Source: a virus. From it: a stretch of 64,000 nucleotides of DNA. A program made the position numbers and the translations under genes. The stretch is from positions 107,626-171,625 of the IMG/VR virus record IMGVR_UViG_3300043427_001127, one strand, 5' to 3'. Numbering within the stretch: the stretch's first letter is position 1; the number at the start of each line of letters is the position of its first letter. This document shows, piece by piece, positions 1-64,000 of this stretch. A model generated the notes under the pieces. That model had not been told where the DNA came from and searched no databases. It saw nothing but the letters and a program-made list of their open reading frames with translations.

Positions 1-108
1 AAGACGGACTCTTTGTGATATCGTAATACCAAATCCTAAATCAATATCCAAATCAACTGTGTCTCCATCAACGACTCGGTTGATTTTTTTTACTTTGTAA
101 GTATACAT
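1..108 (-). CDS. Thermonuclease (SNase-like) family nuclease, 5' part (truncated by window edge)
   Basis: Manual translation MYTYKVKKINRVVDGDTVDLDIDLGFGITISQRVRL; VVDGDT...RVRL is the SNase N-terminal motif. Confidence 0.8.
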   Translation of the reverse strand, partial: MYTYKVKKINRVVDGDTVDLDIDLGFGITISQRVRL

Positions 109-112
109 TTTC

Positions 113-409
113 TTAAAGCTTAGTTTTAAGTGCGATTAATGTAGCGAGCAACCCAACCAATGTCTCTATAGACTTGGAGTTTGTATCGTCACATTTGCTA
201 GGAGGAGTTTTATTTTTACTCAACCCATTGACAGTATAAAGATACTGAAGGTTCAATGGATGTTTGATGTTACACACAGCATAGTTGAAGAATACCATTG
301 AGATGATTGCTGTTACAACTGCACCTAGCAACCAACTAATCACCGCATCTAGGTGAGACTTTTTTTCTTTCTTTTCTTCTACTGCTAACTCTTCTGGTGT
401 TTCATTCAT
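113..409 (-). CDS. Hypothetical membrane protein
   Basis: 98 aa ORF with a hydrophobic segment, tightly packed between neighbours. Confidence 0.6.
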   Translation of the reverse strand: MNETPEELAVEEKKEKKSHLDAVISWLLGAVVTAIISMVFFNYAVCNIKHPLNLQYLYTVNGLSKNKTPPSKCDDTNSKSIETLVGLLATLIALKTKL

Positions 410-597
410 CGTCCTTCCTCCTTATGAATCCATGTTTTTAACTCGTGTAGATATTGTCTAAGTTCGTCTGCTTTTTGTAGATGCCACGTATTACCACTCT
501 TGAAATACTCTTGAGTGTGGTTGTCTATTGCTTTGAGAATATTATGTATAGGTGCGTTCCAAGGCTCACGTTTGGGAGTGTTCCATTCTCTTGGCAT
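406..597 (-). CDS. Hypothetical protein
   Basis: 63 aa ORF, 4-nt overlap with downstream gene. Confidence 0.65.
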   Translation of the reverse strand: MPREWNTPKREPWNAPIHNILKAIDNHTQEYFKSGNTWHLQKADELRQYLHELKTWIHKEEGR

Positions 598-600
598 ACT

Positions 601-705
601 TCACTTTTTCTTACCCCCGTTCTTTGCCTTCTTCGCAGTCGCATTCCCTTGATTTTGCTTAGGTTTTTTGACAGCTTTGCTGCCCTTGTTCTTTGCCTTA
701 GACAT
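601..705 (-). CDS. Small Lys-rich basic peptide (34 aa)
   Basis: Manual translation MSKAKNKGSKAVKKPKQNQGNATAKKAKNGGKKK; CTAAATA late-promoter-like motif upstream on minus strand (~730). Confidence 0.55.
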   Translation of the reverse strand: MSKAKNKGSKAVKKPKQNQGNATAKKAKNGGKKK

Positions 706-742
706 GATTCGGTATACCGATACACTATATTTAGGAGGGGGC

Positions 743-771
743 TTGACAGAAAGCTAAATACGTGTTATATT
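743..771 (+). promoter_or_regulatory. Sigma70-type early promoter upstream of rlpA
   Basis: GGGGC-TTGACA-N17-TATATT. Confidence 0.6.
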
Positions 772-824
772 ATGTTTTCTTCACATTTGTGGAGAGTCTC
801 ATTATTATAACGTGAGTGACAATC

Positions 825-891
825 AGAGCCCAGGAAGATGCCCCCAGAGATGGTTGCGGTGTACCCCTCTTCTATTGGGATGTAGAGTTCT
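825..891 (+). ncRNA. Candidate structured 5' leader RNA of rlpA
   Basis: Nested pairings AGAGC/GTTCT, CCCAG/TTGGG, GAAGA/TCTTC and CCA-GAGA-TGG GNRA hairpin. Confidence 0.45.
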
Positions 892-901
892 ATTTAACTA
901 A

Positions 902-1264
902 ATGCTTCTTAAAACACTTTCTATTCTCGCCATTGCCGCTGCAGGACTAGCACCCCTTCAAGCAAAGGCAGCGAGCGGATGTTCCCTCGCATCACATTAT
1001 GGAGTTGGTGACGGATATCATGGGCAGACGACTGCAAACGGCGAAAGATACAATGCTTATGGCAACACAACAGCACACAGATGGCTTCCTTTCGGAACTA
1101 GATTGAAGGTTACAAATCAGCGAAATGGTAGGTCAGTCATCGTGCGAGTAAATGATCGCGGTCCTTTCGTAGGTGGAAGGAGCCTTGATTTGTCTTATGG
1201 TGCATTCTCTTCTATTGCTTCCCCAGGTCAAGGCGTCGCAAGCGTCTGCTACACAAGGGTTTGA
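902..1264 (+). CDS. rlpA: Septal ring lytic transglycosylase RlpA family (DPBB domain) with signal peptide
   Basis: ASHYG...TANGE.YN...TTAHRWLPFGT...VRVNDRGPF...LDLSYGAF motifs. Confidence 0.92.
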   Translation: MLLKTLSILAIAAAGLAPLQAKAASGCSLASHYGVGDGYHGQTTANGERYNAYGNTTAHRWLPFGTRLKVTNQRNGRSVIVRVNDRGPFVGGRSLDLSYGAFSSIASPGQGVASVCYTRV

Positions 1265-1306
1265 ATAACTGAATAAATATTGGGGAGTGCTGCAGAACTC
1301 CCCTTT

Positions 1307-1708
1307 ATGTTTAACTTTCACATTGGCAAGCCCTCTAATAAAACTATTATAACAACCAGTATCGTATTATCTTCTATCATTGCAGCACTCTCCCAATGCA
1401 CTGGAATACATGAAAACAACCTTTGGGATTTACTTGACGAAGTTCAAAGAAAGTTTTTCCCGCAGACTACTATTAACAGGGTTATTGTTAAAGACCCTGA
1501 CAAAGTAAAACGTAGAGTAGAACGAGATGTCACCAATGCCATCGATGATTATTGGAGACAATCTGGTTTATCAAAAGCAGAAGTATACAAACCTCGCTAT
1601 ATAGAAGAAGCAAATGACGAAACATTATGCTACAGTGATGAGTGCAAAGCACTCGCTCCACCAATGAGACTCTGTGCTCCATGGCTTGACAACTGCCCTA
1701 AGCAGTAG
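1307..1708 (+). CDS. Hypothetical protein (N-terminal hydrophobic segment, Cys-rich C-terminus)
   Basis: ORF track; ATG at 1307 preferred, AATAAATA late motif upstream. Confidence 0.65.
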   Translation: MFNFHIGKPSNKTIITTSIVLSSIIAALSQCTGIHENNLWDLLDEVQRKFFPQTTINRVIVKDPDKVKRRVERDVTNAIDDYWRQSGLSKAEVYKPRYIEEANDETLCYSDECKALAPPMRLCAPWLDNCPKQ

Positions 1709-1714
1709 TATAAT
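1686..1714 (+). promoter_or_regulatory. Early promoter for tRNA-Arg/Val
   Basis: TTGACA-N17-TATAAT perfect consensus. Confidence 0.85.
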
Positions 1715-1722
1715 ACTCTCAT

Positions 1723-1799
1723 GTCTCGGTAGCTCAGTTGGATAGAGCATCTGCCTTCTAAGCAGTTGGTCACAGGTTCAAGTCCTGTCCGAGACGCCA
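1723..1799 (+). tRNA. tRNA-Arg(TCT), CCA encoded
   Basis: Cloverleaf, anticodon loop CTTCTAA, GTTCAAGTC T-loop. Confidence 0.95.
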
Positions 1800-1871
1800 G
1801 GGCGATTAACTCAGCGGTAGAGTGGCCTCCTTACAAGTGGTAAGTCACTGGTTCGATTCCAGTATCGCCCA
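1800..1871 (+). tRNA. tRNA-Val(TAC)
   Basis: Cloverleaf, loop CTTACAA; U30:U40 mismatch in anticodon stem. Confidence 0.9.
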
Positions 1872-1879
1872 TATAAACT

Positions 1880-2110
1880 ATGAATACATACTATATTTCT
1901 TTAATACTAATCTGTGCTCTGGTGTATATCATCTGGCAGGATCCAAATGTACCAGAGTACATTAACCTAAGGATAAAGTTAATGCATATCAACTTTATTC
2001 GGTGGAACATGGCAAGAAATATGAAGCGACAACTTGATAGAGAATCTAAAAAAATGCAAAAAGAAATGGCAGAGTGGTTAAAAGAAAAAAATGGCAAAGA
2101 TCAGATGTAA
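1880..2110 (+). CDS. Hypothetical protein with N-terminal TM helix
   Basis: 76 aa ORF. Confidence 0.6.
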   Translation: MNTYYISLILICALVYIIWQDPNVPEYINLRIKLMHINFIRWNMARNMKRQLDRESKKMQKEMAEWLKEKNGKDQM

Positions 2111-2348
2111 CGCATGTGGCGTAGAGTTAGAAGTATATCAACCAAACAAAAGCAAGTCATGTGGCTGCGATAATCATACCCTTCTGAGGTTAGATAGAAG
2201 TGGTATGCCTATTATCAGTGGCAATGACTTGTCGCACATTACTGCTGTTGATGGAGTCGGAAAACCGAAAGAGAAAAAGGTTGACAATCCTCCCGTAGCA
2301 GGTTATACTAAGAGAATACCCAGAAAACTGGACTTTGAAATCCGCTAG
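2091..2348 (+). CDS. Hypothetical Zn-ribbon-like protein
   Basis: CNAC...CGC motif. Confidence 0.65.
   Translation: MAKIRCNACGVELEVYQPNKSKSCGCDNHTLLRLDRSGMPIISGNDLSHITAVDGVGKPKEKKVDNPPVAGYTKRIPRKLDFEIR
2281..2309 (+). promoter_or_regulatory. Early promoter
   Basis: TTGACA-N17-TATACT upstream of tRNA-Ser. Confidence 0.75.
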
Positions 2349-2436
2349 GAAGTGTGGCAGAGCGGCTTAATGCAGCGGTTTGCTAAACCGCCGATGTCTT
2401 TATGGGCATCCGTTGGTTCAAATCCAACCACTTCCG
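2348..2436 (+). tRNA. tRNA-Ser(GCT)
   Basis: Class II cloverleaf, loop TTGCTAA, long variable arm. Confidence 0.95.
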
Positions 2437-2481
2437 TTGCCCTATGGGCATGACATGTCGTTTAAATCTTAAGAAACTATT

Positions 2482-3336
2482 ATGATTCGTTCATTTATTG
2501 CTGCTGGCGTCGCTGCTGCTTCTATTGCTGCTCCCGCCATGGCACAAGTCACCAGTGTGACTCAACTGAAAGATGTGCAACCTACTGATTGGTCGTATCA
2601 GGCTATCTCTAACCTGATCTCTCGCTACGGTTGTGTTGCTGGTTACCCCAATGGCACTTTCCAGCCTGGTCAACCTGCTTCCCGTGCTGAGCTCGCCGCT
2701 CTCACCAACGCTTGCCTTGACCGCATCAGCGAGTATCAGAGCGCCGCTGACGCTGCTCTGGCTGCCGCTCTACGCGCTCAGTTCTCCAAAGAGATTGCTG
2801 CTACTAACACCCGCGTGAGCGCCCTTGAGGTCGCTGCTGCTCGCAAGGCACAAGGCGTTGGTAACTACGTTGGTCTTGGCGTTCTGCTGAATAAGCAAGG
2901 CGTTGACGGTGGTGGTAAGACTGCCAACAGCACCATCTCTGGTGGTACTCTCCAAGCTCGCTATGCTGTGAAGACTTTCGGCAACCAGAATGCTGTATCG
3001 GTTCGCCCTTACATTAATGCTGTTGCTGGACCTGATAGCAACATCGGTGCCGCTGGTGGTGCTATGCTCTCTTATGACTGGAGCATCGCCCGCAAGGCAG
3101 GTGTAAGCGCCGCTAACATCTATGCCGCTGCTGGTTACCAAGTTCCTTTTGTCAATGGTGTTGAAGCAAACTCTCAGTCTGCTGTAGGCACTGGTACTGC
3201 TGTGCTTGCTCTTGGTTTGGAAGGTCGCATCACTAACTCTCTGATTGGTTTTGCTGATCTGAAGTTCCCTACTGAGAAAGTTGGTACGGGTTCTTACTCT
3301 CCTGTGTTCACTACGGGTCTTGGATTCAAGTTCTGA
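2482..3336 (+). CDS. SLH-domain outer-membrane beta-barrel protein (cyanobacterial porin-like N-terminus)
   Basis: Signal peptide (A-M-A), SLH motif DVQPTDW.YQAI.NL..RYGCVAGYPNGTF, coiled coil, amphipathic strands ending in C-terminal Phe. Confidence 0.85.
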   Translation: MIRSFIAAGVAAASIAAPAMAQVTSVTQLKDVQPTDWSYQAISNLISRYGCVAGYPNGTFQPGQPASRAELAALTNACLDRISEYQSAADAALAAALRAQFSKEIAATNTRVSALEVAAARKAQGVGNYVGLGVLLNKQGVDGGGKTANSTISGGTLQARYAVKTFGNQNAVSVRPYINAVAGPDSNIGAAGGAMLSYDWSIARKAGVSAANIYAAAGYQVPFVNGVEANSQSAVGTGTAVLALGLEGRITNSLIGFADLKFPTEKVGTGSYSPVFTTGLGFKF

Positions 3337-3342
3337 TAAGTG

Positions 3343-3717
3343 ATGAAAAAACTCTTCAAGCGTTGGAAAAATAGACCAAGAACTCGCCAAGGGTGGATTG
3401 ATTTATATGTTTCATATTTGAAGAGGATACCAGAGAGGCAATACTTTCCAATCTTTGTATTGCTCTCTCTGTATTTCGTGGTTCCGTATAGTGAGTTTGT
3501 AGTCACTGCACTCATACCACTATACTTTCTCTTCGAGAAACAAGTTCGTTGGTTCTTTAGTAAGATTCCAATGCCAGACTATCTGAGAATAGGTGGCTCA
3601 GTTATATTCTTTTTGGTTATGATTGATGACTACCTGTTCTACTTTGCTATCATGGCATTCGCTGCTTGGAGCGCCAAGCAACTGAAGAAAACAAAAGAGT
3701 CCGACGAGGGGGCTTGA
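3343..3717 (+). CDS. Hypothetical multi-pass membrane protein
   Basis: ORF with several hydrophobic segments. Confidence 0.65.
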   Translation: MKKLFKRWKNRPRTRQGWIDLYVSYLKRIPERQYFPIFVLLSLYFVVPYSEFVVTALIPLYFLFEKQVRWFFSKIPMPDYLRIGGSVIFFLVMIDDYLFYFAIMAFAAWSAKQLKKTKESDEGA

Positions 3718-3742
3718 CATGCTCCCGACCCTCCTATATAAT
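3714..3742 (+). promoter_or_regulatory. Early promoter
   Basis: GGGGC-TTGACA-N17-TATAAT. Confidence 0.85.
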
Positions 3743-3758
3743 ATGAGGGTCAACAAAT

Positions 3759-3843
3759 GGAAGTGTGGCCGAGTGGTTTAAGGCACTTGTCTTGAAAACA
3801 AGCATGGTGAAAGCCATCGTGGGTTCAAATCCTACCACTTCCG
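3759..3843 (+). tRNA. tRNA-Ser(TGA)
   Basis: Class II cloverleaf, loop CTTGAAA. Confidence 0.95.
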
Positions 3844-3844
3844 C

Positions 3845-3975
3845 TTGGTACTCGTTAGGCAGATAGCCTAGAAGGAGACCAACTTATCACAAGCGCCTGG
3901 AGATAAACTTGTCTGCTGTGATACGACAGAGGGTAAGTCCCTGTTATATCCTTGAGGTATATCACACTTACTCCA
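3845..3975 (+). ncRNA. Unassigned structured spacer RNA between tRNA-Ser and tRNA-Pro
   Basis: Four consecutive hairpins plus possible GGGTAAGT/ACTTACTC pairing; no ORF. Confidence 0.45.
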
Positions 3976-3978
3976 TCA

Positions 3979-4052
3979 CGGGATGTAGCTCAGTTTGGTA
4001 GAGCACTCGCTTTGGGAGCGAGGGGCCGTAGGTTCAAATCCTATCATCCCGA
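3979..4052 (+). tRNA. tRNA-Pro(TGG)
   Basis: Cloverleaf, loop TTTGGGA. Confidence 0.95.
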
Positions 4053-4067
4053 TTCTTCTTAGAGGAG

Positions 4068-4346
4068 ATGTTAATGATTTCGCAACTGGTTATTTACACA
4101 CGAGATAACTGTGAATATTGTCGTAAACTCAAGGTCATCCTTGATAGTTTTACTGTCAAATACACACAGTACAAACTGGATGTTGACTTTGATAGGGAAA
4201 CATTCTATAATGAGTTTGGTGAAGGTTCTACATTTCCTCAGGTGACCCTTGATGGTCACTCTGTTGGGGGTTGTACTGAAACCATTGAATACCTAACCAG
4301 CATTGGTTGCCTACAAGAAGAAAAAGACATGGAGTGTATGGTATGA
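4068..4346 (+). CDS. Glutaredoxin
   Basis: CEYC active site, TFPQV, VGGC motifs; GGAG RBS. Confidence 0.9.
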   Translation: MLMISQLVIYTRDNCEYCRKLKVILDSFTVKYTQYKLDVDFDRETFYNEFGEGSTFPQVTLDGHSVGGCTETIEYLTSIGCLQEEKDMECMV

Positions 4347-4504
4347 AAACGATCACAGAAGAAACTTTTTGTCACGACTTTGATGAGATTATGGACAACG
4401 TGATGCTTAACAAAGAAAGTTTTATCATTACCACATCAGATGGTAGTGATGTTCTTCTGATGCCATACGAAAACTATGAGCGAATACAAGGGGAGTTAGC
4501 TTAG
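4343..4504 (+). CDS. Phd/YefM-like antitoxin-fold protein
   Basis: MKTIT..F..DFDEIMDNV...KESFIIT..DG.DVLLMPYENY pattern; ATGA overlap with grx. Confidence 0.6.
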   Translation: MKTITEETFCHDFDEIMDNVMLNKESFIITTSDGSDVLLMPYENYERIQGELA

Positions 4505-4562
4505 TTGGTAGAGCGCCTGCTTTGCAAGCAGGAGGTCAGGGGTTCAAATCCCCTACTCTCCA
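4490..4562 (+). tRNA. tRNA-Ala(TGC)
   Basis: Cloverleaf with G3:U70, loop TTTGCAA. Confidence 0.95.
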
Positions 4563-4565
4563 TAA

Positions 4566-4658
4566 GGGGGTGTAGCTCAATTGGCAGAGCGAGAAGCTTA
4601 TACCTTCTGTATGCACCAGATTAGTGCGCGGTTGGGGGTTCGACTCCCTCCACCCCTA
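4566..4658 (+). tRNA. tRNA-Ile(TAT) with 25-nt variable arm
   Basis: Acceptor GGGGGTG/CACCCCT, anticodon stem AGAAG/CTTCT, loop CTTATAC, T-loop TTCGACT, A73. Confidence 0.8.
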
Positions 4659-4674
4659 TTAGGATAGATAAAAA

Positions 4675-5295
4675 ATGAAACTGATTAAACATACAAATTA
4701 CGTATACGAATATCAAAACTTTGTAAGTGATGATGTGTGTGATCACGTAACATCAATCATGCAATCTTCAAATATTTCTTCCGAAATATGGAATGCTGGC
4801 AGAAATGATATTAGAAATAATAATGTTATTAACTTAACAACTTATAAAACTATACAGGGTTGGACAGATCAAAATACTTTACAAAACCTACATAGTGTAG
4901 ATAGTATTTCTCACGAAGTTTTTTCAAAAGTATACCGTGAGTATCTAAAAGATTGCCCTAGGTTATCTTTTACTATGATAAGACAAAAAATCTTAAACTT
5001 TGGTAGTGCGTATTACTATCGAACTTATGATGAAAAAGATTATTATGATTGGCATATAGATCATGATCTTCAAGAAGAAAATCTTCTTTCATTTTTATGG
5101 TACTTGAATGAAGATTATTCTGGTGGAAAACTTATGTTCTTAAATGATAAGATTTCTATTCAACCAAAGAAAGGAAGTCTAATATGTTTTCCTGTTGGTC
5201 ATTGGTGGGTACACAAATCATCACCAATAAAATCTGGGAATAAAAAAGTGATTTGGACTTGCTTTTTTAAAGATAGGGAGAAAAAAAATGTATGA
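4675..5295 (+). CDS. 2OG-Fe(II) oxygenase (prolyl-hydroxylase-like)
   Basis: WHID, YLNEDYSGG.L.F, PKKG.L..FP, H...P motifs. Confidence 0.88.
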   Translation: MKLIKHTNYVYEYQNFVSDDVCDHVTSIMQSSNISSEIWNAGRNDIRNNNVINLTTYKTIQGWTDQNTLQNLHSVDSISHEVFSKVYREYLKDCPRLSFTMIRQKILNFGSAYYYRTYDEKDYYDWHIDHDLQEENLLSFLWYLNEDYSGGKLMFLNDKISIQPKKGSLICFPVGHWWVHKSSPIKSGNKKVIWTCFFKDREKKNV

Positions 5296-5500
5296 AAATC
5301 AAACAGATTTTGAATGGCACCTTTTTGAGTTTGGTAAAAAAGTAGAATACATTCTTGCTGCAGAGCTTGCAGGCAAAGAAGATGCTAACGAAGCATACAA
5401 AAAGATTAAACATTTGTTTGAAGACCTCAAAAAGTTTCGCAAACAAGAAAAGAAACAAGATCATCCATTAGATTACGACCAAATCCCTGATAGGTATTGA
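5288..5500 (+). CDS. Hypothetical protein
   Basis: 70 aa ORF overlapping both neighbours. Confidence 0.65.
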   Translation: MYENQTDFEWHLFEFGKKVEYILAAELAGKEDANEAYKKIKHLFEDLKKFRKQEKKQDHPLDYDQIPDRY

Positions 5501-5502
5501 TT

Positions 5503-6078
5503 ATGTTGTCACAAGGATTAGTTGAAACTGAACACGAAGAGCCTGGATTTGTGATTACTCATCTGTCTTTCAGGAAACGTGAATCTTCACAACTCTATGG
5601 TGGTCCTGTAGATTACTACATCGGCAACATTGTATTTCGTTTGACTAACGAAGATGCGAAAGGTCGCATGGAATACATTATGAGAGAGAATGAAAGAGTT
5701 CGTGTAGCACCAGACGAGGAGTTACATAACAAGTATTACGATGGTCTTCACTTCAAGTTTGACAGAGAAAAGGAAGAAGTAAATGAAGATGGTGAAAAGT
5801 TTTATAAGCTTGACATCATCAACAAAGAAGGTATCAAAGATGAAGATGTATTCATCTGGGGATACCGTCGCAACATGGATCCACTACATGACTTCATTGA
5901 ATACAATGAGAAGTTCGATTGTTACCGAATGCACGAATACTTTCAAGACACACCAGTAGTTCGTGGTATAATACAGTATCTCCAAGACATGAAAGATGGT
6001 AAACCTAATCCAAGCCGCACGGTCTATCATGAGCAGTTCCTCTCAACGCTCACAAACCTCTGTTGGTGGTGGGACTAG
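5503..6078 (+). CDS. Hypothetical protein
   Basis: ~190 aa ORF with phage-like codon use. Confidence 0.75.
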   Translation: MLSQGLVETEHEEPGFVITHLSFRKRESSQLYGGPVDYYIGNIVFRLTNEDAKGRMEYIMRENERVRVAPDEELHNKYYDGLHFKFDREKEEVNEDGEKFYKLDIINKEGIKDEDVFIWGYRRNMDPLHDFIEYNEKFDCYRMHEYFQDTPVVRGIIQYLQDMKDGKPNPSRTVYHEQFLSTLTNLCWWWD

Positions 6079-6211
6079 AACCTGTTCCAAGTGCCACACC
6101 GAGCAACCCCTTGACAAGGACCACTACCAAGTGGTAAAATACTTTCGTACAGGATTCTCCTACTACTGCAATGACTGCAACAAACCAAAGCCGCGTGAAG
6201 ACAATCCTTGA
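5996..6211 (+). CDS. Small Zn-finger protein (true start probably downstream of 5996)
   Basis: CSKC...CNDC. Confidence 0.45.
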   Translation: MVNLIQAARSIMSSSSQRSQTSVGGGTRTCSKCHTEQPLDKDHYQVVKYFRTGFSYYCNDCNKPKPREDNP

Positions 6212-6440
6212 TCGTTTTCCATATAGATACGTACAGGCAGGTATCTTAGAGATCAACGGCAAACCTGATTATCGTATTCAAAAAATGTGTTCTTACACCA
6301 GTCGTTATCGTGATATGTATCTCTGCGACAATGAAATGCAGTTTATGACAGCGATCGAAGATTTTGAGTATACCAAGTGGCTTGACCCAGACACAGTTCC
6401 ATGCTATATTAAAGGAGACGACAACGATGAAGATGAGTGA
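6195..6440 (+). CDS. Hypothetical protein
   Basis: GTG start giving MKTILDRFPYRYVQAG...; acidic tail. Confidence 0.65.
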   Translation: MKTILDRFPYRYVQAGILEINGKPDYRIQKMCSYTSRYRDMYLCDNEMQFMTAIEDFEYTKWLDPDTVPCYIKGDDNDEDE

Positions 6441-6705
6441 TCAAGTTAAATATCAACTAGAGCGAGCGGAAGATGCTTTGCGTTCTGCTCTTATGATGTT
6501 GGATAGTAAAGAGAGTGTTTATGTAATCTCTGCTATTTCTAAGGCATTGATTGAGATTGATAATAGTTTGTTTGCTGAACGTGCTGCTGAAGGTTCAATC
6601 TCTATTACCAAAGAGGAGCAACCTGATGGAAATGTTAAATACGAAATGAACAATACTCCTTTTAAATGGGATAATCAAACATCGTTTGTATCCGCAAATA
6701 AATAA
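6427..6705 (+). CDS. Hypothetical protein
   Basis: ORF with AGGAG upstream. Confidence 0.6.
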   Translation: MKMSDQVKYQLERAEDALRSALMMLDSKESVYVISAISKALIEIDNSLFAERAAEGSISITKEEQPDGNVKYEMNNTPFKWDNQTSFVSANK

Positions 6706-7068
6706 GACACGGATGGTCTATAACAGAACTGGTGGAGTCAAGTTACCCTTTGAATGCTATGAACTTTCGTATTGTTGAGCAACTAGATAATAATGATGAA
6801 GTCATTACTTACTTTCAAGTTCATGAACTTGACAATGGTTATCATTGGGAGTATGATGGTGAGCAACATGGTCCTTTTGGGAACATGCAAGATGCAGTAG
6901 ATTCTGCATATGACAACTTAATACCTGTCTCGGAATGACACTAAACTTGCCCTGGTCGGGTGAACCCCCTTCTGGTTTCTTGTTTTCCCATTAAAAAACA
7001 AGTGGTGCGGATGGGACTCTCTCCCGCCCAGTTTCCTGCCTCTGGTCAAAGGGCAGGTGGCGAGCCGA
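6705..7068 (+). ncRNA. manA/wcaG-type modular cyanophage RNA (hairpin/pseudoknot modules followed by UGGYG), interrupted by an ORF
   Basis: Modules at 6705-6748, 6926-6969, 6973-7027, 7028-7068; two H-type pseudoknots; TGGTG/TGGCG motifs. Confidence 0.65.
6759..6938 (+). CDS. Acidic hypothetical protein lying between RNA modules
   Basis: MNFRIVEQLDNNDEV...GPFGNMQDAVDSAY; 59 aa. Confidence 0.6.
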   Translation: MNFRIVEQLDNNDEVITYFQVHELDNGYHWEYDGEQHGPFGNMQDAVDSAYDNLIPVSE

Positions 7069-7079
7069 GCAACGGGGGG

Positions 7080-7108
7080 TTGACATCCCCCACCCTCTCG
7101 GATATAAT
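7080..7108 (+). promoter_or_regulatory. Early promoter for tRNA cluster
   Basis: TTGACA-N17-TATAAT. Confidence 0.85.
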
Positions 7109-7119
7109 ATGAGGGTCAA

Positions 7120-7196
7120 CGCGGGATGGAACAGTCTGGTAGTTCAGCGGTCTCATAAGCCGCAGGTCGCAGGTTCAAATCCTGCTCCCGCCCCCA
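7120..7196 (+). tRNA. Initiator-type tRNA-fMet(CAT), CCA encoded
   Basis: C1:C72 mismatch, A11:U24, loop CTCATAA. Confidence 0.88.
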
Positions 7197-7197
7197 C

Positions 7198-7279
7198 GTC
7201 GCTGTGGCGGAATTGGTAGACGCGCTGGGTTTAGGTTCCAGTGAGGTAACTCGTGAAGGTTCAAGTCCTTTCAGCGACA
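7198..7279 (+). tRNA. tRNA-Leu(TAG)
   Basis: Class II cloverleaf, loop TTTAGGT. Confidence 0.95.
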
Positions 7280-7528
7280 TTGAGAAAGTGATCCTGCGGG
7301 TTCGCCCAAGAGCTCTCCTTTCTCAACTATCTGGCCAGGTAGTATAAAGTTAGCCTAGTCCGAGATTGGCACGGTCGTTATGATATGCTCAAACAGATTG
7401 CCTTTCGCAATCAAGCCTCTATCATCCCGTAACTTTAACCTGATTGGTTGAGTTGCAATCTCTCTTTAGGGGGAGAATGCTCAAAACTACATAGTATCGT
7501 AGCAGATATATAGTGTAGTAGCGAGCAC
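7280..7528 (+). ncRNA. Unassigned ~250-nt highly structured RNA between tRNA-Leu and tRNA-Gly
   Basis: Six domains incl. a three-way junction; no plausible ORF. Confidence 0.55.
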
Positions 7529-7530
7529 CT

Positions 7531-7602
7531 GCGGAGTTAGTTCAGCGGTAGAACGCTATCCTTCCAAGTTAGATGTCGTCGGTTCGATTCCGATACTCCG
7601 CT
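7531..7602 (+). tRNA. tRNA-Gly(TCC)
   Basis: Cloverleaf, loop CTTCCAA, U73; U30:U40 mismatch. Confidence 0.93.
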
Positions 7603-7624
7603 CTTATCCCTGAGGATAAATAAC

Positions 7625-7795
7625 ATGTCACTTATTTCACAGAGAGACAGACAAGTTGCCATCAGAGCACTTGAAATGTATGCTGCTGAGGCAGAAACTG
7701 CAGAGTATTATCTGGGGTCTTCGCATCACTCAGCATCTGAAATCAACGCATTACTTAACTGGATTAGATTAGAGTATTACAAACATGAAGATTAA
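7625..7795 (+). CDS. Hypothetical protein (56 aa)
   Basis: Manual translation MSLISQRDRQVAIRALE...LLNWIRLEYYKHED; ATAAATA upstream. Confidence 0.65.
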   Translation: MSLISQRDRQVAIRALEMYAAEAETAEYYLGSSHHSASEINALLNWIRLEYYKHED

Positions 7796-7949
7796 TCTGT
7801 GGTATTGCGAAACAATGAAACAATGGCGATGGACTCTCGTAGATGACCATCGACCCATTGTTAAAATGGAATCTGGTCAACGCCCAGATCTACGCGACGC
7901 CATGAATGACGTTGCAAATACTGTAGAATATATGTTATCTCAACAGTGA
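7785..7949 (+). CDS. Hypothetical protein (54 aa)
   Basis: Manual translation MKINLWYCETMKQWRWTL...DVANTVEYMLSQQ. Confidence 0.65.
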   Translation: MKINLWYCETMKQWRWTLVDDHRPIVKMESGQRPDLRDAMNDVANTVEYMLSQQ

Positions 7950-7955
7950 TTTTAT

Positions 7956-8027
7956 TGGAGTGTAGCTCAGCGGTAGAGCGGTCGGCTGTTAACCGATTGG
8001 TCGCAGGTTCGATCCCTGCCACTCCAG
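7956..8027 (+). tRNA. tRNA-Asn(GTT)
   Basis: Cloverleaf, loop CTGTTAA, G73. Confidence 0.95.
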
Positions 8028-8030
8028 TTC

Positions 8031-8112
8031 GGGTAGGTGTCCGAGTGGTTAATGGAAACGGACTGTAAATCCGTCGGCTCCGCCTTCGGGGGTTCAAATC
8101 CCTCCCTGCCCA
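8031..8112 (+). tRNA. tRNA-Tyr(GTA)
   Basis: Class II cloverleaf, loop CTGTAAA. Confidence 0.95.
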
Positions 8113-8200
8113 CCTTGGGATTATCTTGTAAAACAGCTCCAATGTTTCCTCTTTGAGGTTTAGATTTTTTCCTTGACCGCTGTGGGGAAACGGTCAACTT

Positions 8201-8272
8201 GGAATCGTAGCTCAGTGGTAGAGCACTCGGCTGATAACCGAGCGGTCACAAGTTCAAATCTTGTCGGTTCCA
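8201..8272 (+). tRNA. tRNA-Ile(GAT)
   Basis: Cloverleaf, loop CTGATAA. Confidence 0.95.
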
Positions 8273-8312
8273 TATTGTATAATAGACTACAGTTGTAGAT
8301 AAATATATACAA

Positions 8313-8526
8313 TACGTTCATCCCTTTGGGACGGAAGTAAGCCGACTCGGAACGGATCGTTCATCTATGGAAGCACTCATTCTAACCTGCTTGCAGGCAC
8401 AACTGATTGCCACCCGAGTTGCTGCGGCAGACATGCCTAAGCAAACTCGCAACGATCTCATATGGGAGGTCAAACAGATCTCTCCTAAGGAGTGCAAGAT
8501 AGACGCAAAAGCCGACTGAAGGAACG
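8313..8526 (+). ncRNA. Tandem glnA-type glutamine riboswitch aptamers (8315-8354 and 8358-8526)
   Basis: Two copies of CGTTCATC..stem..GACG(G/C)AA..GCCGAC...GGAACG; DUF4278-like gene downstream. Confidence 0.8.
8367..8519 (+). CDS. 50-aa ORF nested in second riboswitch aptamer
   Basis: MEALILTCLQAQLIATRVAAADMPKQTRNDLIWEVKQISPKECKIDAKAD. Confidence 0.55.
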   Translation: MEALILTCLQAQLIATRVAAADMPKQTRNDLIWEVKQISPKECKIDAKAD

Positions 8527-8558
8527 CTCTTTAACCTAAAAAACTAAGGAGAAACCTA

Positions 8559-8717
8559 ATGTCACAAGCAACCTACAGAGGTTGTCAGTACAACACTGAC
8601 GTACCTAAGCAAGAATATCAGCGTTGGTATTCACAAACTCATGCACCAGCACATCCACAGAATACATATCGTGGTGTTGCCTACCGTCCTTGTAAGAACT
8701 CGGAGGTAGCACAATGA
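8559..8717 (+). CDS. DUF4278-like protein
   Basis: Duplicated TYRG..Y motif (ATYRGCQY ... NTYRGVAY); AAGGAG RBS; riboswitch upstream. Confidence 0.8.
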   Translation: MSQATYRGCQYNTDVPKQEYQRWYSQTHAPAHPQNTYRGVAYRPCKNSEVAQ

Positions 8718-8800
8718 ACTGGTTGAATCTAATCCGTAGACAGATTGAAAAACAAAAGAGACTAGAGATTGCCCAATATCATATGGCAACTCTCGGATAA
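8714..8800 (+). CDS. 28-aa peptide
   Basis: MNWLNLIRRQIEKQKRLEIAQYHMATLG; GGAGG RBS, ATGA overlap. Confidence 0.6.
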   Translation: MNWLNLIRRQIEKQKRLEIAQYHMATLG

Positions 8801-8803
8801 AGC

Positions 8804-8828
8804 AAAGGGGGCATATGCCCCCTTTTTT
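8804..8828. terminator. Bidirectional rho-independent terminator
   Basis: AAAGGGGGC-ATAT-GCCCCCTTTTTT between convergent genes. Confidence 0.85.
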
Positions 8829-9051
8829 ATTTCCTTAGTGTATGTAAGTATTGAATCATTGCTTCCCTGATATACATTAGCTCGTGGTAGCATTTCTGAT
8901 TGTGAGCACACTGCCTCAGTTCGTTGTCTGGTTTGTGTACGCTCTCAATAAACAAATCTAATCCTCTGTTCCATTTGTCGTTGTCTTCAGTCACGTTGCC
9001 TCCAGTCTTCGGGTTTGTCTCTACCTTCAGTAAACCAATCAACCATATCAT
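8827..9051 (-). CDS. Hypothetical protein (start probably near 8994)
   Basis: KWNRGLDLFIESVHKPD..LRQCAHNQ.CY segment. Confidence 0.6.
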   Translation of the reverse strand: MIWLIGLLKVETNPKTGGNVTEDNDKWNRGLDLFIESVHKPDNELRQCAHNQKCYHELMYIREAMIQYLHTLRK

Positions 9052-9313
9052 CTACACTATCAAAACCACGCTTGCCGAAACGTTCGTGTCCAAGACCACC
9101 GATGTCAAGTTGATTTAAAAAATCATCCATATCTCCTTCTTGCATGTCTGGGTTCTCTGCTTTACGTCTTGCTTGGCGTAGTATTGTTGCAGCAGAACGA
9201 TTTGCTTTGGCCAGTTTCTCTGCCCAAATCATATCTTCTAAACCTACCGATTCATGCTTGGCAATCTTGCTGCAGATACCTTCCAAGCGTAGGCGATATT
9301 GTGTAGAGAGCAT
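8987..9313 (-). CDS. Hypothetical protein
   Basis: MLSTQYRLRLEGIC...KPEDWRQRD, typical cyanomyovirus hypothetical. Confidence 0.7.
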   Translation of the reverse strand: MLSTQYRLRLEGICSKIAKHESVGLEDMIWAEKLAKANRSAATILRQARRKAENPDMQEGDMDDFLNQLDIGGLGHERFGKRGFDSVDDMVDWFTEGRDKPEDWRQRD

Positions 9314-9332
9314 GTGCAATCTCCATATAGGG

Positions 9333-9533
9333 TTATTTAGCATTAATCATTGCTTCTAAATCGTTGATTTTACTGAACTCTTGGTATGCTTTCTCAGAGC
9401 GTTCAGATAGAATGTCTAAAATATCTTCAACGATTACTTCGTTGTCAATGTATTCATCCAAATACTTGTCCAACGCTTCCTTTAGATAGCGTTTGCGATG
9501 CCACTCAGCTGAGTATGGTTTGTAGTGCGTCAT
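9333..9533 (-). CDS. Hypothetical protein
   Basis: 66 aa ORF directly downstream of an early promoter. Confidence 0.7.
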   Translation of the reverse strand: MTHYKPYSAEWHRKRYLKEALDKYLDEYIDNEVIVEDILDILSERSEKAYQEFSKINDLEAMINAK

Positions 9534-9556
9534 AACAAAACAGATATATGTGGCTG

Positions 9557-9585
9557 ATTATAAGATATATATGTGATTTTGTCAA
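9557..9585 (-). promoter_or_regulatory. Early promoter (minus strand)
   Basis: TTGACA-N17-TATAAT on reverse complement. Confidence 0.8.
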
Positions 9586-9671
9586 CTGGGATATGCGTGA
9601 GTCAACCCCCAGTAAATAAACAATCCTATCGCTCCAAACAAACAGATACTAGTGAGAGCTAGGTGGTTCAT
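9582..9671 (-). CDS. 29-aa single-TM micropeptide, NdhQ-like C-terminus
   Basis: MNHLALTSICLFGAIGLFIYWGLTHAYPS. Confidence 0.5.
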   Translation of the reverse strand: MNHLALTSICLFGAIGLFIYWGLTHAYPS

Positions 9672-9777
9672 CTTTCATTTCCTCGTATGCTAGTTTTAAG
9701 ATGTAATAGATGACATAGGCAGTACCTGCTAATCCTACTCCTAGAATAGCAAACACTCCCCAAGGTAAGTTACTCAT
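9649..9777 (-). CDS. 42-aa single-TM micropeptide
   Basis: MSNLPWGVFAILGVGLAGTAYVIYYILKLAYEEMKDEPPSSH; GAGGA upstream. Confidence 0.55.
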   Translation of the reverse strand: MSNLPWGVFAILGVGLAGTAYVIYYILKLAYEEMKDEPPSSH

Positions 9778-9880
9778 GTTCATCCTCGTAGGTAGATGGT
9801 TCTTCAAATAACTCGTCCATCTTTTGTTGGAAAACTATTTCTTGTAGTTCTTGTAAGTCTTCTTCGGTAAGAGTTATCAT
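9770..9880 (-). CDS. 36-aa acidic peptide
   Basis: MITLTEEDLQELQEIVFQQKMDELFEEPSTYEDEHE; AAGGA RBS. Confidence 0.55.
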   Translation of the reverse strand: MITLTEEDLQELQEIVFQQKMDELFEEPSTYEDEHE

Positions 9881-10056
9881 TTGTCCTTAAGTATTTCTTC
9901 TATTCTTTTACGCATGTTTGTGCTATCTTGTTTCATGTAATCTCTACATGAATAACCACGCTGCCCTTTGATGATACATGTTCCTTGATAAAACATGGTG
10001 GCAGCAAACACTAGCAGGAAAACTATTCCTATTATTTCAGGGTAATGCTGAGCCAT
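9877..10056 (-). CDS. 59-aa single-TM protein
   Basis: MAQHYPEIIGIVFLLVFAATMFYQG...RKRIEEILKDK. Confidence 0.55.
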   Translation of the reverse strand: MAQHYPEIIGIVFLLVFAATMFYQGTCIIKGQRGYSCRDYMKQDSTNMRKRIEEILKDK

Positions 10057-10220
10057 GGTAGCAGAGGTGGTATTACTCCAATGAGTCTAAGAAGACCCTC
10101 AGCAAAAAGTGCAAGAACAACCCAACCAATACACATTGAAGTAATCGCAGCATTACGATTGTGTCTTCGTATTGCATCATCAATCATCTCCTTCACTTCT
10201 TCTTTCGTTACTTGTGTCAT
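10032..10220 (-). CDS. 62-aa membrane protein
   Basis: EMIDDAIRRHNRNA followed by TM helix. Confidence 0.65.
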   Translation of the reverse strand: MTQVTKEEVKEMIDDAIRRHNRNAAITSMCIGWVVLALFAEGLLRLIGVIPPLLPWLSITLK

Positions 10221-10320
10221 GGATTTTAGCGATTCCTATAATGGGAAACATTACAAGGGCAAAGCAAAGGATGCCCAAACTGACGGGATTATTTAAGATT
10301 TCAACTATCAGATGAGTCAT
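10180..10320 (-). CDS. 46-aa single-TM micropeptide
   Basis: MTHLIVEILNNPVSLGILCFALVMFPIIGIAKIH... Confidence 0.55.
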   Translation of the reverse strand: MTHLIVEILNNPVSLGILCFALVMFPIIGIAKIHDTSNERRSEGDD

Positions 10321-10513
10321 CTTTCTTTACATTGATGTAACATTCAAGTGGCTTCTGAGTCTCTGCATCAAAGTTCTGGTCTAGGTAGACACAAAGTTTA
10401 TTGATGATTTTGATATACTCGTCGTGCATCCAATCACTACCAGTTTCGTGGTAGGCATAGTGCTTACATGCTGTGATGATTCTATTAACGTCTCTACTTG
10501 ATAGGTTATACAT
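10301..10513 (-). CDS. Hypothetical protein
   Basis: 70 aa ORF, AAGGA upstream. Confidence 0.6.
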   Translation of the reverse strand: MYNLSSRDVNRIITACKHYAYHETGSDWMHDEYIKIINKLCVYLDQNFDAETQKPLECYINVKKDDSSDS

Positions 10514-10517
10514 TTGA

Positions 10518-10646
10518 TTATCCTTCGTAATACATTATAATGTCGCCGTGTTTTCTGTGAAAATCAAGGTGCTTTTTGCCCCATGGTATAGTCCTCCATT
10601 CAGTTTTTCCATTCCAAAGTAATAGGCAAATGTGAATGTATCTCAT
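10518..10646 (-). CDS. 42-aa hypothetical peptide
   Basis: MRYIHICLLLWNGKTEWRTIPWGKKHLDFHRKHGDIIMYYEG; CTAAATA upstream. Confidence 0.5.
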   Translation of the reverse strand: MRYIHICLLLWNGKTEWRTIPWGKKHLDFHRKHGDIIMYYEG

Positions 10647-10715
10647 ACACCTGTAGTATAACGAGCTATTTAGATGGGTCAATATACCTATCAGAGTTTC
10701 CTAACAAAAGGGGGC

Positions 10716-10744
10716 TTGACAGGGGCGCTGAGATGCTATATACT
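10716..10744 (+). promoter_or_regulatory. Early promoter for hli-petF-hli
   Basis: GGGGGC-TTGACA-N17-TATACT. Confidence 0.8.
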
Positions 10745-10769
10745 ATGTAAAGATTTATGACAAACGTAA

Positions 10770-10973
10770 ATGACTGTTACGACAAATGAGTATGGCCAGC
10801 AAAACATGTGGGCCAAAGAACCTGAAATGGTTTACCAAGAATACAATCGCAAGGGTCTTATGACTCCTATGCAAACTACGGAGATGTACAATGGACGCTG
10901 GGCTATGGTCGGTATTATTGCTGGGTTCATTTCTTATGTTGGCACTGGCAAACTCTTCTTCGGCATCTTCTGA
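10770..10973 (+). CDS. hli: High-light-inducible protein
   Basis: E..NGR.AM.G chlorophyll-binding motif; N-terminal NMWAKEP. Confidence 0.92.
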   Translation: MTVTTNEYGQQNMWAKEPEMVYQEYNRKGLMTPMQTTEMYNGRWAMVGIIAGFISYVGTGKLFFGIF

Positions 10974-10987
10974 CTGAGGGCTTGACA

Positions 10988-11074
10988 ATGACTTCGCTTT
11001 TGTTTACAATGACTTCGGTTGCCTTCTTCGTATTGCTGGCAATCTCCGTAGAAAAACTTTGTGAGACTTATTGA
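10988..11074 (+). CDS. 28-aa hydrophobic peptide
   Basis: [28 protein letters not shown]; TGATG coupling to petF. Confidence 0.5.
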
Positions 11075-11367
11075 TGGCTACCTATTCCATTACTCTTCAA
11101 TCCCCCGATGGCACTGAGCAAACTATTCAGTGCCCTGACGACCAATATATTCTTGATGCTGCTGAGTTTGCAGGTATCGACCTACCTTCCAGTTGCCGTG
11201 CGGGTGCTTGTAGTGCCTGTGCTGGTAAACTAATCAGCGGCACTGTTGATAACGAGGAGCAATCCTTCCTTGATGATGAACAAATGGCAGATGGTTGTGT
11301 TCTAACTTGTGTAGCATATCCCACCAGCGACTGTGTTATTCTGACTGAACAAGAAGAAAATCTTTAA
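11074..11367 (+). CDS. petF: Plant-type [2Fe-2S] ferredoxin
   Basis: CRAGACSAC...[10 protein letters not shown]. Confidence 0.97.
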
Positions 11368-11382
11368 TCTAGGAGAACTACT

Positions 11383-11502
11383 ATGAAATTCGGATTCACC
11401 CCTGAGGCAGAGATCCTCAATGCTCGCCTGGCAATGCTCGGTTTTGTCATTGCTGTTGGCACTTATCTCACTACAGGTCAGATTATTCCTGGAGTGCTCT
11501 GA
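11383..11502 (+). CDS. hli: High-light-inducible protein (39 aa)
   Basis: MKFGFTPEAEILNARLAMLGF...TGQIIPGVL; AGGAG RBS. Confidence 0.92.
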   Translation: MKFGFTPEAEILNARLAMLGFVIAVGTYLTTGQIIPGVL

Positions 11503-11508
11503 TACTTT

Positions 11509-11535
11509 AAAGGGGGTCGTAAGACCCCCTTTTTT
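11509..11535. terminator. Bidirectional terminator
   Basis: AAAGGGGGTC-GTAA-GACCCCCTTTTTT. Confidence 0.85.
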
Positions 11536-14170
11536 AATCTTCTAGTTTTAAAATAGTTAATGTAGTCGTAATCGCAGTATTTGAACCAGATTTATTTACA
11601 ATGGTTGCAAATATAGTAGTATCTTCATCACTAAATCCTACAAGAGATGGGGTTATTGGGAGAACTTGATTGGATATCGTTGTTACATCACAGACAACAC
11701 CAGCATTTTCAGGAATCGGATCTCCATAGTTTCTTCCAGAATCATTGTCTCTAGCAGTCGAGCTTGTATACAAACGAACCCACGCAGAGTTATTTGTTTG
11801 TACTTTTAATAGTGCATAAGATTTGAATCCTGTTATGGTTATGTTTGCAGATTCGTCTTGTGCTAGTAATGGTGTTGTTCCTACAGAAGTTGTTCTTGAT
11901 TGTAGTTGTTTTTGTGGTTGTGGTTCGTATACAGTTCTCCAAATAGTACTAATATTTACGTTTGGATTTGTGCTATAAACTCTTAATTTTGCATTATGTG
12001 GAATGTTTGTGGTAACTGGAGTGTTTAAGTTGAACCACCCAACATTATTACCTGTTTGTGGATCAAATCTACTGGAAACAAAAGCACCTGATGGTATGCC
12101 AGGTCCAACAATAAACTGGTTATCTGTGGGAATGTAAATCAGTGGGATTCTGTCACAGAAAAATCTACTATCTCCTAAGTCTACTGCTTGAAAATAATCT
12201 ACAGTAGCATCTGGAGTTGGATATAAACTTTCATCGAATATTTTTAAAACTCCTGTGGTATTGTTATACCATAGATCTCCATCTTTTGCCCATGCTGGAG
12301 CAGAAGTTCCTACATGTACTGCTGGGGGTGGTGTGATAGTTAGTCCACCTATTGATGCAGATTGCTGAGAACCTGTTACGCTATCTGTATCTACTTTAAG
12401 ACCACCCACGCCAGAAACTATAGCGTATGTAGTACCACCTGTGTTTGATCCTAGTAAACCTATTTTTCCTTCGTAAAAACGAGTATCAGTTTCAGAAACA
12501 TCCATCGTATAAGTTTTGTTGGTGCTATCTACAATGATAGTGCCATTTAAGTTGGGTAGTGTTAGGGTTCTATTTGCAGTTGGATTTGCTACTTGAACTG
12601 TAGTTTTAAAAGTATCTACTGTAGACCCTTCAAACACCAATGAAGATGCAGTGGCAGTTAATCCTGAAGGCAATCCACTTACCGTTGATGCAATATTAAT
12701 AGTATTTTCATTAGTTCTGCTGACAGTGATACCAGTTCCAGAAACTAAAACTAAATCATCATCTGTTAAGCTATTGTTTTCTCTAAGTCTGATCTTAGCT
12801 CCAGATGCATCTGTTTCTGCTGATATAATGTATTCTCTATTTGGTGGAATAGTTGGCAATCCTAATAGATCACTGTACTCACCTGTGGTTGCAACTAGTT
12901 TTAAATCTGGAAGACTTAGTAAATCGCTATAGCTTCCTGACGTTGCTACATCTGCTAAAGCGGGAGCATTTAATAAGTCACTATAATCTCCAGAGAAGAA
13001 ACGATTCGTTGTGTCAGTTAAATCCGATGCATCGATAACTAATACGGGTAAATCATCTAGGTCGTTGTATGATCCAGATGTTGCTACTGGTTGTAAGTCA
13101 GGGAGATTTAATAGATCACTATAACTTCCGCTGGTTGCTACAGTCGCTAAAGCAGGAGCATTGGTGAGATCTGTATAACTTACAAAACCGTTTATCCAAG
13201 AACCATTTAAATATTTTAATGAGTGATTATTAACAGGATCTGTGATTGTAACATCACCTAAGTCGTTGATGTCGATAGTTGAAACGTTAACAGAAAACTC
13301 GATATCATTATTGTCAACTGTTAATACAACTCCAGGACCAGCGGTAAGAGTAACATCAACAGAAGTATTATCTGAACCAGCTAGTGAGATAGTTTTTACT
13401 GTAGTTGAAGTGCTTGATACATTAAGACCATATGTAGTGTTTGGAGCGTTAACAGTAATAGTAGAACCACTTTGAGTTATTGAGGCAGCACCACCACCCG
13501 CTAACGTAATGTCGCCAGTTGTAAATGTTCCACCAGCCCCACTTGCTTTTAGTCTTGTTACAGTGTCTGTACTTGAAATGTTTACTGTATTTCCTGCTTG
13601 AGTTGCAGATGAAGCACCAGAAGCAGTAATAGTTACGTCACCTGTGACAAAACTTCCAGCACTACCACCTTTGATTCTTGTGATAGTGTTGGTATCAGAA
13701 GCACCAATGGTAATGTTATTTCCTACTTGAGATATAAAAACAGAACCAGTTGGCAACAAAGAAACTTCGCCAGTAACAAAAGAACCAGCAACACCACCTT
13801 TAATACTTGTGATAGTATCTGTATCTACATATGTTGCGTTTATGGTTATTTCATCTCCACTCCTTGTGAGTGAAATATTTGTTCCAGGTGCTAGAGTTAC
13901 GTCATCAGTGACGAAGTTTACATCAGTTAAACGGATTATTTTTTTGCCACTGCCACCATCTTCTGCGCTAATAGAATAAGTAGTATCGATTTCTGCAGGA
14001 ACATTTGCCCATTCGATTCCTTCCCCAGTTGAATATAGGATTTGACCAGGATTACCTATACCTGTTCCGTCATAAATCCCACTCTCTGAAAGATTTAGAT
14101 TGTCCGTTGCTGCTAGTTCTTCTAGACGTTTAGTTACAGAGTTACCTATTAACGGAAAGCGATTTGCCAT
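11534..14170 (-). CDS. Virion structural / fibre-like protein with internal repeats
   Basis: MANRFPL N-terminus, Thr/Ser/Gly-rich, VATSGSYSDL repeats, GDLWYN motif; TATAAATA upstream. Confidence 0.75.
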   Translation of the reverse strand: MANRFPLIGNSVTKRLEELAATDNLNLSESGIYDGTGIGNPGQILYSTGEGIEWANVPAEIDTTYSISAEDGGSGKKIIRLTDVNFVTDDVTLAPGTNISLTRSGDEITINATYVDTDTITSIKGGVAGSFVTGEVSLLPTGSVFISQVGNNITIGASDTNTITRIKGGSAGSFVTGDVTITASGASSATQAGNTVNISSTDTVTRLKASGAGGTFTTGDITLAGGGAASITQSGSTITVNAPNTTYGLNVSSTSTTVKTISLAGSDNTSVDVTLTAGPGVVLTVDNNDIEFSVNVSTIDINDLGDVTITDPVNNHSLKYLNGSWINGFVSYTDLTNAPALATVATSGSYSDLLNLPDLQPVATSGSYNDLDDLPVLVIDASDLTDTTNRFFSGDYSDLLNAPALADVATSGSYSDLLSLPDLKLVATTGEYSDLLGLPTIPPNREYIISAETDASGAKIRLRENNSLTDDDLVLVSGTGITVSRTNENTINIASTVSGLPSGLTATASSLVFEGSTVDTFKTTVQVANPTANRTLTLPNLNGTIIVDSTNKTYTMDVSETDTRFYEGKIGLLGSNTGGTTYAIVSGVGGLKVDTDSVTGSQQSASIGGLTITPPPAVHVGTSAPAWAKDGDLWYNNTTGVLKIFDESLYPTPDATVDYFQAVDLGDSRFFCDRIPLIYIPTDNQFIVGPGIPSGAFVSSRFDPQTGNNVGWFNLNTPVTTNIPHNAKLRVYSTNPNVNISTIWRTVYEPQPQKQLQSRTTSVGTTPLLAQDESANITITGFKSYALLKVQTNNSAWVRLYTSSTARDNDSGRNYGDPIPENAGVVCDVTTISNQVLPITPSLVGFSDEDTTIFATIVNKSGSNTAITTTLTILKLED

Positions 14171-14205
14171 TACACGACGCTCGTAAAAATGAGTTCTATT
14201 TATGT

Positions 14206-14213
14206 TATTTATA
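14206..14213 (-). promoter_or_regulatory. T4-type late promoter
   Basis: TATAAATA on minus strand upstream of the 878-aa gene. Confidence 0.7.
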
Positions 14214-14231
14214 AATGGTTCTGGCGGGGGC

Positions 14232-14265
14232 TTGACAGGTGCGGGAAACCGTGCTACTATAAATA
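14232..14265 (+). promoter_or_regulatory. Overlapping early and late promoter of psbA
   Basis: TTGACA-N17-TACTAT overlapping TATAAATA (14258-14265). Confidence 0.8.
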
Positions 14266-14326
14266 AGTGTTAAGGAATGGAAACATTTCTTCACAATACA
14301 TACCTCAACTACTCGGAGTATTTTCA

Positions 14327-15409
14327 ATGACTGCAACTATCGCACAACGTCGCGGTGTTGGCAGTGGATGGGAAAGCTTCTGCGAGTGGGTTACCTCTAC
14401 CAACAATCGTCTTTATGTTGGGTGGTTCGGAACTCTTATGATTCCTACCCTTCTTGCAGCAACCATCTGCTTCATCATCGCATTCATCGCCGCTCCCCCC
14501 GTGGACATCGACGGCATCCGTGAACCTGTTGCTGGTTCGCTTATGTATGGAAACAACATCATCTCTGGTGCTGTCGTTCCTTCTAGCAACGCAATCGGTC
14601 TTCACTTCTATCCTATCTGGGAAGCCAACTCACTTGACGAATGGCTATATAATGGTGGACCTTTCCAACTGGTCGTCTTCCACTTTCTGATTGGTATCTA
14701 TGCCTACATGGGTCGTGAATGGGAACTATCTTACCGATTGGGTATGCGTCCTTGGATTTGTGTTGCCTACAGCGCACCCGTTGCTGCTGCTTCTGCAGTT
14801 TTCCTCGTCTATCCCTTTGGACAAGGTTCATTCTCTGACGCCATGCCGCTTGGCATTAGTGGAACATTTAACTACATGCTTGTTTTTCAGGCGGAGCATA
14901 ATATCCTCATGCACCCCTTCCATATGCTTGGGGTGGCTGGTGTATTTGGCGGTTCTCTTTTCTCTGCTATGCATGGATCTCTGGTCACTAGCTCACTCGT
15001 TCGTGAAACAACTGAAACCGAATCACAAAACTATGGATACAAGTTCGGACAAGAAGAAGAGACCTACAACATCGTCGCCGCTCACGGATACTTCGGACGC
15101 CTCATCTTCCAATACGCTTCCTTTAACAACTCTCGTAGCCTACACTTCTTTTTGGCTGCTTGGCCTGTCGTTGGTATTTGGTTTACTGCTCTCGGAGTTA
15201 GCACGATGGCATTCAACTTGAATGGTTTCAACTTTAACCAGTCCATTGTTGACAGTCAGAACCGTGTGATCCCTACCTGGGCAGACATCCTCAATCGTGG
15301 TGGTCTGGGCATGGAGGTGATGCACGAGCGCAACGCTCACAACTTCCCGCTTGACCTTGCTGCTGCTGAGATGACTCCTGTTGCTCTCACCGCACCTGCA
15401 ATCGGTTGA
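14327..15409 (+). CDS. psbA: Photosystem II D1 protein (360 aa)
   Basis: [45 protein letters not shown]; GGAG RBS before 14327. Confidence 0.99.
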
Positions 15410-15434
15410 TACTTCAGTTAAAATCTGATATACT

Positions 15435-15457
15435 AGGAGGGGCAACCCTCCTTTTTT
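15435..15457 (+). terminator. Rho-independent terminator after psbA
   Basis: AGGAGGG-GCAA-CCCTCCTTTTTT. Confidence 0.85.
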
Positions 15458-15495
15458 ATTGCCATAAATATTCAAACGATATTGGAGAAACATTG

Positions 15496-15846
15496 ATGGT
15501 AGATGAAGTGCTTGGTGTGCATCACATTGCTGAGTTATGCGAGTGCAATGCAGACCTTTTAAATGACTCAGCATTCATCAGCACTTCCCTTAGGCAAGCA
15601 GTAGAACATGCTAACGCAACACTGATTGAAGAAGTTAAATACGAGTTCACGCCACAGGGAATCACTGCTGTTTGCTTGCTATCAGAAAGTCATATCAGTA
15701 TTCATACATGGCCAGAGAAAAGATATGCTGCCGTAGATATCTTTACCTGTGGCGACCACACCATGCCAGATAAGGCTTGCGAATACATGGTGGAGGTGTT
15801 AGAATGTATGCAACCAAACATTAAAGTATATTTTAGAGGAATATAA
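15496..15846 (+). CDS. speD: S-adenosylmethionine decarboxylase proenzyme
   Basis: F.PQGITAVCLLSESHISIHTWPE..YAAVDIFTCG. Confidence 0.95.
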   Translation: MVDEVLGVHHIAELCECNADLLNDSAFISTSLRQAVEHANATLIEEVKYEFTPQGITAVCLLSESHISIHTWPEKRYAAVDIFTCGDHTMPDKACEYMVEVLECMQPNIKVYFRGI

Positions 15847-15847
15847 A

Positions 15848-16102
15848 ATGAACATCATAGCGTATACACTTCCAGGTTGTCCATCTTGTAGTCATTTAAG
15901 AGAACTTTTTAGGAGAGCAGAAGTAGAATATAAAGAAGTGACAGTTAAAAACGATATGACTATTTCTGAGTTTAACTCTTTACATCCAAATGTTTCTTCT
16001 TTTCCGTTTGTTGTTATAGACGGCGAACGTGTTGGTGGACTGGTTGAAGTAGTCAGAATGTTTGTTAAGAATGGATTAGTAAGTAGTTCAAAGAAGGCAT
16101 AA
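15848..16102 (+). CDS. Glutaredoxin (NrdC-like)
   Basis: CPSC, SFPFVVIDG..VGG. Confidence 0.88.
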   Translation: MNIIAYTLPGCPSCSHLRELFRRAEVEYKEVTVKNDMTISEFNSLHPNVSSFPFVVIDGERVGGLVEVVRMFVKNGLVSSSKKA

Positions 16103-16103
16103 C

Positions 16104-16487
16104 ATGGTTTTCCTTGAAGACATATATGATATTATTAATAATGCTATAGAACTGGCATTTTTTAATGAAAAATATCAGTTGGATTTTTATGCGTATTTAA
16201 AATCTCAAAATTTTAAGAGGGAAACTATAACAGAGTTTCTAGGATCTAACTTATGTAAAGCTCTTCAGGATCAAATACAAGAGATTGATATGTATTTAGA
16301 TGGAGGAGACTCTGCTGCTCTGCTCAAAGAAGCATATAGTTGGATGGGAAAATCTAGAGCAAGAAAAGTTAAAGATTATTTGAATACTATAGTTGAAGAT
16401 GCTAAAAAATATGAACAATCAAAAAGGAGAGGAAGAAAACCAGGAAGCAAAAACAAAAAGAAAGGCACAGCAACTACGAATAAATAA
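16104..16487 (+). CDS. Conserved cyanophage hypothetical protein
   Basis: 127 aa ORF with basic C-terminus. Confidence 0.75.
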   Translation: MVFLEDIYDIINNAIELAFFNEKYQLDFYAYLKSQNFKRETITEFLGSNLCKALQDQIQEIDMYLDGGDSAALLKEAYSWMGKSRARKVKDYLNTIVEDAKKYEQSKRRGRKPGSKNKKKGTATTNK

Positions 16488-16500
16488 GGGTATAGAATTC

Positions 16501-16635
16501 ATGTTGCGTAGGAGGGTTGATAAAGTCAAACCTAAACATGGATTAAAACTGAGTAAAACATTCAACCTCCTACGCAGAACATTTCATTTTAATATGGAGT
16601 TCTCTTGGGAGGTTGACAAACCAACAAGGGAGTAG
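16501..16635 (+). CDS. Small hypothetical protein
   Basis: MLRRRVDKVKPK...; AATAAATA upstream. Confidence 0.45.
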   Translation: MLRRRVDKVKPKHGLKLSKTFNLLRRTFHFNMEFSWEVDKPTRE

Positions 16636-16639
16636 TAAG

Positions 16640-16882
16640 ATGGAGTCAGCAACACCATACATCCTGTTCTTCAGCGGGATAGGTATCATCGGTTCATTCG
16701 CTATTGGGTTCATCGCTGGGTGGTTCGGAAACGATATCATCTATGCATTTCTAAACAAGAACAGGATTGCTCCCATGCATCCTGAAATGTTTGATGAAAA
16801 CGGTCAACTGATTCCTGATGAAATCGTAGCGGTTCGCTTTGAAAATTCTGAAGATTTTGAGGAGTACGACGACGAGGATTAA
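16640..16882 (+). CDS. Hypothetical single-TM protein
   Basis: TM helix then HPEMFDENG motif, acidic tail. Confidence 0.7.
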   Translation: MESATPYILFFSGIGIIGSFAIGFIAGWFGNDIIYAFLNKNRIAPMHPEMFDENGQLIPDEIVAVRFENSEDFEEYDDED

Positions 16883-17773
16883 ATGATTCTTATTGATATG
16901 AATCAGATTATGATTAGTAATCTGATGATGCAACTGAAGGGCGATGCTTTAAATGAAAATCTTGTTCGTCATATGGTGCTTACTGCCCTTCGCGCATTTG
17001 AAAGACAATACTCTCCTAAGTATGGTGAGATTGTTCTAGCTTATGACAGTAAGCACTACTGGCGGAAAGAAGCATTTCCCTATTACAAACAGAATAGAAA
17101 GAAAGACCGAGAAGCATCTGACTTAGATTGGAATGCTATCTTTGAAGTCTTGAATAAAATACGCGATGAGATCAAAACGTTCTTTCCTTATAAGGTAGTA
17201 GAAGTATATGGTGCTGAGGCTGATGATGTTATTAGCACTCTTACTACCTATCAATCTTATCGCAATATTAAACTGCAGAAAGAAGGTAAAGATGCTGAGG
17301 AAGTATTGATTCTCTCGGGAGATAAAGACTTCATTCAGTTACAGAAGTATCCATTTGTGAAGCAATACAATCCGATTCTTAAGAAAGAGATTAAACATGC
17401 AGACCCTAAAGCATACGCCAGAGAGCATATCATTAAGGGAGATAAGTCAGATGGCATACCTAACTTCTTATCTGATGCTGATACATTTGTGGTAGGCAAG
17501 AGACAGAAACCTATAAGTAAGAAAAACTTAGAAAAGTGGGTCAATCTAGATCCATCTGTATTCTGTTTAGATCAACAAGCCAGAGAAAACTATGAACGTA
17601 ATCGAAAACTGATCGATCTTTCTTGTATACCTGAACATCTTGCCACTGAGATTGTATCTTATTACAAATCACTAAATAGCAACGAAAGGAAAGTTCCATT
17701 AGAATACTTTCAGCAACATCAACTTACGAAGTTGATGGAAGATTTTGTATTTCGTAACACACAACCATTTTGA
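16883..17773 (+). CDS. rnh: T4-type RNase H / 5'-3' exonuclease
   Basis: LIDMNQ, YK.NR, EADD, SGDKDF.QL, GDKSDGIPN. Confidence 0.95.
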   Translation: MILIDMNQIMISNLMMQLKGDALNENLVRHMVLTALRAFERQYSPKYGEIVLAYDSKHYWRKEAFPYYKQNRKKDREASDLDWNAIFEVLNKIRDEIKTFFPYKVVEVYGAEADDVISTLTTYQSYRNIKLQKEGKDAEEVLILSGDKDFIQLQKYPFVKQYNPILKKEIKHADPKAYAREHIIKGDKSDGIPNFLSDADTFVVGKRQKPISKKNLEKWVNLDPSVFCLDQQARENYERNRKLIDLSCIPEHLATEIVSYYKSLNSNERKVPLEYFQQHQLTKLMEDFVFRNTQPF

Positions 17774-17779
17774 ACTGAC

Positions 17780-18229
17780 ATGGCAACTAAAACATACCGC
17801 CCTCTAATCTCAGAGGTGCTTCGTAAAGCTAACAACGCAAAGACTAAAGAAGAAAAGAAAAAGATTCTGCTTGAGAACAACACTCAGGTTCTTCGTTCAC
17901 TGTTTATCTGGAACTTCGATGAGACTGTAGTTTCTATGCTGCCAGAAGGAGAAGTTCCTTATACTCCAAATCCAGCACCAGAAGGTACGGATCATCTTCT
18001 TTTGGAGAATGAGGGAAAGAAAATGTTTCACTTCGTAAAAGGTGGATCTGGTATTACTCAGAGTAAGCGTGAGCAAATCTTTTTGGGGATGATTGAAAAT
18101 CTACATCCAGATGAAGCAGAAGTTCTTTGCTTGGTGAAAGATAAAAAACTACAGAAAAAATATACTCGTATTTCAAAAGCACTCATCGAAGAAACATTTC
18201 CTCAGATTCAATGGGGAGGTCGTAGCTGA
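17780..18229 (+). CDS. Conserved T4-like hypothetical protein
   Basis: LPEGEVPY...KREQIF..MIE.LHP.EAE. Confidence 0.8.
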   Translation: MATKTYRPLISEVLRKANNAKTKEEKKKILLENNTQVLRSLFIWNFDETVVSMLPEGEVPYTPNPAPEGTDHLLLENEGKKMFHFVKGGSGITQSKREQIFLGMIENLHPDEAEVLCLVKDKKLQKKYTRISKALIEETFPQIQWGGRS

Positions 18230-18480
18230 TGAAGATTCTCCATCAAAACTGTGACCCCGAACTGGCAAACGATAGAGGTCTGCCATACACTGCTTACTTA
18301 GTTACCTATGAGATTGATGGAGCACTTGCTTACGATATAGTTATCCCAGATAAACAAATGGAAATCTTTGATTATTATTGGGATAGATATAGAGAAGGTC
18401 TAAAAGGTTGGAAACAATCTGAAGGAAGAGTAAACCCCAAACTTTGGGGAAATAAACCACCAAAAGAAAAGAGGAAATAG
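18229..18480 (+). CDS. Hypothetical protein
   Basis: 83 aa, GRVNPKLW motif. Confidence 0.7.
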   Translation: MKILHQNCDPELANDRGLPYTAYLVTYEIDGALAYDIVIPDKQMEIFDYYWDRYREGLKGWKQSEGRVNPKLWGNKPPKEKRK

Positions 18481-18483
18481 TAA

Positions 18484-18879
18484 ATGACTTTACAAGTTAC
18501 TAATGGAGCTAAAAGTTTAGCACTTGCTTACTTGGTAGCAAATGATACTACGGTTGAAAATTTAAAACTTCGACTGTACAATAATGATTATACCCCCGAC
18601 CAGGAAAGTATATCTTCAGATTTTATTCAAGTAACTTCTGGAAACGGATATGAAGAAAAAAGTTTAGTGGGATCTTCATGGTTAGTTAATGGAACTACCG
18701 CGTCATATCCTGTGCAAACGTGGGATTTTACTGGATCAGTTGGTAATATCTATGGGTATTATGTTATAACTGCAACAAATAATACTGTTCTATTCGCAGA
18801 AAGATTTCCAAGTGCTCCCTATAATGTTGCTAATAATGGGGATAAGATTTCTGTAACATTAAACCTGACATCAAACTGA
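18484..18879 (+). CDS. Hypothetical, possibly virion-associated beta-rich protein
   Basis: LRLYNNDYTP...IYGYYV...FAERF. Confidence 0.65.
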   Translation: MTLQVTNGAKSLALAYLVANDTTVENLKLRLYNNDYTPDQESISSDFIQVTSGNGYEEKSLVGSSWLVNGTTASYPVQTWDFTGSVGNIYGYYVITATNNTVLFAERFPSAPYNVANNGDKISVTLNLTSN

Positions 18880-18880
18880 T

Positions 18881-19525
18881 ATGACAATTCATTCGCAAGT
18901 TAAACTCATTTCCGTAACGCCAGATGCAGAAAAGACAATGGCATATGTTGCTAGAGTGTCTAACCCTAGTAACCAAGATAACGAGAACTATGCGGGGTTA
19001 CTTCGTTATTGCATTAAGCATAATCATTGGTCTGTGTTTGAACAATCTCATATGACACTTGAGATTGAAACGAATCGTGGTATCGCAGCTCAGATCCTGC
19101 GCCACCGTTCGTTTACATTTCAGGAATTTTCACAACGCTATGCTGATACCAATCTAATCACAGAACATATTCCTATTCCTGATCTTCGCAGGCAGGATAC
19201 TAAGAATCGTCAGAACTCTACTGATGATCTCGGTGAGTATGTCAAACTCAAGTTCCAGTCCGAGATTGCTGAGCACTTTGCCGCTGCCAACAACCTCTAC
19301 AAGCGCCTCCTAGACGCGGGAGTTGCCAAGGAGTGTGCCCGCTTCGTGCTGCCCCTGGCAACGCCCACAAGGATCTACATGACAGGCTCGTGCAGGTCAT
19401 GGTTGCATTACATTGACCTTCGCTCTGCCCACGGCACCCAGAAGGAACACATGGTCATCGCTGAGCAGTGTAGAGAAATCTTTAAGGAGCAGTTTCCAGC
19501 GGTTGCGGAAGCAATGGAATGGTGA
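18881..19525 (+). CDS. thyX: FAD-dependent thymidylate synthase
   Basis: RHRSFTFQEFSQRY signature, KECARFVLP. Confidence 0.97.
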   Translation: MTIHSQVKLISVTPDAEKTMAYVARVSNPSNQDNENYAGLLRYCIKHNHWSVFEQSHMTLEIETNRGIAAQILRHRSFTFQEFSQRYADTNLITEHIPIPDLRRQDTKNRQNSTDDLGEYVKLKFQSEIAEHFAAANNLYKRLLDAGVAKECARFVLPLATPTRIYMTGSCRSWLHYIDLRSAHGTQKEHMVIAEQCREIFKEQFPAVAEAMEW

Positions 19526-19552
19526 TATAATAGGGTCAACCACGTAGACCCA

Positions 19553-20116
19553 ATGAATATTTTCTATCTCAGCTACGATCCCCGAACGTGTGCCGCCGAG
19601 CATTGCGATAAGCATGTGGTTAAAATGATTGTTGAGTACGCTCAGCTTCTCTCCACTGCTCATCGTGTGCTTGACGGCATTCCTTATACTGCCAAGACTG
19701 CTAACAATCGTAATATCAAACGCTGGCGACTTGACAAACCACGCGAAGATATTCTTTATAAAGCATCGCATATCAATCACCCGTCTGCTGTGTGGGCAAG
19801 ACAGTCACGGTCACACTACCGTTGGTTGTTTGATTTGTTTCAACACTGTTGTGTAGAATATACACGACGCTATGGTAAGTATCACAGCACAGAAAGTTTG
19901 GTTAGTTACCTTTGGGTTGCTCCTTTTAATATTAAAGATGCTGGGTGGACAGATCCTCCTCCCGCAATGCCTGATAAATACAAGGTAACTGGAGATTCAA
20001 TCCAGTCATACCGCAACTATTACGTCGGAGACAAAGTTGCTTTTGCTACTTGGAAGTCTCCATCTACACCCCCATTATGGTTTATTGAAGATGCCAACTT
20101 ACAAGTTCAAGGATAA
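19553..20116 (+). CDS. Pyrimidine-dimer DNA glycosylase family protein
   Basis: MNIFYL..DP..CA..HCDKHVVKM..E.AQLLSTAHR, H.NHP. Confidence 0.85.
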   Translation: MNIFYLSYDPRTCAAEHCDKHVVKMIVEYAQLLSTAHRVLDGIPYTAKTANNRNIKRWRLDKPREDILYKASHINHPSAVWARQSRSHYRWLFDLFQHCCVEYTRRYGKYHSTESLVSYLWVAPFNIKDAGWTDPPPAMPDKYKVTGDSIQSYRNYYVGDKVAFATWKSPSTPPLWFIEDANLQVQG

Positions 20117-20321
20117 TAATACTGGTGAAGAGTTTGAGAAATGGATGTATATGGCAGAGAGAGAACCATATCTTGAAGCCAATCCTCATATCACTCAGAT
20201 GCCTACTATTCTCCATGCTGTTTCCGAGGTAGGAAACTGGCAGAACAAAACTGATAGCGATTGGAAACACGTTATCAATCGTGCCGCAGATACACCTGGA
20301 TCTAACATTAATCGTCTCTAA
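20091..20321 (+). CDS. FmdB-like small protein (lacks Cys)
   Basis: MPTYKFKDNNTGEEFE N-terminus, upstream of phoH. Confidence 0.7.
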   Translation: MPTYKFKDNNTGEEFEKWMYMAEREPYLEANPHITQMPTILHAVSEVGNWQNKTDSDWKHVINRAADTPGSNINRL

Positions 20322-20322
20322 T

Positions 20323-21081
20323 ATGCCTGTAAGAACTCGTAAAACAAAGCAAGCTGTTCCATCGGGAATGAGCGTCAAGCAAATGAAGCGCAAGAAGCCA
20401 TTAAACATGGAGTATTTCGCTAAGGATATCGAACCTCTTACCGATTCACAACGTAAGATGTTTGAGGAGTGGGGAAATGATAAGCATCTATTTGCTTATG
20501 GTGCCGCAGGAACTGGTAAAACATTCGTTGCACTTTACCTCGCTCTTAAAGATGTTCTCAATGAGAATACTCCATACGAAAAAGTTTATATTGTTCGCTC
20601 ACTCGTAGCAACCCGTGAGATTGGTTTCCTTCCTGGTGACCATGAAGATAAGTCATCGCTCTACCAGATTCCTTATAAGAATATGGTGAAGTATATGTTT
20701 GAACTTCCTACTGATGAAGAGTTTGAACTACTCTATGGCAATCTAAAGAACCAGGGAACCATTAGCTTCTGGTCCACTTCATTCCTTCGTGGAACTACAA
20801 TGGACAACTGCATCATCATCGTAGATGAAATGCAGAACTTGAACTTTCATGAACTCGATTCTATCATCACTCGTGTGGGTCAAGATTGTAAGATTATTTT
20901 CTCTGGTGACGTTCAGCAAACTGACCTCGTTCGTACCAACGAACGTAACGGTATCCTTGACTTCCAGAAGATCATTGGTACAATGGAAGAGTTTTCTTCT
21001 GTTGAGTTTGGCGTTCAGGATATCGTTCGTTCTGGTCTTGTTCGTTCTTATTTGATTAGTAAAATTAATTTGGGATTCTAA
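20323..21081 (+). CDS. phoH: PhoH-like ATPase
   Basis: GAAGTGKT, IGFLPG, FLRG.T, DEMQN, GD..Q.DL. Confidence 0.96.
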   Translation: MPVRTRKTKQAVPSGMSVKQMKRKKPLNMEYFAKDIEPLTDSQRKMFEEWGNDKHLFAYGAAGTGKTFVALYLALKDVLNENTPYEKVYIVRSLVATREIGFLPGDHEDKSSLYQIPYKNMVKYMFELPTDEEFELLYGNLKNQGTISFWSTSFLRGTTMDNCIIIVDEMQNLNFHELDSIITRVGQDCKIIFSGDVQQTDLVRTNERNGILDFQKIIGTMEEFSSVEFGVQDIVRSGLVRSYLISKINLGF

Positions 21082-21756
21082 ATGTTTATTCATTCTTCGT
21101 TATTCACTCCTATTGAACTGGAACCTATCATGGTAGATGGTCGTAGGCTCTATCCAACACCTTCGGGTGGCAAGTATCCTTCAATCACCACAGTTCTAGG
21201 TGTGTGCCCGAAGAAGAAAAAGAAACTCAATGAGTGGAAGCAGCGTGTCGGTCATGATAAGGCACAAGCAATCTCAACTCGTGCTGCCACACGCGGCACA
21301 AACTTTCACAAGATGGTTGAAGATTTGCTCAATAACTGCTATAATGAGAACAACTTCAAAGGGCAACCCCTCCCCCTTATGATGTTTAAAAATGCTGTTC
21401 CAACTCTTAATAGAATCACTCAGGTCTATTTACAAGAAGCAGCATTATATTCTGACCACCTGGAAGTAGCTGGGCGAGTTGATTGTATCGGTGAGTTTGA
21501 TGGTATTCCATCCATCATTGACTTCAAAACCTCAAAGGAAGAGAAGAAAGAAGAATGGATGGAAGACTATTACATTCAAGAGACTGCTTATGGGTGTATG
21601 TTTTATGAACTATATAATACACGCATTAAACAACTTGTTACTATCGTTGCCTGTGAGGATGGCAACACTCAAGTTGTGATTAAGCAACCTAAAAAAGAAT
21701 ATCTCGACAGATTAATCGAACTACGCTCTCTCTACCAGGAAATCTATGGAGGATAA
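21082..21756 (+). CDS. PD-(D/E)XK exonuclease
   Basis: YPSITTVL, AGRVDCI, IIDFKTS, Q..AY. Confidence 0.88.
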   Translation: MFIHSSLFTPIELEPIMVDGRRLYPTPSGGKYPSITTVLGVCPKKKKKLNEWKQRVGHDKAQAISTRAATRGTNFHKMVEDLLNNCYNENNFKGQPLPLMMFKNAVPTLNRITQVYLQEAALYSDHLEVAGRVDCIGEFDGIPSIIDFKTSKEEKKEEWMEDYYIQETAYGCMFYELYNTRIKQLVTIVACEDGNTQVVIKQPKKEYLDRLIELRSLYQEIYGG

Positions 21757-22000
21757 AGATAAAATATTTGAGGATAGATTTATGACCGTTGCGAAGTTTT
21801 CTGCAGAAGTAGAAACTCTTGTAAATAATGATGACATGAGTTACATTGATGCTATTATTCATTACTGTGACAGTAATGAGATTGAACTGGAAACAGTTCC
21901 CAAGTTAATATCAAAACCATTAAAAGAAAAACTAAAACATGAAGCTCAGCAACTGAACTTCATCAAAAAAACATCCCGTGCAAAACTAATGTTAGTATGA
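21746..22000 (+). CDS. gp33: Late transcription co-activator gp33
   Basis: SYIDAI.HYC...KLISKPLKEKLK.EA..LNF. Confidence 0.88.
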   Translation: MEDKDKIFEDRFMTVAKFSAEVETLVNNDDMSYIDAIIHYCDSNEIELETVPKLISKPLKEKLKHEAQQLNFIKKTSRAKLMLV

Positions 22001-22341
22001 GCGACTTCTTTGATTCTGATATCGTCCGTAATGAGGCGAAAGAAATGGAGTTCCTGCAAATGAAAGCAATGGAACTTACTCTTGCTGCTCCCATGAAGGG
22101 TAGCAAAGAGGATCAACTAGAATACATCAAAACTGTACGAGAACTGGTTGAAAAACAACAAGTGTTTTACATGCGTTTGAAACTTTCAGATGATCCTCGT
22201 GCAGTAGAAATGTGTGAGCAGATTGAAGAAGGTGCTAAGATGTTGTATGGGTGGTGGGAAACTGAAAACGTTCAGACTCTCATGCGTAACATGCTAGACA
22301 AGCTCGATGAGTTTGAGCAGGAGATCGAGGCAGAGGGTTGA
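21997..22341 (+). CDS. Conserved cyanophage protein (DUF1825-like)
   Basis: FFDSDIVR...RLKLSDDP.A. Confidence 0.7.
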   Translation: MSDFFDSDIVRNEAKEMEFLQMKAMELTLAAPMKGSKEDQLEYIKTVRELVEKQQVFYMRLKLSDDPRAVEMCEQIEEGAKMLYGWWETENVQTLMRNMLDKLDEFEQEIEAEG

Positions 22342-22366
22342 CGCCGCCCCCTGCCCGTGGTATGAT
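22338..22366 (+). promoter_or_regulatory. Early promoter of gp32
   Basis: TTGACG-N17-TATGAT with TGG extension. Confidence 0.75.
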
Positions 22367-22421
22367 GACTGGGTGATGAGGCGTCACACAAACCAAATCC
22401 AAAACAATCCGAGGTAATCCT

Positions 22422-23342
22422 ATGTCTTTCGCTGATCTTAAGCGTAAATCTCAAAACTCCTTTGCTTCTCTGACTAAGGAACTTGAGAAAGCAAACTCTA
22501 CTTCCACTGGCGATGATCGCTTCTGGAAACCTAGCGTTGACGCCGCTGGTAACGGGTTCGCTGTTATTCGTTTCCTCCCTGCACCTGATGGTGAGGAAAT
22601 CCCTTTTGTGAAACTCTATTCCCACGCCTTCCAAGGTGATGGTGGTTGGTATATCGAGAACTCTCTCACCACCCTAGGTCAGAAAGATCCTGTGGGTGAA
22701 GTGAATCGCCGCCTGTGGAATAGTGGTCGTGATGCTGATAAAGAAACTGCCCGTAAGCAGAAGCGCAAGCTAACTTACTACGCCAACATCTATGTGGTGA
22801 GCGACAAAGCAAACCCCGAGAATGAAGGCAAAGTGTTCCTGTATAAGTTCGGTAAGAAAATCTTTGACAAGATTACTGCCGCTATGCAACCTGAGTTTGA
22901 AGATGAAACTCCCGTGAATCCTTTCGATCTGTGGGAAGGTGCCAACTTCAAACTGAAAATCACCAACGTTGCTGGTTACTGGAACTACGACAAGTCTGAG
23001 TTCGCTGCTCCCTCTGCTCTCGCCGCCGATGATTCCAAACTGGAAAATATCTGGCGTCAGGCACACTCTCTCCAAGCATTCGTGTCTCCTGATAACTTCA
23101 AGAGCTATGAAGAACTGGAAGAGCGTCTGAATCTGGTGCTGGGTATCACTCAGACCCCTGCCTCTGCTCGTGCTGCTCAAGCAACCCGTGTGATGGATGA
23201 GGAAGAGGATGAAGAGTTCTCTGCTCCCGCTCCCGTTGCTCGCCGTGAACCTGCCCTGCCTAAGGTTGCAGTCGCTGCTGGTGTAGATGAGGATGAGGAT
23301 GATGCTCTCAGTTACTTCGCTCGCCTCGCTGAGGAAGACTGA
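22422..23342 (+). CDS. gp32: Single-stranded DNA-binding protein gp32
   Basis: GNGFAVIRFLPAP, WYIENSLTT, KFGKKIFDKI, NYDKSEF, acidic tail. Confidence 0.97.
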   Translation: MSFADLKRKSQNSFASLTKELEKANSTSTGDDRFWKPSVDAAGNGFAVIRFLPAPDGEEIPFVKLYSHAFQGDGGWYIENSLTTLGQKDPVGEVNRRLWNSGRDADKETARKQKRKLTYYANIYVVSDKANPENEGKVFLYKFGKKIFDKITAAMQPEFEDETPVNPFDLWEGANFKLKITNVAGYWNYDKSEFAAPSALAADDSKLENIWRQAHSLQAFVSPDNFKSYEELEERLNLVLGITQTPASARAAQATRVMDEEEDEEFSAPAPVARREPALPKVAVAAGVDEDEDDALSYFARLAEED

Positions 23343-23412
23343 AATCAAAATCCATAGTTAAAAACCTTTTGGGCGGAAAAAAAATCCGCCCATTTTTTTG
23401 TGTAAAAAAGTT
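23341..23412. repeat. Phased A/T-tract element, copy 1 (includes terminator hairpin 23369-23399)
   Basis: 46/72 ungapped identity to 30361-30432; TGGGCGGA/TCCGCCCA stem. Confidence 0.65.
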
Positions 23413-24098
23413 TAGACTCCAGATTTCTTGGTGAATCTGTCTATGTATGATGTTGACTTAGAGTACTCTAGTTTCTCATCATATTGATCAATAAAATCTT
23501 GAACAAACTCTGGGCGAAGAAGATAGATATTTCTCTTTGCGTCGTTCAAAGTTTTTTCGTGCTCGTAGTTAGTTACGATTCTACAGACTTGATTGCCGAC
23601 TTTACTAGTCACTGTACCATTATCATTGTAGTAGAATGGTGTGGTATAAAAAGATCTCTCTACCTTTAATCCTTCTTTTAAAACTACAACTCCAGAAGAG
23701 TTTTTGATTTCGTATGTTTCATAGTGGTGTGTTCTGTCAGCTGGTAAAGTATTTTCTTCTCCAGATTCAAATGGAGCATAACGATATGCTGCATCCACCA
23801 TATCATACAGATCAACTTCTTTTACTGGCCAATCAAAATAACTATTGATTATATTGTTGGTTATTAAAATAACCCAATCTAAATCTGATTTGTCATATGT
23901 TTTATACGCGAGAAAGTCAACGCGATCTTCATCAGTTAAAACATATTCATTAAAAAAGTTAGAAAAGTTATACGACGAGTCTGTTAACTTGTGTCTTCTG
24001 AAAAAGTTTTTTGCTAAGACATATTCTCTTTCCGAGTATGGAAAGATCAGTGGTTTTTTGTCGTACTCTATATTTGGTATGCGATTAAAGTATGGCAT
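23412..24098 (-). CDS. gp53: Baseplate wedge protein gp53
   Basis: YF..IPNI.Y, R.D.LA...Y....LDWVILITNNI...WP. Confidence 0.88.
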   Translation of the reverse strand: MPYFNRIPNIEYDKKPLIFPYSEREYVLAKNFFRRHKLTDSSYNFSNFFNEYVLTDEDRVDFLAYKTYDKSDLDWVILITNNIINSYFDWPVKEVDLYDMVDAAYRYAPFESGEENTLPADRTHHYETYEIKNSSGVVVLKEGLKVERSFYTTPFYYNDNGTVTSKVGNQVCRIVTNYEHEKTLNDAKRNIYLLRPEFVQDFIDQYDEKLEYSKSTSYIDRFTKKSGV

Positions 24099-24099
24099 T

Positions 24100-24969
24100 T
24101 TATCTTACCGTTCCATCTGTAAACTCTTCACTGAAGCATAGTTTCAGTTCAGTTAAGGAAACTGTTAAAGTTATTCCTAAAGGATGTCCATCAGTATATG
24201 AAACATATTGACCATCTGTAATATAACCAACGGAAACTGACGTAATGCCAGATGGTTTATATTTTGGTAGATGTGGATTTTCTGATCCGCCACTATAGAA
24301 TCTTACCTCACATATATCTGGGATTCCAATAAAGTTTCTGGTTGCTCCCCCAAACACACTGTTTTTACTTTTGGGAGCACAAGATGCTTTAAATATTTTT
24401 GCAATATTCATTAATGTTTTTGCTTCTGTGTCATCTTGAGCGATTAGTTTGAAAGTATATCCATGTGTTCTTAATCCTGTTCCGCCATATAACAACTCTG
24501 TATTTGGATTGATAATATTTCCTGTCGTTAGTTGTAATATATCATTTGTTTGTAAGTTTGCTCCCATACCTGGAGCTTCTGAAAACTTAGTTGATATTGC
24601 TGTTAACGCATCAGCAGCTAGTCCTCCAGCTGCTGCTTTTATTGTGTCTACCTTAAACGCATTTGCGATTGCTGTTGATGTCCCTTTTACGTCACCTGTT
24701 ATCGCCTGACCGATTACTGCTCCTGCTGTTTGGAGAGCTACTTGTGCCAATCCTGTGACATCTTTTCCTCCCCAGTTTCCTCCAACATTACTCCCTATAT
24801 CATTAGGCATAGGCAACCAAACACTATTCTCTTCAGTAAATGTTACTCCAGGATTGTAACCAGCTCCACCAGGATCTGATTGAATGTAAGCTCCTTCGTA
24901 TTTGCCAAAACTAAATCGAATATAATCACGAGCTGATGATACTTGTGATGGATACTTATATGTTGCCAT
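24100..24969 (-). CDS. gp48: Baseplate tail-tube cap gp48
   Basis: YP, LPMPN, NPN.ELLY.G..LR.H.YTF motifs; position. Confidence 0.85.
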   Translation of the reverse strand: MATYKYPSQVSSARDYIRFSFGKYEGAYIQSDPGGAGYNPGVTFTEENSVWLPMPNDIGSNVGGNWGGKDVTGLAQVALQTAGAVIGQAITGDVKGTSTAIANAFKVDTIKAAAGGLAADALTAISTKFSEAPGMGANLQTNDILQLTTGNIINPNTELLYGGTGLRTHGYTFKLIAQDDTEAKTLMNIAKIFKASCAPKSKNSVFGGATRNFIGIPDICEVRFYSGGSENPHLPKYKPSGITSVSVGYITDGQYVSYTDGHPLGITLTVSLTELKLCFSEEFTDGTVR

Positions 24970-25649
24970 TAGTTTCTTACTACCTCGATGTCTTCTGGAT
25001 TACCATAACCTTTAATGATTCTTTTTGCTTTAATCCTATCATTATAGTTTTCGTTTGTTTCTTTCCATACATCAGATGATTTATACGGAACTAAAACATT
25101 ACCACGTTCTTTAACAAAGTGCTCCACAGGCAATGTGATAGCAGTATCCCACTCGTCAATAGCAAGATCTAATAAGAATCCATCTACATGGTCTAAAATA
25201 TATTTATGAAGACATGAGCGAGGTAAATCTATTCTATCTTGCTTTAGTTTTTCTATTGCAATCACTCTTTTTCTTGGTTCTAAGTAGTGTAGATTAAACC
25301 CAACAAAATGATCTGCATTTGCTTTGATCACATATACTAAAGGAAAGGTGTCGTAGTAAGGTAGATACTTCATCTTTGCTTTGTATTCAAACAGAAATAA
25401 TCTACCTTGTCTGGCATATCTTCTTAGTTGATTTTCGTCTTTTTTATCTTCATCATCCGTCCTATCTCTACGCTCATCACGTATTGTTTTTTCTGGATTT
25501 TGTTTATATTCTAATGCCATGGTGCGAACAGTCTTTCTGTACCACTGCCAAGTCTGTTCTTCGCCACCTGTCTTTTCTTTTACTCTTTCAAACAGAGTGT
25601 TGTAACCTTTTTTTGTTTTTTTCTCTTCTTTTTTGAATCCTTTTGCCAT
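24969..25649 (-). CDS. gp2: DNA end protector gp2
   Basis: Y.AK...LPYYD.FPLV, GFNLHYL. Confidence 0.88.
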   Translation of the reverse strand: MAKGFKKEEKKTKKGYNTLFERVKEKTGGEEQTWQWYRKTVRTMALEYKQNPEKTIRDERRDRTDDEDKKDENQLRRYARQGRLFLFEYKAKMKYLPYYDTFPLVYVIKANADHFVGFNLHYLEPRKRVIAIEKLKQDRIDLPRSCLHKYILDHVDGFLLDLAIDEWDTAITLPVEHFVKERGNVLVPYKSSDVWKETNENYNDRIKAKRIIKGYGNPEDIEVVRN

Positions 25650-25652
25650 AGA

Positions 25653-26087
25653 TTATATCCCCAAGTGATCTTCGGTGAGAATAAGGAACTGCATCTGTCT
25701 ATCCTCACACCAGTCACTTGCGGCTTCCCATTTCGCTTGGTTCTTTAGAAACGTCAGGACTTTATCTTTGTATACTTTAGTTTGTTTCTTTGATGGGGGT
25801 GGAGGAGTTGTTTGATTCTTTGGTTTGATTTCAATGAGATATTTTTTGATTTCATTTGTTTTAGTACGAACTTTAATATAGAAGTCAACATAATAACGAT
25901 GCACCCTACCATCCAGAGGAGACCGATAAGGTATCACAACTTCTTCACTGCCCCACTCAATGACATTCTGATTTCTGTCACAGAACATCATAAACTTTCT
26001 TTCCCATAACGAGCGGTAGATGATATTTGATGGGTTGCCTCTGTATTTTTTAGGATTAGTTGGTTTAAAGAATCCAGAGTATGCCAT
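25653..26087 (-). CDS. gp4: Head completion nuclease gp4
   Basis: P.NPKKY.G, YRSLWERKFM, HRYYVDF, EIKP, N.AKW.AA. Confidence 0.93.
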   Translation of the reverse strand: MAYSGFFKPTNPKKYRGNPSNIIYRSLWERKFMMFCDRNQNVIEWGSEEVVIPYRSPLDGRVHRYYVDFYIKVRTKTNEIKKYLIEIKPKNQTTPPPPSKKQTKVYKDKVLTFLKNQAKWEAASDWCEDRQMQFLILTEDHLGI

Positions 26088-26090
26088 AAA

Positions 26091-26119
26091 TATAAATACA
26101 TCTTCCCCAAGTATTTATA
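26091..26119. promoter_or_regulatory. Face-to-face late promoters for gp4 (minus) and tail-tube gene (plus)
   Basis: TATAAATA at 26091-26098 (+) and at 26112-26119 (-). Confidence 0.8.
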
Positions 26120-26120
26120 G

Positions 26121-26750
26121 ATGGCAACAACAGGAATCAACTCATTACTTGCCATGATTTCAGATGGCAAAGGTATGGCTACTAGCAATAACTTTGCTGT
26201 TACTATAGATTTTTCTGGTGCTTCTGTTAGTTCTGTGGTTGGGTCAAAATGGTCTTATGATGGTACTGCTTCTGCGGATGAAACGAGAATGATGATTTTT
26301 TGTGATGAAGTAGCTCTTCCTGGATATCAACTTGCCACAGGATCTGTAACAAGATATAGTGGTGACGCTCCTGTTTATTATCCTACTGCTCCAATCTACA
26401 ATGATATCCAGTTGTCGTTCATGTGTGATGCTAAAATGACACCAATGCATAAGTTACATCAGTGGATGGAATATATTTTTGAAGACAATGGAACTAATGG
26501 AAATGAAACTGGAAGGAGAGTTAGATATCCAAAAGATTATCAGGCAAAAATAATCATAAAAAAGACTGAGAGATCTAGAGATAGTGATAACGGTGCTATA
26601 TCTTCTGTATTTACTTTATATAATGCGTGGCCTTACACCATAGATGCTGTTCCTTTGTCCTATGGGTCATCGCAGTTAGTAAAAGTGAATGCAAACTTTT
26701 ACTATAAAAAGTTTAAAAGAGAAACTGATACTCTTAAAAACAGAGGATAA
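26121..26750 (+). CDS. Tail tube family protein (gp19/gp54-like)
   Basis: C..V.LPG, W...I, YP.DY, L.NAWP..I..V.LSY. Confidence 0.8.
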   Translation: MATTGINSLLAMISDGKGMATSNNFAVTIDFSGASVSSVVGSKWSYDGTASADETRMMIFCDEVALPGYQLATGSVTRYSGDAPVYYPTAPIYNDIQLSFMCDAKMTPMHKLHQWMEYIFEDNGTNGNETGRRVRYPKDYQAKIIIKKTERSRDSDNGAISSVFTLYNAWPYTIDAVPLSYGSSQLVKVNANFYYKKFKRETDTLKNRG

Positions 26751-26785
26751 ATATTTTTGCGACATTATAAATTTTTGGAGTAATC

Positions 26786-27502
26786 ATGGCTTTACCAAAA
26801 CCCCCAGTGCCTACCTATGAGTTGGAACTACCATCAACAGGTAAGACTATTAAGTATAGACCATTCCTTGTAAAAGAAGAAAAGATTCTTCTTATGGCAA
26901 TGGAATCGCAAGAGGAAAAACAAATCACAGATGCTGTAGTTAATATTGTAAAGGACTGTGTTCTTACTAGAGGAATCAAAGTAACTGAACTTGCTTCTTT
27001 TGATATTGAATATTTGTTCTTAAACATTCGTGCCAAATCTGTTGGCGAAACAGTTAAGATGAAAATCACATGTGAAGATGATGGTCAGACACAAGTAGAT
27101 TATGAGTTGGATATTAATGAGGTAAAAGTTATCAAAGATTCTAAACATAATAATAAGATTATGCTTTCGGATGATTCTGGATTGATTATGAAGTATCCTG
27201 GTATGGAACAGTTTATTCAGACTCAGATTATGATGAAGAGTTTGAATGCCGAAGAAGTATTTGATATTATTATTGATTCAGTAGATCAGATTTTTGTTGG
27301 TGATGATGTTTATGAAGCAAAGACAACTTCCAAAAAAGAAATCGAAGAGTGGGTTGGTGGTATGACATCAAAACAGTTTGAGAAAGTTAAAGATTTCTTT
27401 GCAACAATGCCAAAACTATCTCACACTTTTAAAATAGTTAATCCAAACACAGAAGTTGAATCTGAATATACTATTGAGGGTCTGGTAAATTTTTTCGGGT
27501 AA
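26786..27502 (+). CDS. gp26: Baseplate hub assembly protein gp26
   Basis: LP....PTYELELPSTG..IKYRPFLVKEEKILL, FDIEYLFL.IRAKSVGE, EGL..FF. Confidence 0.93.
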   Translation: MALPKPPVPTYELELPSTGKTIKYRPFLVKEEKILLMAMESQEEKQITDAVVNIVKDCVLTRGIKVTELASFDIEYLFLNIRAKSVGETVKMKITCEDDGQTQVDYELDINEVKVIKDSKHNNKIMLSDDSGLIMKYPGMEQFIQTQIMMKSLNAEEVFDIIIDSVDQIFVGDDVYEAKTTSKKEIEEWVGGMTSKQFEKVKDFFATMPKLSHTFKIVNPNTEVESEYTIEGLVNFFG

Positions 27503-27504
27503 GC

Positions 27505-27684
27505 ATGTTCCATGAAACTCTGGTGAACCATTACCAGTCTAACTTTAACTTGATGTATCATCATAAGTTTTCATTAACTGAGTTAGAGAACATGCTTCCG
27601 TGGGAAAGAATCGTTTATGTTACTATGCTTAATGCATATATCGAAGAACAAAACGAAAAAGCAAGACAGAAAGCAATGCGATGA
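27505..27684 (+). CDS. gp51: Baseplate hub assembly catalyst gp51 (59 aa; may be made as a -1 frameshift extension of gp26)
   Basis: Manual translation: NF.LM.HHK.SLTELENMLPWER..Y. Confidence 0.85.
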   Translation: MFHETLVNHYQSNFNLMYHHKFSLTELENMLPWERIVYVTMLNAYIEEQNEKARQKAMR

Positions 27685-30362
27685 ATCCCGAAGACTTAGA
27701 TTTAGATTTGCCACAACCACCCGAGGGAGTACTAGATCCTAGTAATCCTTGGTATAGTGCTAAGGTTGGCGAAAGGACATGGATGCTTCTTAAAGCCAAG
27801 TTAACTGGCAGGAAGATGAATGATGGCACACAGTATTCATCCACTGTTAATTTAACTGAAGCAGATGCTGATAAGTTAATAGAAAATCTAAAGAAAGATC
27901 CTAGAGGATATCCTCAGTTTAATGATGGGGGTGGTGGACTTAAGTTTTATGAAAACTATGAGGCATATCAAGGGTGGTTGGTAGAAGAGTATCTTGAGAA
28001 ACCATTTCGCAAACAGGTTGACGCGAAGATAGAAGAAGCTGAGATACAAAGAGTAATAAATCAAAGAAAAGAATCAAAAGTTCAACCAATGACTCTTTTG
28101 ATTCCTTCAAAAAAGGAAGAAGACCTTTTAAAAGTACCAGAAATAAAAGAAGAACCTGTTGAGGAACCTGAAGAATCACCTCAAGAAACTATAACGGAAC
28201 AACAAATACCAGAACCTGTTGCTGAACCACAAACAGAACCTGTGTCAGCATCGATACCTCTTCCTGCCACATCGCCACCAACATTTGATCCAACTAAGGT
28301 ATTAAACATACCCGAAACTATTCCAGAAAAAGTTCCGAATGGATTAACACAAAACATAACAAAGTTATCCGAGACTTTAGATAATATCAATGCAGAACTA
28401 TCGGCACAGATTGTTCTGATAAGAAAAAGAACATCTATCTTAAAAAAAGATAATGCTGGATTAGAACTTGCCAAGTTTTTAGTTGGTCAACAAATAGAAA
28501 ACTATAGTGAGTTCTTGAATGATTTGGAGTCGCAATCTAGAGAGATAGATTTAGAGGATGGATATGATATTCCTTCTGATGCCGAATCTAAACCTCCAGT
28601 AGACAATCAAGTAGAACCAGAAGGACCACCACCAACACCCGAAAAACCACCAGAAAAACAATGGTGGGAGTTCTGGAAAGAAGATCCAAATAAATCTCCA
28701 AGAAAAGCTTCTTCTGGATTGATGTCAACTGCGATGCCAGCAATGGCAGAAGGTGGTATATCAGCTGGAACTGGACTGAATAACATCATTAAACCAGGAA
28801 TATATGATAATCCTACGGTAGGTAATCTAGCACCAGGAACCGCTATCATACCATTGAATAGAAACTATGGTAAAGATATGTTTGGTAACTATGATGAGAT
28901 TGAATACATGAATGCTTTTGGGGAAGTAATGGCTTCGTCAAGAAAAGCATTACTTGGTTCTGTTCTGACAGTTTATGGAGATATTCTCAGTAGTTTTGGA
29001 CCACTAGCAGGATTTTTTAATAAATCTTTGCCTGGTATACTTCAAGGTGCTGCAAATATTTTGGGAGCACCATTAAATCTTGTTCTTGATATGCTTGGTG
29101 GACCAGCATATGCTGGTACTGTGCCAAATGAGTTGGAAGAAAGAAAGTTTTATAAATCTTGGAAGATTTATTTTGAAGGCAATCGTCTAATATTTGAAGG
29201 TGGTGTGCAAGAAGGAAGTTCTGAAGAAAACCCAACAGGAACTGCTGAGTTTGCAAAAGATATTTTAACTATTGGTCCTGGTGGCGAGGGTCTCGGTGGC
29301 ATGGGTGGTACTAATGTGTCTAAACCACCAGCATGGATTCCATATGCTAAATCAGATTCTGGAAAACTCCATTATATTTCTGGATTTGGTTGGCGTTGGG
29401 GTAGAATGCACACTGGTATTGACTTGGCACCAGCTGGATATGCGCCATTAAAACTAATCTCTCCTTTTGACGGTAAAGTTTCTGATGTGAACAGAAACTG
29501 GCCTAAAGACGGCGGTGGTGGATATGGAAACTATGTTGAAGTAGAGCATAAAAATCCAAATGTTCATTTATTTTATGGTCACATGAAAGAAGTTTCTGAT
29601 AGTATAAACCAAGGATCTGATGTAAAAGCTGGGCAAGTTTTGGGAACTACAGGAACAACAGGTCGTTCTGAAGGAGTTCACGTACACTGGGAAGTTAGAA
29701 AAGGTAGTTGGGGGCAGCAGGTAGATCCAGTTGAATGGACTCATCAAAATAAACCAAGCTTTGCTAAAGGTGGAAGTTGGCAACTGCCATCGTTACCCAG
29801 TTTACTTCCATCACCTATTGATTTACTGAAAGGATTATTAAAGTCTAAACAATCTAAAAGAAACTATGGTGCTGATTACAAAAGGCAAGAGTTGATACTT
29901 TCGGCAAAGGCTTCTGGTGGGAGTGGACTTGCAGATATTAGAGGCAATCAAAGACCAAGACTCCAACAGTCTGGTAGCATCAGTAGACCTAAAGGTTCTG
30001 TAGTAGTAAAACAAACAGAACCAGAAGTTCCAAAGTTAGATCCAAATCTAACAGCAATACAAAACTGGACTAAACTATTTCCACAACTTGCTAGAAAAGT
30101 TAAACCAGGGCAGTCTGGATACGATGAGATTCAAAAAGTTTTATCACCACAAACTTCAACTATGCCATCAGCAACTCCAACTACAACAGCAGTTGCTACA
30201 GAATCTAAAGTTCCACCAAAACAAATGACTATGCAGATGCCATCTGCACCTTCTACCCCCACTGTTACACCATCATCTAGTGCATCTTCCGTTTCTTTTG
30301 TTCAACTTGATATGAATACTAATGATGTGAAAGAACTAGTAAAACTTCGTAGAATACAGTGA
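27681..30362 (+). CDS. Hub/tape-measure-like virion protein with M23 peptidase domain
   Basis: HTGIDLA and HVHWEVR M23 motifs, GGYGNYV; AEGG/FAKGG motifs. Confidence 0.75.
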   Translation: MNPEDLDLDLPQPPEGVLDPSNPWYSAKVGERTWMLLKAKLTGRKMNDGTQYSSTVNLTEADADKLIENLKKDPRGYPQFNDGGGGLKFYENYEAYQGWLVEEYLEKPFRKQVDAKIEEAEIQRVINQRKESKVQPMTLLIPSKKEEDLLKVPEIKEEPVEEPEESPQETITEQQIPEPVAEPQTEPVSASIPLPATSPPTFDPTKVLNIPETIPEKVPNGLTQNITKLSETLDNINAELSAQIVLIRKRTSILKKDNAGLELAKFLVGQQIENYSEFLNDLESQSREIDLEDGYDIPSDAESKPPVDNQVEPEGPPPTPEKPPEKQWWEFWKEDPNKSPRKASSGLMSTAMPAMAEGGISAGTGLNNIIKPGIYDNPTVGNLAPGTAIIPLNRNYGKDMFGNYDEIEYMNAFGEVMASSRKALLGSVLTVYGDILSSFGPLAGFFNKSLPGILQGAANILGAPLNLVLDMLGGPAYAGTVPNELEERKFYKSWKIYFEGNRLIFEGGVQEGSSEENPTGTAEFAKDILTIGPGGEGLGGMGGTNVSKPPAWIPYAKSDSGKLHYISGFGWRWGRMHTGIDLAPAGYAPLKLISPFDGKVSDVNRNWPKDGGGGYGNYVEVEHKNPNVHLFYGHMKEVSDSINQGSDVKAGQVLGTTGTTGRSEGVHVHWEVRKGSWGQQVDPVEWTHQNKPSFAKGGSWQLPSLPSLLPSPIDLLKGLLKSKQSKRNYGADYKRQELILSAKASGGSGLADIRGNQRPRLQQSGSISRPKGSVVVKQTEPEVPKLDPNLTAIQNWTKLFPQLARKVKPGQSGYDEIQKVLSPQTSTMPSATPTTTAVATESKVPPKQMTMQMPSAPSTPTVTPSSSASSVSFVQLDMNTNDVKELVKLRRIQ

Positions 30363-30432
30363 TTTCAAAAATGACCCCTAAAAACCAAATTGGTCCAAAA
30401 AAAATCTCGGCAAATTTTTGCCAAAAAAGGTT
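30361..30432. repeat. Phased A/T-tract element, copy 2
   Basis: See 23341-23412; followed by CTAAATA. Confidence 0.65.
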
Positions 30433-30463
30433 TTTCTAAATATTTCAGCTAAGTAGGTCGATT

Positions 30464-33091
30464 ATGGCAAGAACACTAACAGACTATATTTTAGAAAAAG
30501 CATCACAAAAGCGAGATGATGCGAAAAAGTCTGATAGCAAAAAATCTAAAAAAGACAAAAAATCTCAATCTGGTACTTTGGTTGAGTTTTTGCTCGACCG
30601 AAAAAATACATCAAAATCTTCAAAAACAGGTAAATCTAACAAAAAAGGGGAAACTTTAACTGAGTATATTGTATCGAAGATTACTGATAAAAAAAAGAAG
30701 GAAGAAACGAAAAAACAGCAATCTCAAACGTCTTTTGTAGAAAGTTTAAATCAATCTTTTAGAATGTTGTCTAGAAAGACCGAAGAGATGAAGTCTCTAG
30801 TAAGTCAGCAAAGAAAACTTCTAGAACAACAATCAGAAGAAGAAAACTTATTAGCAGTAAATGTTTCTATTTTAGAAGATCTTTTTGCACATAGAGCAAA
30901 GTTAGAAAAACAAGTATTTCTCTCTGTAGCACATAGATTTTCGGATTTTCCTGAAGATATACCAGAACCATCAAATAATGAAAATGACGATGAACCAGAA
31001 GAATCAGATGATAGTTCAAATGATAATGATAGTTCTTCGTCTGCTCCAGATAAACCAGACTCCCCACCGCCCAGCACGCCATCCGCTCCACCCACATCAC
31101 CAGATAAAAAAGCAGAAGGTGGTATAACTCCAGCGCAACCAACACAAAAACAATCCAAGAAATCTAAAACACAGTCTTTGGTTCCTTATGCTGATGTCAT
31201 GCAGTTAGGAATGCAGGCATCGGGAATGGCAGCTATCAACACAGTTGCTGAGTTGATGAAAAAATCTGGTGCATTAGGTGGATTTTTTGTTCCCTACATT
31301 AAATCTTTAGTCACTCCATTTGGTGTGGCAATGGGTATTGGTGAGAGTGTAATAAGCAGTTTATTGGGTGGATCCGCTAGGGCAGCAACTTTAGAAATGA
31401 ATGCAGCTCAAAAAGATTTTGGTAAAACTTGGCGTTCTTTCCTAGGCGATGAAAACTTTATTGCTAAGTTTATTGATAGAACAACTACAGGAGTAATGGA
31501 TCAACTTGATAATGTAGTTCCTCAAGAACTTACTGGAGACTTAGCGCAGAAGTCTTTACAGTTTGCAAAATACTTGATGTCCAAGCATGGACTTAAAGAT
31601 TTCCAAGCTGCTGCTATTGTTGGTGTTATGCTTCGTGAAGGATTTGGTAGTGGAAAACCTGATGTGCGAGAAGGAGGACAACGTGGAGCTCCTACTTACG
31701 ATGGCACTAGTCAAATGGGTTATGGTTGGATTCAGTGGACAAATACTCAAGGTGGTGGACCAAATGATAGACTGAACAGAGTTCTGATACATCTTGGTAT
31801 GGGACCACCACCAAAGAAAACAAGACCATGGACTGATATGGATAATATCAAGGCTATGGAATATGAATGGCAAAATCACTACACTAAAACTATTCCTGCT
31901 GTAAAAGGAACTAGTAATATAACCGATGCTGTTTATGAATTTGTTGGAAACTATACTGCAGGCAGTCACGCAAACATTTCTACTTATCAAAATAGAGAAG
32001 ATAAATCTGGCGGTGGGTTTATTGGAAGAAGAAACTCATCTGCTGCTGGAGTGCTAAAACTATTTCAGAGTGGTGATACAAAAAATGCAAAATTATTTGA
32101 AAGGGGTGGACTTGAAGGAAACAAATCTTCTTTATTAAACTCTTACATTGTAGATGGTCCTGAAAGTGGATTTTCTGCCAATATTCAAGGATTGCCAGTT
32201 ACTCTACACGGTAAAGAGATCGTTCGCGTGTTTGATGGTGGATTTGAAGTTTATCCTCTAGAAAACAGAGAATATAGCATAAAAGAGGATCCGATGGGAG
32301 TGATGCAAAGATGGTCAGAAATCGCATCTGGATTGGATGCAAAGATTTCTTCATATTTTGCTGCTGGTGGAGTTTCTGAAGGAGTTAAAGCAATCAAACA
32401 TGACGAGGCATTATCTTCGCTTTCTAGAGGAAGAAATGACTATATCGTAAATCGCGGACCTAGTGTTATTTCATCTGTACCATGGTCAAAAGTATCTGCA
32501 TCTACTCCTTTGTATGCTTATGAAACTGGAGTTTCTGGAGATAGAACTACGATTGGATGGGGTATGACATATTATGATTCTATTACTGCAGGTAGAAAAG
32601 CAGTTAAACCAGGGGATGTTATAACAAAGGCAAAAGCAGATTCTTTATTAATGGGATTAGTTAATAACTATGTGAATACATTGAAGGGGCAAAAATGGTA
32701 TCAAAAATATTGGAATAAGATGTCTGCTAAACAGCAAGGTGGATTACTTGCTTATGGTTATAATCAACCAGCACATTTACTTGGAACTGGTGCTCCCAAG
32801 ATGTATGCTGCTTTGAATAGGGGAGATATGAATGCTGTGGCAGCAAATATTGATAGAGGACTCCCAGCGAGAGAAAAAAATGAAAAAGCGTTGGTTCTTT
32901 CTGGTCCGAGAAATCTAAATACGGCAACATCATCTAAACCAGATAGACAAGTAGTTGTAAATCGTGTTGGTGGTGGAACTTCTCAACCTAGAGTATCCAC
33001 ATCTTCTCGTAGAGCAAATACATCTTCTCCTTCATTCTCTTTTGATCCTCTTAGATTTATAAGAGAGTTAACTATGCAACGCACTCGATAA
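30464..33091 (+). CDS. Hub/tape-measure-like virion protein with phage-tail-lysozyme-like and GH24-like domains
   Basis: QAAAIVGVMLRE...GYGWIQWT; IKHDE...AY...TIGWG.T. Confidence 0.7.
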   Translation: MARTLTDYILEKASQKRDDAKKSDSKKSKKDKKSQSGTLVEFLLDRKNTSKSSKTGKSNKKGETLTEYIVSKITDKKKKEETKKQQSQTSFVESLNQSFRMLSRKTEEMKSLVSQQRKLLEQQSEEENLLAVNVSILEDLFAHRAKLEKQVFLSVAHRFSDFPEDIPEPSNNENDDEPEESDDSSNDNDSSSSAPDKPDSPPPSTPSAPPTSPDKKAEGGITPAQPTQKQSKKSKTQSLVPYADVMQLGMQASGMAAINTVAELMKKSGALGGFFVPYIKSLVTPFGVAMGIGESVISSLLGGSARAATLEMNAAQKDFGKTWRSFLGDENFIAKFIDRTTTGVMDQLDNVVPQELTGDLAQKSLQFAKYLMSKHGLKDFQAAAIVGVMLREGFGSGKPDVREGGQRGAPTYDGTSQMGYGWIQWTNTQGGGPNDRLNRVLIHLGMGPPPKKTRPWTDMDNIKAMEYEWQNHYTKTIPAVKGTSNITDAVYEFVGNYTAGSHANISTYQNREDKSGGGFIGRRNSSAAGVLKLFQSGDTKNAKLFERGGLEGNKSSLLNSYIVDGPESGFSANIQGLPVTLHGKEIVRVFDGGFEVYPLENREYSIKEDPMGVMQRWSEIASGLDAKISSYFAAGGVSEGVKAIKHDEALSSLSRGRNDYIVNRGPSVISSVPWSKVSASTPLYAYETGVSGDRTTIGWGMTYYDSITAGRKAVKPGDVITKAKADSLLMGLVNNYVNTLKGQKWYQKYWNKMSAKQQGGLLAYGYNQPAHLLGTGAPKMYAALNRGDMNAVAANIDRGLPAREKNEKALVLSGPRNLNTATSSKPDRQVVVNRVGGGTSQPRVSTSSRRANTSSPSFSFDPLRFIRELTMQRTR

Positions 33092-33117
33092 ATATCAATA
33101 TAAAGTAGGGTCGATAA

Positions 33118-35970
33118 ATGTCTTTTGGCATAGAGCAATCACAAAAAACAGGTGGTCAAACATTGGGAGGATTCATAGCTGGCAAAGCTATGCAATCTAG
33201 AGATGATGCAAAAAAAGAAAAAGAAAAGCAACAAAAGATAGAAGAAAAGGGCGGCGAAGTAAACGAAGAAGACAAAAAGGGATTATTTAAAAAAGCTCTC
33301 GCTCATAACTTTGGTGGTGGATTTTTATCTGGTAAAAAATCTTTTGGCGAAAACTTTAACTATAAAATGCCACCCAAACCAGAATCATCTGGATCATCTT
33401 CTTCCGCGTCAGGTGCTGGTGGTGGATCTGGTGGTGCTGGAAAAGGACTAGCGAAGATTCTTACTGGAGGATTTGGTTCTCTGGTAGCAGATACTACGGC
33501 TATTCAGGGGGGTTTGTCTGCGATTACGCAACTATTAAACTCTCAGTTGCAGTCTAGTAGTTTCACTTCTAACGGTATATCTGGTATTCAGGCGATTTTA
33601 GCAGATCAACTTGAATCTCAAGGTCAGATGATAGAGTTGATGGGAGGCGAAAGACCATCTTCAAGTGCTGCTGCTGGCGCTTCTGGTATGTTTGGCATGT
33701 CCCAATCATCTAAAACTGGTGGCGAAACTTTAACTGGATTTATAGCAGAAAAATGGCAACAGATTCAGGGAGTTATTAGTTTTGTTTCTGGATTGATGTC
33801 TGGTGGTGGTATAACTGGACTGATTGCAAGAATGCTTCCTGGTCCTGTTGCAAACATATTGGGTCTTGGTGGAGCGCAAGGAGCAGCTGCGGCAGGAGGT
33901 GGCGCTGCAGCGGGTGGTGGAGTTACTGCAGGAGCAGTTGCGACTGGTGCCGCTGCTACTGCCGCTGTTGCTGGTACGGGACTTGCTGCTAGTGCTGTAG
34001 GCGAAGCAACAAGAGGTCTTGGAGATCAATGGAGAAACCTAGACAATAAAAAGAAAAAGGAAATTTTAAAGAATCCATTTTTGAATACATTTTTAATGAT
34101 GCCGCCACTTACGCCAGTAGGTATTGCAGCACAGACTGGTATGATACCAGATCAGTTATTGGACATGACTGAAGACCCTATTGCTCGCGTTTTGGATGGA
34201 AACTCTGCAATAGCAGAAACTATTGGAGCTCCATTTAGGGCAATATTTGAACTTATTATGGCTGGTGGTGATGTGAGTAAATCAAATGCCAAGATGGCAG
34301 AGATTGACGCAAACCTTCGTGAAAACTTCCGTCAAGCTTTTGATCCAAATGGAAAGAAAGGATCCTGGGGATCTGCATGGGGTAATGAATATGGCACTGC
34401 TGAGTCTAGAATAACAAAGAATGCATCTGGATCTGTGATGCTTGGGGAAGCGGGTAAAGAAGCAGTTGTAGATTTGCATAGTGCGGATGCTGCTGGCATG
34501 GAAGGCACTCAAGACCCTGGCATGAAGGCGTCTGGAGCATCTATGCTTGCTGTGGTTGACCAGTTTGTGAAAGGAATGGGACCACTTGGAGCACCAGTTG
34601 CACAAGCATTGGGACCAGATGTTCAGAATCTTGCAAGACAGTTTGGTATGTCACAAACTCTACCAAACTTAAAAATAGGTGGTGGTAAGTTCAAAGAGGA
34701 TGGAAAATCAAGAAGAGAAAAAAACAAGTTTTTAGAGAATCTTATTTCTGGATCTTTAGAAGCATTAGGTGCTAAAAAGAAAGAGGATAAGCAGACAACG
34801 CCAGGTGGAGCTCCAGCTCCAACAGGAGACGCAAATCAACAAAGATCGCAAGAAAGACAAGAAGATACAAGACAAACACTTGAAAGTATTCCTGGTGCTG
34901 GTGCTGCAATGGAAAGACCTGATCCAGAAGGCATTAAAAAAGCGGAAGGCGAACAAGCAATGATGACTACTGGTAAGGTGAAAGGAACTCAAGTTAAACT
35001 AGGTACTGGTGATAAATTAACTGTTCCTAGCGCAGATTTGAATCCTGTTGAAGGCAGTAACGGTAAGTATTGGTATGATAACAAAGGACAGATATATAAA
35101 TGGCGACCAGGGGAGCAAGTTGTACAACTATACTTAGACGAAATACAGAAGCAAGGAAAAGCTGATAGTTTTGATTTGGTGAGGAATACAACAACTGGTG
35201 TTGTAAGAAGAGTCAGTACCCAAAGAGATTGGAATCCATTTAATAATGCCAGCATTATTAAAAATGGCGAATACAGTTATAGAGCAAATGATAAGTTGAT
35301 TGATAATAGAAATGGAACACCAGTTTGGTCTAGACAAACTGAGAAACAAGATTTAGGTGGATTGCATGGACCAGAAATAGCAATACCAAAACAAAGTAGT
35401 TTAACTTCTTTTGAAGATGGTGGATGGTTCCAACGTCTCACAAGATGGTTGACAACTCCAATGGGTCAAGGCGCTTCTGATAAGGCAGTTTCTTCCCTGC
35501 AAAGATCTGCTAGTGCTGGAAATATGGGAAGCACTGCACAAGGTCTCAGTAATAGGAGAGCAGCAACTGATGCTGCCATTAGAGAAATGCTGGGTCATGA
35601 AAAGGGTGGTTCTATGTTTGGTGTTACTCAACATAACAAAATCACCATTGAACAAAGGATGGATGATATTGAGAAGATGACAAAAATGTTGGCTTCCATG
35701 GTTGGATCAACTACTAGTGCTGCTGGACCATCTTCTACTTCATCTGCTCCTAAGGTTTCTGCTCCAGCATCTCCAGTAACAGCAACAGATCAAGTTGCTG
35801 ATGAGATGTCTGAAATGGCAGTTATTAATGTTATCCAATCTGGCGGTTCTTCTCCTACTATTCCAGTTGAGCAAGAATCACCTCAAAATAGTACAGATTA
35901 TATTGCAGATCCCTCTTCTAGTGGTCTAGCTTCAGTTCTTTGTATGTCTTCACCTTGGGGGGCGATGTAA
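33118..35970 (+). CDS. Hub/tape-measure-like virion protein (Gly/Ala-rich)
   Basis: GEAGKEAVV.L motif, paralogous segments with the two preceding ORFs. Confidence 0.65.
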   Translation: MSFGIEQSQKTGGQTLGGFIAGKAMQSRDDAKKEKEKQQKIEEKGGEVNEEDKKGLFKKALAHNFGGGFLSGKKSFGENFNYKMPPKPESSGSSSSASGAGGGSGGAGKGLAKILTGGFGSLVADTTAIQGGLSAITQLLNSQLQSSSFTSNGISGIQAILADQLESQGQMIELMGGERPSSSAAAGASGMFGMSQSSKTGGETLTGFIAEKWQQIQGVISFVSGLMSGGGITGLIARMLPGPVANILGLGGAQGAAAAGGGAAAGGGVTAGAVATGAAATAAVAGTGLAASAVGEATRGLGDQWRNLDNKKKKEILKNPFLNTFLMMPPLTPVGIAAQTGMIPDQLLDMTEDPIARVLDGNSAIAETIGAPFRAIFELIMAGGDVSKSNAKMAEIDANLRENFRQAFDPNGKKGSWGSAWGNEYGTAESRITKNASGSVMLGEAGKEAVVDLHSADAAGMEGTQDPGMKASGASMLAVVDQFVKGMGPLGAPVAQALGPDVQNLARQFGMSQTLPNLKIGGGKFKEDGKSRREKNKFLENLISGSLEALGAKKKEDKQTTPGGAPAPTGDANQQRSQERQEDTRQTLESIPGAGAAMERPDPEGIKKAEGEQAMMTTGKVKGTQVKLGTGDKLTVPSADLNPVEGSNGKYWYDNKGQIYKWRPGEQVVQLYLDEIQKQGKADSFDLVRNTTTGVVRRVSTQRDWNPFNNASIIKNGEYSYRANDKLIDNRNGTPVWSRQTEKQDLGGLHGPEIAIPKQSSLTSFEDGGWFQRLTRWLTTPMGQGASDKAVSSLQRSASAGNMGSTAQGLSNRRAATDAAIREMLGHEKGGSMFGVTQHNKITIEQRMDDIEKMTKMLASMVGSTTSAAGPSSTSSAPKVSAPASPVTATDQVADEMSEMAVINVIQSGGSSPTIPVEQESPQNSTDYIADPSSSGLASVLCMSSPWGAM

Positions 35971-37376
35971 TGTCTTTAGACTTAAATGCAGTAGTTAAAT
36001 CTGTTACTATAACTGACACAAAAGGTGTATCACATCCGCTTACTGGAAATAATCCAGAAGCTCAGATAGTTGGGTTGAAGATTTTTGAGAGTATAGAAAG
36101 TTATACAATGATGGCAGAACTTATGATTTTTGATACTGCCATAAACTTGGTGGGAACTGCACCAATCGTGGGAACTGAAACCGTAGAAATAGAACTAGAA
36201 GCACCAAATATTTCAGAGACTACTTATAAATGGAAGTTTGTTGTGTATGGCATCAGAAACAGAGTTGTGTCAAAAAATCAACAACTATATGTTTTAGATT
36301 TATTTTCTGAAGAAGCTTTACGAAATGAGACTTTGAGAATAGGAAAAGTTCTTAAAGAAACTGGAGATAAAATAGTCGAAGATATTGTAAAAAATTATTT
36401 AAAATCAGAAAAACAAATAGTGGATAGAGAAGTTGCTAAGTATAAGATGAAACTAATCCCTGCATTGAAAAGACCCTTTGATGTGATTACTTCTATTTTA
36501 CCAGAATGTGTTTCAAGTACTGCTAATCCTAGCGTACCAAACTCAGCAACATCACTTTCTGGAAGTGGTGGTGCAGCATCAAACCAAAATGGTGTTACTA
36601 ACTCAGTCACAGCAACATCGGCACCTGTTATTTCTGGGAGTGCTGGATACATGTTTTTTGAGAGATATGATGGTTATGTTTTTAAGTCAATAGACAGCAT
36701 GATTATTGCCGATTCAAAGCATAAAGAATATGTCTATGCGTATGCTCAATCAGATCAAGACACAGCGGAAAAAAACTCATATAAAATCCTCAACTATTCT
36801 TTTTCAAGTCAAGAAAATATTTTAAGAAAAATGAGATATGGTGTTTATTCTTCAATGATCTCATTTTTCAATCCTTCTTCGTGTGAATATGAAGAATATT
36901 TTTTTGATTTGAGTAAAGAATATCCACAGATGTATCATTTGGGTAAAGACGAAGCTTTGCCAGAAACTATAAAAACTTTATCTCAGTTTCCGACTCGCAT
37001 TATGTTACAATGCTTTGATCATGAAATCTTCCATAATACTGATGGTATTGCTGCTCCTGACCAAGGAGGAACTGCAGAGTTCCCAGACTTCAAAAAACAG
37101 TGGTTAGCTCAATCAGTCAGTAGAGGAATGATATTGAATAATCAGGTGCTAAATATCACTATACCTATTAATTTTGACTTAAGAGCTGGAGATAAACTCA
37201 AAGTTCAACTACCAAATCAATCAGTGCAATCTAAACGTGAAGATGAAAAATATGATAAAGCAAATAGTGGATTTTATTTAATCAAAAAAATATCTTATGA
37301 AGTTATGAGAGATAATAACAAAGGATTGATAGCAGTTTGTAACTTAGAGTTAATCCGAGACAACCTAGGGAGTTAA
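35970..37376 (+). CDS. Baseplate hub protein (gp27-like)
   Basis: FESI, GYMFFE..DG..FKSIDS, L.AGD.....LP, SG.YLI; precedes gp5. Confidence 0.7.
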   Translation: MSLDLNAVVKSVTITDTKGVSHPLTGNNPEAQIVGLKIFESIESYTMMAELMIFDTAINLVGTAPIVGTETVEIELEAPNISETTYKWKFVVYGIRNRVVSKNQQLYVLDLFSEEALRNETLRIGKVLKETGDKIVEDIVKNYLKSEKQIVDREVAKYKMKLIPALKRPFDVITSILPECVSSTANPSVPNSATSLSGSGGAASNQNGVTNSVTATSAPVISGSAGYMFFERYDGYVFKSIDSMIIADSKHKEYVYAYAQSDQDTAEKNSYKILNYSFSSQENILRKMRYGVYSSMISFFNPSSCEYEEYFFDLSKEYPQMYHLGKDEALPETIKTLSQFPTRIMLQCFDHEIFHNTDGIAAPDQGGTAEFPDFKKQWLAQSVSRGMILNNQVLNITIPINFDLRAGDKLKVQLPNQSVQSKREDEKYDKANSGFYLIKKISYEVMRDNNKGLIAVCNLELIRDNLGS

Positions 37377-37381
37377 AAAAT

Positions 37382-37600
37382 ATGACAGATAAATCTATAA
37401 GCGATCATATTGAGCGCGATAAAAAAATATTAGACGATCCTCTGGTATCTTCGCAGTCAAGAAGACACGCAGAAGAAGAACTTGAACAACTAGAAAGATA
37501 TCAACAAAATCATCCAAACGATGACCACGATCCAAGTCCTTTGGAGTTATATTGTAATGATAACCCAGAGGCATTAGAATGTAGAGTATATGAAGTCTGA
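37382..37600 (+). CDS. cp12: CP12 Calvin-cycle inhibitor
   Basis: C-terminal PSPLELYCNDNPEALECRVYE. Confidence 0.92.
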   Translation: MTDKSISDHIERDKKILDDPLVSSQSRRHAEEELEQLERYQQNHPNDDHDPSPLELYCNDNPEALECRVYEV

Positions 37601-40272
37601 TGTTACCTGAACTTAACTTACCTGTTAATTTTGCTGGAAAAGATGGTTTCTACTGGTGGATAGGGCAAGTAGAGACGGAAGATGGTGTAAAAAATTCTAA
37701 CAGGTATAAAGTTCGCATTGTTGGGCAGCATGTCAAGAGTTGCACTGCTGTTCCCGTTGAAGATTTACCATGGGCAGTGGTAATGCTCCCAGTGACAGCA
37801 CCATCAAGCGAAGGAAATAGTAACTACTCTCCTGCTAAGTTGCAGAAGGGAGATTGGGTTATTGGTTTCTTTATGGATGGTGCTGTTGGGCAGCAACCCA
37901 TTATTATGGGTAGTCTACAAAAAGTTACCAACTCAACAAAAAATAATAAACTTGATGGTGAAAATCCAACAACAGAATGCCTAGCATTCACTAGATACGT
38001 TCCGCCAACAAACCCATATATTGCACAACCTGTAGGTGCTATTGATAAATCTGATGCCAGACCTGGAAATACAGGTGATGTAAAAGGAAAGGGAACAAAT
38101 AATCCTGGTCCACCTCCCGCTGTTGCTAGATCTGCATCTGAATACAGTCCAACCGCAACATCAACTAGATTTTCTTGTGCAAATGTTGCTGATGTAGCGT
38201 GTAAAGATACGAATAAGACAAACAGTTGGATGGAAAATACTCTAACTGAGTTATTTGGTTCTATATCAAGTAGTGGAGGACAGATAGGAACTCAGTTATT
38301 GAGTAGTGCTACAGGAACATTAGTTGATTATGCAAGTGCAGCAAAAGGATATATTAACAGAGCATTTGGTGTAGCAAAAGCTTATTTGGAAAGAGCAAAA
38401 GCACAAATGTTAGCACTAATAAAACAAGGTGTTGGTGCTATTGTTAAGTTTACTATGGGTGTTCCCGCACCAACTATTGATCCAGTAACAGGAGAAGCAG
38501 TAAAGACTAAAAAAACTGGAGTTCTCGGAACTATTATTCAGTGGTTAAACGATCAACTTGGGTTAGTAAACTGCGCGATTGCTGATTTAGAACAAAAACT
38601 TTTAGATTTTCTTACCAAGTTAATAACAGATCTATTGACCAGTGTTGTAAATGGAGCAACTTGTATTGTAGAAGCGGTAATATCTGAGATTTTATCGGAA
38701 ATAGAATCATATTTGACAGGATTGATTGACGCTATATTGGGACCACTGCAAGCATTGTTAGGAATCATTGCTAGTCCTTTGAATATTTTAGGTGCGGCTT
38801 TAGAATATATTTTTCAACTATTGGGAATATCATGTAGTGGTAATGGCAACAAATGTAGAGACGAGGAACAGTTAAAAAACTGTACTGGACCAGAGAAAAA
38901 ACCTGGCGAAGATGATTTCGCGGCATTGGATAAGTTAATCGCGGATATTCAAGATGATATTGCTCCATCTCCACTCCAAACCAGTTGCGCTGCTTCTGAA
39001 GCTATTCCTTGTGCTCCACTGACAGAAGCAGATGTTGCTGGCGGAGAACCAAACCCAGAAGAGTTTACGGGTGAACCAGAAGGAACTTTAGATCCACCTT
39101 CAGATCCATTTGGAGAAGATTATTTTGATGATTTTCCAAATCCATACGAACCAGATGAAGATGATTTGCCAGATGGAGAAGACGATACTGGAGATACCAC
39201 AACAACTTTACCATTGATAGCTGGCGTGGTTAGTAATGGATTCTTTAGTGTATTAGGTACTACAGAGATAGTATCTGACATAAACACAGTATTAAATGCC
39301 AATCTGGTAACAACTGGGCATTTTTCAATATATCCTACTGGAACTGAAGAAGATGGTGTGAGTTTTACAGATGCTACTGAGGGGCAAACACCTTCTGTTT
39401 TTGTTTCGTATTCTCTCACTTCTAACAAGAATACAGTTTCTGCGGGAGAAAGCATAACCTTTACATTAACCGATTTGTCTGAAACTATTGCTGATGGAAC
39501 TGTGTTTGATTATGTATTATTTGGAGTGGTGCAAACTGGAGATTTTGTGGGTAATAGTATTCTTGGGCAAATGACCATGAATAATAGTGTTTCTACAAAA
39601 ACTATTCAAATTTCAAGTAATCTTAGTTTTGTTGGATCTAGGCAAGTAACTTTTAATGTTGCAGCTAGATCTAAACTTTTTACAATAAACAATCTCGTTC
39701 CAGATTCTACCACACCTACAACAACACCGCAACCTACTTTTAAACCTCCTGTGTTAGGAACTCCAGAAGTAGATGATGAAGGAAAAATCATTGACATACC
39801 AATAGAAGATCCTGGAGATCCTTACATTTTCCCACCATTCATAAAAATATATGGAACTGGAGTGGGAGCTTCTGCAAAAGCGGTTCTGGATAATAGTGGA
39901 AGACTATCAAAAGTTTTAGTACAACGTCCTGGTAGAGGATATACGCCTAATAAAACTCCAGCAAAATCATGTGTTATTGATGGATTTGTAGTCATTCGAC
40001 CAGGAGTGGGATACACAAAAACTCCAACAATATATGTTGATGGAGATCCAGCAGTTGCTAGAGCGATTATAAATGACAAAGGAAATATTGTAGACATAGA
40101 AGTTTTGAATAAATTAAAACCTTTTGAGGGATATCCTGAGATTATTATACAAGGCAACGGTGCTGGAGCAAAAGCGATACCTTCTTTCTCTTGCCTAGAT
40201 AATAAGAGATTCAATCTACTTGTTGGTGAGATTGCTCCTTCTGGTGTTGATGAAGTTGTTGATTGTCCATAA
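37600..40272 (+). CDS. gp5: gp5-like baseplate hub protein, N-terminal OB-fold part
   Basis: GKDGFYWWIGQVE, RYKVRIVG.H, DLPWA, WVIGFFMDG...QQPIIMG. Confidence 0.85.
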   Translation: MLPELNLPVNFAGKDGFYWWIGQVETEDGVKNSNRYKVRIVGQHVKSCTAVPVEDLPWAVVMLPVTAPSSEGNSNYSPAKLQKGDWVIGFFMDGAVGQQPIIMGSLQKVTNSTKNNKLDGENPTTECLAFTRYVPPTNPYIAQPVGAIDKSDARPGNTGDVKGKGTNNPGPPPAVARSASEYSPTATSTRFSCANVADVACKDTNKTNSWMENTLTELFGSISSSGGQIGTQLLSSATGTLVDYASAAKGYINRAFGVAKAYLERAKAQMLALIKQGVGAIVKFTMGVPAPTIDPVTGEAVKTKKTGVLGTIIQWLNDQLGLVNCAIADLEQKLLDFLTKLITDLLTSVVNGATCIVEAVISEILSEIESYLTGLIDAILGPLQALLGIIASPLNILGAALEYIFQLLGISCSGNGNKCRDEEQLKNCTGPEKKPGEDDFAALDKLIADIQDDIAPSPLQTSCAASEAIPCAPLTEADVAGGEPNPEEFTGEPEGTLDPPSDPFGEDYFDDFPNPYEPDEDDLPDGEDDTGDTTTTLPLIAGVVSNGFFSVLGTTEIVSDINTVLNANLVTTGHFSIYPTGTEEDGVSFTDATEGQTPSVFVSYSLTSNKNTVSAGESITFTLTDLSETIADGTVFDYVLFGVVQTGDFVGNSILGQMTMNNSVSTKTIQISSNLSFVGSRQVTFNVAARSKLFTINNLVPDSTTPTTTPQPTFKPPVLGTPEVDDEGKIIDIPIEDPGDPYIFPPFIKIYGTGVGASAKAVLDNSGRLSKVLVQRPGRGYTPNKTPAKSCVIDGFVVIRPGVGYTKTPTIYVDGDPAVARAIINDKGNIVDIEVLNKLKPFEGYPEIIIQGNGAGAKAIPSFSCLDNKRFNLLVGEIAPSGVDEVVDCP

Positions 40273-40283
40273 CGTAAACTATC

Positions 40284-41831
40284 ATGGCAAAAAGTTGGTT
40301 AGAACTACAAGAAGAATTAAAATCTGGTGCATCTACCTTAGCGGTTCCAGTACAAGATGAGGGGTGTGGAAGTACAACCACGACTACATCTTCAAATGTT
40401 ATTGATCTAGGAGATCCTGCAGATTTAACTGCTGGTATTAGCGATACTTTATCAGAAGTTCAATCTAGTATTGATGCTTTTGGTTCTGAAGTGATGGGAG
40501 TGCTTCAAGATATCGGAGCATGGATTCCTTCTGAGTTGCAAGGATCTGCGGTTGCAGGTGGGACAGAAGCATCAGCACAAGAAAACTTTCAGGCGGGGAA
40601 TGCTTTTGCTGCAGTAGATAAGGTAAAATCAGAAGTTAGTCAAGGTGGAAACATCATAAAAACCGAAGGTCATGATAGTCAGACTGGGGATAGTTTTTAC
40701 CAGATATTAACCAGTTCTGGAGCTGGTTTTACTATTGATACAGATGGGAGTTTTTACATAAGAGGAACAAAAAATCCTTCGGAAGACCCAAAAACAGGTG
40801 GTGTTCATGTATTAGCAGACGGAGGAAGTCAGATTAAGTTGGGTGAATATTTGGTGATTGAAGTTGGCAACAACAATAAAGTTCTTTCTGGTAAATCGGG
40901 ATCTTCGGGAACAGAAGGACCAGCATTCTCATTATACATCAATGGTAACGCAGATATCAAGTGTGCTAACGGCGATTTGAGACTAGGTGGAAATAATATT
41001 TTGATTGATGCTGCAGATTCTTTAGAGTTAAAAGGAACTGATATTAAGATTCACGCTGGTGTTGGAGCTGGTGAACAACAATCAGAAGGTCAAGCACCAC
41101 CAGATGAACAGGGTGGAACTATTGAAATGAAGTCTGGCGTTTTCAAGCAAACTTATGTTAGCAAGCAAGGAATAGAATCTGCCAACTATGCAAAATGCGA
41201 TGGTGAACAGATTATTGCAATGAATGAACCTCAAGGAAACTTCGCTATTGAATCGGCGGGAACAATGAGTATTAAAGTTGAAGGTGATATGCTAGAGGAG
41301 ATTGGCGGAAGAAAGATGACAGAGGTTATGAGACAGTTCGCACCTCTTCCACCTCCACTTGGACCATCACCAATAATAAACGGCGTAAGTGCAGGATATT
41401 ATATCGTAAACAAGAATCTCATTAAACCAGCTTTAGGAGCAAAGAGTGTAGAAAAAACGCCCCCTGTAGTTTATATACACAGTCCAGAAACAGCAGTTGG
41501 TGGCGGACTTAAGGTTAGAGCAACTACTGGAAATATTGACTTAACTACAAACTTGGGAAATGTCATAATGGCATCCCAACAAGATATGTTTGCTTCTGTG
41601 TTTGATACTGCTTCCATGAAAGCAGACTTGTCTACTCCTGCTTTGGTCAAAGGTTTAACTAAACCAGGAGTATATGTTGGATCTGTGTTGTCAAAAACAA
41701 CACTGTTTAGTGGCACTGGTGTTTTGATGGGCATTACACCAACACCAATCGTTCCACCAGTTGATAAGTTTATAGATATTGCTTTGACAAGAACAACAAT
41801 CAAAAATATGACTGGCATCTTCTTGAACTGA
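40284..41831 (+). CDS. Probable gp5 C-terminal spike (beta-helix) portion
   Basis: Position after gp5-N; short alternating beta-strand repeats; ends IFLN. Confidence 0.55.
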   Translation: MAKSWLELQEELKSGASTLAVPVQDEGCGSTTTTTSSNVIDLGDPADLTAGISDTLSEVQSSIDAFGSEVMGVLQDIGAWIPSELQGSAVAGGTEASAQENFQAGNAFAAVDKVKSEVSQGGNIIKTEGHDSQTGDSFYQILTSSGAGFTIDTDGSFYIRGTKNPSEDPKTGGVHVLADGGSQIKLGEYLVIEVGNNNKVLSGKSGSSGTEGPAFSLYINGNADIKCANGDLRLGGNNILIDAADSLELKGTDIKIHAGVGAGEQQSEGQAPPDEQGGTIEMKSGVFKQTYVSKQGIESANYAKCDGEQIIAMNEPQGNFAIESAGTMSIKVEGDMLEEIGGRKMTEVMRQFAPLPPPLGPSPIINGVSAGYYIVNKNLIKPALGAKSVEKTPPVVYIHSPETAVGGGLKVRATTGNIDLTTNLGNVIMASQQDMFASVFDTASMKADLSTPALVKGLTKPGVYVGSVLSKTTLFSGTGVLMGITPTPIVPPVDKFIDIALTRTTIKNMTGIFLN

Positions 41832-41834
41832 CAC

Positions 41835-41863
41835 TTGACAACCCTGCCAAAACCCAGTACAAT
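41835..41863 (+). promoter_or_regulatory. Early promoter
   Basis: TTGACA-N17-TACAAT. Confidence 0.75.
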
Positions 41864-41886
41864 AGCAATGTAGTCGCTTCAAGGTC

Positions 41887-42087
41887 ATGGAGTCTCATAT
41901 GAATCTCAAAAATCCACAGGAACAGGCTCTTGACATCATCACGGTTGACCTGTATAATAAGAAGATCGTCATACGGGGTGAGGATGCCACTACCATCACA
42001 TTTAAATGCTCTACTATCAATGAGTTGGTTGAGTTAAAGGACGAATGTTCTCGATTACTTAAGTCCAAAAACTTTGCTTATCGCTAA
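41887..42087 (+). CDS. Hypothetical protein
   Basis: 66 aa ORF after promoter. Confidence 0.65.
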   Translation: MESHMNLKNPQEQALDIITVDLYNKKIVIRGEDATTITFKCSTINELVELKDECSRLLKSKNFAYR

Positions 42088-42088
42088 T

Positions 42089-42161
42089 GCTGGTTTAGCT
42101 ATCTGGTGAAAGCACCCGACTCATAATCGGATACAGGCGAGTTCGATCCTCGCAACCAGCA
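42089..42161 (+). tRNA. tRNA with CAT anticodon (elongator Met or lysidine-type Ile2)
   Basis: Cloverleaf, G1:C72 paired, loop CTCATAA. Confidence 0.88.
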
Positions 42162-42162
42162 C

Positions 42163-42191
42163 TTGACAATCCGAGCAAACTCTGCTATGAT
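42163..42191 (+). promoter_or_regulatory. Early promoter
   Basis: TTGACA-N17-TATGAT with TG extension. Confidence 0.8.
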
Positions 42192-42204
42192 TGTCTCATC
42201 ACCT

Positions 42205-42288
42205 GGGGCGGTGGTGGAATCGGTAGACACACCAGACTTAAAATCTGTTGGGAGCAATCCCGTGAGAGTTCAAGTCTCTCTCGCCCTA
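42205..42288 (+). tRNA. tRNA-Leu(TAA)
   Basis: Class II cloverleaf, loop CTTAAAA; no intron. Confidence 0.95.
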
Positions 42289-42320
42289 TCCCCACTAAAT
42301 AATGTGTAGTGGGAAATGTT

Positions 42321-42587
42321 ATGAAATACACATTATCTCAAGCATATGTCTTTTATATGGGTGAGGTTGTGCGTATGTATTTCATACAAGGTCTTCCTTA
42401 TACATTTGATGAACTTCCTCAAATAGTACAAGACCATCCTTCAGTTCAATCAGAAGCTCTTTCTCATCGTGACTACGATGACGAAGATATGTTTAACTGG
42501 TGCAACTATCTTGTTATGGAAGAAATGCACCCTTTAATGTTTGACATAGAAGTGGAAAACCCAGATTTACTCCCAAAAGACGAATAA
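42321..42587 (+). CDS. Conserved cyanophage hypothetical protein
   Basis: VRMYFIQGLPYTFDE...EEMHPL. Confidence 0.7.
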   Translation: MKYTLSQAYVFYMGEVVRMYFIQGLPYTFDELPQIVQDHPSVQSEALSHRDYDDEDMFNWCNYLVMEEMHPLMFDIEVENPDLLPKDE

Positions 42588-42588
42588 T

Positions 42589-42662
42589 GCCCTGATAGCT
42601 CAGCTGGATAGAGCAACGGTTTTGTAAACCGTAGGTCGTCGGTTCAAGTCCGACTCGGGGCT
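42589..42662 (+). tRNA. tRNA-Thr(TGT)
   Basis: Cloverleaf, loop TTTGTAA. Confidence 0.95.
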
Positions 42663-42686
42663 CTCCGTGTGAAGGAAGTCAAATCC

Positions 42687-42712
42687 AACCTGAGGTCTCC
42701 TCAGGTTTTTTT
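42687..42712 (+). terminator. Rho-independent terminator followed by late promoter TATAAATA (42714-42721)
   Basis: AACCTGAGG-TCT-CCTCAGGTTTTTTT. Confidence 0.85.
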
Positions 42713-42759
42713 GTATAAATAACTCAGAAGAAATCCACCATAGTTAGGGTAACTGAGTA

Positions 42760-45700
42760 ATGCCATTAACGAGATTAGATAATCTTATTTCAAGTAAAAC
42801 TGGTAAATATCTTTATGTTTCACCTGATGATTATAATGCATCAGATGCGCTAGATAACAGAGGAAATACACCTTTAAGACCATTCGTAAGTATTCAACGT
42901 GCCTTCTTAGAAGTAGCTCGTTTTTCGTATCTACCTAATGTAGATAATGATAGATTTGACCAGTTTACCATTATGTTGGCACCTGGCAATCACTATATTG
43001 ATAACCGTCCTGGTGTTGCAAATGTAGAAGATATTCCAACATTCCAATATAATGAGGCATTACAGCAGTGGGAAGCAAATGAAGATGTAAGTTTTGATCT
43101 TTCCGATCCAGATAATATTCTTTATCGTTTCAATGGTCGTGATGGTGGTGCTACGATTCCTAGAGGTACATCTCTTGTAGGTACAGACCTTCGTAGAACT
43201 CAGCTACGTGCTCTGTATGTTCCCGATCCTGCTGATAAAGATGTTCCTCGTTGTGCGCTGTTCAACGTAACAGGTGGTTGCTATTTCTGGCAGTTCACTA
43301 TTCTTGATGGCGACCTTTCTTCAAACTCTCCTCTATACGACGGTACGGTAGGTCGCGTCTACACACAACCTAACGATACTACAAACCGCCCAGTACCTGA
43401 GTTTTCACACCACAAGATTACAAACTTTGTTTTTGCTGATAGAGAAGATTTAGGTCTACTTTACAGAAAGATTGCAAAAGCTTTTGGTGACTATCAAGAT
43501 ACTATTGATGATGTATATGTAGAAGGTTCATCTACACCAGTAAGTAGTCAGTGGTCTGAAGATGTTACCTATAACGTTGGTGATAGGATTATCTACAATG
43601 GAAACGCTTTTGTTGCTAATGCAGTTGTAACAGGCATCGACCCAGAATCGGATGATACTAAATGGACCAGACTTGTAATCCGTGGTAGAGAGTTTGACTA
43701 CAGAGTACAGGAAAACAGAATCGTTGGTCCTCTATCTGATGCCGTGTTTATTGATAGCATCAAACTTATTGATGGTGTTGGAACTGATGTTGGTATTCTA
43801 ACTCTTGAAGTTAGAACTAAGATTAATCATGGTTTCTTCCCTGGTCAATATGTTGCGGTAACAAATAACAATCTTAATAATGCTTTAAACGGTGTATTTG
43901 CTGTATACAATATCAGCACTAATGATCCTAAAGTCTTCTACTATCGTGTTCCGTTTACTGCACAAGGTCTAAACCTAACTTCGGGTGAGACATATACAGC
44001 TACTTCTACCATTCCTCTCAACCAGACTGCTACAGTTCAGGCAGAAGTTGACTCGGTAGAATCAGCATCACCATACGTCTTCAACTGTTCGATTCGTTCT
44101 ACATGGGGTATCTGTGGTATCTGGGCAGATGGTCGCAAGGCGACTGGTTTCAAGTCGATGGTTATCGCTCAGTACACTGGTGTTTCGCTACAGAGAGACG
44201 ACCGTGCATTTATTCGTTATGATGAGTTTAGCAACACTTGGAACCAGGCACCTCTAACTGATGCATTTGCAACAACTCCTTACCACATCAAGGGTGATGC
44301 ATACTGGAAAGATGATTGGAGAAACTTCCACGTTCGTGCTTCGGATGACTCCTTCATTCAGAACGTTTCGATCTTCGCTGTAGGTTTCGCAGATCACTTC
44401 CTGCTTGAGTCTGGTGGTGACATGTCGATCACCAACTCCAACTCAAACTTCGGTAACACATCGATGCACTCGGTTGGTTACAAAGGATTCTCCTTTAACC
44501 AAGATAAGGGTGGATATATTACTGACATTATTCCTCCACAGGAACTTAAGACTTCCGACAAGTCTAAGCAGCAATATTATCCTATTCAGATTAACCTAAC
44601 AAATGATGCCACAAACACAAGCAGAGTTTATCTTGCTGGTGATGCTGTAAAGGATCCTGAGAATCGCCCTGCTGCCTCTGTAAGTGGGTATAGAATCGGT
44701 GCCAGGGTAAATGAACAGATTAAGGTAAAACTTAATGCGGGTACTGGAGAATCTGGTCCTACGGAAAAGAGTGCGGTATTAAATCCTTCTGGATTTAAGA
44801 GATGGGCTACATCACTTACAACTCTAAATCCTGCTGGTGCTTCATTTACTACTGAATATAATCTACAACAAGATGCAGCAAATCTAATCGAAGCAAACCA
44901 AACGTTTATTCAATCTGAAGCATTTGGATATATCCTTGAGAAATATCCATATCTACAAAATATTTCGTATGTAAACCCAAATATTACTTCCGAAACTGGT
45001 AGATATAGAGACGCTTCAAACCTGATCAAAGCAAATAGACAGGAAATCATTGATACAGCTTATAATGAAATGGTTACTGCATTCCCTGGATTTGTGAATC
45101 CAGATGTAGTAAAATGTAAGAGAGATTTAGGATACATTATTGACGCTATTGCAAACGATCTTTATGATGGTGGAAATGCTCATATTGTTGAAGCAACTCA
45201 ATCATATTTTGGCAGTAACGGGCAAATCTTAAGCAACGGTTTGAGTGGAGAACAAACTCAATCTGTATTTGCTTTTAATCGCGTTAGGGATCTTTGTAAG
45301 TTAGCTATTGCTAACATGCTTTCATCTACAAGTTCTTTACAAGTTTCTTCTATCACTTCTAGTGGAACTACTGTAACTGTAACTTGTTCTTCTCCGCATA
45401 ACTTAACAGTTAACACAAAAATCAGTGTTATTGGTTTAAATCAATCTGCTTATAATGGTGATTTTACTGTTCTTTCTACTGGATTAACCGCAACACAGTT
45501 CCAGTATACTGCTCTATCTGCTCCTTCTGCCTCTCCTGCTACTGGAGTTTCATACATTTCCACGGTAACTATTGATCAGGCAAACAGAACTACTCTTGCG
45601 GGTAAGTTAAAAAATGCAAGTGATCTAATCTTTGCTAACAAGCAGCAAATCGTAGATGCTGCTTATGTAAGTTCCATTCCTTCAGATACGAATGGTACTA

Positions 45701-48700
45701 AGTGTAAGCGCGATATCGGTTATGTTGTTTCTGCAGTTGCGAACGATCTAAACTTTGGTGGTAACGAATACACTATTGCTGCTATTAAAGAATATTTTAA
45801 TGGCAATAGTTTACTATCAAATGGCGTACAGGGTGAAGTAACTCAAACTGTCGCAGCATTCAACAATGCTAGAGAGCAGTGTAAACTTGCAATCAACAAC
45901 CAGTTGAATGTAAAAGATTTAACTATCAAACCAGATCCTGCAACAGGTTCTAACACTAGCGTAAACTCTTGTGCTGATGTTAAGAGTACAATCGATAACT
46001 TATTTGGATTGGTTACTACAACTCTCCAAGCTGGAAATCTAGATAATCTTGCAACAGTAAATAACGGTTTGTATGACTGTGCTAATGTTAGAAGCACGAT
46101 TGATACATTAAGTGCTATTCTGACAACTGCTATTTCTTCTGCTAGCCTCACTTCTGTTCCTGCTCCAAATCCAGGATTATGGTCAAGAGTTTCTGAGAAT
46201 AGCAAGTGTAAGAGAGATATTGGTTATATTGTGGAAGCAATCGTTGCTGACTTGAGACTTGGTGGAAATGTCAATACTGTTAATGCAGCAAAAGCTTACT
46301 ATATTGGTGTAACACAAGATACTGATGGAGTGAATGATGGGTTTACTCTGGACTATATTGAAAATGAACTGAATGAAACTCTAGATGCATATAACTATGT
46401 GAGAGATTTGTGTATTTCTTCCATGAGAAATCACAACACTTACATGACAGTTAATACTGCAAACTCTTCATTAGTTACAGTTCCATCTACAGTGGGACTT
46501 GCAGTTGGAATGAAGGTTGTTGGTGTTAACAACATTCCTTCTACGACTGGTACTAGTGCTCTAACTAACTATAATGATCAATATGAAGAGTTAGTTGATG
46601 GAAAAGTTGTACCCAAATCTTCAAACATTAGCACTGCGTACATTCCAGCAGATACCTACATCAAGAGAATCGTAAACTCAACACAGATTGAACTTGGTGT
46701 TAGAGGTAGTAAACTAAACTATGGTACTACAAAGACTGCTGTTGCTGGAACAGGAGTAAAGGTATTCTTCCAACTTGAGGAAGGAATCTGGACATCATCT
46801 ATTGGTCCTTCAGTAGATAATACAGTTATTCAAGATTATGTTTATAGTGGAAATGGCGAATGCTCTTCTGTTTATACCACTATTGGTAACTACTTTGGTA
46901 TTATTTCTACCATTTTACAGAATGGTGTTAATGCTGTTACTGCAACCACTCCAACTGCTGATACTGCACTTCTTTCCCAAAGAGCTACTGCATTTACTCT
47001 TCAGGAGATTCAAGGCGAAAATCTTCTTGCTAACCCACATAATCTAGAGACGGGTACTCCAGTAAGACTTGTTCCTAGAGCAAAACCAGGATCTAATGTA
47101 GACAAGCGTTTAGTGCGTCTTCCAAAAGGATTCAGTACAAATACTAAGTATTATGTAATCGCTCCTGGTAGAAGAACACAACCTTTCAACTATGCTACTG
47201 GCGATTTTGCCGCTGCCGATCAACAAAAGATTCTTCTTGCGACCAGTGAAGAGAATGCAGCAGCTGGTATCTATATCTACTCTCCTGAAACGGAAAACAT
47301 TAACGAAAATGTAATCATTGATGTTTATCAATACGTTCTTGATAATAGTTACGATCTACATCAGTATAAGACTACTCTCTTCGATTCTACTACTTTCTTG
47401 ACAGAATCTCCACATATTTTTGACATTCCTGTTAATGATGTTGGGGTAACACTTCAGAAAGTGTTCTTTAGAACAGGCAGCGATTTAGGTGCAAACTCTA
47501 CGCTTCCAAATCCAGCTAATACTTATATCGGTTTGTTTAATGACACCACTGAGTATTATGTTAGATATTTTGATGACGCCAGCGGTTCTTCGATTGCCAA
47601 GAAGTTCAAGATTTATTTGACGGCTCAAAATGCTATTAACAATGAAAACCCTGTAGAATTTTTTGAAAATAGTGGAACTACTTTTTACACATTTGCTAAT
47701 AAAAAACGTGTTTCATTAAAGTTTGATCCGACAGTTGATATTGCTGATCTTCCAAAAGGAAGATGGTATTTAAATACAGTTGCTGATTCTTCTTCTGGAA
47801 ATATTATCACTAGATTGAAGCAATCTGATTATAGTGATGATTCTGTTGGGAATAATGCAAAAACTTCTGATTCTTTCTTTGAAAGAGTAAATGATTTAAG
47901 AGACAAGCAAGATAGAGTTTATAGATTTAGATTTGTCATCCCTGCATACAGAGGTACTACAGTTAGAGATCCTCTAAATGGATTTGTATTTAAGATTAGA
48001 ACTGACTCTAAGAGAAAACTATTACCACAGAAAATTCTTTTAAGACCAACTGGAAATGCAAGTGCATTTGCAACATTTTATGCTTTAAACTCTGCTGGAC
48101 AGCAAGTTAATGAAAAACTTGGTTGGACATATTCACAACTGAATGCCGCTGGATTTGATGATACTGTTTATGATCCATATCTAAATCCAGTTAAGATTCA
48201 AACTAACTCTAAGATTACTGCCAGCATTCAATCTGCCAGACAAAGAAGCATTAATGGAGTAAACTATCTTGAACTTACTGTCTTTGACCATGATGTTGAC
48301 GCAGCATACAAAACAACAATCTTCACTACTGTAAAGATTACTGCACCTCAGGGTGGTAATGGAGCGTTTGAAGCAAGTTTAACTGACTTAGATTCTGATA
48401 ACTTTATTGAGTGGGAAGGAGCTTGTTCTGGATCTGGATATGTACACGCATTCTTAAACTATGGAACAGAATATCATCTGATTCTGAAGGGAATAACTGG
48501 TAACTCAACACTAGATTTTGACCCATTTGTGACAACTACCTTTAAGCAAGGATCAGTTTCTGCTGTCATGATGGACGAACCTGACGGTGGTAGAACAGAT
48601 AAAGAAAAAAATCTATATGCAGTTGAGGGTGCTAACGTTTATACATTAACACCAGGAGATATTGTAAAAGATTCTACAAACGTAAGTTATACGATTGCGG

Positions 48701-51700
48701 AAGTAACTGATATTGAAGATTTAGAAGGAACTTATTATATCTTCTCTGTTGATACTATTCGCAGAAGAATTCCTAACCAACAAGATGGTGTTTACTATCT
48801 AACTTGTGTGCGTGGTGATATTAGACCATTCCCTGTTGGATCTGGTGTTGGTGAAAACTTCAGAAACTTTAGATTCTCACAACCCATTTCTAAACTCTAC
48901 CCTGAGTTCTATAAGAACGATCCTGAGTGGTATAGAGCACTTGATGATACTTTAAAAGATCCCCCAGAAACTATTTCTGCTGCGGATAACTATATTCATG
49001 GATTGGTTACAGTTAACGATTCCAAGAACTCTTTGACAAAAGAAACAGTCCTTGATTTCGTACAAGATTCTGGTTCTGGTGTATATTCGTTTACTGGAGA
49101 TAATGTCATTCAGGCGCAGTCTGGACCTGCTTCTGCTGGATCTGAGACTAGAAGGATTCCTATTTCTGGTGATTCTGTATATCCTACAGAAAAGAGAGTT
49201 TATGTAGAACTTCGCAGACCTTCGATTGCAAGATCTGGCAACCACACGTTTGAATATCTTGGTTTTGGTCCTGGTAACTACTCCACAGGTTTCCCTGCGC
49301 GTCAGGAGATCGTTCTGACTGATGTTCAGGACTTCTATGCCCAAGCTAAGCGTGAAGACGCTGGTATCGTCTTCTACACGGGTCTGAACTCCAATGGCGA
49401 CCTTTATATTGGTAACAGAAAGATCAACGCTATTACTGGCGAAGAGACTTTCTTAGAATCTGCTGAACTTGTAGAATCTGAGGATGAAGATGAAAGCCCA
49501 GCAACACTGGTAACTACTTTTGAAGTTCCAGTAACCTTCAAGGATATTATTACTGTTGAAGGATTTGACGGAACCAAGCAAAGTGTATTTACTTCTCCTG
49601 TATACTTCAACGTAAGAGTTCTTGATGATTTTGGTGGTCCTGTTGATCCAGCTATCACTGTTAAGACTAATATTGATCCAACTAACGATGATAGTTATTT
49701 AAATATCACATCTTTGGGTCAAAAGACTGGCGATATTAAGATTGAGAAGAATAGTATCGCTTTGGGAATGTTGAGGATATATGCTCGTGGTGAGCAAGGA
49801 TATACAATCAGAGCACATATTTCAAACAAAACTCCTGATCAGGCATCTCCTTTTGGCGGTGATATTACACAACCATCTACTCAGATTATCAAGTTTGGTT
49901 CAAGAAATCCTGTTTCTGGTGATGTTCTTTTCAAGGGATCTCAAACAGATGTAACTGGCGCTGCTGGTTGGATTTTTGCAAATACCTACGCTGTTCTGTC
50001 TAAGACAGGCGACAGTGGTATTACAAATCCTCAGATTGCAAATATTCAAGGATTTGGTAGTGGTAATGTTATTCGTCTGAACTGGAACACTACTGGTTCT
50101 CCAGCTTGGACAAATAGTTTACTTGGCATCACTGAATCAACTCAGATTAAGATTGTCGGTGCTCAATCTCCAATCTCTCAGATCAATGGTATCTGGAGAG
50201 TAGTTAACACAGTTGCAAATCCATTCAGTTCTACTGCAAACTATCTTGATGTATCGCCATCTGAAGGCAATCAAATCACGGTTGAGTCCAATCTTTACAC
50301 TATAAGCACAGTTACTCAACCAAATATATCCATTTCTAAGAGTTCTACTTCTTGGAGAGAATGGGGAATCATTGGTTCTGAAGCTCTCAGAACAGAAACA
50401 GATTCTATTGGCAACTATAAACTAGGTGTTAATACTGTATCTCGTGCTCCACATAGCGCATATAACAATGCATTTATTTCATTAGAAACAACTCCTAGAG
50501 CAAACTTAGATGTTGTTGGAACTGCATTCTTCAGTGGAAAAACTTTATCTACATCACCAAACAACTTCTTAGCAAACTCTAACCCAACAAACAGAACATT
50601 TAGTGGTGTATCTAATGCGTTCTTGATTGGTGGTGATAGTGCTAATCCAGATAACGAGGCAACATTTAGATTATCTACTTCTACCAACAGAGTTGGTATT
50701 AATGTAACTAATGCTGAACTTGATAGAAGTTTAGTTATTGATGGTGATGGTAGAGTTACTGGAAACTTCAGATTCCAAGCGGATATTGAAGTCAATGGTG
50801 GAGACATTACAACAACTGTAACCACTGGATCATTTAACTTTGTTGAAGATAGCACTTTCACTGGTACTCTTAATATTGGTAGCTATCCAGCAACCGTTAA
50901 CTTTGCTGCTAGAGCAACCACACTTAATATTGCTAACACAACGACATCAACTCAAACGATTAATGTTGGTAATGCTGCAGCAAACCAGACCATAAACGTT
51001 GGCAATACTGGAACTGGTACACATGATGTAAATATTGCTACTGCTGCTACAGGAGCAACTACTTTAGATGTATTCAACTCTTCTGCCAATGTAAGAGTAG
51101 ATATTGGCAATCCTTCTGCTTCTGCTACATCATCCAAGATTACTCTTGGTGGTGCTTATAATGCCAACGAATCTAACAGTTACTTAGAAGTTAAAACTAA
51201 GTCTGCTAAGTTCTTTGGTGATATGCAGATTGGAACGAATAAGACTGTTTCTGATACTGTAACGCTCGGAACTGATGCAGGAACCGTAAACTTCTTCTCT
51301 ACATCTGGATCTGCCTCTACCATTTCATTTGGATTAAATGCTTCTGTATTGAATATTGGCGGTCAGGGTGGAACAACCACAGTAAGAAACAGTTTGACTG
51401 TGGACGCTTCGCTGCTTGTCAAGAACAATATCACTCTTGATGGTGGTACTGCTACATTCTCATTCAATGGAAACAGAGCATCTCTTGGATCTACCATTGC
51501 TTCTCACACTGGTTTTCCAACAACCGTCCCAGTTGATAAGAATGTTGACCTAGTTACTATTGTCAGTGGTTTTGATAACGTTGTTGATACAGCTGGTGCT
51601 GGTGATTGGGGTGGAACTTTCTTCCAACAAGCGATTCCAACATATACAGGAAATGACGGAACTGCTCTAGGTGCTCTATCTGGAAACCAATACTACTTAC

Positions 51701-53250
51701 CACTTGAAAATTCACCAACTTACTTGGAAGGTTATGATATTTTAATCGATACCGTTGTTGGTGGTACGAGACATCCTGAGATTGTTAGAGTTGCATCTGG
51801 TGGATTAAGAAGAACCACAACTGCTCCATACTATATTATTGTTGAGAGACAACCATATGGTACTTTCTTGCCAATAAAAACAAATCACACTGATGGAACT
51901 GCCACAAAACGAGTTAATGTTGCATTAGATTCCACATGGTTGACTGCTAACGTTGACGGTAGTGGCACCTCAGATGTCTTCAGTCTTTCTGAGTTTGGTG
52001 GAACTCTAGCATCAGGTGATTATATTTTTGTTGATAGAAATAGCACTGGAACTTCTGGTGAAGCAGTAAAGATTACTTCTTCTACAGGATCAGTTGCACA
52101 AAAACTAATCGTTACTGATGGTGCTGGATCTACTACTTTTGAAGTTGATTCAACAGATGGTCATACAGTTGTAAGTAACTCAACTGCTCTCGGTGGACTA
52201 GATGTATATGGTCCATTCAACCTCATCAGTTCTTGTTCTGCAACCTCTGCTAACAGACTATTCTCGCTTAAGAATAGTTCTTCAAATACCACATGGTCGG
52301 TTGACATGTGTAATGGAGAGACTACTATTACACAGGGAACATTAACTACTGATGTAAATGTTCTTGATGCCACTGCAACATGGAATAGCTCTTCGACAAC
52401 ATTTACAGCAATCAAGTTAAATGTTACTAATACATCTTCTAATGATGCATCTAAACTCATTGATCTACAGGTAGGATCAACCACTAGATTTAATGTTGAT
52501 GCATCTAGTGGTGACACTTATATGCTAGGTGATTTAACAGTTGCTGGTAATGATATTAAGTCAAGTACGGCAACTGCTCTAACCTTGTCTGGTGCCAACG
52601 TAACTGTTGCTGGTGACTTAACAGTATCTGGAAATGATATTAAGTCCAGTACAGGTGACACGGTATTGACATTAAACGCAAATGATGCTACATTTGCTGA
52701 TAACGTTACTGTTGGCGGTGATCTTACAGTCTCTGGAGGTGACTTTGTTGTTAACTCTTCATCCACAGAAAGATTTGCAGTCAATAATGATGGCAGTGTG
52801 GATCTTGGTGGTATCAACAACTACTTCACAAACTCTGGTGGAAGAAAATGGTTGTTCATAAGTTCAGGAACAAATACTGACGCAACAGCTCCAAGTCTAG
52901 TATCAAATCTCAGCTATATACTTAAACCGAGTGGTACAGGATCATTGGTCCTTAAACTACCAGCTTCTCCTCAAACTGGTGATATGATTAGATTCGTTGA
53001 TGCTTCTGGTGGATTGACATACAACTGCACATTAGTTATTAGAGCTCCAAAACAAGGAACAACCGCTGTTCCTATTCAAGGTGACAATACTGGCACTTTA
53101 GCTGGAAATAGATCTACTGTTTGGGATAGCGGAGAACTCTTAGTCAATACACCTAACGCTGCATTTGGTCTTCTTTATATTGGTGCTCAAGATGGAGCTG
53201 GAACTGCTATCGATTCAGCGCAACAAGGTTGGTGGCTAATGGAAATCTAA
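42760..53250 (+). CDS. Giant virion structural / tail-fibre protein (3496 aa)
   Basis: MPLTRLDNL..S.TG..LYVSP start, SASPYVFNCSIRS, three KCKRD.GY repeats, GDLTV repeats, C-terminal GWWLMEI. Confidence 0.85.
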   Translation: MPLTRLDNLISSKTGKYLYVSPDDYNASDALDNRGNTPLRPFVSIQRAFLEVARFSYLPNVDNDRFDQFTIMLAPGNHYIDNRPGVANVEDIPTFQYNEALQQWEANEDVSFDLSDPDNILYRFNGRDGGATIPRGTSLVGTDLRRTQLRALYVPDPADKDVPRCALFNVTGGCYFWQFTILDGDLSSNSPLYDGTVGRVYTQPNDTTNRPVPEFSHHKITNFVFADREDLGLLYRKIAKAFGDYQDTIDDVYVEGSSTPVSSQWSEDVTYNVGDRIIYNGNAFVANAVVTGIDPESDDTKWTRLVIRGREFDYRVQENRIVGPLSDAVFIDSIKLIDGVGTDVGILTLEVRTKINHGFFPGQYVAVTNNNLNNALNGVFAVYNISTNDPKVFYYRVPFTAQGLNLTSGETYTATSTIPLNQTATVQAEVDSVESASPYVFNCSIRSTWGICGIWADGRKATGFKSMVIAQYTGVSLQRDDRAFIRYDEFSNTWNQAPLTDAFATTPYHIKGDAYWKDDWRNFHVRASDDSFIQNVSIFAVGFADHFLLESGGDMSITNSNSNFGNTSMHSVGYKGFSFNQDKGGYITDIIPPQELKTSDKSKQQYYPIQINLTNDATNTSRVYLAGDAVKDPENRPAASVSGYRIGARVNEQIKVKLNAGTGESGPTEKSAVLNPSGFKRWATSLTTLNPAGASFTTEYNLQQDAANLIEANQTFIQSEAFGYILEKYPYLQNISYVNPNITSETGRYRDASNLIKANRQEIIDTAYNEMVTAFPGFVNPDVVKCKRDLGYIIDAIANDLYDGGNAHIVEATQSYFGSNGQILSNGLSGEQTQSVFAFNRVRDLCKLAIANMLSSTSSLQVSSITSSGTTVTVTCSSPHNLTVNTKISVIGLNQSAYNGDFTVLSTGLTATQFQYTALSAPSASPATGVSYISTVTIDQANRTTLAGKLKNASDLIFANKQQIVDAAYVSSIPSDTNGTKCKRDIGYVVSAVANDLNFGGNEYTIAAIKEYFNGNSLLSNGVQGEVTQTVAAFNNAREQCKLAINNQLNVKDLTIKPDPATGSNTSVNSCADVKSTIDNLFGLVTTTLQAGNLDNLATVNNGLYDCANVRSTIDTLSAILTTAISSASLTSVPAPNPGLWSRVSENSKCKRDIGYIVEAIVADLRLGGNVNTVNAAKAYYIGVTQDTDGVNDGFTLDYIENELNETLDAYNYVRDLCISSMRNHNTYMTVNTANSSLVTVPSTVGLAVGMKVVGVNNIPSTTGTSALTNYNDQYEELVDGKVVPKSSNISTAYIPADTYIKRIVNSTQIELGVRGSKLNYGTTKTAVAGTGVKVFFQLEEGIWTSSIGPSVDNTVIQDYVYSGNGECSSVYTTIGNYFGIISTILQNGVNAVTATTPTADTALLSQRATAFTLQEIQGENLLANPHNLETGTPVRLVPRAKPGSNVDKRLVRLPKGFSTNTKYYVIAPGRRTQPFNYATGDFAAADQQKILLATSEENAAAGIYIYSPETENINENVIIDVYQYVLDNSYDLHQYKTTLFDSTTFLTESPHIFDIPVNDVGVTLQKVFFRTGSDLGANSTLPNPANTYIGLFNDTTEYYVRYFDDASGSSIAKKFKIYLTAQNAINNENPVEFFENSGTTFYTFANKKRVSLKFDPTVDIADLPKGRWYLNTVADSSSGNIITRLKQSDYSDDSVGNNAKTSDSFFERVNDLRDKQDRVYRFRFVIPAYRGTTVRDPLNGFVFKIRTDSKRKLLPQKILLRPTGNASAFATFYALNSAGQQVNEKLGWTYSQLNAAGFDDTVYDPYLNPVKIQTNSKITASIQSARQRSINGVNYLELTVFDHDVDAAYKTTIFTTVKITAPQGGNGAFEASLTDLDSDNFIEWEGACSGSGYVHAFLNYGTEYHLILKGITGNSTLDFDPFVTTTFKQGSVSAVMMDEPDGGRTDKEKNLYAVEGANVYTLTPGDIVKDSTNVSYTIAEVTDIEDLEGTYYIFSVDTIRRRIPNQQDGVYYLTCVRGDIRPFPVGSGVGENFRNFRFSQPISKLYPEFYKNDPEWYRALDDTLKDPPETISAADNYIHGLVTVNDSKNSLTKETVLDFVQDSGSGVYSFTGDNVIQAQSGPASAGSETRRIPISGDSVYPTEKRVYVELRRPSIARSGNHTFEYLGFGPGNYSTGFPARQEIVLTDVQDFYAQAKREDAGIVFYTGLNSNGDLYIGNRKINAITGEETFLESAELVESEDEDESPATLVTTFEVPVTFKDIITVEGFDGTKQSVFTSPVYFNVRVLDDFGGPVDPAITVKTNIDPTNDDSYLNITSLGQKTGDIKIEKNSIALGMLRIYARGEQGYTIRAHISNKTPDQASPFGGDITQPSTQIIKFGSRNPVSGDVLFKGSQTDVTGAAGWIFANTYAVLSKTGDSGITNPQIANIQGFGSGNVIRLNWNTTGSPAWTNSLLGITESTQIKIVGAQSPISQINGIWRVVNTVANPFSSTANYLDVSPSEGNQITVESNLYTISTVTQPNISISKSSTSWREWGIIGSEALRTETDSIGNYKLGVNTVSRAPHSAYNNAFISLETTPRANLDVVGTAFFSGKTLSTSPNNFLANSNPTNRTFSGVSNAFLIGGDSANPDNEATFRLSTSTNRVGINVTNAELDRSLVIDGDGRVTGNFRFQADIEVNGGDITTTVTTGSFNFVEDSTFTGTLNIGSYPATVNFAARATTLNIANTTTSTQTINVGNAAANQTINVGNTGTGTHDVNIATAATGATTLDVFNSSANVRVDIGNPSASATSSKITLGGAYNANESNSYLEVKTKSAKFFGDMQIGTNKTVSDTVTLGTDAGTVNFFSTSGSASTISFGLNASVLNIGGQGGTTTVRNSLTVDASLLVKNNITLDGGTATFSFNGNRASLGSTIASHTGFPTTVPVDKNVDLVTIVSGFDNVVDTAGAGDWGGTFFQQAIPTYTGNDGTALGALSGNQYYLPLENSPTYLEGYDILIDTVVGGTRHPEIVRVASGGLRRTTTAPYYIIVERQPYGTFLPIKTNHTDGTATKRVNVALDSTWLTANVDGSGTSDVFSLSEFGGTLASGDYIFVDRNSTGTSGEAVKITSSTGSVAQKLIVTDGAGSTTFEVDSTDGHTVVSNSTALGGLDVYGPFNLISSCSATSANRLFSLKNSSSNTTWSVDMCNGETTITQGTLTTDVNVLDATATWNSSSTTFTAIKLNVTNTSSNDASKLIDLQVGSTTRFNVDASSGDTYMLGDLTVAGNDIKSSTATALTLSGANVTVAGDLTVSGNDIKSSTGDTVLTLNANDATFADNVTVGGDLTVSGGDFVVNSSSTERFAVNNDGSVDLGGINNYFTNSGGRKWLFISSGTNTDATAPSLVSNLSYILKPSGTGSLVLKLPASPQTGDMIRFVDASGGLTYNCTLVIRAPKQGTTAVPIQGDNTGTLAGNRSTVWDSGELLVNTPNAAFGLLYIGAQDGAGTAIDSAQQGWWLMEI

Positions 53251-53253
53251 GAT

Positions 53254-54357
53254 ATGTCTATTAACTATAACACATTAAAAACATTAAAAGGAATGGCTAT
53301 TGGCACTATCATGCCGTGGGCTGGTGGTGAAGATAGTATTCCTAAGGGATGGATATCATGTGATGGTTCTACCAAACAAAAAGTTGATTATCCAGATTTA
53401 TTCGATGTTATTGGTCAATACTATGGTGGATCTGGAAACTTTTTTAGATTGCCAGATTTAAATGCCAAAGCTTTGGCTGATATGAAAACTAGTTATCTTC
53501 CTTCTGGAACATCTACTGTTTTTTCTGGTCAAATAGGTACAAATCAGTCAACTTTGAGTAATGTGATTTATACGTCTAATCTAGCATTGACGATAGCTAT
53601 TGATACTAGTCTTGCATCTGGAACATATACTGCAAAAATAACAGGGCAGACTATTAATCCTCCTGCATATTTTGATGAAGTTACCGTTGCTTCTAGAACT
53701 CTTGGAGATTATCATTGGCCTACGCATACTCACACGGGTAACTTTTCTAGTATTGGAAGAGGAAGCGGTGGCGTAGAATCATGTGAAGACAACTTTGGCA
53801 CCAACCCAGCATTTACTGGATGTGACCCCCCAGGCGGCGGTATTTTTGACCCTGACCTTTTTCAGACGGGAGACTGTTGTGATAACGATACCTTTCTTTT
53901 GAGTGAATGTAATAATTCCAGTAGTGGTGTAAATAACTATTACAAAAACTCTATTGCTGGTGGTATTCCTTTAGGTGATGGATTTAACAATACTAATCAG
54001 AGAGTCACAGATGCTCCAGCTAGAATCAACACGGCCCCTAAAAACTGGTTAGGCAGCTCTGATAGTACTTTAATTAGTACAGGTAATTTTAACTTTGCAA
54101 CTACTATAAGTGATGTTTTTAGTGTGTGGCCAACTTCTACCTCTGGAAATGATAACTCTTTAGGATCTCACGTACATGGTCCTGTTGGATATTCTGTAAA
54201 TCAGGGTAGTTTTCAAGTTCAGTCTAATATTATCGTTAATGATATTACTACTGGTAACGTAGCACCAGTAAACGAAACTTTTGAGGATTTGTTGCAATTT
54301 ACTGTAAACACATCAACTCCTTCGTTAAGAATGCAGTATATCATCAAGGCTTGGTAA
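53254..54357 (+). CDS. Tail collar domain fibre protein 1
   Basis: IGTIMPWAG...IPKGWISCDG, YPDLF.VIG, F.LPDL; H-x-H motifs; YIIKA end. Confidence 0.88.
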   Translation: MSINYNTLKTLKGMAIGTIMPWAGGEDSIPKGWISCDGSTKQKVDYPDLFDVIGQYYGGSGNFFRLPDLNAKALADMKTSYLPSGTSTVFSGQIGTNQSTLSNVIYTSNLALTIAIDTSLASGTYTAKITGQTINPPAYFDEVTVASRTLGDYHWPTHTHTGNFSSIGRGSGGVESCEDNFGTNPAFTGCDPPGGGIFDPDLFQTGDCCDNDTFLLSECNNSSSGVNNYYKNSIAGGIPLGDGFNNTNQRVTDAPARINTAPKNWLGSSDSTLISTGNFNFATTISDVFSVWPTSTSGNDNSLGSHVHGPVGYSVNQGSFQVQSNIIVNDITTGNVAPVNETFEDLLQFTVNTSTPSLRMQYIIKAW

Positions 54358-54358
54358 A

Positions 54359-55222
54359 ATGGCAAACTACTCATACGAAAAGGGAAAATACGGATCGACT
54401 GCTGGAACTATTGTACCATTTCCCAGGAGATTAGATGGTAAACAGGGAACAGATTGGGAGCAATATGTTCCTGCTGGATATCTTAGATGTGATGGCAGTA
54501 AACTTTCGGCGGATCTTTATCCAAATCTTGCGAGAATACTAGGAACGGGTGACGCATCGATTTATAAAAAAGAAAATGTTGAACTTGATGACGATGAGTT
54601 TCAGTTGCCAGATTTAGGATCAAAATATATAAAAGCCAGTCCTTCTTCTGGTGGATATGAAAGTTACTATGCTGTTGGTGCTCCTAGTGGAGTTTTGCAA
54701 CCAAAAGTCGGTGTTGATGTTGAACTTGAGTCAACAGAAGGAACTGGTCAAATAACAGTTGCTGTTCAATATACTGGGTCTTTTGCTATTCCTGCGAGAT
54801 CTGTAGTTTTAAATGGAAACTTAGCCATATCTATTCCAGGTTCGACGGATCAATCTACAGTGACATCTGATAGTATGCTTCCGCATGGTCACTGGGCAAA
54901 CACGGTAAGTCTTAGAGGTAGTCCTGTAACTGGAAACTATTCATATGACACCACACAAACGTTTGGATCTGAGTGTACTCATAAGGCGGAAGGAGTAGAA
55001 ACTCAAATAGGTGATGATCTTTCAGAAGAGGCAACATTGCATTCACACACTGTTAAATATGGATCTCCACCCACCAAAAGCATATCTGGAAATATTGCAG
55101 CACTTACTGCACCTGTGGAAGATAAACTTTTTACTGATGTTAAAATAAATATAGATGACACATATGTTATAAATGATGTTCAACCACCATTTATTTTAGT
55201 AGAATATTTAATAAAATATTAA
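54359..55222 (+). CDS. Tail collar domain fibre protein 2
   Basis: GTIVPF, PAGYLRCDG, F.LPDLGS, H-x-H, EYLIK end. Confidence 0.85.
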   Translation: MANYSYEKGKYGSTAGTIVPFPRRLDGKQGTDWEQYVPAGYLRCDGSKLSADLYPNLARILGTGDASIYKKENVELDDDEFQLPDLGSKYIKASPSSGGYESYYAVGAPSGVLQPKVGVDVELESTEGTGQITVAVQYTGSFAIPARSVVLNGNLAISIPGSTDQSTVTSDSMLPHGHWANTVSLRGSPVTGNYSYDTTQTFGSECTHKAEGVETQIGDDLSEEATLHSHTVKYGSPPTKSISGNIAALTAPVEDKLFTDVKINIDDTYVINDVQPPFILVEYLIKY

Positions 55223-55223
55223 A

Positions 55224-56273
55224 ATGGCAGTAAAATATTCTAAGCAATCAGAAAAAAGCGGAGCAACAGTTGGTACTGTTGTTTGTATACCAAAACCTGC
55301 TGAGTGGACTAGTACCTCGGATGATTGGGATATTGATGTTGATTATCCAGGGTGGTTAGAATGTGATGGTTCATCTTTAAATCCAAATAACTATTATGCA
55401 TTATATCAAATAATAGGAACTACTTACGGTGGAACTGTTAGTGGGACATACCCAAACATGACAGGCACGTTCAAACTGCCAAACTATAGAGCAAGATATT
55501 TAACTGGAACTGGTAGGTCTGACGGTAATATTCCAGGAAGCGCAACGCTTACTCCAAATACATTAGCTGATGGAACAGCACCTATAGATGTAAACTATCC
55601 TGGTAGTACAGGTGGAGTTTACACGATTAATGATATTAGACAACAAACTCCAACTCAAGATGATACTTTTGAAATCGTAAGCAAAAAATCTAGAGGATTT
55701 GAAAATGTTGAGGTTGAAGCACCAATAACTTTATCTGGTAATATTACACAAAATTTTGGTCCATTTGGTGCAACTCAACTATATTCTGCTCCTCCTCATA
55801 CACACGTATTGCCACATAGTAGATTGACAAATGAAGAAGCTGCTACAACAGCTGATGGTGGTCCTTCTATTGGATTTGATTTAATCTGTTGTTTGAATGG
55901 TGCATCTGGTAGTATTATTTCTTACAGAAGAAGGGTTGAAAATGCAAGTCCAGGAGATATTCCAACTACAAGAAAACACAGTCATAAAATATCTGCAAAT
56001 ACTGCTGGACAGGCTAGAACATGGGGGCATGATGAGGAAGGTGGAAATACTGGCATATCTTCAGGTGCAGTTGGATACGGTAATACTGCAACTAAAACTA
56101 TTTCTGTTACCGATCTTGGATTAGATTGTAATGTGGGCACATTAAAAGTGAGTAGTTCTTCTTCAGTAAGAACCTTATTTGACAGTAGATTAACTACCAA
56201 CTTGACAAGTGCCGAAACTTTGTCTATGATGCAAGCTTATCACCGAAATAAATACATCATTAAAGCATTTTAA
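55224..56273 (+). CDS. Tail collar domain fibre protein 3
   Basis: GWLECDG, LYQIIGTTYGG, F.LPNY, H-x-H, YIIKA end. Confidence 0.85.
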   Translation: MAVKYSKQSEKSGATVGTVVCIPKPAEWTSTSDDWDIDVDYPGWLECDGSSLNPNNYYALYQIIGTTYGGTVSGTYPNMTGTFKLPNYRARYLTGTGRSDGNIPGSATLTPNTLADGTAPIDVNYPGSTGGVYTINDIRQQTPTQDDTFEIVSKKSRGFENVEVEAPITLSGNITQNFGPFGATQLYSAPPHTHVLPHSRLTNEEAATTADGGPSIGFDLICCLNGASGSIISYRRRVENASPGDIPTTRKHSHKISANTAGQARTWGHDEEGGNTGISSGAVGYGNTATKTISVTDLGLDCNVGTLKVSSSSSVRTLFDSRLTTNLTSAETLSMMQAYHRNKYIIKAF

Positions 56274-56288
56274 ATCTTGGAGTGACTT

Positions 56289-56903
56289 ATGACTATACCT
56301 ATCAAACCTCTAGAACTAATGGAGGGTGAGTTTGATGAGTTTATTGGAATATGGAAAAATCATGTTCCTGCTAGCCTTTGTAAAAAGTATATAAAATATT
56401 TCGATGAAATATTTTCTGAAGATAGATCTTCTTTTGCAGATGGCACTGAGCAGTTTCATGATAATAATTTAGGTCGCAAAGATTTGTCTTTGATGATCAA
56501 TGCACATAATCCAGAATTTACTGGTGAAATCAATCAATATTTGCAAGCATGTGTGTTAGATTACATTAGAGAATATGGTCAACTAAGAAGTATTCCTATT
56601 ATCTCAACTGATATTAAAATGCAAAAAACTCCCCCTGGTGGAGGATATCATGTTTGGCATTATGAAGCTGGTTCCTATGATCATTCACATAGAGAACTAG
56701 TTTGGGCAATCTATCTAAATACTCTACCAGATGGAGAAGCAGAAACAGAATTTTTATACCAGAAACGTAGAATAAAACCAGAAGCGGGGACAGTTGTTAT
56801 TTGGCCAGCTGGTATGACCCATGTTCATAAAGGAAATACTGTCTTCACTGAAGATAAATATATTTTGACTGGGTGGTATATCAAAATCCCAAAACTTAAA
56901 TAA
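56289..56903 (+). CDS. 2OG-Fe(II) oxygenase
   Basis: GGYHVWHYE, YLN, ETEFLYQ, IWPAG.TH.HKG, KYILTGW. Confidence 0.9.
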   Translation: MTIPIKPLELMEGEFDEFIGIWKNHVPASLCKKYIKYFDEIFSEDRSSFADGTEQFHDNNLGRKDLSLMINAHNPEFTGEINQYLQACVLDYIREYGQLRSIPIISTDIKMQKTPPGGGYHVWHYEAGSYDHSHRELVWAIYLNTLPDGEAETEFLYQKRRIKPEAGTVVIWPAGMTHVHKGNTVFTEDKYILTGWYIKIPKLK

Positions 56904-56913
56904 GATATAATCA

Positions 56914-57828
56914 ATGACAAACATCATTCTTCAAGCTAATCTAAAAGAAAGCACTATCCTTTACGAAGGGAAGGTAGTTACTTTGGATGAGGAAAAAAAA
57001 TCTTTATTGTGCCAACAGTTAGGATCTTTTTGGCATAATGATAAAGATTATATTCTTCTGTTTGAATATTATGATGATGGAAAATATAACTGCGAAAGAA
57101 AAAAGCAAATATATGATTACAGATATCGTGAGTTTTCAGAAAAAAACTACATGTTTACTGAAGCTACTTTAGAACAAGCTAAGAGTGCATATGATATTTT
57201 TGCTTCTTTTTATGAGCAAGCGAGAGTATTAGATTTACAGAAGGCGAAGGAAGAAGTACAGAAAAAGATAAACGAGTTTACTAGTATTTTACAAATTAAT
57301 CTTCGTCTTTTGAGACAAAGAATGTTATCTATGACAGATTGGATTTTTATTGACGATGGATCAGTAAGAGATCCAGAAAAACAAGATTTGTATAGAAAAT
57401 ATAGACAATATTTAAGAGATATTCCAGAAACAAATCCAGAGTTTGAAAGTGATCCGCTTAATGCAAAATTTCCTATTATGCCCGAACAGTATTTGGAAAA
57501 CTATCCAAACAAAGAAGTAGAATATTTATCTACTCCAGATCAGTTTACTCAATATTATTTTGAAACTATAAAGAGAAAACTTTTAAGATTCCAGCAGTGG
57601 TTGTCTTTACCATCAACTAGAATCGATTGGTCGGTAGACGGCAGTGAAATAGAACTAGAAGATTTCAAGAGAATACAAGAAAAAATCAAAAAAGCACTGG
57701 ATGCTGTTGATACTGAACTTATTGTTCCGCCTTTACAGTTCGTTCCACCAGTTAATACTGCTTCAGAAGCTTACATAGATAGATTAGTACAAAACGCAGA
57801 AGATTATATAGAAAACACTGGGAGTTGA
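56914..57828 (+). CDS. Tail fibre assembly chaperone-like protein
   Basis: R...L..TDW...YRQYLRDIP motif. Confidence 0.75.
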   Translation: MTNIILQANLKESTILYEGKVVTLDEEKKSLLCQQLGSFWHNDKDYILLFEYYDDGKYNCERKKQIYDYRYREFSEKNYMFTEATLEQAKSAYDIFASFYEQARVLDLQKAKEEVQKKINEFTSILQINLRLLRQRMLSMTDWIFIDDGSVRDPEKQDLYRKYRQYLRDIPETNPEFESDPLNAKFPIMPEQYLENYPNKEVEYLSTPDQFTQYYFETIKRKLLRFQQWLSLPSTRIDWSVDGSEIELEDFKRIQEKIKKALDAVDTELIVPPLQFVPPVNTASEAYIDRLVQNAEDYIENTGS

Positions 57829-57834
57829 TTAAAT

Positions 57835-58530
57835 ATGTTTTATGTAATGAAAGTTTTGAATGACAATCAAATCAATAAAATAAAAAAATATTATGATTCT
57901 GCTATTTTTGAATCTGGACGCTGGGGCGGCAAAACAGTTAATCTAGATAAAAAAAATAATCTAGAAGCTGATCATGGAGAATCTTATAGGGATAAAAAAT
58001 ACATAGAAGTTTCTGATATTGTCGCACATGCCCTAGAAGATTGTCATGATTTTAGAAACTATATTTTGCCAGTTTCTATATCAATAATGAACTTTGCTCG
58101 CTATACTGAGGGGATGTATTATGGATTTCATAATGATAACTATGTGATGCAACATAAAAGTAGTGGTGATTATATTAGAACTGATTATAGTTGTACTCTT
58201 TTCTTGTCATCTCCCGATGATTACGATGGTGGTGAACTAGTTCTGCAAATCGGGAATCAAACTCAGTCCTTTAAACTTGATTCTGGATATGCTATTTTTT
58301 ATCCAACAACATATATACACAAAGTTAACGAAGTTACACGAGGAACTAGAGATGTAGTTGTTTTTTGGATTCAAAGTAAAATACGAGATTCTATGATAAG
58401 AGAACTCATTTGTGATATACATGAAATAAACAAAGAATACAAAGATAAACTAAATACAGCAGAATTTGATAATCTTAATAATCGACTGACTCACATCTAC
58501 ATGCAACTAAGAAGGAGATTTTCGGACTAA
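57835..58530 (+). CDS. PKHD-type (YbiX/PiuC-like) 2OG-Fe(II) hydroxylase
   Basis: KNNLE, Y..G.YYGFHND, RTDYSCTLFLS.P.DYDGGEL, H.V.EVTRG.R...VFWIQS. Confidence 0.9.
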   Translation: MFYVMKVLNDNQINKIKKYYDSAIFESGRWGGKTVNLDKKNNLEADHGESYRDKKYIEVSDIVAHALEDCHDFRNYILPVSISIMNFARYTEGMYYGFHNDNYVMQHKSSGDYIRTDYSCTLFLSSPDDYDGGELVLQIGNQTQSFKLDSGYAIFYPTTYIHKVNEVTRGTRDVVVFWIQSKIRDSMIRELICDIHEINKEYKDKLNTAEFDNLNNRLTHIYMQLRRRFSD

Positions 58531-58892
58531 TGGAATCATACTACGAACCAAAAAGTTTCTGGCAAGCTATGTCTGAATACGCTGCTCTTAAACAAAAATC
58601 TTTGATGTATTTCAGAGCAGTTGGTATTCAAGAATCTTCGGATGAAGAAAAAATCAAAGAAGTTCTGGATCATTACAAACAGATCTGCCCTGAAGAAATA
58701 TTAGACTGCTTAGTTTATCAAAAACATAATGTTTTGTTTTTTGAAGACGAAATAGCAGCTAGAGAAAGAGCACAAGAATGGTTTCCATTTTTGGATGAAA
58801 TGGATTACCCAGAATATAATGTATATGTTCATATTTTTACTCCAAATGGCGACAGTTGTTTTGAGAATCTACCTTTTGTAAAACATGATTGA
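58530..58892 (+). CDS. Hypothetical protein
   Basis: 120 aa, translationally coupled. Confidence 0.7.
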   Translation: MESYYEPKSFWQAMSEYAALKQKSLMYFRAVGIQESSDEEKIKEVLDHYKQICPEEILDCLVYQKHNVLFFEDEIAARERAQEWFPFLDEMDYPEYNVYVHIFTPNGDSCFENLPFVKHD

Positions 58893-58903
58893 AGAATATT
58901 ATT

Positions 58904-60340
58904 ATGAAACTATGTGTGATTGGAACAGGTGCCGCTGGGTGGATGGCAGCGAACTATTTTGCAGTTGATAAAAATATAGAAAAAGTAACTATTATTGGTT
59001 CTCCTGAAATAATGCCTATTGGGGTGGGAGAATCTAATACTATAGTCTTGAATGATTTTCATGCTGGTATTGGCAGCAAAATGGATGAGTTTGTTGTAAA
59101 ATCCGACGCTGCTGTTAAGTATGGAGTTTTTTACAAAAACTGGTCCGATGAAGATTTTTTACATAACTTTAAACGTGCAGGCACTCCATGGAAGCACATT
59201 GGTATAAAATCAAAAGAATATTTTGCTTCTCTATCAAATAGAGACAGTCGAGTAAAGTTTCATGATTTGTATGCCAAAGATTTATTTGATATTGTAAGAT
59301 CTAATCAAGTTATATTAAATTTTGATGAATATCCTATTTCTTGGCATTTTGATGCTGCAAAATATATTGATTATCTTTCAAATCACATAAAAACAAATAA
59401 CTTTGAGGCGATTTACAGCACAGTTTTGGGTTGTACACTTGATCAAGGTAAAATCAAATCTTTGAAGTTGGCAAATGGTTCTCAGATCGAAGCGGATTAT
59501 TTTATTTTTGCAACGGGTTCGAATAGTTTAATCGTAGATCAGCTGAGATTGGAATATGTTGATCTTTCTGATATTTTACTTACAAATAAAGCATATGTTT
59601 ATCCTTTAGAATATAAAGAAAAGCGTAAACAGTTTCATCCATATACTGTTGCTAAAACCATGAAATATGGGTGGAGATGGATAACACCCACATATTCTAG
59701 AATAGGGACTGGTTATGTTTTTAGTGATAGACATGTTACACATGAACAAGCATTACGGGAGTTTTTGCAAGATATTGGCGATGATACTATAACTCCTAGA
59801 TTAGTGTCATTTGAACCCAGGTATAGTAAAAATACTTTCAATAGTAACTTTTGCACTATTGGTATGTGTAATGGATTCTTAGAACCTTTAGATGCTCCTG
59901 GAATAACATTAACTCTAGATACGTTGATACGTTTGAAATATCTATTCGATCAGCAAAAGAGATACGGCGTGGGAACTTTTTATGATCATTGTTTGTGGTC
60001 TTCAAACAAAACAATGGAACATCTATATAAATTTTGGGCTGCTTTTATCCTAGCACAATACAAAACTTGTTACAGGAACGATACTGATTTCTGGCAAGAT
60101 CATAAAAATGTGCAATGGGATTTTTATGATGATATGATTAAACGATTTGATAGTCATGATGGGAATGATATTATTAATGGAGATATGATTTTCCATACAA
60201 TGTCTGCACGAAGATATAAATGGAAATACTACTCAGATATTCCTACTTTTGTTTTATCTTCAGAACTTAATGAGCAAACAATGAATCATTTGGATTATAT
60301 CCAAGGTTTTCATAGAAGTTTACATGCCCAGGGGGCTTGA
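58904..60340 (+). CDS. Flavin-dependent (tryptophan) halogenase family protein
   Basis: GTGAAG, IGVGES, catalytic Lys (AVKYG), WHFDA, GWRWITP, GFLEPL. Confidence 0.9.
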   Translation: MKLCVIGTGAAGWMAANYFAVDKNIEKVTIIGSPEIMPIGVGESNTIVLNDFHAGIGSKMDEFVVKSDAAVKYGVFYKNWSDEDFLHNFKRAGTPWKHIGIKSKEYFASLSNRDSRVKFHDLYAKDLFDIVRSNQVILNFDEYPISWHFDAAKYIDYLSNHIKTNNFEAIYSTVLGCTLDQGKIKSLKLANGSQIEADYFIFATGSNSLIVDQLRLEYVDLSDILLTNKAYVYPLEYKEKRKQFHPYTVAKTMKYGWRWITPTYSRIGTGYVFSDRHVTHEQALREFLQDIGDDTITPRLVSFEPRYSKNTFNSNFCTIGMCNGFLEPLDAPGITLTLDTLIRLKYLFDQQKRYGVGTFYDHCLWSSNKTMEHLYKFWAAFILAQYKTCYRNDTDFWQDHKNVQWDFYDDMIKRFDSHDGNDIINGDMIFHTMSARRYKWKYYSDIPTFVLSSELNEQTMNHLDYIQGFHRSLHAQGA

Positions 60341-60366
60341 CAACCCCTTGACGCCCGTGCTACAGT
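60337..60366 (+). promoter_or_regulatory. Early promoter
   Basis: GGGGGC-TTGACA-N18-TACAGT with TG extension. Confidence 0.55.
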
Positions 60367-60391
60367 AGCGGAGCACTGAACAGGACATCCC

Positions 60392-60625
60392 ATGAAAGGC
60401 ATCATCGATTACGGTGACGACGGCGTGATTCCGATGATTGAGTCGGATGACGTTGAAACCGTTGTTGAAAGCATTCTTGAATATGTAGAAAATCGCTTTG
60501 AACTCCTTGATAAAGAGGGTGGACGCGATGCTGACATTTTTGCTCTTGTGCAAGAGTTTCACGAATGGGGAACTGCTGAGCAAGGCGATGAAGTTTCTTA
60601 TTTTACCTGCCCTACTTTTGAGTAA
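60392..60625 (+). CDS. Acidic hypothetical protein
   Basis: 77 aa, AGGA RBS. Confidence 0.7.
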   Translation: MKGIIDYGDDGVIPMIESDDVETVVESILEYVENRFELLDKEGGRDADIFALVQEFHEWGTAEQGDEVSYFTCPTFE

Positions 60626-60653
60626 TCCTATATAATCACAAAAGGACAGACCA

Positions 60654-60779
60654 ATGACCACGCCCAACTGGCAGCACCATTCTAAGAAAGATGCCAAACG
60701 CACTCTGAAACCTCAGATGTTGCGTCAGGCAAAAGCTCGTAAACAGGCGCTTAAGCGTCAACTGGAGGTAATCAAATGA
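60654..60779 (+). CDS. 41-aa basic peptide
   Basis: MTTPNWQHHSKKDAKRTLKPQMLRQAKARKQALKRQLEVIK; AAGGA RBS. Confidence 0.65.
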   Translation: MTTPNWQHHSKKDAKRTLKPQMLRQAKARKQALKRQLEVIK

Positions 60780-60961
60780 CTCATTATGATAAACTGATTG
60801 ATTCCATCGTTGATGAAATCTACTATGTGTGGACTGAAGTTTCCAGTTGGAATGAAGACGACCAAGAAACTGCAAAAGAAGCAGCACATCGCATTCTACA
60901 GCATGTAGAAGAGTTTCAAACTGTTCGTACTAAAATAAATCAATGGAGGGCATCAGATTGA
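60776..60961 (+). CDS. Hypothetical protein
   Basis: GGAGG RBS, ATGA overlap. Confidence 0.7.
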   Translation: MTHYDKLIDSIVDEIYYVWTEVSSWNEDDQETAKEAAHRILQHVEEFQTVRTKINQWRASD

Positions 60962-61212
60962 TGCAGTATAGATTTATAGATCCCAACTATCCTATTCTTA
61001 GTTGGTTTAGAGTAGTTGGTAATATGATGTTTGTGGTAGGATATATTGTAATCCTATTCACAAGCGTAGAAGTTGGTATATATTGCAGAATGATAGGAAA
61101 CGTAATGTCTTGGCCACATTTTCAAAAGATGCGAATGTGGGACATCTTGACAATCCGTGCCTTCTTTGCTATTGTAGAGATTGTAAAACTTATTCAGATT
61201 TGGTTTTTTTAA
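60961..61212 (+). CDS. Hypothetical membrane protein
   Basis: Hydrophobic segments; TGATG coupling. Confidence 0.6.
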   Translation: MQYRFIDPNYPILSWFRVVGNMMFVVGYIVILFTSVEVGIYCRMIGNVMSWPHFQKMRMWDILTIRAFFAIVEIVKLIQIWFF

Positions 61213-61213
61213 T

Positions 61214-61420
61214 ATGGCATTATCACAATCCGTAGACGAATCACTGAACGAAGCATCTGCTGCACTTCGCAATGCTTTAGCATATGCTGCTCGTCAAGAG
61301 CGTCCAGTGGTTTGTAATAGTATCTCAGAGATTCTTTGTCGTATCGATCAGATGAAATCTTTTGACGGTATTCTAGATAAACTCGATGAGATGACTAAAG
61401 ATGTCCCTTTTAAAGATTAA
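61214..61420 (+). CDS. Hypothetical protein
   Basis: MALSQSV.ESL.EA...LRNALAYAARQE. Confidence 0.7.
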   Translation: MALSQSVDESLNEASAALRNALAYAARQERPVVCNSISEILCRIDQMKSFDGILDKLDEMTKDVPFKD

Positions 61421-61619
61421 TAAAACAGACTTGTACGAAGTACCAGTTAAAACAACACCACAAAATGTCAAGGAAGCAAATGAAGGGTTGTTTCAATCAA
61501 AAATGACACTTCCTGCTGCCGCAAAACATTGTGGTATGACTCAAAAAGAAATGAAGTTGACATTTTTTGAGTATTTGAAGTATCATCCACCTACCTACAT
61601 TAATGGTCAAGATGCCTAA
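61401..61619 (+). CDS. Hypothetical protein, HTH-like
   Basis: MTLPAAAKHCGMT.KEMK. Confidence 0.65.
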   Translation: MSLLKINKTDLYEVPVKTTPQNVKEANEGLFQSKMTLPAAAKHCGMTQKEMKLTFFEYLKYHPPTYINGQDA

Positions 61620-62451
61620 ACTAAAACCACTGTTTATTTGGGCAGGAGGCAAAACCAAAATGCTCAAATACCATAGTCCTCACCTACCGTCAACGGTTAA
61701 CAGTTATTCTGAACCGTTTTTTGGTGGTGGGGCTATGTTTTTGCATGTCATGCAGAAGTATAATCCCGATCGGGCATATATCAATGATATTAACGAAAGT
61801 ATCGTAAATATTTACCGAACGGTAAAAAAATGCCCTGATGAGTTCTGTAATGTAGTGAATGTATTTCAGACCAAATACATTTCTTTATCTAAAGAAGACA
61901 GGAAAAAATACTTCTTTGAAGTACGTCATGCTCATGCATACGATTATACTTCATGGTCTAAAGAGTTTGAAGCGGGAGTGCTGTATTTCCTGATGAAAAC
62001 AGGTTTCAATGGTATCTGGCAGATCAATAAAAATACTAACGGTAGATATGGTACTCCTGCAGGACTATTGAATCAAAAAGATGTAGTTTACGATAAAGCA
62101 ACAGTATATGCTTGGCATGAGTTGTTGCAAAATGTAGAGATTTATTGTGGTGATTACAAAGATTGCCCCACTGGCGATTTAAACTATTTTGATCCACCCT
62201 ATCGTGATAGTTTTACTAAGTATGGTACGAGCTGGGGTGATACAGAGACTGAAGAACTGATAGAACATGCCAAAAGCATTGATGGTCACGTTCTTCTGTG
62301 TAATCGTTGCGATGGATCTACATTCTTTGATGACAGGAAAGGTGATCTAAACATCACTAGATTTCCTGTGACATATACTGCTGGTCGTCGTAAGAAAACC
62401 AGCACTGGATACGCTGCTAAACCCGCTACCGAGATTTTGTTGTATTCCTAA
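61612..62451 (+). CDS. dam: DNA adenine methyltransferase (D12/Dam class)
   Basis: WAGGK, EPFFGGGA, INDIN, GFNG, DPPY. Confidence 0.92.
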   Translation: MPKLKPLFIWAGGKTKMLKYHSPHLPSTVNSYSEPFFGGGAMFLHVMQKYNPDRAYINDINESIVNIYRTVKKCPDEFCNVVNVFQTKYISLSKEDRKKYFFEVRHAHAYDYTSWSKEFEAGVLYFLMKTGFNGIWQINKNTNGRYGTPAGLLNQKDVVYDKATVYAWHELLQNVEIYCGDYKDCPTGDLNYFDPPYRDSFTKYGTSWGDTETEELIEHAKSIDGHVLLCNRCDGSTFFDDRKGDLNITRFPVTYTAGRRKKTSTGYAAKPATEILLYS

Positions 62452-62452
62452 C

Positions 62453-62752
62453 ATGTATTATGACAACGAGCGTCTCAATCAAATATATAGAGATACTTGG
62501 CCTAATCTAGGGTGGGCGTTAATGGATAGAATCAAAGCAGGTGCTACAGTAAAGTATATCGGATGCTCTATTGAGCAGGTAAGATGGGGGTCTAATGATG
62601 ACCCAAATGGGATTCTAATAGTGGGTGACAAATACTATGTTGAGCATGTGTATGTGCATTCTCAACATACTAAAATAGAACTCAGAGGAGTCAAAGGTAA
62701 GTTTAACTCAGTATGTTTTGAGGTGACACATGACACACGAAGAAATGCTTGA
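62453..62752 (+). CDS. Hypothetical protein
   Basis: QVRWGSNDDP...FNSVCF. Confidence 0.65.
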   Translation: MYYDNERLNQIYRDTWPNLGWALMDRIKAGATVKYIGCSIEQVRWGSNDDPNGILIVGDKYYVEHVYVHSQHTKIELRGVKGKFNSVCFEVTHDTRRNA

Positions 62753-63083
62753 AGAAGCAGCGAAACGCGAAGAAGAAAACGAGCGACCATTCTATCGCTT
62801 CTTTGCTATTGAATACTTTGCCACTGGAGAGGGTATGTCTTTCTGGTTGAAAGTATGTCGTAACTATGGTCTATACAATGGCAGAGATTACGAGTTAGAA
62901 CGATTTGCTAAGTTTATTGGTGAGGGAGCGGAGCATTACATGCATGGTCTTACAATGCCCACACAAGAAGAGTTTATGACTCAGTATGCTAATCTGATTC
63001 CTCCCTATATTGTAAAGATGATTGAGCGTAGAGACCAGCCAGGATTTGATTGGGAAACACACTTCTACTTTAACTATTCATAA
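62730..63083 (+). CDS. Hypothetical protein
   Basis: GAGG RBS; EYFATGEG motif. Confidence 0.7.
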   Translation: MTHEEMLEEAAKREEENERPFYRFFAIEYFATGEGMSFWLKVCRNYGLYNGRDYELERFAKFIGEGAEHYMHGLTMPTQEEFMTQYANLIPPYIVKMIERRDQPGFDWETHFYFNYS

Positions 63084-63277
63084 TGGACGATAAAACACTA
63101 TTCAACCCAGACGAGTTTCTGCTGGATAATATCAAATCCTACCATTATGAGGTGATGGATGAAGGCGAGCATGTGTGGATGGCATTCTATTTTGAGAATG
63201 GTAACACAGGGCACTTGAATATCTTCCTCAACAATGGTAAAATCAATACTAGATACGAAGAATGGGATGAGGTTTAA
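63083..63277 (+). CDS. Hypothetical protein
   Basis: Coupled ORF. Confidence 0.65.
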   Translation: MDDKTLFNPDEFLLDNIKSYHYEVMDEGEHVWMAFYFENGNTGHLNIFLNNGKINTRYEEWDEV

Positions 63278-63482
63278 AGAAAGTAAATGGGAAGACTTCT
63301 TAGAAGGATTCCACTACATCTGCTCTGCCCTAGACGCCTACAATGCTGGCGAAGAATGGGGTTATGGGGAGTTTTGGGAAACTATCAATGTTGGATGGTA
63401 TTATGAATATGTCTACCCATACGATGATGCATATCGCATACACATTCCTTCACCCGAACGTAAACTGAGGTTAGCAGAATGA
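63267..63482 (+). CDS. Hypothetical protein
   Basis: Trp/Tyr-rich ORF starting MRFKESKW. Confidence 0.6.
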   Translation: MRFKESKWEDFLEGFHYICSALDAYNAGEEWGYGEFWETINVGWYYEYVYPYDDAYRIHIPSPERKLRLAE

Positions 63483-63754
63483 AACTCTTTGACTACTACC
63501 ACTACGAAGATTACGGGCATGAGTGGTATTTCCAACTGCTTGGACAGTATCCACACTTCGCACTGTTGGATGTTGTCATTCAGTGGGATGATTACCCTGC
63601 CACCGAGATATTCCCAATGCTGCTGATTAGCTTCGGTAGTCGCTCAGTCACAGGATTCTCATTCCGCTGGAAGTGGTTTGAGATTCGCTGTGATTTTCTG
63701 ACATCAGCACCACGAAACTTTGACAGATACCATCGTGGAGATTCATACTTATGA
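63479..63754 (+). CDS. Hypothetical protein
   Basis: ATGA overlaps on both sides. Confidence 0.65.
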   Translation: MKLFDYYHYEDYGHEWYFQLLGQYPHFALLDVVIQWDDYPATEIFPMLLISFGSRSVTGFSFRWKWFEIRCDFLTSAPRNFDRYHRGDSYL

Positions 63755-63930
63755 TTACATTTAAACAAACCTGTGATAAACCATACGACAGGCACAAATA
63801 CAAACTATTCTACGCCAATGGCAAGGTAGAGACATACGAATGGTATGATGAAGTTACAGCACGTTGGATGCAAGTGCCACCAGGATACGTTACCCATGTT
63901 GAAGTTACAGACAGGAAGAAAAAGCGATGA
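63751..63930 (+). CDS. Hypothetical protein (59 aa)
   Basis: Manual translation MITFKQTCDKPYDRHKYKL...; GGAG RBS. Confidence 0.65.
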   Translation: MITFKQTCDKPYDRHKYKLFYANGKVETYEWYDEVTARWMQVPPGYVTHVEVTDRKKKR

Positions 63931-64000
63931 GCAATCCATTACTTGACAAGTTTGAAGAAATCTACGGTGAAAAGAAAGAAGAGGAAGTCGTAGAAGAAAA

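What the first reader, a model, noticed from the sequence alone, without database searches (positions are those of the whole stretch)
7280..7528. Unassigned ~250-nt multi-domain RNA exactly filling the tRNA-Leu to tRNA-Gly spacer
Seen: nearly the whole spacer can pair. (1) TTGAGAAAG/CTTTCTCAA enclosing GGG-TTCG-CCC. (2) CTATCTG/CAGGTAG. (3) A three-way junction closed by TAAAGTTA/TAACTTTA, with arms GCC..AGTC/GATT..GGC and ACGG-ATGATA-GATTGC/GCAATC-TATCAT-CCGT. (4) GATTG/CAATC. (5) A TCTC/GAGA hairpin. (6) TGCTC-ACTACA/TGTAGT-GAGCA. There is no credible ORF, in a genome that is otherwise densely coding. Inference: a discrete ncRNA released by tRNA processing at both ends (decoy, sponge or anti-defence RNA). 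I do not recognise it as a known family.
Basis: partly seen in the sequence, partly recalled or inferred. Interest (0 to 1): 0.7.

Follow-up and report, generated by a model that had tools for sequence, protein, structure and literature searches.

The report
Phage tRNA-spacer RNA with permuted antitoxin
The 251-base gap between two tRNA genes of this cyanobacterial virus encodes a chain of small folded RNAs, and its conserved centre is a rearranged copy of the RNA that bacteria use to keep their AbiF suicide enzyme switched off, so it is probably a viral decoy against that defence.

Summary
The tRNA-Leu to tRNA-Gly spacer (7280-7530) of this T4-like cyanophage is real, non-coding, structured RNA. 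It is not one three-way-junction RNA.

Thirteen distinct homologues (12 of them in IMG/VR and JGI metagenome contigs, one in a GenBank AACY environmental record) show a string of hairpin modules:
- a swappable 5' hairpin, here a covarying stem presenting an invariant 29-nt interior that is also found beside tRNAs in 18 other phage records
- a constant small hairpin
- a conserved core (7379-7426)
- two variable hairpins
- a near-invariant 3' hairpin (7478-7527)

The core has all three helices and every junction letter of the abiF motif (Rfam RF03085), the RNA antitoxin of the AbiF HEPN abortive-infection toxin. The order is circularly permuted: open at P3, capped at P1. Rfam's model therefore misses it.

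Canonical abiF copies sit just before tRNA-Gly in related phages. This phage has no AbiF gene. Cyanobacterial plasmids carry AbiF genes with abiF-like leaders.

Best reading (about 45%): an early-transcribed decoy antitoxin released by tRNA processing. This scan had already noted orphan canonical abiF RNAs in other cyanophage tRNA arrays. The permuted form and the composite frame are new. There are no expression or binding data.

The parts
7080..7108 (+). Consensus sigma-70-type promoter (TTGACA, 17 nt, TATAAT; 12 of 12), 11 nt ahead of tRNA-Met. Likely start of the tRNA-Met / tRNA-Leu / spacer / tRNA-Gly transcript.
   Evidence: The same promoter was found by strict pattern ahead of the tRNAs in 8 of the 12 records with upstream sequence, the window included.
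7198..7279 (+). tRNA-Leu(tag), with no encoded CCA. Its 3' processing would set the 5' end of the spacer RNA.
   Evidence: Rfam tRNA 54.1 bits.
7280..7326 (+). Module A: a hairpin with stem 7281-7288 / 7318-7325 presenting an invariant 29-nt interior (7289-7317). It is a swappable 5' module.
   Evidence: The 30-mer is exact in 12 IMG/VR stretches and in phage DSL-LC02. An 18-mer core adds 5 more contigs. The stem has 5 pairs with changes on both sides and is 92.9% paired. It lies beside tRNAs in nearly all records. The homologous spacers carry other hairpins at this place.
7327..7342 (+). M2: a constant 6-bp hairpin with a GGCC loop.
   Evidence: Present in all 13 homologues. The changes keep pairing, but on one side only.
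7343..7378 (+). Linker with a weak hairpin (7353-7370). Conserved in sequence in one of the two clades only.
   Evidence: Alignment A1. Folds no better than shuffles (z +0.69).
7379..7426 (+). Conserved core: a circularly permuted abiF-like motif. P3 7380-7385 / 7420-7425; U 7386; P2 GCU 7387-7389 / AGC 7414-7416; bulge CAAACA 7390-7395; P1 7396-7401 / 7407-7412 capped by 7402-7406; single A 7413; CUC 7417-7419.
   Evidence: The MFE of the segment alone gives exactly this fold (65% of the ensemble, z -2.66). The junction letters are invariant in 13 sequences. P1 and P3 covary. The letters match the Rfam abiF consensus and the bona fide phage copy L020:2366-2402. The pattern occurs once in the window and 0 times in 100 shuffles.
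7429..7456 (+). Variable hairpin with a CCUGAUUGG top.
   Evidence: z -3.51 together with the next hairpin. The same top with different stems is seen in L163 and L090.
7459..7476 (+). Most homologues have a hairpin of unrelated sequence at this place.
7478..7527 (+). M5: a near-invariant 3' hairpin, three helices separated by internal loops. It starts with GCUCAAAAC and ends 3 nt before tRNA-Gly.
   Evidence: Alignment A2 has 90% column identity. It is 95% paired with one compensatory change and z -4.24. Its loop 15-mer co-occurs with the permuted core in 13 of 13 distinct sequences.
7531..7603 (+). tRNA-Gly(tcc). RNase P cleavage at its 5' end would set the 3' end of the spacer RNA.
   Evidence: 66.5 bits.

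Best explanation
The spacer encodes a composite small RNA, or a few small RNAs, made of hairpin modules. It is co-transcribed with tRNA-Met, tRNA-Leu and tRNA-Gly from a consensus host-type promoter. The host enzymes that mature the flanking tRNAs would cut it free: an RNase Z-type cut after tRNA-Leu and RNase P before tRNA-Gly.

Its conserved core (7379-7426) is a circularly permuted version of the abiF motif, the RNA antitoxin that binds and silences the AbiF (Abi_2, HEPN) abortive-infection RNase. The phage has the RNA but no toxin gene. The most likely role is therefore a decoy antitoxin: it would keep a host AbiF-type toxin inhibited while host transcription and the host's own labile antitoxin decline during infection.

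Shown: anatomy, conservation, covariation, likeness to abiF, absence of the toxin gene, and the presence of AbiF with abiF-like leaders in cyanobacteria.
Inferred: transcription, processing, binding, and the anti-defence effect.
For: 1. The core matches abiF letter for letter in permuted order.
- The Rfam consensus reads P1a-A-AGC-CUCU..AU-GCU-CAAAUC-P1b.
- The window reads P3a-U-GCU-CAAACA-P1b-loop-P1a-A-AGC-CUC-P3b.
- The bulge CAAACA is identical to that of the bona fide phage abiF in L020 (50.3 bits, above the gathering score of 37).

2. Conservation and covariation.
- The junction letters are invariant in 13 distinct homologues, while the stems change.
- One P1 pair shows CG, GC, GU and UG; another shows UA, CG and UG.
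- P3 shows GC to UA and UA to CG.
- 88-95% of cells are paired, against 20-37% when the partner is slid.
- G-U pairs fit only the + strand.

3. Same slot in related phages. Canonical abiF lies 4 nt before tRNA-Gly in S-CREM1 and L020. In IMG/VR, 114 canonical copies with an intact P1 were found: 70 are followed by a tRNA within 60 nt, and only 3 by an ORF of 250 aa or more.

4. In bacteria the motif sits 1-35 nt ahead of ORFs of about 300 aa. Six of 7 tested are Abi_2 at 182-204 bits.

5. This phage record (90% complete) has no Abi_2 gene and no canonical abiF.

6. AbiF occurs in unicellular cyanobacteria.
- It is on plasmids of Cyanobacterium aponinum, Synechocystis PCC 6714 (two plasmids) and B12, and Picosynechococcus PCC 73109.
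- The C. aponinum protein scores Pfam Abi_2 206.9 bits and matches PDB 8vz6 chain A at E 5e-43.
- Their leaders carry a three-helix abiF-like motif with a GNRA-capped, covarying P3. Rfam abiF scores 29.7 bits, E 0.022.

7. Literature: the abiF-motif RNA RCd22 neutralises AbiF in cis and in trans by direct binding (PMC12373285). AbiFr binds AbiF one to one, and bulge nucleotides inhibit the RNase (PMC12737573).

8. A consensus promoter lies at 7080-7108 and is conserved in homologues.
Against: - No expression, processing or binding data.
- Rfam's abiF model gives no hit, by design of the permutation. Membership therefore rests on my own alignment.
- AbiF was found only on plasmids of other cyanobacterial genera. 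I could not search Synechococcus or Cyanobium genomes, so the actual host may lack the target.
- The cyanobacterial leaders differ in P2 (AGG/CCU or CAG/CUG, against AGC/GCU) and in the bulge (CAAAUA or CAAAGA, against CAAACA).
- There are only 13 sequences in two clades, so several compensatory changes may be single events.
- The 3' hairpin M5 is more conserved than the core and is unexplained, as is module A. The main function could lie there.
- One scaffold (G001) seems to carry a canonical and a permuted copy in one spacer, which would argue against simple equivalence. Its junction is a run of 10 N.
Confidence: 0.45

Rival explanations
1. The RNA is a trans-acting small RNA or protein sponge, but its partner is not AbiF. 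The abiF-like junction would be recognised by another host or phage protein, or the conserved M5 and module A hairpins carry the real function.
For: M5 is the most conserved part: 90% column identity with invariant loops. It always accompanies the core. Module A presents an invariant 29-nt interior on a covarying stem in 18 other phage records, which is typical of a specific ligand or protein site. No AbiF has been shown in the real host.
Against: The only documented partner of this junction architecture is AbiF. Canonical abiF copies occupy the same slot in sister phages.
Confidence: 0.2
2. The spacer is a cis-acting processing and stability scaffold. The hairpins after and before the tRNAs would guide or block RNase E, RNase Z, RNase P and exonucleases so that the tRNAs mature correctly, with no function once released.
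For: Every homologous spacer starts with a hairpin at +1 after the tRNA-Leu discriminator, mostly UUG...CAA, and ends with a hairpin 3 nt before tRNA-Gly. The same grammar is seen after tRNA-Ser at 3845-3882 and in S-CREM1. The middle hairpins vary freely in sequence.
Against: Plain processing hairpins do not need 19 invariant junction letters identical to an antitoxin motif, nor an invariant 29-nt interior. Many tRNA pairs in the same array are 0-4 nt apart and need no such spacer.
Confidence: 0.2
3. The modules are DNA-level elements, that is, shuffling cassettes, recombination seams or remnants of mobile elements in the tRNA array. On this reading the RNA folds are incidental.
For: Modules are exchanged between otherwise collinear phages. 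In L173 a tRNA-like unit is inserted in the middle of the spacer.
Against: Compensatory changes and G-U pairs that are valid only on the + strand point to selection on RNA. No repeats of the spacer occur elsewhere in the genome.
Confidence: 0.07
4. One reading: one discrete RNA of about 250 nt with a three-way junction, riboswitch-like or ribozyme-like.
For: In the window sequence alone the helices TAAAGTTA/TAACTTTA and ACGG/CCGT can be drawn.
Against: The junction-closing helix has no partner in any of the 12 homologues. The MFE uses the 3' strand in a local hairpin instead.
Confidence: 0.04

Closest known systems
abiF RNA motif (Rfam RF03085; RCd22 of C. difficile, AbiFr), the RNA antitoxin of the AbiF / Abi_2 HEPN type III toxin-antitoxin and abortive-infection system
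   Same: Three helices with the same junction letters: a single A opposite a CAAA-type 6-nt bulge between P1 and P2; a 3-bp P2 of AGC/GCU; and CUC opposite U or AU between P2 and P3.
   Different: - The strand order is circularly permuted: the 5' and 3' ends are at P3, and P1 is capped.
- Rfam's model does not score it.
- No Abi_2 gene follows it or occurs anywhere in the record.
- It is embedded in a longer multi-hairpin RNA between tRNAs.
Orphan canonical abiF small RNA of cyanophages (S-CREM1, PMC9964418; many IMG/VR contigs)
   Same: Phage-encoded, without a toxin gene, inside the tRNA array, often directly before tRNA-Gly(tcc). The bulge CAAACA is the same.
   Different: Those are 37-nt stand-alone hairpins in the canonical order and are detected by Rfam. 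This one is permuted and is framed by the constant M2 and M5 hairpins. The two forms were never found together in the loci held, except in one scaffold with an N-gap.
Phage-encoded antitoxin mimics such as pseudo-ToxI of phage PhiTE against ToxIN
   Same: The proposed logic: a phage carries a copy of a type III RNA antitoxin, without the toxin, to escape abortive infection.
   Different: Different toxin family and RNA fold. ToxI mimics are tandem repeats, whereas this is a single permuted unit. No functional test exists here.
Phage T4 stable RNAs C and D (species 1 and 2) in the T4 tRNA gene cluster (from my own knowledge)
   Same: Non-tRNA stable RNAs encoded among tRNA genes of a T4-like phage, co-transcribed and released by tRNA processing. 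Their function is unknown.
   Different: blastn of the spacer against 50,697 phage records found only the module A match in DSL-LC02, so there is no sequence similarity. No abiF-like core is known to me in those RNAs.
manA (RF01745) and wcaG (RF01761) RNAs of T4-like cyanophages
   Same: Structured RNAs of unknown function in the same arrays. wcaG lies at 6971-7071 just upstream. manA directly follows tRNA-Leu in S-CREM1 and, in L077, fills the 3' part of the tRNA-Leu to tRNA-Gly spacer, ending at tRNA-Gly.
   Different: The spacer gives no match to either model even at E<=10, and the manA consensus words are absent.

Membership tests
abiF RNA motif (RF03085) | Scores at or above the family's gathering score (37 bits) with the Rfam covariance model | tested here: not met
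   No abiF hit in 7150-7650 at E<=10, nor in the whole phage record at E<=10. A linear model cannot align a circular permutation. It also scored true cyanobacterial AbiF leaders only 29.7 bits or not at all.
abiF RNA motif (RF03085) | P1 helix of about 6 bp flanking an asymmetric internal loop: one A on one strand, CAAA-type 6-nt bulge on the other | tested here: met
   P1 is 7396-7401 / 7407-7412, with A 7413 and CAAACA 7390-7395. P1 covaries (CG, GC, GU, UG; UA, CG, UG). The junction letters are invariant in 13 sequences.
abiF RNA motif (RF03085) | 3-bp P2 (AGC with GCU) next to loop letters CUC(U) and (A)U | tested here: met
   GCU 7387-7389 pairs with AGC 7414-7416. CUC is at 7417-7419 and U at 7386. 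P2 and CUC are invariant in all 13 sequences (A1; 12 of them in A3); the residue opposite CUC is U in one clade and A in the other.
abiF RNA motif (RF03085) | Linear topology: 5' and 3' ends at P1, distal end capped by a loop or a small P3 | tested here: not met
   GCU precedes AGC, P1 is capped by a 5-nt loop, and P3 is the open helix. This is the circular permutation.
abiF RNA motif (RF03085) | Lies just upstream of an Abi_2 (AbiF) gene | tested here: not met
   No Abi_2 match in the 171,625-bp record. In bacteria, 6 of 7 tested downstream ORFs are Abi_2. Most viral canonical copies are orphans too.
abiF RNA motif (RF03085) | Binds AbiF and neutralises its toxicity | not testable with these tools
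   This needs co-expression or binding assays. The literature basis is for the canonical motif only.
Phage-encoded type III antitoxin mimic | Antitoxin-like RNA in a phage that lacks the cognate toxin, while hosts of the phylum carry the toxin | tested here: inconclusive
   No toxin gene in the phage. AbiF with abiF-like leaders is on plasmids of 4 unicellular cyanobacterial genera. The genomes of the likely hosts could not be searched.
manA RNA (RF01745) | Match to the covariance model or its consensus words | tested here: not met
   No hit at E<=10. True manA copies score 97-117 bits in S-CREM1, L020 and L077.
Stable non-tRNA RNAs of T4-type tRNA clusters | Encoded between tRNA genes on the same strand, behind a shared promoter, with ends set by tRNA processing | tested here: inconclusive
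   Position, strand and promoter fit. Transcript ends are not observable.

The most novel reading that the evidence does not exclude
Cyanophage tRNA operons carry a modular anti-defence RNA cassette. Each swappable hairpin would be a decoy for a different host RNA-binding defence protein: module A, the UAGGC-AGAUA-GCCUA type, the GGAAAUAUUC type, the CCUGAUUGG type, and M5. The constant core would be a naturally circularly permuted AbiF antitoxin, which would show that the fold that silences the ancestor of Cas13 tolerates re-wiring. tRNA-processing enzymes would serve as the release mechanism.
Probability: 0.22. Interest if true: 0.8.

Novelty: new variant of a known kind. Interest (0 to 1): 0.6.

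Why it matters
AbiF is a widespread abortive-infection toxin and the proposed ancestor of Cas13. Its RNA antitoxin was only recently characterised.

A phage-borne copy without the toxin, in a permuted form that the curated model cannot see, has three implications:
1. RNA-based counter-defence may be under-counted in phage genomes.
2. tRNA arrays may act as delivery vehicles for decoy RNAs, using host RNase P and RNase Z to release them.
3. The essential part of the antitoxin would be the two internal loops held between three helices, not the strand order. That gives a direct design rule for minimal AbiF inhibitors.

The work also defines two further conserved phage hairpin motifs (module A and M5) that have no family and no known partner.

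Tried and rejected
- Rfam at gathering score and at E<=10: nothing in the spacer.
- blastn of the spacer against 50,697 phage records: only the 35-nt module A match in DSL-LC02.
- Further copies in the phage's own record: none.
- manA membership: rejected.
- Coding potential: rejected.
- Three-way junction: rejected on the homologues.
- M5 as a second permuted abiF copy. It shares GCU, a CAAAAC bulge and a capped helix. However, the opposite strand has a variable linker of about 5-7 nt instead of one A, and the plain hairpin with a 3x3 loop fits better. Left open, not claimed.
- Inner fold of module A. The MFE helix GGGUUC/GAGCUC is broken by the natural variants GAGCACUC and GAGAUCUC. A GAUC/GAUC alternative fits one variant only. 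Unresolved.
- Covariance model R1 of the permuted core, run over 77 sources (483 kb): only the known members.
- Pattern scans of IMG/VR with 15-17 specified bases: mostly chance hits, which had to be filtered by the P1 pairing.
- Genome scan for the canonical motif: mainly Bacteroidales, with no cyanobacterium among the rows shown.
- Reaching cyanobacterial genomes through the genome search: not possible from a virus record or a plasmid locus.
- Literature searches for AbiF in Synechococcus or for phage-borne AbiF antitoxins: nothing beyond the S-CREM1 note.
- The second long spacer of the window (42292-42588) appears to be coding, not RNA.

Full report
**Setting.** The window belongs to a 171,625-bp IMG/VR virus record. 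Its core genes are about 70% identical to those of T4-like Synechococcus myoviruses. ARAGORN and Rfam place 16 tRNA genes in the window. The local order on the + strand is:
- wcaG RNA, 6971-7071 (92.9 bits)
- a perfect TTGACA-17-TATAAT promoter, 7080-7108
- tRNA-Met, 7120-7196
- tRNA-Leu(tag), 7198-7279
- the spacer, 7280-7530
- tRNA-Gly(tcc), 7531-7603
- a conserved 56-codon ORF, 7625-7795

**Observation.**
- The spacer has no ORF of 25 codons or more in 7348-7536.
- It has no Rfam match at E<=10.
- It folds at -76.3 kcal/mol, z -2.83 on the + strand and -2.11 on the - strand.
- Folded piece by piece, four of five segments beat their shuffles: module A z -2.15, core z -2.66, two middle hairpins z -3.51, 3' hairpin z -4.24. 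The segment 7327-7378 does not (z +0.69).

**Homologues.**
- A relative of the downstream ORF was confirmed in 186 viral stretches. The best 80 were kept, as L018-L097.
- blastn of the spacer against them, pattern scans of IMG/VR and one metagenome scan gave 13 distinct homologous spacers.
- All 13 lie between tRNA-Leu(tag) and tRNA-Gly(tcc), where both flanks are present.
- Eight of the 12 records with upstream sequence (the window included) have the same consensus promoter.
- One homologue is a GenBank AACY environmental record (L417); the other 12 lie in IMG/VR and JGI metagenome contigs whose sampling sites I did not look up.

**Anatomy from the alignment.** The spacer is modular.
1. The 5' hairpin differs in kind between phages.
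   - The window has module A, whose 30-nt interior is exact in 12 IMG/VR stretches and in phage DSL-LC02. An 18-mer core is present in five more contigs.
   - It lies next to tRNAs in nearly all records.
   - The stem has five pairs changed on both sides.
   - The interior never varies, apart from two positions that break the predicted inner helix, so its fold is unresolved.
2. A small hairpin (7327-7342) is constant.
3. A core (7379-7426) is constant.
4. One or two hairpins of unrelated sequence follow in most homologues. In L173 a tRNA-like unit is inserted there.
5. A 3' hairpin (7478-7527) is nearly invariant: 90% column identity and 95% paired, with one compensatory change. It occurs only together with the core.

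- The junction-closing helix has no partner in any homologue.
- ACGG/CCGT is not conserved in most homologues (L203 keeps a 3-bp remnant).
- Helix 4 is displaced by a local hairpin whose CCUGAUUGG top recurs with other stems in L163 and L090.

**The core.**
- S-CREM1 and L020 carry a bona fide abiF RNA four bases before tRNA-Gly (52.2 and 50.3 bits).
- The Rfam consensus reads P1a, A, AGC, an 11-nt loop that begins CUCU and ends AU, GCU, CAAAUC, P1b.
- The window core reads P3a, U, GCU, CAAACA, P1b, a 5-nt cap, P1a, A, AGC, CUC, P3b.
- Every unpaired junction letter and the 3-bp P2 are the same. The bulge is identical to that of L020.
- Only the connectivity differs: the terminal loop is opened into a helix and P1 is capped. 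That is a circular permutation.
- It could arise from a tandem pair of motifs by loss of the outer halves. This origin is inference. RCd22 of C. difficile has such a tandem pair.

Evidence for the core fold:
- The segment alone gives exactly this architecture as its MFE, at 65% of the ensemble.
- P1 and P3 carry compensatory changes, and 88-95% of cells pair, against 20-37% in slid controls.
- Several pairs are G-U, which would be A-C on the other strand, so the RNA is read from the + strand.
- The motif pattern occurs once in the window and never in 100 shuffles.
- A covariance model of the permuted core finds only this lineage among 77 sources.

**Link to AbiF.**
- In bacterial genomes the canonical motif lies 1-35 nt ahead of ORFs of about 300 codons. 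Six of seven tested are Abi_2 at 182-204 bits.
- Published work shows that the abiF-motif RNA RCd22 neutralises AbiF in cis and in trans by direct binding (PMC12373285).
- AbiFr binds AbiF one to one, with bulge nucleotides blocking the RNase (PMC12737573).
- This phage has neither an Abi_2 gene nor a canonical abiF.
- In IMG/VR, 114 canonical copies with an intact P1 were recovered. Seventy are followed by a tRNA within 60 nt, and only three by a long ORF.
- Orphan, tRNA-embedded abiF RNA is therefore a general feature of these viruses. Earlier notes of this scan on other genomes said the same. I reached the abiF reading before that look-up and checked the generality myself.
- Canonical and permuted forms were never found together in the loci held. 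The exception is one scaffold whose junction is ten N.

**Do cyanobacteria have the target?**
- AbiF homologues lie on plasmids of Cyanobacterium aponinum PCC 10605, Synechocystis PCC 6714 (two plasmids) and B12, and Picosynechococcus PCC 73109.
- The C. aponinum protein scores 206.9 bits for Abi_2 and matches PDB 8vz6 chain A at E 5e-43.
- The four leaders examined (Synechocystis B12 was not fetched) hold a three-helix abiF-like motif: P1, one unpaired base (A, or C in pSYLA), P2, a P3 that is GNRA-capped and covaries in three of the four, P2', a CAAA-type bulge, P1'.
- Rfam abiF scores 29.7 bits, E 0.022, on two of the leaders and nothing on the other two.
- So the three-helix architecture is native to the host phylum. 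The phage RNA keeps all of it.
- I could not search Synechococcus or Cyanobium genomes. This is the main gap.

**Mechanism proposed.**
- Host RNA polymerase starts at the consensus promoter early in infection. This is inferred from the promoter type.
- RNase P cuts at 7530/7531.
- An RNase Z-type cut after the discriminator at 7279 frees the 5' end. Neither tRNA encodes CCA. This step rests on general knowledge of tRNA maturation.
- The released RNA, whole or cut further, presents the abiF-like junction to a host AbiF-type HEPN RNase. It would hold the RNase inactive when the host's own antitoxin RNA is no longer replenished.
- Modules A and M5 may serve other partners, or stability.

**Confidence.**

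| Claim | Confidence |
|---|---|
| The RNA is structured and modular | about 0.9 |
| The core is an abiF-type motif in permuted order | about 0.75 |
| It acts as an AbiF decoy | about 0.45 |

**Novelty.**
- The abiF motif and its antitoxin role are known, and an abiF sRNA was reported in cyanophage S-CREM1 (PMC9964418).
- I found no description of three things: a circularly permuted abiF, this constant M2-core-M5 frame, or module A.
- That is an absence within the library searched, not proof of novelty.

Noticed in passing
window 3845-3882: A second kind of post-tRNA hairpin follows tRNA-Ser(tga): an outer stem with a bulge enclosing UAGGC-AGAUA-GCCUA. The same module starts the Leu-Gly spacer in L027, L098, L077 and L090, and precedes module A in L001 and L008. 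The outer stem shows compensatory changes between the window and L027 (C-G to G-C, U-A to U-G).
   Followed up: partly
window 6971-7071: A wcaG RNA (Rfam 92.9 bits) lies directly upstream of the promoter and tRNA-Met. wcaG (57-103 bits) was found in the seven relatives scanned with Rfam where that position is held: S-CREM1, L019, L027, L029, L077, L090 and L098.
   Followed up: partly
L173:2463-2836: In this homologue a tRNA-like unit of about 70 nt (acceptor, D and T arms recognisable; not called by ARAGORN) is inserted between the permuted core and the next hairpin. The modules can therefore be separated by a further processing signal.
   Followed up: no
L549:380-840 (- strand; G001): One 4.7-kb viral scaffold shows tRNA-Leu, a hairpin, a canonical abiF, ten N, and then M2, the permuted core, M5 and tRNA-Gly. 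If the join is real, one spacer carries both forms, like the two motifs of RCd22.
   Followed up: partly
L426:327-371, L427:328-372, L428 about 327-371, L424:1135-1177: Cyanobacterial plasmid AbiF genes have abiF-like leaders. P2 is AGG/CCU or CAG/CUG instead of AGC/GCU. In the three Picosynechococcus and Synechocystis leaders P3 is GNRA-capped and covaries. All fall below or outside the Rfam gathering score, so the curated model under-detects this clade.
   Followed up: partly
window 7625-7795: A 56-codon ORF with no PHROG family has relatives in 186 viral stretches. It lies within about 100 nt downstream of a tRNA (Gly, Thr, Pro or Leu) in roughly half of the 80 loci held.
   Followed up: partly
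window 42292-42588: The other long tRNA-to-tRNA spacer of the window, Leu(taa) to Thr(tgt), contains an ATG-initiated open reading frame that ends at the spacer's 3' end. It is therefore probably coding, not a structured RNA of this kind; this was read by eye and not checked with the ORF tool.
   Followed up: partly
L163, L090 and window 7429-7456: Hairpins with the apical word CCUGAUUGG on unrelated stems recur at different positions of the tRNA arrays. They may be a further small motif.
   Followed up: no

Follow-up and report, generated by a model that had tools for sequence, protein, structure and literature searches.

The DNA analyzed here is a 64,000-nucleotide stretch (the window; positions 107,626 to 171,625 of the IMG/VR virus record IMGVR_UViG_3300043427_001127, with all coordinates below counted from its first letter) of the genome of a freshwater T4-like cyanophage (Kyanoviridae). 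Its nearest matches among database records, DSL-LC03, DSL-LC02, and S-SRM01, are Synechococcus phages from freshwater, and the DNA of the window itself was detected in freshwater metagenomes. The window contains 16 tRNA genes and one wcaG RNA, the latter at 6971-7071 (92.9 bits). The region 8313-8551 is probably the leader of a small phage operon in which a microprotein gene nested within the leader is followed by a gene for a putative DUF4278 (IF17-like) protein, a 28-aa ORF, and a terminator (Table 1). About 25-35 nt upstream of the riboswitch described below, an NtcA-like box and a TATAAT hexamer can be recognized; many relatives differ in this region and carry TATAAT within a short inverted repeat immediately before CGUUCA. 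A scan of this part of the window with the sigma-70 consensus did not find a full promoter. Contigs from the RNA libraries of two studies cover 8287-8524 and 8329-8553; these are compatible with transcription of the leader but do not prove it, because DNA carry-over is possible. The 5' ends, strand, and expression level are not readable from such contigs.

Table 1. Features of the leader and of the operon that it precedes (window coordinates)
Feature	Position	Strand	Basis
Putative promoter elements: GTA-N8-TAC (NtcA-like) box overlapping TATAAT (8278-8283)	8277-8290	+	read from sequence
Outer P1, 5' strand CGUUC (partner 8522-8526)	8315-8319	+	unconstrained MFE fold of 8313-8530
Unit 1 P2 hairpin UCCC-UUU-GGGA, compact in the window phage	8321-8331	+	Rfam alignment
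Unit 1 J2/3 CGGAAGUA: G8333 = G22, G8334 = linchpin base, AGUA = half of loop E	8332-8339	+	
Shared P3, 5' strand AGCCGACU (partner 8510-8517)	8340-8347	+	covariation
Inner P1' hairpin GAACG-GAU-CGUUC (8350-54/8358-62)	8350-8362	+	RNAfold and RNAalifold predictions
Unit 2 P2, 5' strand UCUAU (partner 8499-8503)	8364-8368	+	pairing and covariation
Nested gene (phrog_504/T4-GC 430), 50 aa, two-Cys helical-hairpin microprotein	8367-8519	+	
Unit 2 P2, 3' strand AUAGA, within codons 45-46 of the nested ORF	8499-8503	+	
Unit 2 J2/3 CGCAAA: G8505 = G22', C8506 = inner linchpin base, without AGUA	8504-8509	+	
Shared P3, 3' strand AGCCGACU; U8517 = first base of the stop codon	8510-8517	+	covariation
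J3/1 GAAG, the other half of loop E; G8518 and A8519 are the last two bases of TGA	8518-8521	+	
Outer P1, 3' strand GAACG	8522-8526	+	MFE fold
Expression platform: C8527 followed by UCUUUA (anti-SD), pairing with SD UAAGGAG (8545-8551)	8527-8551	+	MFE fold
Putative DUF4278 (IF17-like) gene, 52 aa	8559-8717	+	PF14105, E 3.3e-4; phrog_5049, E 2.9e-9
28-aa ORF, basic, start overlapping the preceding stop (ATGA)	8714-8800	+	phrog_545, E 6.2e-6
Intrinsic terminator closing the operon	8804-8825	+	

The leader consists of two units with the sequence elements of glutamine riboswitches. Unit 1 (8315-8354) is indeed the compact aptamer that had been recognized from the sequence alone in the earlier note: cmscan matches it to the Rfam Glutamine family RF01739 (8313-8358, 34.3 bits, E 6.7e-6), slightly below the gathering score of 35. 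The same Rfam check, proposed for the tandem as a whole, returned nothing for unit 2, either at the gathering threshold or at E<=10; this is expected, because 130 nt split the aptamer, and is not counter-evidence. The 5' flank of unit 2, CGTTCATCTAT (CGUUCAUCUAU), occupies 8358-8368, and its 3' flank, ATAGACGCAAAAGCCGACTGAAGGAACG (AUAGACGCAAAAGCCGACUGAAGGAACG), occupies 8499-8526. The motifs CGUUCA, ACG, and GGAACG are present in each unit. The earlier reading of the flanks as glutamine-aptamer sequence is supported. In the known structures, glutamine rests on the C1:G59 pair and the G22>G2:C58 triple and is capped by the position 23-60 'linchpin' pair (PMC6698751, PMC11477058). The glutamine-contacting bases (C1:G59, G2:C58, and G22) are present in two cores, at 8315-16, 8525-26, and G8333 in one and at 8358-59, 8353-54, and G8505 in the other, and are invariant in 29/29 aligned rows.

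As claimed in the earlier note, P2 of unit 2 (TCTAT/ATAGA in the DNA) encloses about 130 nt. The five pairs, U8364-A8503, C8365-G8502, U8366-A8501, A8367-U8500, and U8368-A8499, form a 5-bp stem (8364-68/8499-8503) around 130 nt. Among 133 distinct sequences, pairs 1-5 are 98-100% paired, with compensatory changes at pair 3 (C-G/U-A/U-G), pair 4 (C-G/A-U/U-A), and pair 5 (A-U/U-A/C-G), and the observed stem length was reached by 0 of 1000 shuffles. Judging from these comparisons, the enclosing stem is selected as RNA.

The ORF inside the stem agrees base for base with the one that had been described. Its start codon ATG (8367-8369) lies within the P2 stem, with the A and U of the codon shared with the stem, and its stop codon TGA (8517-8519), in the conserved 3' part, combines the last base of AGCCGACU with the GA of the GAAG junction. 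The ORF belongs to the phrog_504 family, annotated in many cyanomyoviruses as the 'T4-GC 430' cluster; the phrog_504 profile matches the window ORF with E 0.0022 and the homologs in P-SSM7 and P-RSM6 with 1.8e-19 and 3.1e-17, respectively. In a set of 17 members, synonymous sites are near saturation (pS 0.3-0.94 against pN 0.09-0.39), omega (dN/dS) is 0.13-0.35 where estimable, and the entropy of the codon positions decreases in the order 3>1>2. The two cysteines that had been pointed out in the ORF (C8 and C43) do not vary among 85 diverse members, and the window protein aligns with C8, C43, D46, and A47 of the family conserved; D46 and A47, the C-terminal DA motif, are encoded by the GACGCA of the aptamer. 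By these coding signatures, the nested ORF is a conserved protein-coding gene; the coding conservation in homologs, on the absence of which the earlier note would have abandoned its proposal, is present.

A profile search with the nested protein yielded 1421 protein clusters, none of which carries a name or a Pfam domain. The AlphaFold2 model is a confident helical hairpin (pLDDT 85.7; helices 8-20 and 25-37), and searches of Pfam, NCBIfam, PDB (with Foldseek), and the ESM Atlas returned nothing usable for the microprotein and no informative structural neighbor. RNAalifold found no conserved RNA structure inside the nested ORF. The sole Shine-Dalgarno (SD)-like sequence ahead of the nested ATG is the P1' loop region, with a weak GGAU 9 nt upstream. 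A leader-peptide ORF of the mgtL type does not fit: such peptides are little conserved, whereas the nested product is under purifying selection, has a confident fold, and is represented in 1421 clusters.

The layout is not specific to the window phage. A scan pattern that specified the RNA flanks only matched at least 120 viral contigs (116 unique sequences). Among the matches listed, an open ORF is present in 115/116 unique sequences, with the ATG 9-11 nt after the start of the pattern and, again in 115/116, an end exactly 7 nt before the end of the pattern, the stop falling at U(G/A)A-AGGAACG. The layout is far beyond chance. When the same pattern was applied to 185,579 species genomes, there were 26 matches; 22 of these are chance matches without the ORF or other features of the layout, and the remaining four are short, phage-like MAG contigs with all of them. 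These four MAGs (L200, L207, L211, and L224) are labeled Acetobacteraceae, Verrucomicrobiales, 'uncultured bacterium', and Euryarchaeota, and the contigs with such non-cyanobacterial labels are probably mis-binned cyanophage DNA. Of the isolate genomes retrieved, 16 carry the ORF, and in 16/16 it is bordered by these aptamer flanks. In the sample of tandem junctions, which is somewhat biased by the initial flank-pattern scan, ORF-bearing and compact second units occur at roughly 90 to 30. In S-SRM01 (L002:1571-1747), P3 pair 1 is C-G instead of A-U, which removes the usual UGA, and the nested ORF is five codons longer, with the stop within the anti-SD region.

Some phages also carry a gene in P2 of unit 1. 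In 27 units, including those of S-TIM4, P-SSM4, Syn2, and Syn19, this hairpin holds an ORF of 65-75 aa (L017:249-487 in Syn19, L011:251-486 in P-SSM4, L008:260-487 in S-TIM4, and 23 IMG/VR loci) that is intact in 26/27 and belongs to the family phrog_6471 (T4-GC 429/936). An hhalign comparison (probability 90%, E 1.5e-6) matches the two invariant cysteines of phrog_6471 to the pair in phrog_504, and the two families are probably paralogues. In P-SSM4 (upstream part of L011; NC_006884, 165010-165595), another RNA motif, taken from the alignment in file 79 of the 2010 supplement, ends right before the ORF-bearing first unit, so that two structured RNA elements appear to abut.

The earlier note had interpreted the leader as two tandem aptamers with the same flanks. 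This part of the proposal is not supported by the comparison of 132 tandem units, in which covariation places linchpin and P3 between the units; in addition, each unit of the window has only half of loop E. In the window, the linchpin bases at positions 23 and 60 are G and G in unit 1 and C and C in unit 2, and so neither unit pairs its own linchpin. In contrast, the position-23 base of unit 1 can pair with the position-60 base of unit 2 (as C:G or G:C) in 132/132 distinct tandem units, whereas within-unit pairing fits only 111/132 and 110/132. In the clade of the window, the G8334-C8527 pair is GC in 21 rows, CG in 8, and unpaired in 0; because close relatives differ, the linchpin switched several times within this clade.

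The evidence from P3 is of the same kind. The segment of unit 1 that follows J2/3 is complementary to the segment of unit 2 that precedes GAAG in 41 distinct type pairs. Double changes that keep complementarity include AGUCG/CGACU, AGUCA/UGACU, AUUCG/CGAAU, AGCCGACA/UGCCGACU, AGCCGACG/CGCCGACU, and CGCCGACU/AGCCGACG, as well as G-C to A-U at pair 5; both sides change at pairs 1, 5, and 8. Such compensatory changes are seen between units only: several of them, for example AGCCGACA with UGCCGACU, would disrupt any within-unit hairpin but keep the between-unit duplex, and in marine units, where a within-unit P3 is impossible (AGUCGC alone), AGUCG and CGACU pair perfectly between units. Two mismatches inside the shared P3, C.A/A.C at 8342/8515 and 8345/8512, are conserved in many long-form units; in some units, A-U is found instead, and A.C is kept even in the different GGACGACG/CGCCGCCC type. 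These conserved mismatches may be protonated wobble pairs or a site of tertiary contact. Loop E is split as well, with AGUA in unit 1 only and GAAG in unit 2 only. Neither unit has a credible P3 or a full loop E of its own, since a within-unit P3 would be only 2 bp or absent, whereas the composite fold has both.

We consider it fairly likely that the leader is one composite glutamine riboswitch and not two independent aptamers. On the evidence of sequence and covariation, a complete core of the glutamine-I type takes its 5' half from unit 1 and its 3' half from unit 2; it comprises the outer P1, P2(1), the J2/3 that contains G22, a loop E made of AGUA plus GAAG, and the linchpin G8334-C8527. 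A second, permuted core lies within P3 and consists of the P1' hairpin 8350-62, P2(2), and J2/3 CGCAAA. The simplest topology is nested: outer P1 (8315-19/8522-26), shared P3 (8340-47/8510-17), and inner hairpin (8350-54/8358-62). When 8313-8530 is folded without constraints, the MFE structure contains the outer P1, and the interlocked topology has an energy of -58.3 kcal/mol compared to -56.0 for separate aptamers. De novo RNAalifold predicted the inner hairpin but missed every long-range helix; these helices were assessed by pair counts on the stated structure. The strands of both P1 helices are invariant (P1' is paired in 29/29 rows), so that covariation does not separate the interlocked P1 from a pseudoknotted topology; the former is preferred on account of the linchpin, loop lengths, and folding energies. 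Likewise, because the inner linchpin candidate, C8506-G8355, never varies, the second glutamine site is only a candidate. Compact tandems that lack the ORF (S-CREM1 and ~30 IMG/VR contigs) follow the same pairing rules; therefore, the interlock belongs to the phage riboswitch as such, with the ORF added to the inner P2.

The anti-SD/SD helix of the expression platform, CUCUUUA/UAAGGAG, starts at C8527, which is also the linchpin partner of G8334. Pairing of this predicted helix amounts to 80% in the clade, and 6 rows show a double change from UA to AU. In marine relatives the expression platforms are of other kinds and an anti-SD is not obvious; therefore, the switch may not work in the same direction in all clades. 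The match of the downstream gene to DUF4278 (PF14105) scores 21.4 bits, below the cut-off of 25.3, and the YRG repeats are present. The 28-aa ORF is also found in DSL-LC03, and a homologous ORF ('MNTLNLIR...') is the first gene after the riboswitch in S-CAM22, S-H9-2, Syn30, and Syn19.

In the mechanism that we propose, high glutamine would stabilize the composite fold, in which C8527 would be taken out of the anti-SD helix; this would free the SD of the DUF4278 gene, making the leader an ON switch. Glutamine should turn the IF17-like gene on because the arrangement is the one for which an ON switch has been proposed in gifB (PMC6212724). The same fold would bury the nested AUG in the P2(2) stem, together with the GGA-rich linker upstream, so that the microprotein would be made mainly at low glutamine. 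Ribosomes translating the nested gene would, for their part, open P2(2), J2/3(2), the P3 strand, and loop E. The earlier note had expected translation of the ORF and folding of aptamer 2 to be mutually exclusive. Because the ORF starts in the P2 stem and stops where the P3 strand meets loop E, ribosomes on it must unwind parts of the aptamer; therefore, translation and sensing would exclude each other. We infer that translation and folding are coupled on one RNA. Reciprocal expression of the two genes with translational feedback is the reading that we favor, tentatively. In its most specific form, a single strand-swapped RNA with two glutamine sites would act as a toggle, with the IF17-like gene turned on and the nested microprotein turned off by glutamine and with ribosomes on the nested gene feeding back by dismantling the sensor; this we regard as possible but doubtful.

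Two independent tandem glutamine-I aptamers, the second of which tolerates a gene in its P2 loop without structural or regulatory coupling, would account for the three core motifs in each unit and for the near match of unit 1 alone to the Rfam cut-off, and tandem and triple arrangements are on record (PMC2864571, PMC10265488). We nevertheless consider this improbable in view of the G.G and C.C linchpins within the units of the window, the better fit between units (132/132) than within them (111 and 110/132), and the marine AGUCGC and AGCCGACA/UGCCGACU types, which are incompatible with P3 within units and paired between units. Moreover, the ATG invariably falls within the stem and the stop codon at loop E, unlike what would be expected of a free-floating insert. 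Far less probable still is that the 130-nt insert is a non-coding structured RNA or that unit 2 is a dead relic kept by the C-terminal residues of the ORF. The failure of cmscan to detect unit 2 and the coincidence of the last five codons with the aptamer core would fit such an origin. The insert, however, shows open frames and a coding signature and lacks conserved internal RNA structure, and, against a relic, the covariation includes bases outside the ORF (8364-66, C8527, and the strand 8340-47), with the same 3' core found in compact tandems that have no ORF.

A different kind of coupling, unlikely in our assessment but the main alternative to the favored reading, is positive: ribosomes finishing at UGA 8517-8519 would melt the anti-SD helix (8527-8551) and turn the DUF4278 gene on, in which case the nested gene would be partly a leader ORF and glutamine would mainly gate initiation at the nested AUG. 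In favor of this reading, the nested stop precedes the anti-SD by 8 nt and the next start codon by 40 nt, at a position that is fixed in 115/116 relatives among the matches listed; a ribosome at 8517-8519 would cover part of the anti-SD (8527-8533) and could activate the downstream gene, and the gene pair that follows is also coupled, via the ATGA overlap. Strong amino acid conservation shows, on the other hand, that the product itself matters; the DUF4278 gene has its own strong SD and the competition for C8527 that is typical of a direct glutamine ON switch; and the same gene is regulated by compact tandems that contain no ORF.

If the toggle, with glutamine turning the IF17-like gene on and the microprotein off, is true, one RNA would let the phage control two small effectors of the nitrogen metabolism of its host in opposite directions. 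The IF17-like protein and the two-Cys microprotein probably reprogram nitrogen assimilation of the host. Riboswitch aptamers are normally treated as non-coding; here, a hairpin is a protein gene whose start and stop lie in functional helices. Two assumptions are thus broken at once, in that the 'tandem' aptamers are, under the composite model, one interlocked fold and a hairpin of that fold is a gene, which makes the leader a natural system for studying the competition between ribosomes and ligand-dependent RNA folding. This glutamine sensor is widespread in cyanomyoviruses (at least 120 contigs), and standard models miss most of its occurrences, which suggests that Rfam RF01739 needs a composite model. 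Tandem glnA RNAs as such have been described before (PMC2864571, PMC10265488). The glnA alignment of 2010 includes second units with an ORF only as unaligned 3' flank; Klähn et al. did not treat phages; and a 2017 survey listed only two glutamine aptamers in cyanophage genomes and called phage riboswitch use rare (PMC5473149). Neither the nested gene nor the interlock was found described in the literature searched, the scope of which did not extend to Ames & Breaker 2011 and Ren et al. 2015.

Among known systems, the leader of Synechocystis gifB/IF17 (RF01739; PMC6212724; structure 5DDP in PMC6698751 and PMC11477058) has the same core bases, namely, CGUUCA, ACG with G22, and GGAACG. Also shared with the glutamine-I riboswitch are loop E (AGUA/GAA), the linchpin that caps P1, the base after P1 that starts the anti-SD, a downstream gene that is putatively DUF4278/IF17-like, and, likely, the translational ON logic. 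Unlike the glutamine-I riboswitch, the phage core appears to be built from two half-units, with P3 as a between-unit duplex and a permuted core inside P3; one hairpin, or both in some phages, encloses a conserved gene; and the element resides in phage genomes and falls short of the Rfam cut-off. Tandem riboswitches of the glnA and glycine types (PMC2864571, PMC10265488) similarly place two adjacent sensing units ahead of one gene. By analogy, two adjacent ligand-sensing units suggest a sharper response; in contrast to the tandem riboswitches, the phage units would exchange P1, P3, loop E, and linchpin strands and would not be separable domains docked by tertiary contacts. In the Salmonella mgtA leader with the mgtL ORF and in classical leader-peptide attenuators, the position of the ribosome decides the RNA fold, and a short ORF lies inside a sensing leader RNA, as it does in the phage leader. 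Leader-peptide ORFs sense how fast translation proceeds, and their products are little conserved as proteins, whereas the phage product belongs to a conserved family of folded two-Cys microproteins (1421 clusters). Finally, group I introns carry homing-endonuclease ORFs in peripheral loops, and the phage leader shares with them a protein gene looped out of a structured-RNA hairpin in a T4-like phage; unlike these introns, it involves neither splicing nor mobility, and the start and stop codons of its gene are built into functional helices.

Follow-up and report, generated by a model that had tools for sequence, protein, structure and literature searches.

A conserved slippery heptamer at the end of gp26 suggests that a T4-like cyanophage makes two forms of a tail assembly chaperone by -1 frameshifting

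In a 64,000-nucleotide stretch of viral DNA (the window; positions 107,626 to 171,625 of IMG/VR record IMGVR_UViG_3300043427_001127), the gene gp26 is followed closely by a small open reading frame, gp51, that lies in the -1 frame, which raises the question of whether these are two genes or one gene whose ribosomes sometimes change frame just before its stop codon. Tail assembly chaperones (TACs) of the G/GT type are encoded between the tail tube and tape measure genes, and their products are made in a fixed low ratio, are needed for tail assembly and are absent from virions. The lambda gpG/gpGT pair reportedly arises by a -1 frameshift, a finding that is said to go back to Levin in 1993 and to Xu, Hendrix and Duda in 2004. 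The original prediction for this locus was that gp26 and gp51 follow the same logic.

The end of gp26, divided in the gp26 frame, reads GGT CTG GTA AAT TTT TTC GGG TAA GC ATG (27479 to 27507). It had been proposed that two overlapping X_XXY_YYZ heptamers lie here in the zero frame, and we confirmed both, and their positions, in the sequence. The gp26 stop TAA occupies 27500 to 27502, and the gp51 ORF (27505 to 27684; 59 aa), which matches phrog_634, 'baseplate hub assembly catalyst' (E 2.2e-22), is in the -1 frame relative to gp26. As predicted, that frame is open from the slip site; indeed, it is free of stops from about 27475 across the slip site and reads ...GSGKFFRVSMFHETL. A slip at T_TTT_TTC is predicted to give a product of 237 + 62 = 299 residues, in agreement with the fusion of about 300 aa first suggested, and the shifted product would include the tryptic peptide IVNPNTEVESEYTIEGLVNFFR as well as another peptide beginning VSMFHETLVNHYQSNFNLMYHHK. 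The features of the locus are as follows.

26121 to 26750, plus strand: tail-tube-like gene, the immediate upstream neighbor of gp26 (PF23849 Phage_TTP_2, E 5.5e-36; phrog_45 tail tube)
26786 to 27502, plus strand: gp26, predicted short zero-frame form of the TAC, 238 aa (PF12322; phrog_150, baseplate hub)
27487 to 27493, plus strand: A_AAT_TTT, second heptamer, not conserved and probably irrelevant
27490 to 27496, plus strand: T_TTT_TTC slippery heptamer, the conserved putative -1 shift site
27496 to 27684, plus strand: -1-frame extension, 62 sense codons plus TGA (phrog_634, E 2.2e-22)
27505 to 27507, plus strand: annotated start (ATG) of gp51, an internal start that is optional and specific to the clade
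27681 to 30362, plus strand: gene for an 893-aa protein with an M23 peptidase domain (PF01551, E 3.1e-20), a candidate tape measure or ejected tail protein

Ahead of the gp51 ATG stand only the letters GGGTAAGC. The view that this ATG lacks a convincing Shine-Dalgarno sequence seems fair to us, although its position, 2 nt downstream of the gp26 stop, makes reinitiation possible. We also note that TTTTTTC occurs 30 times in the window compared to 26.8 expected; because this count is not above chance, the weight that we give the heptamer comes only from its conservation in relatives.

We consider it very likely that gp26 encodes the TAC of this T4-like cyanophage and that it is made in a short and a long form through a -1 slip; what we infer is the slip, along with how efficient it is and how the two forms share the work. 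Most ribosomes would read gp26 to the TAA at 27500, yielding the 238-aa short form, while a minority would slip by -1 with two tRNA-Phe on the UUU-UUC of U_UUU_UUC (27490 to 27496) and go on through the 'gp51' region, yielding a 299-aa long form made of gp26 residues 1 to 237 and 62 further residues. UUU-UUC would be a near-ideal tandem slip site, because both tRNA-Phe can re-pair on UUU-UUU. The short and long forms would be the counterparts of lambda gpG and gpGT, with the 62-residue tail as the 'T' part of GT. In this scheme, coating of the tape-measure or hub protein would fall to the TAC domain that both forms have at the N-terminus, and the C-terminal tail of the rare long form would serve to recruit tube or hub subunits. 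In T4, the same pair would come from two paralogous genes, 26 and 51. This model is supported by the sequence signature at the junction, by the missing gp51 starts in most relatives, by the fold of gp26 and by the architecture of the T4 proteins, each of which we take up below.

We scanned IMG/VR with gp26 and obtained 80 loci, the window included (79 relatives), with gp26 identities from 91% down to 42%, and we also compared nine named phages of other families; the statements on the junction apply to every locus that extends to it. A comparison of gp26-gp51 junctions among relatives had been proposed as a check on the original prediction; in this comparison, both the heptamer and the -1 register were kept, and most relatives lacked a gp51 start. 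We found a gp51 homologue in the -1 register in 79/79 IMG/VR loci and in the nine named phages, and the -1 frame was open at the junction in all of these. The in-frame heptamer was TTTTTTC in 78 of the 80 loci (window counted) and TTTTTTT in 2/80. The codon preceding the Phe-Phe pair encodes D, N, S or A, but its third base is always T. Codon choice at the pair itself was nearly fixed, with TTT for Phe236 in 65/65 genes and TTC for Phe237 in 64/65, whereas TTC makes up 22% of all Phe codons in these gp26 genes and the other invariant Phe columns use a mixture of TTT and TTC (49/15, 46/19 and 33/32). The NNT TTT TTC pattern thus runs contrary to the local codon bias.

The -1 frame is conserved from the heptamer onward. 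The C of TTC doubles as the first base of a nearly invariant -1-frame Arg codon, which indicates that reading in the -1 frame begins precisely here. From the heptamer, the conserved -1 peptide is FFR[IV]x[LM]xH..L.NY..NF.L..HHKYSL.E.E.M.PWER, and variability in this frame is highest at third codon positions (0.36 vs 0.23 and 0.16). A start codon at the position of the window's ATG was present in only 11/69 distinct contexts; elsewhere this codon mostly encodes Leu (CTC, CTT or TTA), and in 17/69 distinct contexts there is no ATG, GTG or TTG within the first 25 codons. Moreover, in several loci a -1-frame stop is found immediately 5' of the T run, and a stop that abuts the heptamer in this way would confine the shift to T_TTT_TTC. 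In one relative (L044, 2205 to 2333), the -1 tail is only 43 residues long, with PWER lost after ...YSLTEL, probably as the result of an indel or an assembly error in the metagenomic contig.

The two heptamers of the original prediction fared differently in this analysis: T_TTT_TTC was conserved, but A_AAT_TTT was present in only 16/80 loci. We rejected A_AAT_TTT as the shift site, since AAT precedes the Phe-Phe pair only in those 16 loci and since a -1-frame stop blocks a shift there in several relatives.

The relationship to T4 bears on what the predicted long form would be. Window gp26 matched PF12322 (T4_baseplate) with an E of 6.5e-69, residues 9 to 237 aligning with positions 2 to 218 of the 219 in the profile. 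This family is matched over its full length by both T4 gp26 (residues 1 to 206) and T4 gp51 (residues 1 to 201), and T4 gp51 has a C-terminal tail of 48 residues past the PF12322 domain. Pairwise alignment of the T4 gp51 tail with the cyanophage -1 tail gave an E of 0.005, and hhalign of the -1 tail profile against T4 gp51 residues 200 to 244 gave an E of 1.9e-4 at a modest probability of 48%; the profile alignment on T4 gp51 begins exactly where PF12322 ends. As judged from these alignments, the predicted 299-aa fusion has the same architecture as T4 gp51, a PF12322 domain followed by a homologous C-terminal tail.

T4 gp26 (208 aa) also ends in GLKEFF, as window gp26 does in similar form. However, T4 gp26 and T4 gp51 (249 aa) are encoded by divergently transcribed genes, whereas here a single gene would supply both forms by recoding. 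In addition, the slippery codons are absent from T4, in which the Phe-Phe pair is TTC TTT (L083, 5803 to 5830, minus strand). This difference would fit a loss of the slippery site in T4 once gp51 had become a separate full-length gene.

We take HK97 gp13, YqbN and Rbstp2171 to be examples of the TAC fold. The AF2 model of gp26 had a pLDDT of 87.9 and a pTM of 0.82, and when we searched 48,161 representative chains with this model, the top three matches were 3FGX (Z 8.0), 2OB9 (Z 7.5) and 3KLU (Z 7.0), with 85 to 86 residues aligned at an rmsd of 3.8 to 4.3 and with only model residues 1 to 91 involved. These three structures have been named as phage tail assembly chaperones (PMC9603447). Unrelated chains in the same search had a Z of 4.5 or less; the TAC matches are moderate and are to the N-terminal third of gp26. 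A Foldseek search of the PDB with the gp26 model returned nothing at an E of 0.001 or better, and its top rows include the HK97 tail assembly chaperone 2OB9 as a weak local match. In Pfam, at E values up to 10, there was no match to a Phage_TAC family for gp26, T4 gp26 or T4 gp51. The proposed analogy to lambda G/GT is supported by the N-terminal TAC match of gp26, by the tube-like gene upstream and by the architecture of T4 gp51.

Three tandem genes of about 900 codons lie 3' of the chaperone (window 27681 to 35970); an M23 peptidase domain was found in one, a tail lysozyme plus a phage lysozyme domain in another, and none was detected in the third. The M23 domain alone carries the tape-measure PHROG matches of the 893-aa protein, and similarity to T4 gp29 was not detectable in any of the three long proteins. 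The pair might chaperone all three, as first proposed.

Among the named phages, we found a shared layout in which a T run 10 nt ahead of the gp26 stop is followed by a -1 tail of 55 to 65 aa. This layout is present in Sinorhizobium phiM12, Desulfovibrio phage 7757, Stenotrophomonas Yut3, Acidovorax ACP17, Aeromonas 65, Vibrio D491s and Rhizobium RHph_Y68, the last with the heptamer variant T_TTT_TTG. The -1 tails of the named phages carry a P[FW]E motif, and an ATG is often absent. A tail-tube-like upstream neighbor is likewise found in phiM12, Vibrio D491s, Aeromonas 65 and Rhizobium Y68. Four of these phages, namely phiM12, Stenotrophomonas Yut3, Vibrio D491s and Rhizobium Y68, have a stop codon that overlaps a start (TGATG, TAATG).

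There were two kinds of exception to this layout. In T4 and Klebsiella Kpn BM7, the two genes are separate and divergent, and Phe-Phe is encoded by TTC TTT. Vibrio phage 207E48.1 (Ackermannviridae; L091, 2180 to 2402) has no in-frame heptamer, its gp26-like gene ending ...CTT TTT CGG TAA. The homologous tail ORF of this phage has an ATG ATG start that overlaps the gp26-like stop. The Ackermannviridae lineage to which it belongs may have swapped frameshifting for reinitiation.

We also looked for elements that could stimulate a shift. In the window, the 80 nt downstream were predicted to fold no better than shuffled sequences (z -0.34), and a fold of the alignment of relatives was empty of conserved downstream RNA structure. 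A stimulatory stem-loop of the dnaX type, 5 to 9 nt past the heptamer, was likewise not conserved, a hairpin being found in a subgroup only. This hairpin has a 6-bp, GC-rich stem (GCCTCT or CCCTCT, a 13-nt loop, then AGAGGC or GGAGGG) and starts 6 nt past the site, occupying a region about 13 to 38 nt after the heptamer; a distance of 6 nt is canonical for frameshift stimulators. It is carried by L010 to L014, L042, L043, L059, L071, L072 and L080, while the clade of the window is without it. Upstream, about 10 nt ahead of the site, an SD-like GG is invariant, but we do not count it as evidence, because it is explained by a conserved Gly-Leu motif that T4 gp26 has too.

What is conserved is a homopolymeric run of T, seven T long in two lineages, and this, together with the lack of a conserved stimulatory RNA structure, would be compatible with transcriptional slippage, in which the polymerase adds a U on T6 and gp26 and the tail come to lie in one frame with no shift by the ribosome. 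Nevertheless, the run always falls exactly in the X_XXY_YYZ register, where one tRNA-Phe reads both Phe codons, and a run of six T is short for efficient polymerase slippage. Furthermore, PMC12846349 calls such sites -1 frameshift slippery sequences. On the sequence pattern, slippage by the polymerase on T6 appears less likely than a ribosomal frameshift, and we regard it as improbable.

We think it more improbable still that no recoding occurs at all, such that the gp51 part exists only as a free 59-aa peptide made from ATG 27505 by termination-reinitiation and the heptamer is simply a pair of Phe codons. Such a reading draws on the ATG 2 nt past the TAA, on the stop-start overlaps in four named phages, on the Ackermannviridae phage with its ATG-started tail ORF and no heptamer, and on the abundance of TTTTTTC in the window. 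Yet most relatives have no start codon from which such a peptide could begin, while the peptide upstream of the Met position is conserved. Similarly, the heptamer is retained even where a clade has the ATG, and the choice of codons at the Phe-Phe pair and just before it defies codon bias. The converse case points the same way, in that T4, which has a separate full-length gp51, lost the slippery codons. Ribosomal -1 frameshifting at T_TTT_TTC is therefore the reading that we prefer.

A frameshift of this kind would resemble that of lambda gpG/gpGT in several respects: an X_XXY_YYZ slip a few codons before the chaperone stop, the -1 direction, an abundant short product next to a rare one with a C-terminal extension (predicted here), a gene position behind a tube-like gene and ahead of long tail proteins, and an N-terminal domain with the TAC fold. 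In contrast to a typical G protein, gp26 is about 100 residues longer and has an extra C-terminal beta-rich domain; the extension here is short (62 aa), and the site is U_UUU_UUC rather than the G_GGA_AAG of lambda. The site itself is closer to that of T7 gene 10A/10B, which is also U-rich (G_GUU_UUC), read by tRNA-Phe and responsible for a minor C-extended product, although 10A/10B is a capsid gene, not a chaperone gene, and belongs to an unrelated protein family. The T7 gene 10A/10B site is named alongside T4-like TAC sites in PMC12846349.

The frameshift in T4-like gp26 genes was very probably published already by Vladimirov, Gautam and Davidson (Virology 2022; PMID 34826709), as judged from two papers that cite this work. 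In the PRFect paper (PMC10885494), it is cited for some T4-like phages that, in place of frameshifting, have one short TAC gene and one that is longer and fused, and in PMC12846349, for polyT -1 slippery sequences in T4-like TAC-N genes. There is a smaller possibility that the 2022 paper does not cover recoding in cyanophages, which would hence be undescribed for the Kyanoviridae. Direct literature searches on a gp26/gp51 frameshift in cyanophages returned nothing direct.

If the model holds, the T4 superfamily would rejoin the general rule that long-tailed phages have two tail chaperone forms, and the puzzling genes 26 and 51 of T4 would be explained as the two-gene version of this rule. The remaining value of the finding lies in the correction of genome annotation. 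No slippage is annotated in the GenBank records of these phages; the region is blank in ACG-2014e, and S-PM2 has a separate gp51. Across hundreds of records from cyanophages and other T4-like phages, the gp51 region is either unannotated or given as a separate small gene, where a ribosomal_slippage join would be fitting instead.

Finally, we considered what the ATG at 27505 might contribute. Because it lies 2 nt past the gp26 stop, a free 59-aa peptide is possible in the clade of the window, and initiation there would add to the frameshift rather than replace it. More tentatively, and with some doubt on our part, we suggest that an ATG arose independently at or near the gp26 stop, with the slippery site kept, in the window's clade, S-PM2, phiM12 and the Stenotrophomonas, Vibrio and Rhizobium phages. 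There would then be three products (gp26, the fusion and the free 59-aa tail), with the free tail tuning or competing with the long form, and with coupling to the next gene.

At 27681 to 27684 (ATGA), the -1-frame stop TGA of the window shares bases with the ATG that opens the next long gene, and 27 of the 30 relatives in which a long downstream ORF was found have either such an overlap or a spacing of at most 4 nt (ATGA, TAATG, TAAATG). Only ribosomes that have shifted frame, or that began at the gp51 ATG, would terminate where the next gene starts. Since the -1-frame stop overlaps that start, these may be the ribosomes to which translation of the downstream gene is coupled.
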